A program made the translations under genes and the position numbers. DNA of 34,401 nucleotides from Candidatus Omnitrophota bacterium (lineage in GTDB: Bacteria; Omnitrophota; Gorgyraeia; B26-G9): positions 1-34,401 of the forward strand of contig JAGLQQ010000048.1 of NCBI GenBank assembly GCA_023136735.1. The letters are read 5' to 3'. Shown piece by piece: positions 1 through 34,401 of the stretch (within the stretch, counting starts at the first letter, position 1; every line of letters starts with the position of its first letter). Below the pieces are notes generated by a model. That model worked only from the letters and a program-made list of their open reading frames with translations, did no database searches and was not told the origin of the DNA.

Positions 1-89
1 CGTTATTCGATTACTCGCTTGTGCGGCGTACGACTAGTACGCCTCCGCGTTCGTTCACGAATGCCTTACATCTGCACATTTTGCAACAG
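1..89 (-). repeat. Intergenic repeat family 2, copy Q (inverted partner at 24062-24167). GC-enriched and contains a GGCGTAC-N5-GTACGCC hairpin. May be truncated by the window edge.
   Basis: rc(19-43)=GGCGTACTAGTCGTACGCCGCACAA versus 24125-24149 GGCGTACTTGTCGTACGCCGCACAA: 24/25 identical, with the single mismatch in the hairpin loop. rc(67-89) matches 24062-24084 with 2 mismatches. rc(1-9)=CGAATAACG equals 24159-24167. Confidence 0.8.
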
Positions 90-248
90 TGCCCTTAAAT
101 AATTCTTTCACCCTTTAAGTGATTATATTTTTTCTCTAAATACTTGCTATTCCTACCTCTGTTTTCCCTTCTATAATTCTATCTAGGAGTTAGAGGCAAA
201 GGGGAATTTCAGAAAAATCGTCTTTTAGCCTAAAATATTCCCTAATAT

Positions 249-398
249 TTTTTAGTTCTTTCTTGTTTAAGTTGAACGAACCTGATGACACCGATTAAGA
301 ATCCGATTACATGAGGCATTCTTAAGTTGCTTTAATAACTTGCAAATCATTAAGTTATAGTAATCTATTCAACTTAAGTTCAGAATGACCCTATTTTT
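249..398 (-). repeat. Intergenic repeat family 1, copy A (direct partner at 29132-29257). Structured element immediately 3' of the GspF/PilC stop codon.
   Basis: The 28-nt core TAATAACTTGCAAATCATTAAGTTATAG (333-360) is identical to 29197-29224. The 46-nt block 315-360 matches 29179-29224 at 42/46. The shared start TTTTTAGTTCTTTCTT is also present. Nested inverted repeats are visible (ATAACTT/AAGTTAT; CATTCT..AGAATG). Confidence 0.8.
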
Positions 399-1652
399 TC
401 ATACACCTAGTGAATTGATAAGCGTAATCAGAGGCAAAAACATCGAGAGCACTATAATTCCGACAACAACTCCCATAAAAATAACAAGTATTGGCTCAAG
501 TAATGAAGTTAAAGCTCCGGCTGTAATCTCTATTTCCTCCTCGTAAGTATCGGCTACCTTTGTAAGCATTTGATCTAGTGCCCCGCTTTCCTCTCCAACC
601 TCGATCATATTGACCATCAATTGGGGGAAGACTTTAGTACTTTCAAGTACTTTTGAAATAAACCCTCCTTCACGAACACTCTCATACACAGAATTAATAG
701 CCTTAACTACTACCTCATTCCCGCTAACCTGCTTTGTCAGTTCCAGTGCCCGTAAAATTGGAACTCCTCCCTCTAAGAGAGTCGCAAGGGTTCTGGCAAA
801 GCGAGAAGCAGTGACTTTCTGGATCAAAAGCCCAAAAACAGGAATATTCAGTATAATTTTGTCATTAAAATAGCGCACAGAATAATTACGCAAAAGCAGT
901 TTATAACTCACAAACATTAAAGCGATTGCGCCAAAAAACAAGTACCAGCGCTCCAGCAAAAAATTACTGAAAACAAGAAGCATCCTGGTTAAAAGCGGCA
1001 ATGCAATACCAGAGTTTTGAAATAATTCCATAAAGCGAGGTATTACAAAAGCAACAACAAATCCTAATATTATGATTGAAACAACCAGAACAAGAGATGG
1101 GTAGATCAAGGCCGCCTTTATGCGCTGCGTAAGTCTTAGATTTCTTTCTAAATAATCAGCCAGTCTCTTAAGGACTCCATCCAGAGCTCCGCCGGTCTCC
1201 CCTGATTTGACCACGTTGATATAGACATGAGAAAAAGAATCCGGATAATGCGCAAGCGCTCCACTAAAAGTCTTGCCTGATTGAATCATATTGATAATAT
1301 CATCAAGCATTATCTTCATCCTTCCAAATCGCGTTTGCTTATTAAGTGTCTGAAGGCCTTTTACAAGCGGCAATCCGGCATTAAGAAGAACCGCAAGCTG
1401 CCGGGTGAACACAACTCTGTCGTCCAGCTTAAATTTAGCAACACCTTGTTTGGGAAAATTTAATTTTTCAATTATGGCAATTAAAATATTGCGGGATGCA
1501 GTTTGTTCATCGACAGCAATAACATGAGAAGGGAATATACCCATTTGGCGTATCTTGCTTAAAGCGTCATTTAGATTAGATGCCTCTATCTGTCCACTTA
1601 AAGCTTTTCCATCTCCATCAATCGCACTATAGTTAAACAATTCTTTTTTCAT
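399..1652 (-). CDS. Type II secretion / type IV pilus platform protein, GspF/PilC family (paralog 1)
   Basis: 417 aa. N-terminal YSAIDGDGKALSGQIEASN..MGIFP. Two T2SSF-like halves: LAVLLNAGLPLVKGL...GETGGALDGVLKRLADYLE and LATLLEGGVPILRAL...VGEESGALDQMLTKVADTYEEE. Hydrophobic TM segments. Paralogous to 27893-29116. Confidence 0.9.
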   Translation of the reverse strand: MKKELFNYSAIDGDGKALSGQIEASNLNDALSKIRQMGIFPSHVIAVDEQTASRNILIAIIEKLNFPKQGVAKFKLDDRVVFTRQLAVLLNAGLPLVKGLQTLNKQTRFGRMKIMLDDIINMIQSGKTFSGALAHYPDSFSHVYINVVKSGETGGALDGVLKRLADYLERNLRLTQRIKAALIYPSLVLVVSIIILGFVVAFVIPRFMELFQNSGIALPLLTRMLLVFSNFLLERWYLFFGAIALMFVSYKLLLRNYSVRYFNDKIILNIPVFGLLIQKVTASRFARTLATLLEGGVPILRALELTKQVSGNEVVVKAINSVYESVREGGFISKVLESTKVFPQLMVNMIEVGEESGALDQMLTKVADTYEEEIEITAGALTSLLEPILVIFMGVVVGIIVLSMFLPLITLINSLGV

Positions 1653-1677
1653 ATCCTGATCTTTTTTTGACCAATTA

Positions 1678-1717
1678 TTGATAATTCTATACGGGCACAG
1701 GCAAGCAGCGCCCCTAC
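1678..1717. repeat. Conserved intergenic box TTGATAATT(C/G)TATA followed by CGGGCACA...GCGCC (partner at 3647-3688)
   Basis: TTGATAATTCTATACGGGCACAGGCAAGCAGCGCCCCTAC here versus TTGATAATTGTATATTCCGGGCACACACAGGAAGCGCCAC at 3647-3688. Both lie upstream (mRNA sense) of pilus genes. Confidence 0.6.
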
Positions 1718-1809
1718 GTTATTGTTATCTGTTTTTTTAACCGCTACTTTTACTTTTTCGTCCCTCGTTCTTCGGTTTTTTTACTAACCGCTAAACGCTA
1801 TTCGCTGTT

Positions 1810-3516
1810 TTAAACATAAGCAGATGTTATTGAAACCAATTCATCTAATGTTATCGTGCCCGCAAAAACCTTAAGTAATCCATCGTCACGTAAAGTACGC
1901 ATTCCGCTTTTTACCGCCTGTTCTCTTAACTGCGAGATAGGCACTTTATCCAAAATAAGCGATCGAATATCTTCATTAAGAATAAGTAATTCAAATATGC
2001 CGGTTCGCCCCTTATAGCCTGAATGATTACAATTCTCACAACCTTTGCCTTTATAAAATTTTTTTCCTTTTTGATCCTCTGCGCTTATCCCCGCATCCCT
2101 CAGAGATTCCTCTTCAGGAATGTACTCATATTTACATTTAGAACAAATACATCTAAGGAGTCTCTGAGCTAATATAGCTTCAATTGCCGAAGCAATCAAA
2201 AAAGGCTCCACGCCCATATCAATAAGCCTGGTAATAACACTAGGAGCATCATTTGTATGTAGAGTAGAAAAGACAAGGTGCCCGGTTAGTGACGCATGAA
2301 TAGCCATCTGCACTGTTTCAGCATCACGAATTTCTCCCACCATAATAATATCTGGATCCTGACGCAAAATATGGCGAAGGGCAACAGCAAAAGTCATATT
2401 TATCTTAGGACGCACAGAAACCTGAACTAGCCCAGACAAGTCAAATTCAACAGGATCCTCTACGGTAATAATTTTTTTCTCTATGGAATTGATCTCACTC
2501 AGCGCAGAATATTGCGTAGTCGTTTTTCCACAACCAGTAGGGCCAGTACTCAAAATTATCCCATAAGGCCTTTTGATCAATTCCCTTATTTTTTCCTTGG
2601 TATCCGGCTCAAATCCTACCTCTTCAAGTGACAACTGCACCGTCTCCTTATCAAGAATTCTGATTACAACACTCTCACCGAATATTGTCGGTAGAGTTGA
2701 TACCCGCAAATCCACCATTCTACCTGCTATTCTAACTAGAGTCCTGCCATCCTGAGGCAGACGTGTTTCCGCAATATTCAGATTAGCCATTATCTTAATA
2801 CGCGAGCTTATAGCAAGATGCAGCGCTTTTGGAGGTGAAATAACATCATAAAGAACTCCATCTAAACGATAACGTATTTTAAAGTCATTCTGAAAAGGTT
2901 CAAAATGAATGTCTGAGGCATTCCTGTTGATTGCCTGGGTAAGAATCATATTAATCAGCTTGATTATAGGCAGCCGGGAAGCCGTCTCTTCTATATTCTC
3001 AAACTGAGAAGCTCCATCAATCAACTCAGGAATATTCCGGCTAATTTCAAAGAAAAGCTCATCTACACTTTCCGCCTCAACTTTATAATATTTTTTTATG
3101 ACTTGTTCAATACTATCATGACTTGCCACTTTTCCCTTTATATTGCAGTTGAACATAAAGCGTAAATCATCAAAGATACTAAAATTAAGAGGAGAATCCG
3201 TAGCAACTGTAAGTGTATTTGCCTGGAAACTAAGCGGCATTATATTATAAAGCCGGGCAATTGAACCTGGGACTTTTTCAATAACCTCATTCGTAATAAC
3301 AAGCCCAGAAAGCTCTACGATTTCCATCTCAGCCTGAATACCTAGGACTTTAAGTAATTGCTCATGAGTAATACACCCCAGGTTGACAAAAATCTGGCCT
3401 AAAGACAGACCACTTGTTTTCTGCTGCTCCAAGCCTTCACTCAGATCCTTAGCGCTGATAAGCCCGCGTTCCTTAAGGATATCACCTATCGGTTTAAATT
3501 GAAATCCGCTTGTCAT
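1810..3516 (-). CDS. GspE/PilB-family secretion ATPase with an MshEN-like N-terminal domain
   Basis: 568 aa. Walker A GPTGCGKTTT. ITVEDPVEF. Walker B DPDIIMVGEIRD. His box TGHLVFSTLHTNDAP. Tetracysteine CSKCK...CENCNHSGYKGRTGIFE. N-terminus has two 24-residue MshEN-like motifs separated by 5 residues. Confidence 0.92.
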   Translation of the reverse strand: MTSGFQFKPIGDILKERGLISAKDLSEGLEQQKTSGLSLGQIFVNLGCITHEQLLKVLGIQAEMEIVELSGLVITNEVIEKVPGSIARLYNIMPLSFQANTLTVATDSPLNFSIFDDLRFMFNCNIKGKVASHDSIEQVIKKYYKVEAESVDELFFEISRNIPELIDGASQFENIEETASRLPIIKLINMILTQAINRNASDIHFEPFQNDFKIRYRLDGVLYDVISPPKALHLAISSRIKIMANLNIAETRLPQDGRTLVRIAGRMVDLRVSTLPTIFGESVVIRILDKETVQLSLEEVGFEPDTKEKIRELIKRPYGIILSTGPTGCGKTTTQYSALSEINSIEKKIITVEDPVEFDLSGLVQVSVRPKINMTFAVALRHILRQDPDIIMVGEIRDAETVQMAIHASLTGHLVFSTLHTNDAPSVITRLIDMGVEPFLIASAIEAILAQRLLRCICSKCKYEYIPEEESLRDAGISAEDQKGKKFYKGKGCENCNHSGYKGRTGIFELLILNEDIRSLILDKVPISQLREQAVKSGMRTLRDDGLLKVFAGTITLDELVSITSAYV

Positions 3517-3646
3517 GTTTTTCCCTAACCAGCTTTCATCTAGTGAAGCTCTATGGGCTCACGCCCATAAAATTCTACAGCAATAATTAAAAAACAGTAT
3601 TGTGTCACCGTGTACCTTACTCAATACTTCTTCTCCTTACTGCTTT

Positions 3647-3688
3647 TTGATAATTGTATATTCCGGGCACACACAGGAAGCGCCACTA
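3647..3688. repeat. Second copy of the TTGATAATT(C/G)TATA - CGGGCACA box
   Basis: See 1678-1717. Confidence 0.6.
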
Positions 3689-3706
3689 CTATAGACTAAT
3701 CTATAG
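3689..3706. promoter_or_regulatory. Palindromic operator-like site CTATAG-ACTAAT-CTATAG
   Basis: The same 6-N6-6 architecture occurs at 20816-20833 upstream of the XRE gene. This copy lies in the pilT / GspE intergenic region, about 170-190 nt upstream of the ATG at 3516. Confidence 0.4.
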
Positions 3707-3795
3707 TTTTCTTATCATCTGTTTTTGCTTTTCATTTTGTCACTCATAATTTGTCATTCGTAATTCATAATTTTTTGGTTACTTTTAACTTGTAT

Positions 3796-4860
3796 TTATC
3801 CCCTTCCGCCTATTTTTGCCTTCATTTGATCCTGATCAAATGCATGCGCAATCGCATCCTCAGGTCTAATCACCCCGTTTGTATATAATTCAAACAAGGA
3901 AGAATCAAATGGCTTCATCCCGAATTTTGCCCCAGTCTGCAAGTCTGATGTAATTCTATAAGTCTTCTTTTCTCTGATAAGATTCTGAATAGACGAAGTA
4001 GATATCATTATTTCAAAAGCTGCCGCACGACCTCGACCTGATGCTTTAGTAATAAGCTGCTGTGAAACAACTGCTAAAATCGAAGTAGACAACTGAGTTC
4101 TGATTTGCTCCTGTTGATTAGGCGGGAATACATCAATAATTCTATCCACAGTACGCGCAGCACTGGTTGTATGCAAAGTAGCCAAAACTAAATGTCCTGT
4201 TTCCGCAGCCAATATCGCTGCCTCTATAGTAGCTAAATCCCTCATTTCTCCGACTAAAATAACATCCGGATTCTGACGCAGCCCCTTAATCAGCGCCTCG
4301 CTGAAACTGGGTACATCCACGCCCAATTCCCTCTGTGTAATAATCCCTTTTTTGTGCGTATGATAATATTCTATAGGATCTTCGATTGTAATAATATGAC
4401 AATCGCGTTCAGTATTAATATAATCAGTCATTGTCGCAAGCGTAGTTGTCTTACCACTACCGGTAGGACCAGTTACTAAAATAAGTCCTCGAGGACGCGA
4501 CAAAAGATCTCTGATAACCTGTGGCAGTCCAATCTCTTCAAAACTTAGCAAATGCCCAGGGATCAATCGCAGAGTCAGGCCGTAGTGGCCTTTTTGTTTA
4601 TAGACAGAAACACGAAAACGAGCTATCTTTTCAAAAGCAAAACCAAAATCAACTCCGCCTACCTCCTGAACCTTCTGTTGATTTTCAGTTCCGGTTATAG
4701 ATTTCATCAATGCTTCTGTATCTTCATGAGTCAGCAAATCATAATTCAATGGCATCAACGCTCCGTCAATTCTTAATGTCGGAGACTTGCCTACGGTCAA
4801 ATGTAAATCCGAAGAATTATGTTTAACGCAAAGCTGTAACAGGTCACTAATATCTATCAT
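3796..4860 (-). CDS. pilT: Type IV pilus retraction ATPase PilT
   Basis: 354 aa, with no N-terminal GspE_N extension. [17 protein letters not shown]. Walker [62 protein letters not shown]. Confidence 0.9.
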
Positions 4861-4880
4861 AATAAATTCCCTCCATATTT

Positions 4881-4943
4881 GGGGTTTAGGGGGTGGGGGG
4901 TGGGGATTAGTTTTATTTTTCCTATTCCCTACACCCTACACCC
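4881..4943 (-). other. GC-rich imperfect stem-loop / G-run and C-run tract between the GspE paralog stop and the pilT start
   Basis: Plus strand GGGGTTTAGGGGGTGGGGGGTGGGG (4881-4905) and CCCTACACCCTACACCC (4927-4943). In mRNA sense, GGGUGUAGGGUGUAGGG can pair at 13 of 17 positions with CCCCACCCCCCACCCCC across a 21-nt loop. Confidence 0.6.
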
Positions 4944-4946
4944 ATG

Positions 4947-6641
4947 TTAATCTATATCACTTTGAGTAACTCTTACTACTTCCTGAAATGTTGTCAACCC
5001 ACTTAGTACTTTTTCCTTAGCATGTTCCTTTAATGTTATCATCCCCTTTTCCCTCGCCGCTTCCCTTATAACTGTATTCGAAACATGTTCATGCGCAAGC
5101 CCTTTTATCTGCTCATCTAATATCAATAATTCGAAAATACCAGTTCTTCCTTTGTATCCTGTAAAGCTGCAATGAGCACATCCCTTTGCCTGATAAAGTT
5201 TATATTCATCAATCTTGTCTGGATCAATTTCTAAAATCTTTACTTCATCCTTAGGAGGTCTATATTCCTGCTTACATTCTGGACACAACAAGCGCACAAG
5301 ACGTTGGGCCAAAACCGCCTGTACAGTAGCCGCTGTAAGGTACGGCTGTATCCCCATATCTATAAGCCTGGTAATTGCGCTAGGAGCGTCATTTGTATGC
5401 AAGGTAGAAAAGATCAAATGCCCTGTAAGAGCAGACTGTACGGAAATTTGCGCTGTTTCCAGATCTCTGATTTCTCCTACCATTATAACATCAGGTGCCT
5501 GGCGCAGCATAGAACGTAAAACCCGAGAGAAAGACAACCCTATTTTTGTTCTTACCTGGACCTGATTAATCCCGTTGATTTGATATTCAACAGGATCCTC
5601 CACAGTTAGTATCTTTTTTTTAGAACGATCGATACTATTTAAAACCGCATATAGCGTTGTACTCTTACCGCTGCCAGTCGGGCCTGTGACCAAGACTATA
5701 CCATTAGGCATATTAGTTACTTTTTTAAAAGATTTTAATTGGCTCTCGGAAAATCCCACTTCCTCAATATTTATTATCCTCCTATCTAAAATACGCAGCA
5801 CCAGACTTTCACCGTAATGTCCCGGCAACGTAGAAACTCTCAGGTCAAACTCCCTATTATTGACAACTGTCCGAATGCGTCCGTCTTGTGGAAGCCTCTT
5901 TTCGGCTATATTCATTCCAGCCATTAATTTTACACGGCTTATTAATGCTGCCTGGAGTCTCTTCTCCGGTGATTGAACAGCAGCCAACAATCCGTCCACC
6001 CGGTAACGAATTCTTAATTTATCATACATTGGTTCAACATGGATATCACTAGCTCGTTTTTGATAAGCATCAGCAATCAGCATGCTGACCAGTTGAATTA
6101 CAGGCGCCTCATCTTCAGGCAAAATATCATCTTGCTCTTGAGGATTATTTACTTGGGTTATTTTTTCTGCTTCAACCGGATAGTATTTATTGAGCAAACC
6201 ATTCATTTGCTTTTTAGTGATTAATTCCCCTTTAACGGTGAAACCAAAAATATCGGAGAAAAATTCCAAAGATAAAAAATTCAGAGGGTTAACAAATCCG
6301 AGGATAAGTTTCTCCCCTTCTAATTTTAAAGGAAAAACATGGAAGCGGTTTGCAAAAAAGGAATTGACAGTTTCCAGCAATTCCGTGCTTTTGGAAAATT
6401 TCATCCCATCAACAAATGACAGGCTCAATTCCTCTATTATCAGATCGCTCAGATTTTCGTTAAATATATCACTTACGTTTTTTAAAATAACTTCTATGCG
6501 CTCTTGTGTACGCTTTTGCGTTAATTTGGCCTGCTGCAATTGTTTAAAATTAACAATTCCTTTAGCCACAAGAAATTCACTAATGAATTTTTGTCTATTA
6601 GGCATTTTTCGATTATTTTGAGCAAGCCTGAACAAGAGCAA
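4947..6641 (-). CDS. GspE/PilB-family secretion ATPase (paralog 2). Start uncertain: alternative ATG at 6605 (MPNRQKF...).
   Basis: 564 aa. GPTGSGKSTT. LTVEDPVEY. APDVIMVGEIRD. TGHLIFSTLHTNDAPSAITRLIDMG. CPECK...CAHCSFTGYKGRTGIFELL. The longest ORF overlaps the tpiA 3' end by 29 nt, and the 6605 start removes that overlap. Confidence 0.9.
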   Translation of the reverse strand: MLLFRLAQNNRKMPNRQKFISEFLVAKGIVNFKQLQQAKLTQKRTQERIEVILKNVSDIFNENLSDLIIEELSLSFVDGMKFSKSTELLETVNSFFANRFHVFPLKLEGEKLILGFVNPLNFLSLEFFSDIFGFTVKGELITKKQMNGLLNKYYPVEAEKITQVNNPQEQDDILPEDEAPVIQLVSMLIADAYQKRASDIHVEPMYDKLRIRYRVDGLLAAVQSPEKRLQAALISRVKLMAGMNIAEKRLPQDGRIRTVVNNREFDLRVSTLPGHYGESLVLRILDRRIINIEEVGFSESQLKSFKKVTNMPNGIVLVTGPTGSGKSTTLYAVLNSIDRSKKKILTVEDPVEYQINGINQVQVRTKIGLSFSRVLRSMLRQAPDVIMVGEIRDLETAQISVQSALTGHLIFSTLHTNDAPSAITRLIDMGIQPYLTAATVQAVLAQRLVRLLCPECKQEYRPPKDEVKILEIDPDKIDEYKLYQAKGCAHCSFTGYKGRTGIFELLILDEQIKGLAHEHVSNTVIREAAREKGMITLKEHAKEKVLSGLTTFQEVVRVTQSDID

Positions 6642-7371
6642 TAAAAGATTCAGCCTTTAAACTGGCTCCTCCTACTAAAGCTCCATCAATATCAGGCTTC
6701 TCCATTAAAATCTTCACATTATCCGGTTTCACACTTCCGCCATACTGAATTCTCAAACCTTCACTTACTTCTTTGCCAAAATTATCCGCAACTATTTTTC
6801 TGATAAAAGCATGAACTTCTTGCGCCTGATCAGGAGTAGCAACCTTTCCTGTTCCAATCGCCCATACAGGTTCATACGCGATGATAATGTTTTTCAGATC
6901 ATCAGCACTAAGGCCTTCAAGCGCACCATGTACATGGTCTGCGATAACATCAAAAGTTTTATTATCTTCCCGCTCATCTAGTCTTTCTCCCACACAAAGT
7001 ATTGGCAGCAACCCTGCCTTTAAAGCTGCTTTTATTTTTTTATTAACATAGTCATTTGTTTCCTTAAAAATACTGCGGCGTTCAGAATGACCGATTATAA
7101 CATATTCGCAATGAGCATCTTTAACCATTAAAGCAGACACTTCCCCGGTAAAAGCTCCTTTTTCCTCCCAGAATAGATTCTGAGCACCTAACTTTATATT
7201 CGAACCTTCTATTGCTTGAGCAACACTACATAAAGCGGTGAATGCAGGACAAACCAGGATGTCAACATCCTTTATATCCTTAAGTTCTATACTAAGATTA
7301 CGCACAAGCTCAAGAGCTTCTGTTATTGTTTTATTCATCTTCCAGTTTCCAGCAATAATTGGTTTACGCAT
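6613..7371 (-). CDS. tpiA: Triosephosphate isomerase
   Basis: MRKPIIAGNWKMNK...IIGHSERR...AYEPVWAIGTGK...YGGSV. Start is set at the internal Met (7371), which has an AAAGGAAAAG RBS. The 14-aa extension in the track ORF covers a GC hairpin. Confidence 0.93.
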   Translation of the reverse strand: MRKPIIAGNWKMNKTITEALELVRNLSIELKDIKDVDILVCPAFTALCSVAQAIEGSNIKLGAQNLFWEEKGAFTGEVSALMVKDAHCEYVIIGHSERRSIFKETNDYVNKKIKAALKAGLLPILCVGERLDEREDNKTFDVIADHVHGALEGLSADDLKNIIIAYEPVWAIGTGKVATPDQAQEVHAFIRKIVADNFGKEVSEGLRIQYGGSVKPDNVKILMEKPDIDGALVGGASLKAESFIALVQACSK

Positions 7372-7496
7372 ATTCTTTTCCTTTCGTTGAGCCCGCCTTG
7401 GCGGGCGAAGCAACCTCGAACAATTGTGAGAGGTCTTATCCAGTTTTTCTTTATATCTCTTATTCTACAACCTTAAAAAATTTCTTTTTGCACACG

Positions 7497-7534
7497 ATCC
7501 CTCCAGCTGCTTCACAGCTGTCCGGGATAAGTTC
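7497..7534. repeat. 38-nt hairpin-forming direct repeat, copy 1
   Basis: ATCCCTCCAGCTGCTTCACAGCTGTCCGGGATAAGTTC. Internal CAGCTG-CTTCA-CAGCTG stem with outer ATCCC/GGGAT arms. 36/38 identical to 7629-7666. Confidence 0.8.
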
Positions 7535-7628
7535 AATGAACACGTAATTTATGGAGTATCAACGAACATAAATTACTCTGTGAATTGATCCCGACCTTGT
7601 CGAGGGATCTTCGATTCCATATTTAATC

Positions 7629-7666
7629 ATCCCTCCATCTGCTTCACAGCTGTTCGGGATAAGTTC
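7629..7666. repeat. 38-nt hairpin-forming direct repeat, copy 2
   Basis: ATCCCTCCATCTGCTTCACAGCTGTTCGGGATAAGTTC, 132 nt downstream of copy 1. A separate hairpin GATCCCGACCTTGTCGAGGGATC lies between the copies (7588-7610). Confidence 0.8.
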
Positions 7667-7711
7667 GTACAAATGATTTGCATCACTATGTTCTGCAAAT
7701 CATGTACTCAC

Positions 7712-8269
7712 TTACCAGCTTTTAATATCATCATTATTTCCACTATTATCTGTTTGATCAGGGCCTCCTGACCATATTTTATAAGGCAATATACTGTCCA
7801 TCGTATAGTAATAAGCAATCTGCCAAGGATCAATTAAAGTTGCCGGGATACTCCCGCTCAAATCATTTTCTTTAAAACTCATATAAGGGCCATGCCAATC
7901 ACTATAAGAGCTATAAGTCGCGGTATCCGCTAGAAAGTTCACAAGATTTTGGTTCCCTGCAGCAGGATACGCACCGAAATCCACATGATAAAGAGCGAGT
8001 GCTGTTTCAAGAGATGCAATCATCGTCCTCGCCTGGTAGATCCTGGCTCTTTTTTTAGCAGCAATCCCTCCGTTCATGATCAATCCGGTGAGAATAGAAA
8101 TCACTCCCAGTATTACTAAAATTTCAATCAGCGTAAATCCCGTTAGAGAACGACGCCTTTTACCTGTCTCATTTTCAATAAGCACTTTGATACCGATTCC
8201 ATCCGTTTTCTCTAACGGGGTAAAACCGCCTAAAAGAGTATGTCTATACCTATTTTTAAAACCACACAT
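7712..8269 (-). CDS. GspG-like pseudopilin / type IV pilin-like protein. Alternative GTG start at 8185 would give a 16-aa leader.
   Basis: Prepilin motif LTG|FTLIEILVILGVISILTGL. C-terminus DPWQIAYYY...SGGPDQTDNSGNNDDIKSW resembles the GspG C-terminus. The ATG start gives an atypically long 44-aa leader. Confidence 0.8.
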   Translation of the reverse strand: MCGFKNRYRHTLLGGFTPLEKTDGIGIKVLIENETGKRRRSLTGFTLIEILVILGVISILTGLIMNGGIAAKKRARIYQARTMIASLETALALYHVDFGAYPAAGNQNLVNFLADTATYSSYSDWHGPYMSFKENDLSGSIPATLIDPWQIAYYYTMDSILPYKIWSGGPDQTDNSGNNDDIKSW

Positions 8270-8477
8270 TTAAATTGCTCTCTTTGCACTTTAATAAAAT
8301 CAACTTGATAAATATCATAAAGCGTTAAACGGTCAGGATGCCCGTATCGTCTAACGATTTTGGTTACGATATGTCCAAATGTTTTGAGCACGTTACCTTT
8401 TTACGTTACCGAAACGGATTTCGTTACCTAAACCATTTACCAGAAATCTTAAACTGTAAACACTTCTTTATTATATA

Positions 8478-9659
8478 TTATTTATCCTTCAATGCCGCTA
8501 TTCCAGGCAACTCAAGTCCCTCAAGAAGTTCAAGACTTGCCCCGCCGCCGGTAGAAACATGGCTCATTTTATCTGCAACATTAAAATGCCGAACAGCTGA
8601 AGCAGTGTCTCCTCCGCCTATAACGCTAATTGCATCAAGAGCAGCAATATACTCCGCTAGAGCCTGTGTGCCTTTTGAGAAAGGCTGCATTTCAAATACT
8701 CCTACAGGCCCGTTCCAAACTATTGTTTTTGCATTCTTTAGTTTATCCTTAAAAAGATCTATTGTTTTACGCCCGATATCTAGCCCCATCCAACCCTCTG
8801 GTATTTCAACTCCCACATCCTGGATATTAGCTGCAGCATCAAATTTATCAGCCGCACAATTATCCACAGGTAACACCATCTCAATATTCTTACTTGCCGC
8901 CTTATCTAGTATTCTCTTAGCCAAATCTATTTTGTCCGCTTCTAACTTAGAATTGCCTATCTCTTTGCCTTGAGCTTTCAGAAACGTATACGCCATGCCT
9001 CCGCCAATCAGAAAGCAGTCAACTTTGCCCATCATATTTTCTATCATTTTTATTTTATCAGATACCTTAGCTCCTCCCAGTATTGTCACAAGAGGCTTTT
9101 CCGGATTTTCCACAACTTTACCGAGAAAAGCCATTTCTTTTTCAAGCAGCAATCCAGCCACGGATGGCAGATAATGTGTTACACCCTCTGTTGAAGCATG
9201 CGCGCGATGTGCTGTACCAAAAGCGTCATTTATAAAAATATCCCCTAAAGATGCCAATTTCTTAGCAAAATCCAGATCATTCTTAGTTTCTTGAGCATAA
9301 AAACGCAGATTTTCAAGCAAGATTATCTTCTCTGGGGAGTCTTTGACTGCCTTCTCTACAGTCTCCCCTATACAATCATCAAGCATTGCAACCGGCATAT
9401 TTGTCAATTCACTTAGACGTTTTGCCACAGGACAAAGCCGCATTTTTTCGACCACCTGCCCTTTGGGCCTGCCCAAATGGCTCATAAGGACTAGCTTTTT
9501 CACACCTTTATCAATACAATATTTAATCGTAGGCAAGGCGGAAACTATTCTCAGATCATCATTGATATTGCAATTCTCATCCAGCGGAACATTAAAATCC
9601 ACCCGCATTAAAACACACTTGTCTTTTAAATCCACGTCTTTAATAGTCATCTTGTTCAT
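8478..9659 (-). CDS. pgk: Phosphoglycerate kinase
   Basis: 393 aa. VLMRVDFNVPLD...SHLGRPKG...FINDAFGTAHRAHAS...GGAKVSDKI...GGGMAYTF...WNGPVGVFE...IGGGDT...STGGGASLE. Confidence 0.95.
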   Translation of the reverse strand: MNKMTIKDVDLKDKCVLMRVDFNVPLDENCNINDDLRIVSALPTIKYCIDKGVKKLVLMSHLGRPKGQVVEKMRLCPVAKRLSELTNMPVAMLDDCIGETVEKAVKDSPEKIILLENLRFYAQETKNDLDFAKKLASLGDIFINDAFGTAHRAHASTEGVTHYLPSVAGLLLEKEMAFLGKVVENPEKPLVTILGGAKVSDKIKMIENMMGKVDCFLIGGGMAYTFLKAQGKEIGNSKLEADKIDLAKRILDKAASKNIEMVLPVDNCAADKFDAAANIQDVGVEIPEGWMGLDIGRKTIDLFKDKLKNAKTIVWNGPVGVFEMQPFSKGTQALAEYIAALDAISVIGGGDTASAVRHFNVADKMSHVSTGGGASLELLEGLELPGIAALKDK

Positions 9660-9701
9660 TTTGCATTCTCCTTATATTAAACATTTAGATTTAAGACTTT
9701 A

Positions 9702-9730
9702 ATTATACCACTGCCAAAACCCTATTGCAA
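9702..9730 (-). promoter_or_regulatory. Sigma70-type promoter candidate for pgk
   Basis: Minus-strand TTGCAA (9730-9725), 17 nt, TATAAT (9707-9702). An AAGGAGAA RBS precedes the ATG at 9659. Confidence 0.5.
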
Positions 9731-9794
9731 TCATAGTCTTGGGGCCCCCCGTTATCTTCTTTACGCAGCTTCATTTTTCATAAATTCTATGATT

Positions 9795-12263
9795 TTATTT
9801 TAAAATATTTAAAAAACTCCCCATAACCTCTTTCAGCTGATTTAATGTTTTCTCCTCCGGAACAGGGATTTGAAATGTCTTTCTTCCCGTATCCTTATCC
9901 GTGGAAATGCGAATACCTAAAGGTAATTTGGGCCCCGTTGAGCTTGCTTCCTTCGGTTTCTGTCCATCAAGGCTGTTACTTAAATCCTTCAGAAAAGAAG
10001 CTCCTAATCGCAGCATCGTTTTTAGAGAATCCTCTCCCTCTAAGCCTCTACGCGTAACTCTATCTCGCTGTTTTTGGGCCTTAATTTCATGTTCTTCTGT
10101 TATTTCCTGCATGGAAACTTCTCTCTCCTTTAATAATTTCTCATAAGATTCCTTGTTAGAATCGTCTTTATCCTCCAATGATTCTGTTGCTTTCTCAACG
10201 GTCTTCATAAACCGATTAAATTTCGTTGTTCCCATGAAAACCTCATTATCTCCTTTATCTAAGACGCCGGAAAACATAGAATGTTTAAATTTAAGCAAAC
10301 CAAGAATCCCATGCTCAAGACCGCCCTGTGAGATAAAATTAATCACATGAACGGGATTTTTCTGCCCCATACGATGCACCCGGCTGATTCTTTGTTCTAA
10401 TATAGCAGGATTCCATGGAAGATCGATATTAATGACAAAGGCAGCGTTCTGAAGATTCAATCCTACACTACCGGCCTCAGTTGATAAAAAAATCCGGCAC
10501 TTCGCGTCCTTCTTAAAAGCTTTAATGAGCTCTCCTCTTTTGCCTGACGGCACCCCTCCATGCAAAAAGGCGTAATTCCAGCCATTGACCTTAAGCATAC
10601 GCGTAATCAACTCCATCATACGAAGCCACTGAGAAAAGATTACTACCTTTGCCCGCGGGTTCTCAAAAATTTCCTTAAGTTGGACCTCTAACTCATCAAT
10701 CTTTGGGCCATGAATCATATCCTGGTCAATTAAATAGGTATTATCACAGACCATACGCATATTCTGTAGCGACATCATTAAAATTTGTTTTTCCTTCTCT
10801 GTTAAAAAATGATTTCGATTCCATTTAGAAGCAATCCTAACAACAGTATCTTTATTATCGTTATGAATGTCCTGCTGTTCTTTTGTCATGGTAATAAAAT
10901 AATTCTTATTTATCCTCTCAGGAAGTTGACTTAAAACCTCCTTGCTCTTACGGCGAACCAGAATTTTCTTTAAGGAATCACCTAACCTATTCAGATTTCT
11001 GTACCCGACAACCTTTCCCTTTTCATTAACAATCTGGTGTTTATGCAGGAAACGAAATAGCGGGCCTAAATGATATCGGTCTATAAACTCCACAATCGAA
11101 TGGAGTTCCTCTAAACGATTTTCTAAAGGAGTCCCGGTGAGAACAAGAGCATACGGAGATTTTAATTGTTTTACAGACTGTGCCATCCGTGTCTTCCAAT
11201 TCTTAATACGCTGCGCCTCATCAAGGATAATCAAATCAGGCCCCCACTCTAAAATCGGAGCAATATCTCTGTGAATAACATCGTAGTTAACAATCTTAAA
11301 AAAACTTTTTTCCTGATATTGGCGATGCCTATAAGGCAATAAACCTTGTATTATTTGAACACCGCGATTAGCAAACCTCTCAATTTCCTGCTTCCATTGA
11401 AACTTTAGACTTGCCGGACAAACAACCAGCACTTTTTCAATTCCAAAACATTCGGCCATAATCTCACTGGCAGCAATTGCCTGAATCGTCTTACCTAATC
11501 CCATCTCATCCGCGATTAAACTCCGCCCCGCGAAAGAGGCAAAAAGCGCCCCTTCTCTTTGATAAGGATACAATTCCGCTTTAAGGAGATGCTTCCATCG
11601 CGGGCTGTCAATACCCTTTGGAAAAGCCTTCTTTAGGCGTCTTTTTCCCAATTCCATATCCCGCGCATCAGCTATAAATTCCATCGCGTCATTATGATAT
11701 TGAATTTCATCTTTTAAAACACTTGTCCGTAACATAAATTCATCAAAACACTGAAATCCTTTATCTGTTAGAAATAATTTCTCATCAAAAAATTCTGAAA
11801 CTATTTTTTTCAGTTTCTCACTGGCCTCCCGGCCAAGCAAAAAAGAAGCTCGCCGTTGAAGCCCATACCTTAAAGTCACCGCAGAATATTCCGGATGAAA
11901 TCCTTCTCTAAGAGCCTGTCTTCCCCCTTTTTTTCTTCTTAAACGGCGCAGTATTGATTCGATATGCTTACAAGTACCTAACGTATTAATAGAAAAATCC
12001 GGACAAGAACAATAATTAATACCTAAGGCCTCTCCGGCAATAACAACACGATAAGTTTTATCAGTCGCTGGATTTCTCACCCTAAAAGTGGAAAAAACAG
12101 GATGCGTCCCAACATTCTTTACGCTCATCCTCTGTTCTACCGCAATCTTTTTTCGTAAAGCAACCTGCCATTCCTCTAAAGATAATCCTTCAGGTTTTTG
12201 TATATGAGAAATCTTCTTAGCTTCCTTTTTCCGTTTAATTCCTTGTTTCTTTTTCATAATCAT
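9795..12263 (-). CDS. SNF2-family helicase with an N-terminal SWIM zinc finger
   Basis: 822 aa. SWIM CSCPDFSINTLGTCKHIESIL. SNF2 motifs DEMGLGKTIQAIA, LILDEAQRIKN, LTGTPLENRLEEL, LSTEAGSVGLNLQNA..INIDLPWNPAILEQRISRVHRMGQ. Lys/Glu-rich C-terminal tail. Confidence 0.88.
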   Translation of the reverse strand: MIMKKKQGIKRKKEAKKISHIQKPEGLSLEEWQVALRKKIAVEQRMSVKNVGTHPVFSTFRVRNPATDKTYRVVIAGEALGINYCSCPDFSINTLGTCKHIESILRRLRRKKGGRQALREGFHPEYSAVTLRYGLQRRASFLLGREASEKLKKIVSEFFDEKLFLTDKGFQCFDEFMLRTSVLKDEIQYHNDAMEFIADARDMELGKRRLKKAFPKGIDSPRWKHLLKAELYPYQREGALFASFAGRSLIADEMGLGKTIQAIAASEIMAECFGIEKVLVVCPASLKFQWKQEIERFANRGVQIIQGLLPYRHRQYQEKSFFKIVNYDVIHRDIAPILEWGPDLIILDEAQRIKNWKTRMAQSVKQLKSPYALVLTGTPLENRLEELHSIVEFIDRYHLGPLFRFLHKHQIVNEKGKVVGYRNLNRLGDSLKKILVRRKSKEVLSQLPERINKNYFITMTKEQQDIHNDNKDTVVRIASKWNRNHFLTEKEKQILMMSLQNMRMVCDNTYLIDQDMIHGPKIDELEVQLKEIFENPRAKVVIFSQWLRMMELITRMLKVNGWNYAFLHGGVPSGKRGELIKAFKKDAKCRIFLSTEAGSVGLNLQNAAFVINIDLPWNPAILEQRISRVHRMGQKNPVHVINFISQGGLEHGILGLLKFKHSMFSGVLDKGDNEVFMGTTKFNRFMKTVEKATESLEDKDDSNKESYEKLLKEREVSMQEITEEHEIKAQKQRDRVTRRGLEGEDSLKTMLRLGASFLKDLSNSLDGQKPKEASSTGPKLPLGIRISTDKDTGRKTFQIPVPEEKTLNQLKEVMGSFLNILK

Positions 12264-12379
12264 CAGATACCCCTTCTATTTATAGCTATTATAAAATTTA
12301 TTAAGTCCTCTTAAACGCGTCATTCTCTGAAGAACAGTGCCTGCTCCCGTTATATTTTCCTCGGGACAAATTGACAGTA

Positions 12380-12408
12380 TTGACAATTTGTGCGGTATGT
12401 GCTATATT
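12380..12408 (+). promoter_or_regulatory. Consensus sigma70-type promoter on the plus strand
   Basis: TTGACA (12380-12385), exactly 17 nt, TATATT (12403-12408). A second TTGACA lies at 12371-12376. Confidence 0.6.
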
Positions 12409-12414
12409 TATATT

Positions 12415-12510
12415 GCAGTGTGAAGCGGTGGAGTCAAGACTTGATTTAAGTCAAGTCCCGATAAGTTGGGTGTGTCCCAATCGAAACCAAGGCAAACACT
12501 GCTTTTTTTT
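12415..12510 (+). ncRNA. Candidate small structured RNA of about 90-96 nt, identity unknown
   Basis: 5' GCAGTGT (12415-12421) pairs with ACACTGC (12496-12502), followed directly by T8 (12503-12510). Internal hairpins are GACTTGA/TCAAGTC (12438-12457) and TTGGG-TGTGT-CCCAA (12466-12480). AGTCAAG is duplicated. No credible ORF. Confidence 0.45.
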
Positions 12511-13234
12511 AGAAATTATCTTCTGTTTCAATTTTTTCTATTCGTTTAAGCAAATTATACCAAAAGGGTTTTCCCTCGTATTTTTTCCTAACGGCCCAAG
12601 CTAAATAATCTATCATTTGTAACCCTTTACTATTTCTCGAATTCTCAAAGTAAATGTTTATTAACGGATCGATGGTTCTTTTTGAAGCAAACTGGAAAGA
12701 GAGCTCATTTTTGATATATCCAATGTAATCAAGATTCAGTCTTTGGATACTTAGGTTCACATTTTTTTGTTTTTTTACCAAGGTGATATTTCTTTGATCT
12801 ACGCATATTTCCATTGTATCTCTAAGAAAGCTGAAACATTCCGTATATAATTTTTTTGATAGGAAATTATAGATTTTTTCTTTATGTAAACATTTTAAAT
12901 TTGGCCCTTGCTTGGCTGGTTCATGGATTAGGAAGCCTGCTTTTATATCTAACTTGTTTATATCTTTATATATTTCTTGCAAGTAGAGTTTGGGGTTTAT
13001 TTTTAATTTAGTACAATTAATTTCATGACGGGGATTTTTGTAATTATATAAATGCGTTGCTTTTATCTCAGCATCTTTAGGCCAACCGTTTTCCCATAAA
13101 TAATTATTATGAAACTTGAGAAGCCGGTTAATTTGAGAAAGCTCTTTTTTGTAATAGAAAAGCATTCCGATAATAAAATGCTGTGTTCCTTTACACTGGC
13201 CCAAATCACCAGTTTCGTCAATAAAAATAAACAT
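12509..13234 (-). CDS. DUF3800-family protein, last gene of the defence operon
   Basis: 241 aa. N-terminal MFIFIDETGDLG (the DESG-type start typical of DUF3800) and C-terminal LQMIDYLAWAVRKKYE. AAGGAA RBS. 37-nt gap from the zinc-ribbon gene. Confidence 0.7.
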   Translation of the reverse strand: MFIFIDETGDLGQCKGTQHFIIGMLFYYKKELSQINRLLKFHNNYLWENGWPKDAEIKATHLYNYKNPRHEINCTKLKINPKLYLQEIYKDINKLDIKAGFLIHEPAKQGPNLKCLHKEKIYNFLSKKLYTECFSFLRDTMEICVDQRNITLVKKQKNVNLSIQRLNLDYIGYIKNELSFQFASKRTIDPLINIYFENSRNSKGLQMIDYLAWAVRKKYEGKPFWYNLLKRIEKIETEDNF

Positions 13235-13271
13235 TGTGGGTTCCTTTTATTAAAATAACGTTCCTTGAATT

Positions 13272-13427
13272 TTATTTTTTAATGATTTTTCCACACTCAG
13301 GACATTCAATTTCATTATCAATAAATAAGCTACAAGATACTTCAGCTCCGCAATGCGGACATTTAACGATATCCGCACCCATAGTTACATCGTATTCTAA
13401 AAATTCGTCAAATAAATCATCAATCAT
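13272..13427 (-). CDS. 51-aa zinc-ribbon protein (not in the ORF track, below the size cutoff)
   Basis: Hand translation: MIDDLFDEFLEYDVTMGADIVKCPHCGAEVSCSLFIDNEIECPECGKIIKK. Two CxxC pairs (CPHC..CPEC). The ATG overlaps the upstream stop by 8 nt (ATGATTGA). Confidence 0.6.
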   Translation of the reverse strand: MIDDLFDEFLEYDVTMGADIVKCPHCGAEVSCSLFIDNEIECPECGKIIKK

Positions 13428-14019
13428 AGTCGAACACTTTTATGCCCAAATCTTCTAAAGCAATGAAATGCCACTTGTATCGCTGAATATAACCCAGAGC
13501 AGTTCCACCAAGACTACTTACAGCCATACGCAATGTATTATAATGTTCTTCTCTTAATTTGACTATCCAAGCCTTGTTTGGAACAATCAAAGTAGTTTCA
13601 TCTGGATCTAAAATAAGGCTGTCTGTTTTTATACGCCATTCTCTTTCCCAAGTAAAATCTTTATCATTATCCGGTTCATATCGTACATGTCTGTATCTCA
13701 TATCTTCGGGCAAATTAAGATATTCATTATCAGGCTGATAAACAACAGGCCGCCCGCCTTGAGCATATAGCCACTCTTTTGAAACCATTATTCCAAATGG
13801 CCGATAACGAATGTTTGTTTGATTCTCCAAAGTAAACATTCGAGCTATCTCGTGAATCGGGGTCTCAGAAAAACATACACAGCGATAGCCGTCCTTGATG
13901 AATCCTATGCCTCCGTTCAGCTTTTCGTCTTTTAGTATCTGAAAAAAAATACTGCCGGCATTATCAAAAACATTGTTTTTAACTAAATGTATTAAATTAT
14001 TACTTATATCACTTCTCAT
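13420..14019 (-). CDS. AbiGi-like abortive-infection family protein (tentative)
   Basis: 199 aa. The pattern LIHLVK...FFQILKDEKL...CVCFSETPIHEI...YRPFGIMVSKEWLYAQGGRPVVYQ resembles my recollection of the AbiGi family (hFHFTK..IL..., vCFcDiPl, YG.yGI...K.W....G..PV.Y). ATGA overlap with the MTase stop. Confidence 0.45.
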   Translation of the reverse strand: MRSDISNNLIHLVKNNVFDNAGSIFFQILKDEKLNGGIGFIKDGYRCVCFSETPIHEIARMFTLENQTNIRYRPFGIMVSKEWLYAQGGRPVVYQPDNEYLNLPEDMRYRHVRYEPDNDKDFTWEREWRIKTDSLILDPDETTLIVPNKAWIVKLREEHYNTLRMAVSSLGGTALGYIQRYKWHFIALEDLGIKVFDYD

Positions 14020-17000
14020 GTCTTATCCAATACAAGTTTGCGCTCTTCAGTCGTAAGTTCATATAAATCAAAAACAAAATCGTCAATTTTACATTCTTGA
14101 AGTTTTATTTGCTTTTGTTTTCGATCGTTACAGGTGAAACTTGTCTTAACGCGCAAGTCAATCATTTTATCTACTTCAATGATGAACTTTTTTTGCGTGA
14201 TAGAATCAAGTTTCGGGATAGGGATTTTACCAATATAATGATTATCAAAATGCATCGTGCGAATTGCCGAACAGTATATAAATTTATAAGTATACCAGCT
14301 AACAAACTTTGAATTTAAAAGACCAAGAATATATTTATAATCATAATCTCGATCATGTATAACTGTGTTTTGCACAGTATCAACACTATAAATTATACCT
14401 TCTTCATCCAAAGCAGACATTATCTTAATATGAGGATTTGGATTTTGAATATGAGCTATCAAATCTTGAGATATGATTTTTTTTTGGGACATAAACGCTA
14501 CTTTTTTCTTTTTTTTCTCCAGTTCTATTTCAGTAAGAAACCCTTTTATACCATTGAGGCCATATCTAAAGATATTTTTACCCCCAATAATTTTATGCTT
14601 CCCCTTGTCCTTTAAATATTTTTGCAAAGCAACTCCACGATGCGTTTCAGAAATTTCCCGCATTAATTTATGCGGTACTCGCAACTTCAAAAATATGTCC
14701 AGCTCATTTTTCGTTACATCGCAAATCCAGGCTTTTGTAATTGCCACAGCTTTTTGCGGTATTATTATCTTTCGAATAAAGGCATTATCTAAAAATTTCT
14801 GTGCAACATACGAATTTCTCTTAATATCCCTTCCATATACAAAAACAATCTGTTCTAGCTTTACTTTTTCAAAAGCTTTTTCGACATCAACAAGAGATAA
14901 ACTATGCGGTAATAATGCTTCAACTAACGAAACCCATTTTTCTGAATAGAGCAAGGACTTAGGAACAATATAAGAAAGAGTACCCTTTTTGTTGAGAAAT
15001 CTATTTTTTCCATAATCAATAAAAAGAGCAGCGCTATTATTATTCTGAGTATCAACGACATAGCTAAAAATATACTTTAATTGCTCTTTTTCTATTTTCG
15101 CTCCATATGGTGGATTGGCTATCACAATATCAAATCCGCCTTTATCCTTGAAGACTTCGAAAAAGTTAAGTTTCCATAAAAAATATGGCCTAACTTTCGA
15201 CCGGTGAATTTCGTTTGGGATAGCAAGAAACTCAAGCTTTTTTTTCATTAACTCTGCTTGCTGTTTTCTGTGATCCGGAAGCTGCATATTAAGATTTTTT
15301 ATGCGTACATCAATGTCGTTAACCCTTTTCTGAACAGAATGTTTTATAAACTCAAGTTCGATTTTTTCTATTTGATTTCGTATCTGTTTTTTACTCTCCG
15401 GAGCATACTCACGGAAATATTGCAGGTGTAGTTCCCTAAGAGCCTTCAAATGTTCCTGAGCATCCTCCTTAAACCAAGTTGGCTGCATTAGGTTGTTTGC
15501 TGTTTTAGCGCGCTTTTTTGGAGGATTTAGGAGTTTGTTGATTTCTATTATTTCTTCTTTAAGCTCTTTTTGTTTTTCGCTTGTTAACTTTCCTTTTGTG
15601 TGTACTTTGAAGAATTCTTTTTGTTTCGCGCTTAATTGCTTTTTAAGTTCCCCACGCTTTTTCTCAGTCAAATCGTTTTGATGTGAGACTTTCCCCAGCA
15701 GTTTAGGGTCGAAAAGCTGGATAGATTCATCACCAACAACTAATTCCTCGAGTAGGCTATTCCCACACATTATCTTATAATCCAGGTTAGGCAAAGGCTC
15801 TACATCCTTCAATTCATAGTCAACAACTAAACTCAACCACAATCGTAACTTGGCTATATCCACTGCCCCAGGATCAATATCAACACCGTAAATGCAATTT
15901 TGGATTGTTTCCGTTTTAAGTTGGTGTTCACTTTTTCCCTTTTTAAGCTCTAATGTCTTACTAATAGCGCGACGGATGCCAACAACTTCATTTAACATTC
16001 CAACCAAGAAGGCTCCGGATCCACATGCAGGATCACAAATCTTCAGATCGATAAGAGCTTGCTCAATTTTTTCCGCTTCGTTTTTTGAAAGAATAAAATC
16101 TTGAGTTGAAGTTCTATCGGTATCCTTATAAGCAATCAACCGTCTTAACTTGTTGTTATCGATAGATGTTACGGTTTCTAAGCAGCTGACAAGGCTTTCC
16201 TGACACATATAATGAACGATTTCACGAGGGGTGTAATATGCTCCCCGGCCTTTGCGCAAATTTTCAGGAAGCAGATTTTCAAAAACTTTTCCCAGCATTT
16301 CCGGGTCAACCGCGACTTCTTTTTCAAGAGGTTCATCTTCTTTAACAGTAAAATTATAAAGGTCAAAAACGGCTAAAATATCTTCAAAAATATCGTCATT
16401 TAAATTCACAAAAGTATTTCGCCAATCATATTCCGGGTCAAATAAGCCTCCGTTTAGAAAGGGTATTTTACATTCAAAAAGACGAGAATAAGACGGGTCC
16501 ACTTCATCCCGGCGAGAATTATTAAGAGTATCATAGAAAAGCGGCTCTAAATAATTGTTGTGAAAGTTTTCTTTTTTCTCTTTGGCTTTTTTAAAGATTG
16601 TTTGAAGGAAAAATTTATCTCCATGCCCCCAATTTTTACCTGAAGGAACACCTATCCACCCTTTTTTTTGCAAAAAATAAAGGAAAACTATCTGTCCTAA
16701 AAGCTTCTTGGCAAAATCCTCAATGACGATATGCTGCTTTGAAACTATTACCTGAAACGCATGATTTTTTTGTAAGTTATTTGTCAACCGGTCATATAAT
16801 TGACGGTAATTATCATAAAATTCTTTTGTAACTTTTTCAACACCAAACGCATCTTCAATATCAAAAACACAAGGATTAGTTTTCTGCTCTTTTAAAATCG
16901 GGAAAAGCTGTGTCTGCGCAGTATGAGACGGTTCGCCTTCTCCAACTAAGAAAGAAAATCGTTTTGGCGGTGTCCCGGCTTCGACCTTTACGCCTTTATC

Positions 17001-17369
17001 CGTAACTTTATACTCAACCTTGATAAATGAAAGCCGCCAATCCGCAATGGCTTCTGTATAAAAGGCCACTAAAGCCGCATCTTTGACATTATCCTTTAAA
17101 TATTTAGCAATTAAATTACGCTGAAACGAGCGGGCTCTTTCTACTTTCGTTGTGGTAGGTAATTTGACGACCAAAACATCTATTCTCTCATTTCGTTCGT
17201 CAGTATATTCTGCCAGAAAAGTAATATTGGTGATATGTTCATCATTCCCTGAAGGAATAGCAATAGGAGCGGGGATAAGCTCAATCTCGTTAAATAAGTT
17301 TTTAATAAAAGTCTCAAATCGAGACTGATCAAAGCAATGCTCAAATGTTCTCGCAATTAACTCTTTCAT
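14016..17369 (-). CDS. Gamma-class N6-adenine DNA methyltransferase, Eco57I/PglX-like, with its own C-terminal target-recognition region
   Basis: 1117 aa. Motif I ICDPACGSGAFLVGML, then YGVDIDPGAVDIAKLRLWLSL and GNSLLE, a Lys-rich coiled-coil insert, and motif IV FDIVIANPPYGAK. The order I then IV indicates the gamma class. C-terminal YILGLLNSKFVSWYTYKF resembles TaqI_C-type specificity domains. Confidence 0.88.
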   Translation of the reverse strand: MKELIARTFEHCFDQSRFETFIKNLFNEIELIPAPIAIPSGNDEHITNITFLAEYTDERNERIDVLVVKLPTTTKVERARSFQRNLIAKYLKDNVKDAALVAFYTEAIADWRLSFIKVEYKVTDKGVKVEAGTPPKRFSFLVGEGEPSHTAQTQLFPILKEQKTNPCVFDIEDAFGVEKVTKEFYDNYRQLYDRLTNNLQKNHAFQVIVSKQHIVIEDFAKKLLGQIVFLYFLQKKGWIGVPSGKNWGHGDKFFLQTIFKKAKEKKENFHNNYLEPLFYDTLNNSRRDEVDPSYSRLFECKIPFLNGGLFDPEYDWRNTFVNLNDDIFEDILAVFDLYNFTVKEDEPLEKEVAVDPEMLGKVFENLLPENLRKGRGAYYTPREIVHYMCQESLVSCLETVTSIDNNKLRRLIAYKDTDRTSTQDFILSKNEAEKIEQALIDLKICDPACGSGAFLVGMLNEVVGIRRAISKTLELKKGKSEHQLKTETIQNCIYGVDIDPGAVDIAKLRLWLSLVVDYELKDVEPLPNLDYKIMCGNSLLEELVVGDESIQLFDPKLLGKVSHQNDLTEKKRGELKKQLSAKQKEFFKVHTKGKLTSEKQKELKEEIIEINKLLNPPKKRAKTANNLMQPTWFKEDAQEHLKALRELHLQYFREYAPESKKQIRNQIEKIELEFIKHSVQKRVNDIDVRIKNLNMQLPDHRKQQAELMKKKLEFLAIPNEIHRSKVRPYFLWKLNFFEVFKDKGGFDIVIANPPYGAKIEKEQLKYIFSYVVDTQNNNSAALFIDYGKNRFLNKKGTLSYIVPKSLLYSEKWVSLVEALLPHSLSLVDVEKAFEKVKLEQIVFVYGRDIKRNSYVAQKFLDNAFIRKIIIPQKAVAITKAWICDVTKNELDIFLKLRVPHKLMREISETHRGVALQKYLKDKGKHKIIGGKNIFRYGLNGIKGFLTEIELEKKKKKVAFMSQKKIISQDLIAHIQNPNPHIKIMSALDEEGIIYSVDTVQNTVIHDRDYDYKYILGLLNSKFVSWYTYKFIYCSAIRTMHFDNHYIGKIPIPKLDSITQKKFIIEVDKMIDLRVKTSFTCNDRKQKQIKLQECKIDDFVFDLYELTTEERKLVLDKT

Positions 17370-20300
17370 TCAATATTACCCTTTACAAGATATTCTGATA
17401 AAATAACTTCTCTCGGACTATTACCATAAAACTGATCGCCATGTGATATGTTTGAAAAATAACTTTCCGGGATCCCATGTTTAAATTTAAAAAGGATCTT
17501 TAATGGATTGCTTTCGCCTTTAATTTTTTTAACCAAGACCTTAGTTGTTTGCTTTGAAAGAGAGCCTTCCTGCAAAAGCCTTAACACACGCGCAAGATAT
17601 TCTTCGTCATCTTCGGTTAATTTAGGAAACTTTTGAATTGCCTTTATCGTACGAATTAAAGTGGTTTCATTACTTCGGCCGCCGCTTTGCTTAAATTCCC
17701 GAATTTCTTCTGTTGTTGACATACGAAAAGCTTCTTTATTTGCTTCTAATGCCGCATAAAACTCTTTTTCTATCTTCTGCCGTTTTTCCTTTGTTTTACA
17801 TCTAAGCTGTTTGGCTGCCGTAAAAAAGTCTAATTCTCCAACCTTACCACCAGCAGTTTTAAACATCTTTCGAAGTTTGCCCTTTCTGAAAAAGGTAATA
17901 ACACCTGTTAAATCACTTACTTTTGAACTTCTTGCTTTCTTGGGCAGTTTTTTTATTAGCGTATACAAATCCTCTTTTTTATCCCGAATATCCCGAATTT
18001 CAGAAAGATACTCTAATTCTGAATCTTCTTCCTCCGCGCCTTTTTCAAGAGTATCTTTTGAATTTATGCGTGAAAAAAGCTCATGAGTAGTAATCTCTTC
18101 GCCTTCTGTTAAATACTGCGAATCTTCGCCTAAAGTGTCATGGAACGCCTGTATTTTTGCTATAGCGGCTTCTTCCAGCTTTATCTCATTGTTTGCCTGG
18201 ACTGTTGGGAAAAAGTTATATATGTGAAGGTTGCTATAAGCTGTGCCGATACGATTGATACGGCCAACACGCTGAAGGAGCCGGGTCGGATTCCAGGGGA
18301 TATCATAATTAATAACAACATTTGACCGATGTAAATTTACACCTTCAGCCAAGACATCCGTTGTTACCAATATATTTATATCGTCTTTTTGCTTGCCATA
18401 ATTTGGATCATAGTTTTCAATGACTCTTTGCCTGAGCTCCGCGGCTGACTGCCCGGAAAAAGCAAAAACACGGTCTCCATAAGTTGATTTTAGGCTCTTT
18501 TTTAAATAATCAGCGGTCTCTTTTGATTCCGTAAAGACGATTAACTTGCTGTTTTTTAGAATCTTATCTGAACGCAATATTTCCTTAAACTTGTCTATTT
18601 TGGGATCTGTATCGATAGAATTCCATAACGCGGCTATTTCATTCAGAATATCAAGATCAGCTATTAGATCTTTCTTAAATTCGTCTGTAAAGTCTTTTGC
18701 AGCATAATTCGGAACGCCCTTTTCGTTTACCAAATAATCCAGCAATTCCTGATCGTCATTACGTAACGCTTCTTGAATTTTATCATTATATTTTTTATCA
18801 ATATAAACCTTCCCATTATCGATCATATTTATAAACTCTACATAGGAATGAACAAAACGTCCTAGTGTCTTCTTAAACGCAAAAAAACTACTCTCAAGCC
18901 GCTTTACTAAAAGAATTTTCATAAATCGGCCTAAGTTACGCTGTCCGATAATTTCTTGTTTTTCTTCCGGAGAAAGATTTTTTAAATATGTAAGAGGCAT
19001 ATAACGTGTATATTGAAATACCCTTATAAGCTCGATTGTACGCAAAAATACCTTTTCCAGCTTAGTGTCAAACTCATAATATACCCGATTAGGTTCTGCC
19101 AGGTCAGGGAATTTAAGTTTACGCTGTTTTAAGTCTTTCTGGAAGTATTTAAGAATCTCTGTTCGTGTTCGGCGAACCATTAAATACTTTAAAATATGCT
19201 CGCGGATTAGTTTTGAATTCTCTTTTATGACCCGAATGTATTTTTTGAGATCCTTACGATCAACCGCCCTTTGTTTCTTGATCAGTTCCTTGAAAAATTT
19301 TTCAAGATCACGGATATTCGGGATAGTGCTACTGTGTGTGTTCTGGAAAAGTTTTATCTGACTTAAAATGTCGTTTGGTGTATTATTAAGCGGTGTCGCT
19401 GAAACTAAAATAACTCTTTTCCCCCAACAAATCTGTTTAAGTTTTTCATACGTCTGCGTAGTTTCATTACGAAAGCGATGAGCTTCATCAATAAATACAT
19501 TGCGATATTTTTCGGGTTTATCCAGCAGATTATCAAGCTTACCTAAAGATTCAACATCAAAACCCCTAACTCCAAAGTCCCGGAAGGTATCATGCCAGTA
19601 ATCTTTTAAAACCGGTGGACATATAACCAGGGTGTATCCATCTAACTGCTGGGCCAGCAATGCTGAGATATATGTTTTTCCCAAACCAACAACATCAGCA
19701 AGAAATACTCCGCCATAATCACCGATCTTTGTCATTGCATCTTTTACAGCTTCATCCTGATATTCCAACTCCATAAACCCTTCCGGCAAAAACCGGCGAT
19801 CTTTATAAATGGAATCCATATCCTCATTTATTTTTTCTTTAAAATATTCATAAAGAAACTTTAGATATAACTCATAGGGTGAAATGGTATCATTAAGCCA
19901 TGTACGCTGATTAATGGTTTCAATATACTTCTCGGAAATATCTACTGAGTCTTTCCATAAATCCTCAAAACGCGCAAGCGCATACTTAACATCCCGGCTG
20001 TCTTTTAACTCAACATTAAATTCGAGGTTCTCATGCAATCCAGAATATGAAAAGTTGCTTGACCCTGTAATAATCCTTCCATAGTCTTCGCTTTTAGCCG
20101 TATCTTTGCGGATAATATATACCTTAGCGTGGATCGTCTGAGTAGGATACGCTCTGATCTCAAGTTTGCCGTTCCGGATAAAGTCTATAAATTTATGGAC
20201 ACCTTCTTCGACATTATAGTTGTCTTCGGAAGCTTCCATTTCCTGCGCAACCTGATCGGCAAACTCTTTCTGAGTCTCTTTATGTGAAAATCTTAACGTT

Positions 20301-20542
20301 AACTGTTTATCTTTTGCCTGTGTAATAAGATCATGTGCTTTTCTATCTAAATTTATTCCCACTAAAATACGAATTTTTTCAACCTTCTCTAATGATTTAT
20401 AAAGGTGGCAAAAGCCGCTTGTCCTAAAGTAGCCAACTAATATATCAAAAAACTGCGTGTTGTTCTCTAAGGTTATCTTGAAACGGTCAAGCAGCGTAGC
20501 CCCTTTTTCATTAGTAAAAAAAGTTAAATCTGTATTCATCAT
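17366..20542 (-). CDS. PLD(HKD)-nuclease domain fused to an SNF2-family helicase; candidate restriction/motor subunit
   Basis: 1058 aa. N-terminal HKD motif TIHAKVYIIRKD...GSSNFSYSGL. SNF2 motifs LADVVGLGKTYISALLA, VFIDEAHRFRN, LVSATPLNNTPNDILSQI, LVTTDVLAEGVNLHRSNVVINYDIPWNPTRLLQRVGRINRIG. ATGA overlap with the MTase start (17366-17369). Confidence 0.88.
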   Translation of the reverse strand: MMNTDLTFFTNEKGATLLDRFKITLENNTQFFDILVGYFRTSGFCHLYKSLEKVEKIRILVGINLDRKAHDLITQAKDKQLTLRFSHKETQKEFADQVAQEMEASEDNYNVEEGVHKFIDFIRNGKLEIRAYPTQTIHAKVYIIRKDTAKSEDYGRIITGSSNFSYSGLHENLEFNVELKDSRDVKYALARFEDLWKDSVDISEKYIETINQRTWLNDTISPYELYLKFLYEYFKEKINEDMDSIYKDRRFLPEGFMELEYQDEAVKDAMTKIGDYGGVFLADVVGLGKTYISALLAQQLDGYTLVICPPVLKDYWHDTFRDFGVRGFDVESLGKLDNLLDKPEKYRNVFIDEAHRFRNETTQTYEKLKQICWGKRVILVSATPLNNTPNDILSQIKLFQNTHSSTIPNIRDLEKFFKELIKKQRAVDRKDLKKYIRVIKENSKLIREHILKYLMVRRTRTEILKYFQKDLKQRKLKFPDLAEPNRVYYEFDTKLEKVFLRTIELIRVFQYTRYMPLTYLKNLSPEEKQEIIGQRNLGRFMKILLVKRLESSFFAFKKTLGRFVHSYVEFINMIDNGKVYIDKKYNDKIQEALRNDDQELLDYLVNEKGVPNYAAKDFTDEFKKDLIADLDILNEIAALWNSIDTDPKIDKFKEILRSDKILKNSKLIVFTESKETADYLKKSLKSTYGDRVFAFSGQSAAELRQRVIENYDPNYGKQKDDINILVTTDVLAEGVNLHRSNVVINYDIPWNPTRLLQRVGRINRIGTAYSNLHIYNFFPTVQANNEIKLEEAAIAKIQAFHDTLGEDSQYLTEGEEITTHELFSRINSKDTLEKGAEEEDSELEYLSEIRDIRDKKEDLYTLIKKLPKKARSSKVSDLTGVITFFRKGKLRKMFKTAGGKVGELDFFTAAKQLRCKTKEKRQKIEKEFYAALEANKEAFRMSTTEEIREFKQSGGRSNETTLIRTIKAIQKFPKLTEDDEEYLARVLRLLQEGSLSKQTTKVLVKKIKGESNPLKILFKFKHGIPESYFSNISHGDQFYGNSPREVILSEYLVKGNIE

Positions 20543-20558
20543 TTCCTTGCTTTCTATT

Positions 20559-20759
20559 TTAAATTTGCCTTCCCACTAACTTATCAATCGTAACCTTAAA
20601 CGCATCTGCTAGTTTTATTATTGTCTCAAGCGTAGGATTCTTGTTAAGGCCGGATTCCATTTTAATTAACGTGCTGTATGTGATTCCGACTTTTTGGGCG
20701 AGTTTTTCTTGTGATAAATTCTGTTTTTTTCTTAATTTTTTTATGTTTTTTGAAAGCAT
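20559..20759 (-). CDS. XRE-family HTH regulator in a C(controller)-protein-like position, first gene of the defence operon
   Basis: 66 aa. KKLRKKQNLSQEKLAQKVGITYSTLIKMESG (HTH_3 type). AGGAGAG RBS. Only 16 nt, containing an AAGGAA RBS, separate it from the PLD-SNF2 gene. Confidence 0.85.
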   Translation of the reverse strand: MLSKNIKKLRKKQNLSQEKLAQKVGITYSTLIKMESGLNKNPTLETIIKLADAFKVTIDKLVGRQI

Positions 20760-20815
20760 AAACTCTCCTATTTTTTCTTAACCCATTCGCCACAGACTTT
20801 GTCCTTGCCCGGAAG

Positions 20816-20833
20816 CTATAGGAATTACTATAG
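20816..20833. promoter_or_regulatory. Palindromic operator-like site CTATAG-GAATTA-CTATAG upstream of the XRE gene
   Basis: 57-74 nt upstream of the ATG at 20759. Same 6-N6-6 architecture as 3689-3706. Followed in mRNA sense by CTTCCGGGCAAGG, related to the CCGGGCACA boxes. Confidence 0.4.
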
Positions 20834-21087
20834 ATTTTTCTTGACAGGCTATTAATATATTGCTTTTAATATAATATATTATGCCCACGCTATTTTAATA
20901 TCAAGCATAAAATATGGATTTAAAAATATTTTTCTTCTTCCCTAGATCTTGTTATATCTCATTCATCAAAACAATAACATCAACCCGGATATTCCAATTT
21001 TTTCTTTAAGCTTATTCATATCCTTTAGCAATTTCAATCAATGCGTTGAGTATTGCCACGGCAACGGCACTGCCTCCCCGGCTTTCC

Positions 21088-21687
21088 TCATCGCAAGCAC
21101 AGCCCTGGGGACATTACCGGGATTAGACTCTTTTTTGTCTTTATCAAAAACACATAATGTGACCAGCTCAAAGTAAAAGCAGGGTTCTTCAATTGGCCAG
21201 ACGCTGTCTGGCTTTTTTGTTTTTTAGTCAATCGCGCAGACGCCATCTGCGTTTTTCTCAATTGCCCAGACACTGTCTGGGTAATTGAAGGTTGATGAGA
21301 ATACACTAAATAAAACCTTCTCATATATTCTAAATTTCTCTTGGAAAATCCTCCCCCAAATTCTTTAATCAATTTAGCAGATAAAGATTTTATCAAAGCA
21401 TCACCATAATCAGCTTTTTCCTTCCCTTGCTGTTCACGCTCAACAATACGCCTGCCAATTTCAAAATTGGACATCTCTTGAAATGTTTTAAATTTCTTAA
21501 TTACTTTTCGTGCCAAATCAACAGCGCTAACTCCCCACGTGCCGGTACGAAAAAGAATAGCCAAAAGCTCAGAATCGCTTAAAGCCCCCGCGCCTTTTTT
21601 GAGCAGCTTCTCCCTCGGCCTATCACCTTCAGGCCAATTTTTTATGGCTCTTTCGTAAACTTTCTTTTGTTTTACGCTTGTTGGCAT
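21088..21687 (-). pseudogene. Chimeric gene remnant: RadC N-terminal (HhH) segment fused to a DUF1016/YhcG-type N-terminal segment, truncated
   Basis: [49 protein letters not shown] is RadC-N-like, but no JAB/MPN domain follows. [51 protein letters not shown]...QTVSGQL...SWSHYVFL is DUF1016-N-like, but the nuclease half is absent. A further out-of-frame fragment (..SRGGSAVAVAILNALIEIAKGYE*) lies at 21012-21113. Confidence 0.6.
21196..21225 (+). terminator. Intrinsic-terminator-like hairpin on the plus strand, inside the pseudogene
   Basis: GCCAGAC-GCT-GTCTGGC followed by TTTTTTGTTTTTT. It could end a short plus-strand transcript diverging from the XRE promoter region (TTGACA at 20841-20846). 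No coding partner is evident. Confidence 0.3.
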
Positions 21688-21860
21688 TACTTGTTTGTCC
21701 TTGCCTTAATAAACTCCTCTAAATCCTCCGGCTTTATTCTCCACTGCCCTATCTTCGTCGCGCGAATTTGTTTTTCACGAATAAGCTCACGAATCCTATA
21801 TTCTGTAAGCCCTATTTGTTTAGCGATTTGCTCGACGGTTAAATAATCTTTAAAAGACAT
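21687..21860 (-). CDS. Excisionase/MerR-type helix-turn-helix DNA-binding protein (not in the ORF track)
   Basis: Hand translation: [57 protein letters not shown] (57 aa). This fits the excisionase-family HTH pattern (LT..e.A..lg.s...i..l....ki.a.kiG..wri...dLeefi). Its TAATG stop overlaps the pseudogene ATG. Confidence 0.65.
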
Positions 21861-22007
21861 AATAAAAACCTCACTTCACATTAGCTAATATAATTTCACA
21901 TTATACCACATTTAAAATGGAATCAATAAAATTCTATACGGCAAGCTCTTCATTAGCTTGAGGAATTAACTATCTGAGATTAAGGCAGATCTAATGCAGA
22001 GAATCGT

Positions 22008-22547
22008 TTAAGGTATGACTATTTTAGATATTAACAAATCACATCTATTAATCTTAGATTGGGTCGATTTCGGCCCCATGTCAAAAGCAGCTATTTGCAT
22101 AATAATATGGGAATCCTCTATAAGATGCATAAACAGAATAATCTTTTCCATATCACCTTCACAAGAAACATTAACCTTGAATTTTTTAACTAAGCCTTCT
22201 TCCTGTATGCCTGAAGGCTTCAAATCATTAAGATAAATAGCCGAACGGGTAGCTAAACGCTCAATCTCCCTTAATAATGTAGCTGTCTCCTCTTCGTCTG
22301 TTTTCGCAAGAATTGAATATTTAGCATATCTCTTTTCTTCTTCCTCAATCCTGGCTCTTTGCTGCAGAATCTTGCTATTTTTCAGCATATCATACTCTGC
22401 GGCTTTAATCTCCTGTGAATATACCTTCATTTTTTTTAAAATAGGGCTCAAGATCACTCTATCCGCAAAAGAAAAACTGACAAATACTATAGCTGCAAAA
22501 AACACTGCCTTTTCTCTTTTTGAAAATCTGGAGATGATATTTTTCAT
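22008..22547 (-). CDS. PilO/GspM-like bitopic pilus alignment protein
   Basis: 179 aa. N-terminal TM segment (AVFFAAIVFVSFSF), a coiled-coil region, then a ferredoxin-like tail (KKFKVNVSCEGDMEKIILFMHLIEDSHIIMQIAAFDM). Located directly after the PilM-PilN gene. Confidence 0.55.
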   Translation of the reverse strand: MKNIISRFSKREKAVFFAAIVFVSFSFADRVILSPILKKMKVYSQEIKAAEYDMLKNSKILQQRARIEEEEKRYAKYSILAKTDEEETATLLREIERLATRSAIYLNDLKPSGIQEEGLVKKFKVNVSCEGDMEKIILFMHLIEDSHIIMQIAAFDMGPKSTQSKINRCDLLISKIVIP

Positions 22548-22571
22548 AAACTTCCTTTTATCTGAGCCCTG

Positions 22572-24026
22572 CTAATTAATTTCAAGTCCTGTGTCTAAAA
22601 CACAGAAAATCCCAAAATCAGCCCAGTCCTTGCCGCCTTGTTTTCTTGAAGTAGTATAATTTGTTTGAACACTGGAAAAATAATCGCTTGCCTCAAGCGC
22701 GCTAACAAAAGAAAATACGGTTGACATCGCTCTTCCTGTTCCTTTTAAGTTCAGATTTCTTTGCGTATCCATTTTGATGCTGGTAAGCATGATATTTTCC
22801 GGAACTATATCGTATAAAGCCGCAATTACCTGCAAAGCATATCCGCGATTCTTAAGATAATGCTTAATAATTCTGATCCTTTCCATATTTCTTTCTAATA
22901 TTTTTGCCTCTGCGTGAATTGTTTCATTATATTCTTTTAGCTTTTTAAAATAAGCACCCTCGAAATAAGTTTTGCTGATAAAAAAACTACCGACCAAAAA
23001 CATAATAATCATAAAATTAACAGTCAGCTTTACTAGCTGGCGAGTACGCTCTTCAAAAACACGTTTTAATTTTATTTCCTCAGGAATAAGGCTTACTTTT
23101 AAAGATTGTAAGATTAAGAATACAGATGTTATATTCAAGAAGGATATATTCTGCACCAGTGCCTCAACCGGCTTACAATTGGTGTACAGCGGCAGACAGT
23201 CAAAATAAGCAATATTTTGAATCGTAACCTGCACTGTTGCCGTAAGCATTGCTTTTAATTCTCTAACATGATCAATCGCGCCAGTTACGGTTATGACCTG
23301 AGGGGCTGCATCTATATCTTCAGACTGATATGTTTCAATAGAGCTTTTTATCTCTTCGACGAATTTTGTCCCAGCCTTGGCTTTATCTTCAGTAAAATGT
23401 TTAACTCCGATCGGAATACTGCGTGTAAAAATAGGTATGCCTCGTAAGGATATAATGAAATCAGTAAAATTTTCATCAACATGCACAATCCCCACAGGCA
23501 CATTCTGCAATTCCTTAGCTTGATACTCCAAACATATTTGTGTTATTCCCTCCGGAGCAAAGACCATGTCCTGCACCTTAAGTCCAGCTTTTTCAATAAT
23601 ATCAAACTGCCTTTTGATGGCATCACGGGCTACGATCACAAGCAGTATTTTCGTGTAACTTCGTCTATAAACGCCAATATTGATATAATCAACAATTATT
23701 TCTTCACGCGAATAAGCGGTCTGCCTGCCGGATTGTAAATCCACTATTTCCTTTATCTCTTTGGCATCAAGCGAAGGGATTTCCAGGTTTTTTGTAATCG
23801 TCAGATGAAGCGGTATAACATTAACGATAAAAGGATTTTTTATTTTTAATTCTTTTACAACCTTGACCACCAACTGCGAGATGTCTTCTTCCTTCATCCC
23901 CTCAGTTGAATAATGCGCCAGCTTAACAAATTCCCTTTTTCCGCCTGAATTCCTCAGGCAGGAAATCAGCAATTTGTCTTCACTAAGATCTATTCCTACA
24001 ATATCTTTATTCTTTGGTAATTCCAT
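22572..24026 (-). CDS. PilM-PilN fusion (GspL-like): actin-like ATPase domain, TM segment and PilN-like periplasmic domain
   Basis: 484 aa. N-terminus IVGIDLSEDKLLISCL (PilM-type start). TM LVKLTVNFMIIMFLVGSFFI near residue 340. C-terminus PENIMLTSIKMDTQRNLNLKGTGRAMSTVFSFVSALEASDYF is PilN-like. Confidence 0.65.
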   Translation of the reverse strand: MELPKNKDIVGIDLSEDKLLISCLRNSGGKREFVKLAHYSTEGMKEEDISQLVVKVVKELKIKNPFIVNVIPLHLTITKNLEIPSLDAKEIKEIVDLQSGRQTAYSREEIIVDYINIGVYRRSYTKILLVIVARDAIKRQFDIIEKAGLKVQDMVFAPEGITQICLEYQAKELQNVPVGIVHVDENFTDFIISLRGIPIFTRSIPIGVKHFTEDKAKAGTKFVEEIKSSIETYQSEDIDAAPQVITVTGAIDHVRELKAMLTATVQVTIQNIAYFDCLPLYTNCKPVEALVQNISFLNITSVFLILQSLKVSLIPEEIKLKRVFEERTRQLVKLTVNFMIIMFLVGSFFISKTYFEGAYFKKLKEYNETIHAEAKILERNMERIRIIKHYLKNRGYALQVIAALYDIVPENIMLTSIKMDTQRNLNLKGTGRAMSTVFSFVSALEASDYFSSVQTNYTTSRKQGGKDWADFGIFCVLDTGLEIN

Positions 24027-24061
24027 TTTTACTTTTCCGTTATGTCTTTTGTATTATGGCG

Positions 24062-24167
24062 CTGTTGAAAAATGTACAGATGTACCCCCCGGGGCACAAG
24101 CAAGGCAACCGCAACAAATGCCAAGGCGTACTTGTCGTACGCCGCACAAATAAGAGGGCGAATAACG
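24062..24167 (+). repeat. Intergenic repeat family 2, copy P (inverted partner at 1-89)
   Basis: See 1-89. It also contains CCCCGGGG and a CCGGGGCACAAGCAAGGCA box related to 1693-1712 and 3663-3682. Confidence 0.8.
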
Positions 24168-24196
24168 CCGCAGATACGCGTTTTGCAGCAGTTCCA

Positions 24197-25300
24197 TTAT
24201 ATGAAAAACTCTGTCTTCCAGTCTAGTATCCACCCTGCTTTATTCACATCGGCATTTAAATTTTTTTCTATAACGCATTCAATCTTACACTTTTCCGTTC
24301 TTTTATCTAATACCGCTACGCTGCTAATAAGAAAGGTATGCGAAAATACTGCTGTTTTGCCATCAGCGACAATATTGCTCAGCTGGGCAATCTCGCTCGG
24401 TGACATTGAATAAACCTGGCTTAACTGCGCAACAATTGAATTTTCATTTGAAAAAGAGCAGTCATCAGAGTTAGCAATCACTTGATCTTCTCCGCTTCTA
24501 TAAAGAAGTATTTTCTTTACAACACTATCATTTAATCCCAAAGCATAAAATACCGGGGCCAAGGCAGTATTTATATTAACCCTGCCGGAGCCATGGACAG
24601 TTATATATGGTTTAATCCTGTCATAAACATTCTTATCCATGCCTTTGATATAATAAAGCTCTTCCAGATTCTCAAGAGGAAAATCCTTGCAATCGTATGA
24701 AAAACGCAGACTACGGTAATACTTGTCCTCAGCGCCGTTAGGCAAAGATGCATTATCGGCATCTCTCCAATCTATTATACAAGAAGCAATGCCTTCAGCC
24801 CTGTAGCTGTCAATCCCAGATGTATACTCGATCAAGCGGCTCAACTCATCAAGGCTTGCCGAATTAATATTCAGCCTGCTCATCACATCTGCCGCTCCGT
24901 AAATAATCCCCGGCTTATCAGCCTCTGAGTCCTTAAAATATAAATCTCCTGCTTTATATGAATAGCCCACCGTAAAGCTGCCGTCTAATACAGGTATCTG
25001 TGATAAAGCACCAACATTATTACTCCAGGTATCTTTTAAAAGAGCCACCGGGCTTTCTTCCCCAAAATTCCCGATTTGAGCTGCTGCCTGTTTAACTCCA
25101 GCTTCAGCAATACGGTAAAGCTTACTTCTGGTTTCCACTCTCAGGAGAAAATCAAGACGCTGTCTGACTCCCAAGCCTAAGTATAAAGCAAAAATAGTTA
25201 AAAGTCCAAGTGACCATAGAACCAGGATCAGAATACTTGCTCTATTGCTGCCTTTACACATAAGTGATTTTTTGCGCTTTGATGGTTTCATAATATTCAA
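24197..25300 (-). CDS. GspK-like minor pseudopilin
   Basis: 367 aa. N-terminal hydrophobic segment SILILVLWSLGLLTIFAL. Helix-hairpin-helix-like RLNINSASLDELSRL and RVNINTALAPVFYAL repeats typical of GspK. 4-nt overlap with the upstream gene. Confidence 0.6.
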   Translation of the reverse strand: MNIMKPSKRKKSLMCKGSNRASILILVLWSLGLLTIFALYLGLGVRQRLDFLLRVETRSKLYRIAEAGVKQAAAQIGNFGEESPVALLKDTWSNNVGALSQIPVLDGSFTVGYSYKAGDLYFKDSEADKPGIIYGAADVMSRLNINSASLDELSRLIEYTSGIDSYRAEGIASCIIDWRDADNASLPNGAEDKYYRSLRFSYDCKDFPLENLEELYYIKGMDKNVYDRIKPYITVHGSGRVNINTALAPVFYALGLNDSVVKKILLYRSGEDQVIANSDDCSFSNENSIVAQLSQVYSMSPSEIAQLSNIVADGKTAVFSHTFLISSVAVLDKRTEKCKIECVIEKNLNADVNKAGWILDWKTEFFI

Positions 25301-25944
25301 CGCAATAAACCTCCTGTTGGGATATTAATCGTCTTGGTTCTTGTTTGGGTTGTTCTACCCATATCAATGGCCATAGTTATTCTAATTGCCTGAGGATAGT
25401 CACTTATTAACTCCTTCACATCAGGAGGCGGCCAGCTGTCAACCCAGAAAAACTGCTGTTTATCTTGACTAAAAAAATAATAGGCAAAATGTAATTCCTG
25501 GACATCACTTACCAGCAATCTAGGAATCGGACTTTTAAGTGAATTAAAAAACTTATAATCAATATAGTTTCTGTCTATTGTTTTTTCCTGCGCATTAAAT
25601 GAATATGTCACCTTGCCTATGCCTTTAGAAAATCCGCCCTCATCAACCGGCACATTCACCAGTGCCGGAAAACTAAACATGTTCTCATGCCCGAGAAACG
25701 GTATTTTTTTAAAATAAACACAGTTTCTCAATTCTATTTCTAATTTTTTAGTAAACAGATTAATATCTATCTGAGGTGTTTGCTGATTGACTTTCTGCCA
25801 TATTATAATCCCGTTAGAAAGCATTCCGTAAAGAGCAATAGAAAGCACACTTAGCATAATCGTTGCTAAAAGCAGTTCAATAAAAGTAAGTCCCTTATCA
25901 CTGATTCCACTGATTGACTTATGCTTACACTGATTATTTTTCAT
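25297..25944 (-). CDS. Minor pseudopilin (GspJ-like)
   Basis: 215 aa. Prepilin-type N-terminus KGLTFIELLLATIMLSVLSIALYGML. Confidence 0.6.
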   Translation of the reverse strand: MKNNQCKHKSISGISDKGLTFIELLLATIMLSVLSIALYGMLSNGIIIWQKVNQQTPQIDINLFTKKLEIELRNCVYFKKIPFLGHENMFSFPALVNVPVDEGGFSKGIGKVTYSFNAQEKTIDRNYIDYKFFNSLKSPIPRLLVSDVQELHFAYYFFSQDKQQFFWVDSWPPPDVKELISDYPQAIRITMAIDMGRTTQTRTKTINIPTGGLLR

Positions 25945-26020
25945 AACTAACTATTGGCTTATCACAGCTTTGTTTTTTGCGCAATACTCAATACGCAATA
26001 CTCGTTAGAAATTTCTATTA

Positions 26021-26521
26021 TTACGGCGTACTATTATCAAAATAGCGCTTTGCCATTGTCTGGGCCCTAAGCTTCATTATTTTGTTGCCCTGCTGCCAGC
26101 TTAAATCAAGGTTAACACGATAAAGCTCCTGTATAGGATCTACAAGCTGCATAGTCGATATCCAGACATATTCTTCCGCTCCAAGACTGATCACACCATT
26201 GGACTGCAACGGTAAAAATGCTCCGGCCGGTTCATTTAACCTGCTTTGTATTTGACATATTTTTTCCTCAAAAAACCATTGAGCATTCAAGCGATTATTA
26301 AAAACAGCAAGCGCATCTAAAGAAATCAGAAATGATTCAAAAATGACCACTACTCCCACGACAAGAACTACAGTCGCGACCATCACCTCAATTAAAGTAA
26401 ATCCGTTATTTTTTCGTTTACCTGAACAGCAAAAAGAAAACAGACGACAGGCGACAGACGACAGAATTTGACTTCTTTGTTTTCTGTTCTCTGTATTCTG
26501 TTTTCGGTTTTCTATATTCAT
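26021..26521 (-). CDS. Minor pseudopilin (GspH/I-like) with an unusually long, repeat-encoded leader
   Basis: 166 aa. NNG|FTLIEVMVATVVLVVGVV is preceded by about 40 aa (MNIENRKQNTENRKQ...). The ATG lies 1 nt after the gspG stop. There is no in-frame ATG/GTG/TTG closer to the cleavage motif. Confidence 0.6.
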   Translation of the reverse strand: MNIENRKQNTENRKQRSQILSSVACRLFSFCCSGKRKNNGFTLIEVMVATVVLVVGVVVIFESFLISLDALAVFNNRLNAQWFFEEKICQIQSRLNEPAGAFLPLQSNGVISLGAEEYVWISTMQLVDPIQELYRVNLDLSWQQGNKIMKLRAQTMAKRYFDNSTP

Positions 26522-26522
26522 A

Positions 26523-26927
26523 TTACTCCCAATTTACAACATCATCCTCACTTGGTTGGCCATCCTTACCCAGAGAAAACAGATCATAATCCTGAGGTCT
26601 ATGCTGTCCGGGGGATTTATAAACATAGGTCCTCCCCCAAGGGTCGACTGCATCTTTCTCAAGATATGGGCCGTTCCAATTAGGAGCAGACGATGGCTTA
26701 ACAAGTAATGCCTGCAGTCCTTCAGAGGATATCGGAAATTGTCCATTATCAAGCTCATAAAGTTTTAGAGCTGTTGCAATATTTGCGTTTATGTCCGCAT
26801 TAGCCGCTGCAATACGCGCCTGTTCTGATCGGCCGGCAAGACGCGGCAATACCATCGCGGCCAAAGCGCTTATAATAATCACTACCAGCATTAGTTCTAT
26901 CAAAGTAAATGCCTTTTTCGTTTTCAT
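26523..26927 (-). CDS. gspG: Type II secretion major pseudopilin GspG
   Basis: 134 aa. MKTKKAFTLIELMLVVIIISALAAMVLPRL...ARIAAANADI...ALKLYELDNGQFP...WNGPYL...DPWGRTYVYKSPGQH...DYDLFSLGKDGQ...DDVVNWE. Confidence 0.9.
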   Translation of the reverse strand: MKTKKAFTLIELMLVVIIISALAAMVLPRLAGRSEQARIAAANADINANIATALKLYELDNGQFPISSEGLQALLVKPSSAPNWNGPYLEKDAVDPWGRTYVYKSPGQHRPQDYDLFSLGKDGQPSEDDVVNWE

Positions 26928-27032
26928 AACTTATCTCCTTTTTCCAATATTATGTGTCGCGTATTGAGTATTACGCATTAGTTAATTATTTGGGCAGCAT
27001 AGGTTTTTCACGCAATACGCTATCCTAAATAC

Positions 27033-27890
27033 TTAATCCTGGGTTAAAATATGTTCTCTCCACTTTCCTTCCAATTGATCAATACTTCTTATCTGGGTCG
27101 GATAAGCAAATTGCAAAGCCTCGGTAATCGTTTTCCCATCACGCAATTGCCGGCTAAAAACAATAAAATCCTCTGCCCCGAATCTATTCATAAGAAAACT
27201 AACCAGAGAAAAAGCCTGCAAATAATATGTGTTTACCAGCTCATCTCCTCTTAATTGTAATATTAATCTATTTTTCCTATCCTCATATAAACCTGTTACC
27301 TTAACTTTGTTATCATTTTGCACACTCCTCACGTCTATCTGCATCATTGCATCTAGACTTAGAAGTCTTTTACTAATAGCTAATTTCTTTACCATATCCG
27401 TTCTTAGCACCCGGGCATTTTTTTCTCCCCACTGAGCTATCCCTTCATCCAGCCATAAAGGCACTTCTCCTTTAAACCCAACAAAATCCCGGAAGATAAG
27501 ATGTGTGATCTCATGCACAAGCAATCTGTCTAGGAAATCATGACCCCAAACATAACTCATTATGTACTTCTGGGTGTAATTAGCCATACCATGAGACCAG
27601 CTCTGCTGGTGACTTGCCAGAAGATAGGCATTATGATCCGGGTATATATAAATTTTAACGCGCTTATCCCACTTCCAGAAGTTTGAATAACGTACATATC
27701 CGAGTTCAACGGCCACAGTATCGTAATATTCTTCGGCCGCTACTGACACACTTTCAGCAAATTCTTGATTATCTGTATAAAAATAAACGATGAAATGCTC
27801 AGTTCGTATTTGTTCCCATTGAGATTGAGAGTAACTCAAAGAACCGAATAATAAAAAAATGGCTATTGTAAGGTAAATTATTATCTTCAA
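27033..27890 (-). CDS. Secreted zinc metallopeptidase, MA-clan (peptidase_MA_2-like)
   Basis: 285 aa. Signal-peptide-like N-terminus MKIIIYLTIAIFLLFGSLSYSQS. HEITH zinc motif followed by LWLDEGIAQW (gluzincin third ligand). Confidence 0.55.
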   Translation of the reverse strand: MKIIIYLTIAIFLLFGSLSYSQSQWEQIRTEHFIVYFYTDNQEFAESVSVAAEEYYDTVAVELGYVRYSNFWKWDKRVKIYIYPDHNAYLLASHQQSWSHGMANYTQKYIMSYVWGHDFLDRLLVHEITHLIFRDFVGFKGEVPLWLDEGIAQWGEKNARVLRTDMVKKLAISKRLLSLDAMMQIDVRSVQNDNKVKVTGLYEDRKNRLILQLRGDELVNTYYLQAFSLVSFLMNRFGAEDFIVFSRQLRDGKTITEALQFAYPTQIRSIDQLEGKWREHILTQD

Positions 27891-27892
27891 TA

Positions 27893-29116
27893 TTATTGAA
27901 CTATCAAGTTTAATTGGAATACAGGTAAAAGCATCGAAACAATAATAAAACCGACAATAACGCCCATGAACAAAATCATTAAAGGTTCAAGCAAATTTGT
28001 CATTATCTTAATAGCCTCATCAGTCTCTTCCTCATAAGTAATGGCAAGTTCCTCCAAAGCCCCTTCGATTTTACCTGATTCTTCTCCAACGCTCACAAGA
28101 TTAACCATGAACTTTGGGAAAAGAGAGCATTTATCCAGGGTTGCTCCAAAAGTTTCGCCTTGCTCTATTGACTTATACCCTTTTTTCAACTCTTGTTTTA
28201 TAACTTCATTATCAAGCGTAGCAATACTTTTTTGTATAGCACTAAGAAGCTGGATACCGCTTTTAAGCAACAGATCCAAAGTTCTGCTGAACTGCGCAAG
28301 CTCTGCTTTTAAAAACAGCGCACCGAAAATAGGGCTGCGCAATTTAATATGACTTGCAATTAGTTTACCTGCCTTCGTCGCCATCATACGTTTAATCAGG
28401 ATAAATATTACAGCAATTCCTAGGACAAATACAGGCCAGACCCATTGTTGGGTCAAAAAATTACTGATACTGATAAGAATTTTTGTCGGTAATGGCAACT
28501 CCTGACCTAAGCGTGTAAAGATACTAAGCAGCCGGGGCATAACAAAAGTCAGCATAAATATTATTGTTCCTGTTCCGACTAATGCCATAAGGATAGGATA
28601 GGTCAGGGCAGTACGGATATCTGAAAAAATCTGTTCTTTTTTCTTTCTGTACTCAGCTATGCGCAGCAAAGCGACTTCCATAGTACCGCTCTCTTCACCG
28701 GCAGCAATTAAAGACACAAAAAGCACTGAAAACACCTCTGAATGAAAAGCCAAAGCCGAAGACAATGTTTTGCCGTCTTTTATTTGTACCCGCACACTAT
28801 TGAGGATTCTCTTCAATTTCTGATTAGGAGTTTGATTGGTAAGGATTATAAGTGCCTTTAATATAGGCACGCCGGATTTAAGCAATATAGATAACTGTCT
28901 GGCAAAAACTGTTATTTGTTTTTGTTTTATTCGCCCCGCGAAAAATCCTTGCTGTTTAAAATTATCATTGCTGCTGGAACCAGAAACTTCAACAAGTACA
29001 GGCAAATAGCCCATTTTACTGATCTTATCCACTGCTTCTTCTTTAGAACCTGCGGCAATTACGGAAGTAATTACCTTGTCCGGACCTTTTTTAGCTTTGT
29101 ATCTATAAAGTCCCAT
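27893..29116 (-). CDS. GspF/PilC-family platform protein (paralog 2)
   Basis: 407 aa. YRYKAKKGPDKVITSVIAAGSKEEAVDKISKMGYLPV. QLSILLKSGVPILKAL. AGEESGTMEVALLRIAEY. VGEESGKIEGALEELAITYEEE. TM segments. Confidence 0.9.
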   Translation of the reverse strand: MGLYRYKAKKGPDKVITSVIAAGSKEEAVDKISKMGYLPVLVEVSGSSSNDNFKQQGFFAGRIKQKQITVFARQLSILLKSGVPILKALIILTNQTPNQKLKRILNSVRVQIKDGKTLSSALAFHSEVFSVLFVSLIAAGEESGTMEVALLRIAEYRKKKEQIFSDIRTALTYPILMALVGTGTIIFMLTFVMPRLLSIFTRLGQELPLPTKILISISNFLTQQWVWPVFVLGIAVIFILIKRMMATKAGKLIASHIKLRSPIFGALFLKAELAQFSRTLDLLLKSGIQLLSAIQKSIATLDNEVIKQELKKGYKSIEQGETFGATLDKCSLFPKFMVNLVSVGEESGKIEGALEELAITYEEETDEAIKIMTNLLEPLMILFMGVIVGFIIVSMLLPVFQLNLIVQ

Positions 29117-29131
29117 ATTTTATCTTCCTTA

Positions 29132-29257
29132 TTTTTAGTTCTTTCTTATTTAAGTTTAACGAAAGAACCTAATTATGGGGCATTCTTAATTTATTCTAAT
29201 AACTTGCAAATCATTAAGTTATAGCAAACTATTTAACTTAATTAAGAATGGCTCATT
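29132..29257 (-). repeat. Intergenic repeat family 1, copy B, between the PilZ gene stop and the GspF/PilC paralog 2 start
   Basis: See 249-398. In mRNA sense, CATTCTTAATT...AATTAAGAATG (an 11-bp inverted repeat) encloses the conserved ATAACTT-N10-AAGTTAT hairpin. A second hairpin, GTTCTTTC-N16-GAAAGAAC, follows. Confidence 0.8.
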
Positions 29258-29743
29258 TTATTGACTAGTCTTGTTCAAAAATTCATTTAAGCGATTTTGC
29301 TCCGAATGGGTCAGATCCAGAAAACAAACAGCAATCGTGCAATTTTTTTCCTGCTCATTCAAATCACAGCGAATAACTCTTGAAAGACATTGGATATCTT
29401 CGTCAGTTTCCGATAACTCCAACATCAGATCAATGGTTATTCCGAGTTGCAATGACCTATCTGTTTTAAAAAGTATACCTCCGGCACTGATATTAATAGT
29501 CTTACCCTGAATATCAAACTCACTTTCATGCCCTAGTTTAAACCGGTTAAACCATAAAGGCAACTGCATGTCAAAGCGGGCATATATACGCAGATCCAGC
29601 ATATTAAGTTTCTCCAAGCCCTTAGGAATATACCCTAGATCATTGATCTTTTCAAGCGCTTCTTGCGCGGTATTAGCATAAACCACCGCCTCAATCGGCT
29701 TTCCATTTATCTGTCTTTTTGCAAAATATTTATATGCCTGCAT
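29258..29743 (-). CDS. Small PilZ-domain protein with a GspF-N-terminus-like leader segment
   Basis: 161 aa. PilZ motifs RIYAR (RxxxR) and NISAGG ((D/N)xSxxG). N-terminal YKYFAKRQINGKPIEAVVYANTAQEALEKINDLGYIP resembles the N-terminus of the adjacent GspF (YRYKAKKGPDKVITSVIAAGSKEEAVDKISKMGYLP). Confidence 0.65.
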   Translation of the reverse strand: MQAYKYFAKRQINGKPIEAVVYANTAQEALEKINDLGYIPKGLEKLNMLDLRIYARFDMQLPLWFNRFKLGHESEFDIQGKTINISAGGILFKTDRSLQLGITIDLMLELSETDEDIQCLSRVIRCDLNEQEKNCTIAVCFLDLTHSEQNRLNEFLNKTSQ

Positions 29744-29760
29744 AGATTTTATCCTGCAAT

Positions 29761-31983
29761 TTATTGATTTATATACCGACTAAGACGTCTGCGTTCAGAA
29801 TTGGGCAGATCAAGAAAACATATAGCAATTTCATAATCCTTATTAGCTACTAACTCCTGACAGCGGATAATTTTTGACAGACACTCAATATTTATTGGAT
29901 CATCAGGCAGTTCCAGTTTCATTTCAATGATTTTGCCGGGAGCAAAATATTCTGTAATATTAAAAAGCAAACCGCCGGCACTTATATTTTTTGTAACCAT
30001 TACCATTTCCGGCTCAAAATTAACTTCAGAATTGCCTTTAGCCGCCTTAAATATTTTAAAGCGAATGTAAACACGGTCATCTTTGCGTCCGTAAATGCGT
30101 CTGTCCGAAGGCATTGCAACTCTTTGTTTTTGAAGAACATCGTTTTTCGGTTCATCAGCAGCAAACCTCGTATCCGGAGCACTTTCCTTTGACACCGCTA
30201 GCGCTTTTTCTAATGTAGTTTTTTCTTCCTTAGGCATTTGCTCTGGCATTAATTCATCTGACTGCGTAACCCTGATTATCTCATCAGGAGTAGTGACCCC
30301 GGCTATCACCTTAAGCCATCCGCTTTGACGCAATGTTCTCATCCCATTTACAACAGCGCATTTTTTTATCTGATCACTCGTTGCTTTTTGTGAAGTAAGC
30401 TCTTTAATCGGCTCATTGACGATAAGTATCTCATGAATTGCCGTCCGGCCGTAGAATCCGGTAAAATTACATGCTTGACATCCAGCACTTCGATAAATTT
30501 TTATCAAGCTTTGGTCATCAAATTCAAGCTCTCTGGCAATCAGCTCTTTTATCCCCGCGATTGGATCATCATCCTCTTTCTTGCAATGAGGACAATTCAC
30601 TCTTATTAATCTCTGAGCAATAAAAGCATCAACGCTTGATGCCACAAGATACGGCTCAAGGCCTATGTCTACAAGCCGGGTGATACCGCTGGCAGCATCA
30701 TTAGTATGTAATGTCGAAAAAACAAGATGCCCTGTTAAAGCTACCCGTATCGCGATTTCTGCTGTTTCTAGATCTCTAACTTCTCCGACCATCATAACAT
30801 CAGGATCGTGGCGCAACATACTACGCAAGCCCTTAGCAAAATCAAGTCCGATCTCAGAGGCAATTTGTATCTGAGTAATACCCTCAAGCTCATATTCTAT
30901 TGGATCCTCAATAGTAATAATTTTACGCTCATTCGTATTTATGGTAGAAAGGCATGCATAAAGAGTAGTTGTCTTACCGCTTCCAGTCGGTCCAGTCACA
31001 AATATTATGCCATGCGGTTTACTGATAAGCTCCTTAAAAAAAGTCAACTCCTTCTCATCAAGTCCCAGTTTTTCCAGATCAAAGAGCATAACTGCGGGCA
31101 AAATTCTAATAACAACACTCTCTCCATGCGGTGTTGGTATAAAAGAAACTCTTAAGTCAAGTTTTTGATCCCCTACTTTAACAATAGCTCGACCGTCTTG
31201 GGGAACCCGATGCTCAACAATATTCAAGTTTGACATCAGCTTAATTCTAGATAGAATCGGAATAAAGAAATTCCTTATTTCCGGAGTAACATTAGCATCA
31301 TACAATATGCCATCGATTCGGTAACGCAGCCTTAGTTTATTACGATATGGCTCTATATGTATATCTGTGGCTCTTTTCCTGTAAGCCTCCAGAATTATCT
31401 GGTTAACCAGTTGAATAACTGATACAGTATCTACTGCTTCCTCCAGATCATCAACATGCTCATCAGCCTTGATCTTTGCCTCAACATTCTCGTAGGTTTT
31501 CTGCGATATTATTTTTTCCACCATCTCAGCCGCAACCCCGTAATACTGTTTGAGCATCTCCACAATATCATGTTCGCAGCTCAGAACGACTTTAATGTTA
31601 AAACCTAAATGTGACCTAATTTCATCCTGAATTTTGACATCAAGCGGATAGGCAACAGCAATGGTAAGATTTCGGTTTTCAAGAGTTATCGGTAGAAAAG
31701 CATAATATGATGCGATTTTAACGGGAACTTTATCGATTAAAGCCTTTTCTATAGAAACACCCTTTAAATCAAGATAAGCACTTCGGAATTCTTTAGTAAT
31801 AATTTCAAGAATTTCCTTTTCATTGAGTTTGTGAATATTGCATATAATAGGAATAGGCGAAACTTGTTTTTTTGCGGCTTGGGAAAAACAGTTTTTAATA
31901 CTGTTTTCGTCCAAGTTTTTCTTGTTTTTTAAAAGCTGAACAACCCGCGCATCGGTTTTTTTATCCATAAAAATTTTTTCCAT
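29761..31983 (-). CDS. GspE/PilB-family ATPase with a C-terminal PilZ domain
   Basis: 740 aa. [64 protein letters not shown]...CQACNFTGFYGRTAIHE. About 150 extra C-terminal residues carry RIYGR (RxxxR) and NISAGG. Confidence 0.88.
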   Translation of the reverse strand: MEKIFMDKKTDARVVQLLKNKKNLDENSIKNCFSQAAKKQVSPIPIICNIHKLNEKEILEIITKEFRSAYLDLKGVSIEKALIDKVPVKIASYYAFLPITLENRNLTIAVAYPLDVKIQDEIRSHLGFNIKVVLSCEHDIVEMLKQYYGVAAEMVEKIISQKTYENVEAKIKADEHVDDLEEAVDTVSVIQLVNQIILEAYRKRATDIHIEPYRNKLRLRYRIDGILYDANVTPEIRNFFIPILSRIKLMSNLNIVEHRVPQDGRAIVKVGDQKLDLRVSFIPTPHGESVVIRILPAVMLFDLEKLGLDEKELTFFKELISKPHGIIFVTGPTGSGKTTTLYACLSTINTNERKIITIEDPIEYELEGITQIQIASEIGLDFAKGLRSMLRHDPDVMMVGEVRDLETAEIAIRVALTGHLVFSTLHTNDAASGITRLVDIGLEPYLVASSVDAFIAQRLIRVNCPHCKKEDDDPIAGIKELIARELEFDDQSLIKIYRSAGCQACNFTGFYGRTAIHEILIVNEPIKELTSQKATSDQIKKCAVVNGMRTLRQSGWLKVIAGVTTPDEIIRVTQSDELMPEQMPKEEKTTLEKALAVSKESAPDTRFAADEPKNDVLQKQRVAMPSDRRIYGRKDDRVYIRFKIFKAAKGNSEVNFEPEMVMVTKNISAGGLLFNITEYFAPGKIIEMKLELPDDPINIECLSKIIRCQELVANKDYEIAICFLDLPNSERRRLSRYINQ

Positions 31984-32015
31984 TAACCTGTTAACTTGTG
32001 CATTCCATCTAATTT

Positions 32016-32044
32016 ATTATTGCATTGTTGCAATTTTTTGTCAA
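32016..32044 (-). promoter_or_regulatory. Sigma70-type promoter candidate for the GspE-PilZ operon
   Basis: Minus-strand TTGACA (32044-32039), 17 nt, AATAAT (32021-32016), about 30 nt upstream of the ATG at 31983. Confidence 0.4.
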
Positions 32045-32083
32045 TGAATCAAGCTTCTAATCCCTAGTCCCCCACTCCCTGCT

Positions 32084-33496
32084 TTACTTGAGTGCTCCAA
32101 TCATATAAAACAGATCTTCGCTCTTAGCATCCATTTCACCTGAGAGCAGCCGCTCACAGCTTCTAAGTGTCTCTTCAATAGTGACATACTCACCATGACA
32201 ACCTGTATAGGCCTCAGCTACAGAAAATGGCTGTGTCAGAAAATACTGTATTTTTCGCGCGCGTTCATATATTATCCTATCCGCAGCAGATAGTTCATCG
32301 ATACCAATAACCAAAACAATCTTTCTCAAGTCTTCATATCTCTGCAAAATATGCAAAACTTCCTGTGCAATATTAAAATGTCTCTGTCCGACCACATCAG
32401 GATCAAGATTTGCGCAGCTTGACAGAAGCGGGTCTATGGCAGGATAAAGCCCCAGCTGTACTTTTTCACGCGAAAGAACAATCACCGAGTCTAAGAAACT
32501 AAAAATCGCAACTACAGCTGGATCAGTAAGGTCATCTGCCGGCACATATACTGCTTCAATTGCTGTAATAGCTCCACCCACCCCATCTGATGTACAAATT
32601 CGCTCATGAAACTCACTAGCTTCACTTATTAAAGTCGGCTGATAGCCGGTTTCTGATGGCACTCGGCCAAGCAAGGTAGAGATCTCCTGTCCTGCTTGCA
32701 AAAATCTAAAAATATTATCTACAAATAAAAGCACATCCTTATTCTGGCGCTGGATACTCTCTGCTAAAGTTATTCCGCTCATAGCTATCTCATAACGCGC
32801 TCCAGGAGGTTCATTCATCTGACCAAAGACAATTTTCATTTTAGAAAGAATATCATGCCGGGCAAGCTCATGATAAAGCTCATTACCCTCACGCACACGT
32901 TCTCCGGCTCCGGTAAATACGCATCTTCCTTTATGACGCCTTACAATATGCTGGATAATTTCAAGGATCAAGACACTTTTGCCCATAGCCGCTCCACCAA
33001 GGATCCCGTTCTTAGAGCCTTTAACAAAAGGAAATAAAAGATCAAGCATTTTTATGCCTGTTTCCAGAATTTCAGGCTTTGCCCCGCCCTTATCTTTTAT
33101 TTTAAGCTCAGTCCCTCTTGATGGCTGTCGAATCGGCTTGGTATAGGTGATATTTATCGGCCCCTTCTTGTCTATAGGCTCACCCAGCACATTCAAAAGA
33201 CGCGAGTAAACCTCATCTCCCACAGGGATCTCAATGCCTCCACCGGGCACAAAAGCATCTGCGTGGCTCTGCAGGTTCTGCGTGGAGTTAATTGAGATGC
33301 AACGGGCTATATTATTCGGTGAATGTTCTGCTACTTCAAGCGTAATTTTATCTCCATCGACAGTATAGACATGGATAATATCATAAACATTTGGAACCTC
33401 TTCCTGTGTAGAAAATTGCACATCAACAACCGGTCCCTGCACAGCAACTACTTTACCTACTATTCTTTTTTTCTTTTTTAGCTTATGCTTATTCAT
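32084..33496 (-). CDS. atpD: F1-ATPase beta subunit, divergent
   Basis: 470 aa. GAGERVREGNELY. QMNEPPGARYE. DVLLFVDNIFRFLQAG. GYQPTL. VYVPADDLTDPA. YPAIDPL. ARKIQYFLTQPF. P-loop is GGAAMGKS rather than the usual GGAGVGKT. Basic N-terminal extension MNKHKLKKKKR. Confidence 0.85.
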   Translation of the reverse strand: MNKHKLKKKKRIVGKVVAVQGPVVDVQFSTQEEVPNVYDIIHVYTVDGDKITLEVAEHSPNNIARCISINSTQNLQSHADAFVPGGGIEIPVGDEVYSRLLNVLGEPIDKKGPINITYTKPIRQPSRGTELKIKDKGGAKPEILETGIKMLDLLFPFVKGSKNGILGGAAMGKSVLILEIIQHIVRRHKGRCVFTGAGERVREGNELYHELARHDILSKMKIVFGQMNEPPGARYEIAMSGITLAESIQRQNKDVLLFVDNIFRFLQAGQEISTLLGRVPSETGYQPTLISEASEFHERICTSDGVGGAITAIEAVYVPADDLTDPAVVAIFSFLDSVIVLSREKVQLGLYPAIDPLLSSCANLDPDVVGQRHFNIAQEVLHILQRYEDLRKIVLVIGIDELSAADRIIYERARKIQYFLTQPFSVAEAYTGCHGEYVTIEETLRSCERLLSGEMDAKSEDLFYMIGALK

Positions 33497-34334
33497 TTAT
33501 TAACCTCGCTGAAAAAAGTTCTCTCATGTTCTGATCTATGATTTCATGTCTTGTCCTAAAATACTGGAATTTAAGCTTTTTATTTTCATCCTGTATACGC
33601 TGTGTACAATTTTCAAGATGCATAAATCTGGCTGATTGCTCTGCTACTTGAGCTAGTCCGAATATTTCAAACAATTTCTGCCCAAGCCACAAATAGACCA
33701 GATATTCGGATATATCGCCTAAACTAGACTCAAGAATTACCTCAGATATATCCATTCGAGGCCCTGTCCTTTGCCTTTCCTCCGGAATAAAAGGCAATAA
33801 ATTAAGCACTTCTATCCTCTGCACGGCAAATGAAAGCGCCCGGGGGAAAACTACCACCAGCTCACCGATATTACCTTTTAAAACATTACTAACGATATAA
33901 TCTCTTAATTTAAGTGCCTGCTCAAGCCTCTGTTCATTATTTATACCAGGGAAATCCGCGTATCCCATCTTATTTTTCTCAACATAAAGCCTACCTCTTT
34001 TACCAACAATTATAAGCTTACTGTCTTCACCGCGAAACTGCTCCAGCGCTTTATTCATAACAAGGGAATTAAGGCCTCCTAAAAGACCGGCATCAGTAGT
34101 TATTGCCACAATCGCCTTAGGTTTTTCGTTTTTTTTAAGGAACGGATGGTTGATATTTTGAAGATCAAGACCCGCAAAAATATCGCCTATAGAATCAAGA
34201 TACGTCGTATAGCCCTTTATTTTTCTCTCTAAAGCCTGATACTGAGCTGCGGCAATGAGTTTCAGAACCTCGATCAAAGAACCGAGAGATTTGTAAAACC
34301 CCATATCATTTTTAAGTTGGACTATCGGAATCAT
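33489..34334 (-). CDS. atpG: F1-ATPase gamma subunit, divergent
   Basis: 281 aa, in the gamma-then-beta position with an 8-nt overlap. Central Rossmann-like segment (AIVAITTDAGLLGGLNS) and C-terminal helix (RTRHEIIDQNMRELFSA) are consistent with gamma. The N-terminal helix is poorly conserved. Confidence 0.6.
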   Translation of the reverse strand: MIPIVQLKNDMGFYKSLGSLIEVLKLIAAAQYQALERKIKGYTTYLDSIGDIFAGLDLQNINHPFLKKNEKPKAIVAITTDAGLLGGLNSLVMNKALEQFRGEDSKLIIVGKRGRLYVEKNKMGYADFPGINNEQRLEQALKLRDYIVSNVLKGNIGELVVVFPRALSFAVQRIEVLNLLPFIPEERQRTGPRMDISEVILESSLGDISEYLVYLWLGQKLFEIFGLAQVAEQSARFMHLENCTQRIQDENKKLKFQYFRTRHEIIDQNMRELFSARLINE

Positions 34335-34401
34335 ATTATCATTTCCTTTAAAAACAGTATTGCGTCATGCGTATTAAATATCACGTCTAAAAACAAAGGA
34401 C

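What the first reader, a model, noticed from the sequence alone, without database searches (positions are those of the whole stretch)
12509..14019. Tail module coupled to the MTase gene: AbiGi-like protein, 51-aa zinc ribbon and DUF3800
The AbiGi-like ORF start overlaps the MTase stop (ATGA). The zinc-ribbon ORF start overlaps the AbiGi-like stop by 8 nt. This argues for stoichiometric co-expression rather than chance adjacency. AbiGi normally pairs with AbiGii, which is absent here. DUF3800 has no established mechanism that I know of. The trio could be an abortive-infection back-up, or a sensor/effector that reads the state of the R-M core.
Basis: inference. Interest (0 to 1): 0.7.

Follow-up and report, generated by a model that had tools for sequence, protein, structure and literature searches.

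The report
Three unrelated add-ons behind a restriction operon

Summary
Three minus-strand ORFs (199, 51 and 241 aa) follow the 1117-aa methylase gene, with an ATGA overlap, an 8-nt overlap and a 37-nt gap.

- The 199-aa protein is a remote AbiGi relative (hhalign 98% probability against a true Pfam AbiGi member). It is below Pfam threshold and has no AbiGii partner. It has a probable ADP-ribosyltransferase (ART) fold and invariant H / CxS / ExE motifs.
- Its family is large (about 2,900 clusters at 50% identity), single-domain and usually a solo gene.
- The 51-aa protein belongs to a conserved family of small zinc-ribbon proteins with an acidic N-terminus.
- The 241-aa protein is a true DUF3800 with an RNase H2-like fold.

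The three families never co-occur in more than 130 related loci. The helicase + methylase core also exists without any tail genes. The trio is therefore not a conserved module.

The new result is a ~96-nt structured RNA at 12415-12510 (+), with its own consensus promoter. It converges on the DUF3800 stop codon. It accompanies every close DUF3800 relative (18 distinct loci; 12 of 28 base pairs covary). Architecturally related RNAs follow 18 distinct loci of distant DUF3800 relatives. None matches Rfam. The likely functional unit is DUF3800 plus this RNA.

The parts
17366..20542 (-). PLD(HKD)-nuclease + SNF2 helicase fusion, 1058 aa. First gene of the restriction-like core.
   Evidence: Pfam PLDc_2, SNF2-rel_dom and Helicase_C. 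PADLOC 'HKD+Snf2' C3a139 at 4.6e-50. 30% identical (E 1e-110) to the helicase that precedes the methylase in Prevotella nigrescens.
14016..17369 (-). Eco57I / type IIG-like N6-adenine DNA methyltransferase with a TaqI_C specificity domain, 1117 aa. Second gene of the core; its start overlaps the helicase stop by 4 nt.
   Evidence: Pfam Eco57I 1.2e-24, N6_Mtase and TaqI_C. PADLOC REase_MTase_IIG 3.1e-142. 35% identical (E 7e-104) to the Prevotella methylase, where the operon ends after this gene.
13420..14019 (-). 199-aa single-domain protein of an unnamed clade of the AbiGi/DUF2971 ART-like superfamily. Its start overlaps the methylase stop (ATGA).
   Evidence: - No Pfam hit above threshold.
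- hhalign 98.2% probability against a true AbiGi member.
- AF2 model pLDDT 89.6. The top Foldseek PDB hits are DarT, Arr, ParT, NatT, RES, PltA and NarE, but all are weak; the best is E 0.035.
- Invariant H11, C49-x-S51, E125-x-E127.
- 2,892 clusters at 50% identity, all about 200 aa.
13272..13427 (-). 51-aa small protein with an acidic N-terminus (DDLFDEFLEYD) followed by a CPxCG...CPECG zinc ribbon. Its start overlaps the 199-aa stop by 8 nt.
   Evidence: Only sub-threshold zinc-ribbon Pfam hits. 17 homologues at 68-84% identity with both cysteine pairs conserved in the full-length sequences. The genomic contexts differ completely from one locus to the next.
12509..13234 (-). DUF3800 protein, 241 aa. 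Predicted nuclease with an RNase H2-like fold.
   Evidence: - Pfam PF12686 at 9.6e-13.
- Invariant D6-E7, D146, Q206-x-x-D209.
- AF2 pLDDT 88.5.
- Foldseek top hits are RNase HII 2dff and human RNase H2A 3puf_D, probability 1.00.
12380..12408 (+). Sigma-70-type promoter of the non-coding RNA (TTGACA, 17 nt, TG-n-TATATT).
   Evidence: Best promoter match in 12000-21200, 11 of 12 positions with an extended -10. A TTGACA with a TATAAT-like box sits at the same distance from the RNA in 17 of 18 other loci, while the surrounding sequence differs.
12415..12510 (+). About 96-nt structured non-coding RNA, convergent with DUF3800.
- P1: 12415-12421 with 12496-12502.
- P2: 12425-26 with 12492-93, 12429-31 with 12487-89, 12434-35 with 12483-84.
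- P3 hairpin: 12438-45 with 12450-57.
- Conserved GAUAAG linker.
- P4 hairpin: 12465-70 with 12476-81.
- U8 tract: 12503-12510, overlapping the DUF3800 stop codon by 2 nt.
   Evidence: - Fold -33.2 kcal/mol, z -3.8.
- Present at the same place and in the same orientation in every close DUF3800 locus that has downstream sequence.
- 12 of 28 pairs covary and 99.1% of cells are paired. Covariation score 0.341 against 0.167 in shuffles (0 of 500 reach it) and at most 0.059 with slid partners.
- The covariance model gives 0 hits in 1.18 Mb of unrelated loci.
- No Rfam match.

Best explanation
The tail is a pile-up of three independently inherited units behind a two-gene restriction-like operon (PLD-SNF2 helicase-nuclease plus an Eco57I-type methylase). 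It sits in a slightly AT-rich island between housekeeping genes.

Unit 1, the 199-aa protein. It belongs to a large, unnamed, normally solo clade of the AbiGi/DUF2971 ART-like superfamily. Its catalytic-type motifs (H, CxS, ExE) are intact. I infer that it is an NAD+-using ADP-ribosyltransferase-type enzyme that modifies a nucleic acid or protein target during infection and needs no AbiGii partner. Here it has been captured into the operon and is co-translated with the methylase.

Unit 2, the 51-aa acidic zinc-ribbon protein. It is promiscuous and appears behind unrelated genes elsewhere. Its role is unknown. It may be a small adaptor or inhibitor.

Unit 3, the DUF3800 nuclease. Its true partner is the convergent ~96-nt structured RNA, not the two upstream genes. 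I infer that nuclease and RNA form a two-part protein-RNA module of the toxin-antitoxin or abortive-infection kind. The RNA would bind the nuclease and hold or direct it, and/or pair with the read-through 3' end of its mRNA. Loss or alteration of the RNA during infection would release nuclease activity.

Shown: gene anatomy, homologies, folds, RNA structure and conservation, strict DUF3800-RNA co-occurrence, and lack of trio co-occurrence.

Inferred: enzymatic activities, RNA-protein binding, and any role in defence.
For: Independence of the three units:
- hmmsearch/phmmer with the three families over all fetched loci never finds two of them together.
- Neighbours of 80 genomic loci of the 199-aa family are heterogeneous. 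No gene family recurs in more than 4 loci, and many neighbours are housekeeping genes such as ligA, mutS, relA and gltB. There is no conserved small partner and no zinc ribbon downstream in 72 loci.
- The core occurs without a tail in Prevotella.

ART-like nature of the 199-aa protein. PMC12522546 lists AbiGi among ART families of the R-S-E clade, with CxS variants in a distantly related sister family (Lsan_2474).

Defence association of the 199-aa family:
- The closest homologue (57% identity) sits between an SNF2 helicase (4-nt overlap) and a DUF1156 methylase followed by a DUF499 ATPase.
- Locus L053 carries helicase + Eco57I methylase + HNH + a homologue.
- A true AbiGi gene follows a Gabija-like ATPase + UvrD helicase pair.

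DUF3800 plus RNA:
- Same position and orientation in all 18 distinct close loci.
- Covariation.
- Conserved promoters.
- A related architecture (P1, P2, then a three-way junction of P3, CAUAAG and P4) downstream of distant DUF3800 genes at 24-28% identity, with 16 of 28 and 9 of 30 covarying pairs.
- RNase H2-like fold with the acidic residues kept.
- Literature: DUF3800 genes are known to sit beside 11 different structured RNAs (PMC5737381). DUF3800 is the accessory protein of type VII retrons (PMC7736814).
- DUF3800+RNA neighbourhoods are variable and rich in mobile-element and defence genes, including integrases, DarT + Macro, NYN and Mrr.
Against: - The ATGA and 8-nt overlaps do make co-expression of the methylase, the 199-aa protein and the zinc ribbon likely in this organism. 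A lineage-specific functional link therefore cannot be excluded by comparative data alone.
- Three independent insertions of the 199-aa family into helicase + methylase operons are more than random placement would give. They could mean a real accessory role.
- The ART assignment rests on weak structural hits (best E 0.035, TM 0.41) and on motif positions. No enzymatic data exist for any AbiGi protein in the papers I could read. A 2026 review found no structural match for lactococcal AbiGi (PMC13064643).
- Nothing shows that the RNA binds DUF3800 or that DUF3800 is toxic.
- All DUF3800 comparison loci are from metagenomes, so expression is untested.
Confidence: 0.65

Rival explanations
1. The 199-aa protein, the zinc ribbon and DUF3800 act together as one sensor/effector or abortive-infection back-up that reads the state of the helicase + methylase core.
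For: Tight gene packing: ATGA overlap, 8-nt overlap and a 37-nt gap. All are on one strand with no terminator-like site in between. All three families occur in defence or mobile contexts elsewhere.
Against: No pair of the three co-occurs in any of more than 130 related loci. The core exists without them. DUF3800 has a different, constant partner, the RNA, and stands alone with it in unrelated contexts.
Confidence: 0.08
2. Only the 199-aa ART-like protein, possibly with the zinc ribbon, is a true accessory of ATP-dependent helicase + methylase restriction systems. For example, it might ADP-ribosylate DNA or the restriction complex as a second line of defence or as a regulator. DUF3800 + RNA remains a separate neighbour.
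For: - Translational coupling to the methylase here and to the SNF2 helicase in the closest homologue's DUF1156/DUF499 system.
- A third case behind an Eco57I-type methylase + HNH.
- A true AbiGi gene behind a Gabija-like ATPase + helicase pair.
- A zinc-ribbon homologue directly behind a DUF499 ATPase.
Against: Most family members are solo genes beside housekeeping genes. The host systems in the embedded cases are not homologous to one another. The position within the operon also varies.
Confidence: 0.2
3. The RNA acts purely as a cis-antisense regulator of the DUF3800 mRNA, like the convergent 3'-overlapping antitoxin RNAs of type I toxin-antitoxin pairs. It would not be a protein-bound structured RNA.
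For: Convergent orientation with the U-tract overlapping the stop codon in every locus. No terminator-like site for the DUF3800 mRNA before the RNA gene. Read-through would therefore be fully complementary to the RNA.
Against: Base pairs are kept by compensatory changes, and several single-stranded stretches (GGUGGAGUC, GAUAA, the GGUGU-UCC loop) are invariant. This is unexpected for a simple antisense RNA. Other DUF3800-associated RNAs lie on either side and in either orientation (PMC5737381).
Confidence: 0.15
4. The 199-aa protein is a non-catalytic antitoxin or regulator, as the Pfam name 'AbiGi, antitoxin' suggests, rather than an enzyme.
For: The Pfam and NCBI names. No solved AbiGi structure or assay exists (PMC13064643).
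Against: There is no toxin partner next to it in 80 loci. About 30 invariant residues include H, CxS and ExE at the strands where ART catalytic motifs sit.
Confidence: 0.15

Closest known systems
AbiGi (Pfam PF10899) of the lactococcal AbiG abortive-infection system, and the DUF2971/AbiGi ART-like group
   Same: Profile-profile homology at 98% probability. Shared H..K, CFSE-P and WEREWR motifs. Size of about 200 aa. Occurrence in defence contexts.
   Different: Below the Pfam threshold (12.1 bits against 22.4). No AbiGii partner here or in 80 related loci. It forms its own large clade without a Pfam model. Here it is fused into a restriction-like operon.
DarT (the DNA ADP-ribosyltransferase toxin of DarTG)
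   Same: Best structural match of the 199-aa model (7omw, probability 0.80). Other ADP-ribosyltransferases (ARTs) follow in the list.
   Different: TM-score only 0.41 and E 0.035, with 11% identity. No macrodomain antitoxin is adjacent. No sequence-level match to any PDB entry.
DUF3800 proteins with their associated RNA motifs DUF3800-I to XI (Weinberg et al. 2017, PMC5737381)
   Same: A DUF3800 gene next to a conserved, highly structured RNA that ends in an intrinsic terminator. A UAA-containing conserved stretch is present, as those authors remarked.
   Different: The RNA matches no Rfam model, even at E up to 10 locally. At least DUF3800-I and DUF3800-IX are in Rfam (PMC11701678). Orientation and position are fixed here: convergent and abutting the stop codon. 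I could not compare it with motifs II-VIII, X and XI if those are absent from Rfam.
Type VII retrons (reverse transcriptase + ncRNA + DUF3800 effector; PMC7736814)
   Same: A DUF3800 RNase H2-like protein working beside a structured non-coding RNA in a defence-type locus.
   Different: No reverse transcriptase is present in the window. This DUF3800 keeps the QxxD motif that the retron-linked proteins lack.
Two-gene PLD/HKD-SNF2 helicase + type IIG-like methylase systems (PADLOC 'HKD+Snf2'; related to DISARM DrmD/DrmMI)
   Same: The upstream core matches these models. It has a collinear homologue in Prevotella nigrescens.
   Different: The core is context for the finding, not the finding itself. 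Relatives carry no tail genes or different ones.

Membership tests
AbiGi (Pfam PF10899) / AbiG system | Match to the Pfam AbiGi model at or above the gathering score | tested here: not met
   E 0.2 and 12.1 bits against a cut-off of 22.4 for the window protein. 20 of 40 family members give only sub-threshold hits, the best at E 0.0027. PADLOC AbiGi gives E 0.0021.
AbiGi (Pfam PF10899) / AbiG system | Homology to a bona fide member shown by profile comparison | tested here: met
   hhalign of alignment A1 against the Sphingobium pEP2 protein: probability 98.2%, E 2.9e-14, 133 columns. That protein passes Pfam AbiGi at 40.4 bits. tblastn gives E 3e-6.
AbiGi (Pfam PF10899) / AbiG system | An adjacent AbiGii partner gene (two-gene system) | tested here: not met
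   No AbiGii hit among the six flanking window proteins scanned. No recurrent neighbour in 80 loci.
AbiGi (Pfam PF10899) / AbiG system | Abortive-infection phenotype against phage | not testable with these tools
   Needs phage challenge experiments.
ADP-ribosyltransferase (ART) fold superfamily | ART fold with three catalytic motifs on beta-strands (H/R; Y or S/CxS; E or ExE) | tested here: inconclusive
   The top Foldseek hits are ARTs but weak; the best is DarT at E 0.035 and TM 0.41. Invariant H11 lies in strand 8-14, C49-x-S51 in strand 47-51, and E125-x-E127 at the start of strand 127-131. No coordinates were available for checking the geometry.
DUF3800 (Pfam PF12686) | Match above the gathering score | tested here: met
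   49.5 bits against a cut-off of 21, E 9.6e-13, covering profile positions 1-148 of 149.
DUF3800 (Pfam PF12686) | N-terminal DE motif and C-terminal QxxD motif (as described in PMC7736814) | tested here: met
   D6, E7, Q206 and D209 are invariant in 41 sequences.
DUF3800 (Pfam PF12686) | RNase H-like fold | tested here: met
   AF2 pLDDT 88.5. RNase HII 2dff and human RNase H2A 3puf_D are the top hits at probability 1.00 and TM 0.43-0.48.
Rfam DUF3800 RNA motifs (for example RF02969 DUF3800-I, RF02968 DUF3800-IX) | Covariance-model match of the neighbouring RNA | tested here: not met
   No Rfam hit at gathering score in the window. No hit to any DUF3800 model at E up to 10 in 12150-13500. None in the 23 distinct related loci scanned in two searches.
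Toxin-antitoxin pair with an RNA antitoxin (type I or type III) | Toxicity of the protein that is neutralised by the RNA | not testable with these tools
   Only the anatomy is shown: strict co-occurrence, convergent overlap and an own promoter.
Zinc ribbon | Two CxxC pairs about 15-20 residues apart in a small protein | tested here: met
   C23-x-x-C26 and C42-x-x-C45 are conserved in all 16 full-length sequences; two truncated homologues lack the second pair. All Pfam zinc-ribbon hits are below their cut-offs.

The most novel reading that the evidence does not exclude
DUF3800 together with its convergent ~96-nt RNA is a self-contained ribonucleoprotein immune or addiction module of a kind not yet characterised. 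An RNase H-fold nuclease would be held in check, or targeted, by a dedicated structured RNA. The window type and the two variant RNA types found here would form one RNA superfamily shared by distant DUF3800 clades. Separately, the 199-aa family would be a solo ADP-ribosylating defence enzyme that plugs into different helicase + methylase systems.
Probability: 0.3. Interest if true: 0.8.

Novelty: new variant of a known kind. Interest (0 to 1): 0.5.

Why it matters
DUF3800 genes have been known since 2017 to sit beside many unrelated structured RNAs, and nobody knows why. DUF3800 also turns up as an accessory in retrons and Cas12a2/a3 loci.

A further RNA class is described here. It has a fixed geometry, a clear promoter and terminator, strong covariation and one-to-one co-occurrence with its gene. 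This gives a compact pair of about 1 kb that can be tested directly for RNA binding, toxicity and phage defence.

The 199-aa family is a large group with no Pfam model (about 2,900 clusters at 50% identity). Its probable ADP-ribosyltransferase motifs, together with its repeated capture by helicase + methylase operons, make it a candidate new stand-alone defence enzyme.

The result is also a caution. Translational coupling in a defence island is not evidence that the coupled genes work together.

Tried and rejected
- Pfam, NCBIfam and PHROGs on the 199-aa protein gave nothing above threshold.
- PDB sequence search with the family profile gave only a Schlafen 8 hit at E 0.12. I treated it as noise.
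- Foldseek against viral models gave nothing informative.
- I looked for a zinc ribbon downstream of 72 homologues of the 199-aa protein and upstream of DUF3800 homologues. None was found.
- I looked for any recurrent large or small neighbour of the 199-aa family. Only synteny among close relatives appeared.
- I tested whether the zinc ribbon resembles the zinc ribbon of the DUF1156 methylase. It does not.
- Rfam at the gathering score and at permissive E-values gave no family for the RNA.
- An exact-pattern scan of viral contigs for the RNA core gave 0 hits.
- A guide-RNA reading of the RNA is unlikely. The only variable part is the P3 hairpin, and there is no free variable end.
- The supplementary files of Weinberg et al. 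2017 are not held, so motifs that may be missing from Rfam could not be compared.
- One preprint that mentions DUF3800 could not be opened.
- A mixed alignment of the two distant RNA types recovered only the P4 hairpin, so I analysed the two types separately.
Full report
**Observation**

The window carries five co-oriented ORFs on the minus strand between 20542 and 12509:
- a 1058-aa ORF at 17366..20542
- a 1117-aa ORF at 14016..17369
- a 199-aa ORF at 13420..14019
- a 51-aa ORF at 13272..13427
- a 241-aa ORF at 12509..13234

The junction between the 1117-aa and 199-aa ORFs reads ATGA. The 199-aa and 51-aa ORFs overlap by 8 nt (ATGATTGA). A 37-nt gap precedes the 241-aa ORF.

All three small ORFs have conserved homologues whose N-termini agree with the called start codons.

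**The core operon**

The 1058-aa protein is a PLD/HKD nuclease fused to an SNF2 helicase. The 1117-aa protein is an Eco57I/type IIG-like N6-adenine methylase with a TaqI-type specificity domain.

A collinear pair occurs in Prevotella nigrescens, at 30% and 35% identity (E 1e-110 and 7e-104). There the operon ends after the methylase and the next genes are on the other strand. A Deinococcus relative of the methylase is followed by quite different genes: DUF262, a hypothetical protein, and further on a helicase. The tail genes are therefore not part of the core system.

The stretch 12-21 kb has 32-37% G+C, against 38-42% in most of the flanks. It lies between pgk/tpiA and type II secretion or pilus genes. 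This fits an acquired island.

**The 199-aa protein**

Pfam, NCBIfam and PHROGs give nothing above threshold. PADLOC AbiGi gives E 0.002 over 50 residues.

The family is large and well conserved:
- 782 hits in the word-indexed search, all about 200 aa, all named 'hypothetical' and none with a Pfam domain.
- 2,892 clusters at 50% identity with E up to 1e-3 in the exhaustive search. The 150 best are all single-domain.

An alignment of 40 members has about 30 invariant positions. These include H11, C49, E52-x-P54, K81-x-W83, G88-G-R-P-V92, R110-H111 and E125-R-E-W-R129.

Half of the members give sub-threshold Pfam AbiGi hits. tblastn against plasmids reaches proteins that NCBI names 'AbiGi family' and 'DUF2971'. 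The Sphingobium protein passes Pfam AbiGi (40.4 bits) and aligns with the family profile at 98.2% probability and E 2.9e-14. It shares the H..K, CFSE-P and WEREWR motifs. The label 'AbiGi-like' is therefore right at superfamily level, although the protein fails the Pfam membership test.

The AlphaFold model is confident (pLDDT 89.6). It has no strong PDB match, but the top of the Foldseek list is almost entirely ADP-ribosyltransferases: DarT (E 0.035, probability 0.80), Arr, ParT, NatT, RES, PltA and NarE. A survey of ART families lists AbiGi and DUF2971 in the R-S-E clade, and reports CxS variants of motif II in a sister family distantly related to AbiGi, Lsan_2474 (PMC12522546). The invariant H11, C49-x-S51 and E125-x-E127 sit on the strands expected for the three ART motifs. 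I infer an active ART-type enzyme. This is not shown.

**Neighbourhood of the 199-aa family**

218 genome hits were found and 80 loci kept.
- Single-sequence searches with the window's methylase, DUF3800 and zinc ribbon find none of them in these loci.
- Clustering of 832 neighbouring ORFs gives no family present in more than 4 loci. Those few are synteny among close relatives.
- Pfam scans of 123 flanking ORFs and of 10 large upstream ORFs show a scatter. There is some defence flavour (FRG, TIR, PIN, HNH). Much of it is housekeeping, including ligA, mutS, relA/spoT, glutamate synthase and molybdoenzymes.
- There is no conserved small partner and no downstream zinc ribbon.

The family is normally a solo gene. 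It has, however, been captured by helicase-containing defence operons at least three more times:
- The closest homologue (57% identity) lies between an SNF2/NOV_C helicase, with a 4-nt overlap, and a DUF1156 methylase followed by a DUF499 ATPase.
- Locus L053 has an SNF2-type helicase, an Eco57I-type methylase, an HNH protein and then the homologue.
- The true AbiGi protein of Sphingobium follows an AAA_15/OLD-TOPRIM ATPase and a UvrD helicase, which resembles Gabija.

This supports a defence role and leaves room for an accessory function. It is not a conserved partnership.

**The 51-aa protein**

It has an acidic N-terminus (DDLFDEFLEYD) and two CxxC pairs. It has 17 homologues at 68-84% identity.

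Its contexts differ completely from locus to locus:
- behind an AAA_14/DUF4143 ATPase
- in front of a DUF3142 gene
- directly behind a DUF499 ATPase

None of these loci carries a 199-aa family member or a DUF3800 gene.

**The DUF3800 protein and its RNA**

The 241-aa protein is a clear DUF3800. D6-E7, D146 and Q206-x-x-D209 are invariant. Its confident model (pLDDT 88.5) matches RNase HII and human RNase H2A best. This agrees with published predictions (PMC7736814, PMC10910872).

Its 45 close homologues (54-74% identity) lie in unrelated places:
- after a DUF6119 gene
- alone next to a transporter
- inside an integrative element with integrase, resolvase and primase genes
- between an EcoRI-type methylase + GmrSD/HNH and an Mrr gene

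Further metagenome loci show NYN, DarT + Macro, integrase, Mrr, RadC and transposase neighbours. None has the 199-aa protein or the zinc ribbon.

Weinberg et al. (PMC5737381) reported that DUF3800 genes associate with 11 different structured RNAs, so I examined the 245-nt gap downstream of the gene. It holds the best sigma-70 promoter match of the region on the plus strand: TTGACA, 17 nt, TG-n-TATATT at 12380-12408. This is followed by a sequence that folds into a closed multi-branch structure ending in U8 (-33.2 kcal/mol, z -3.8).

nhmmer finds this sequence in every close DUF3800 locus that has downstream sequence. It is always on the opposite strand, with its U-tract at the DUF3800 stop codon. 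Two loci cut by contig ends have partial copies.

Nineteen distinct sequences, including the window, align without difficulty.
- RNAalifold predicts 28 pairs in four helices, 12 of them with compensatory changes.
- 99.1% of cells are paired.
- The covariation score is 0.341, against 0.167 for shuffles (0 of 500 reach it) and at most 0.059 with slid partners.

A TTGACA box with a TATAAT-like box sits at a fixed distance upstream in 17 of the 18 other loci, while the flanking sequence differs.

A covariance model finds one copy in the window at 12406-12519 (122.8 bits). It finds none in 1.18 Mb of loci fetched for the other families. Rfam has no match, at the gathering score or at E up to 10. 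Rfam does hold at least DUF3800-I and DUF3800-IX (PMC11701678).

**Distant DUF3800 relatives**

The 21 loci examined (18 distinct) that carry DUF3800 genes only 24-28% identical to the window protein also have a convergent RNA right after the stop codon. They share one architecture: an outer stem, a GUAAAUC/GUAAUUC bulge, a long second stem, and a three-way junction of a short hairpin, CAUAAG and a second hairpin.

Two sub-types each show covariation, 16 of 28 and 9 of 30 pairs. The window-type model reaches two of these RNAs at E around 1e-3 to 1e-4. None matches Rfam.

DUF3800 plus RNA is therefore the conserved unit, across deep divergence of the protein.

**How it most likely works**

Shown:
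- three gene families with independent distributions
- a core that exists without them
- a strict pairing of DUF3800 with its RNA

Inferred:
- The 199-aa protein is an NAD+-dependent ART-type enzyme acting on its own. In this lineage it is expressed with the methylase.
- DUF3800 is a metal-dependent nuclease.
- The RNA binds it, or pairs with its read-through mRNA, and controls it. This would resemble RNA-antitoxin pairs and the retron type VII arrangement, in which DUF3800 accompanies a reverse transcriptase and its RNA.

The conserved single-stranded stretches and the compensatory changes argue for a protein-bound structured RNA rather than a plain antisense RNA. The fixed convergent overlap keeps the antisense model alive. 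A guide-RNA role is unlikely because there is no free variable segment.

**Verdict**

The trio as a functional 'tail module' is not supported. It looks like ordinary accretion in a defence island, despite the tight packing.

Two parts are of interest in their own right:
- a large clade of the AbiGi/ART-like superfamily that has no Pfam model
- a DUF3800-associated RNA class that is not in Rfam

I rate the whole as a new variant of a known kind, with an interest score of about 0.5.

Noticed in passing
window 12380-12510 (+): A ~96-nt structured non-coding RNA with its own consensus promoter and terminator. It converges on the DUF3800 stop codon. It is conserved with covariation in all 18 distinct close DUF3800 loci and is absent from Rfam.
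   Followed up: yes
L123-L147, the 60-200 nt after each DUF3800 stop, opposite strand (for example L143:5698-5784, L129:1798-1894): Distant DUF3800 genes (24-28% identity) carry two further RNA variants. They share the same layout (outer stem, GUAAAUC bulge, second stem, hairpin, CAUAAG, hairpin), and each shows covariation. One type has a separate terminator hairpin. Neither is in Rfam.
   Followed up: partly
L081 6567-16253 (also L082-L084): The closest homologue of the 199-aa protein is wedged between an SNF2/NOV_C helicase (4-nt overlap) and a DUF1156 methylase followed by a DUF499 ATPase. An SMC-like ATPase and a Schlafen/AlbA_2 protein come next. This is a different restriction-like system with the same add-on.
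   Followed up: partly
L148 227-6547 (Sphingobium sp. EP60837 plasmid pEP2): A bona fide AbiGi-family gene follows a Gabija-like pair (AAA_15/OLD-TOPRIM ATPase and UvrD helicase). A 641-aa protein with no Pfam domain follows it. No AbiGii-like gene is annotated.
   Followed up: partly
L097 1731-5166 and L098: A homologue of the 51-aa zinc-ribbon protein sits directly behind a DUF499 ATPase and overlaps a 164-aa gene of unknown function. The zinc ribbon therefore also turns up at the tail of a DUF1156/DUF499-type system.
   Followed up: no
window 9795-12263 (-): An 822-aa SNF2 helicase with an N-terminal SWIM zinc finger lies immediately beyond the RNA gene. It has strong PADLOC hits to DpdE/ZorD-type helicases (E 1e-60 range). 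It may belong to the island or be a housekeeping RapA-like gene.
   Followed up: no
window 21088-21687 (-): A 199-aa ORF upstream of the helicase gene combines UPF0758_N (RadC-like N-terminus) and DUF1016_N. It looks like a fragment or small fusion at the island border.
   Followed up: no
window 12001-21000: G+C is 32-37% here, against 38-42% in most of the flanking 1-kb blocks. This is consistent with horizontal acquisition of the whole block.
   Followed up: partly
L149 3989-4528 (Pantoea stewartii plasmid pCN101): A 32%-identical relative of the 199-aa protein is embedded, with overlapping gene ends, in a non-ribosomal peptide / AMP-ligase cluster that also encodes an NAD+ synthase. This is an unexpected non-defence context.
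   Followed up: no
window 13420-14019 (-), residues 10-60: The family profile gives a weak hit (E 0.12) to rat Schlafen 8 (5yd0) over the stretch around the CVCFSEAPIS motif. This is probably chance.
   Followed up: no
L136 252-337 (+): A tRNA-Sec-like match below threshold (39.4 bits against 47) lies just upstream of a distant DUF3800 gene.
   Followed up: no
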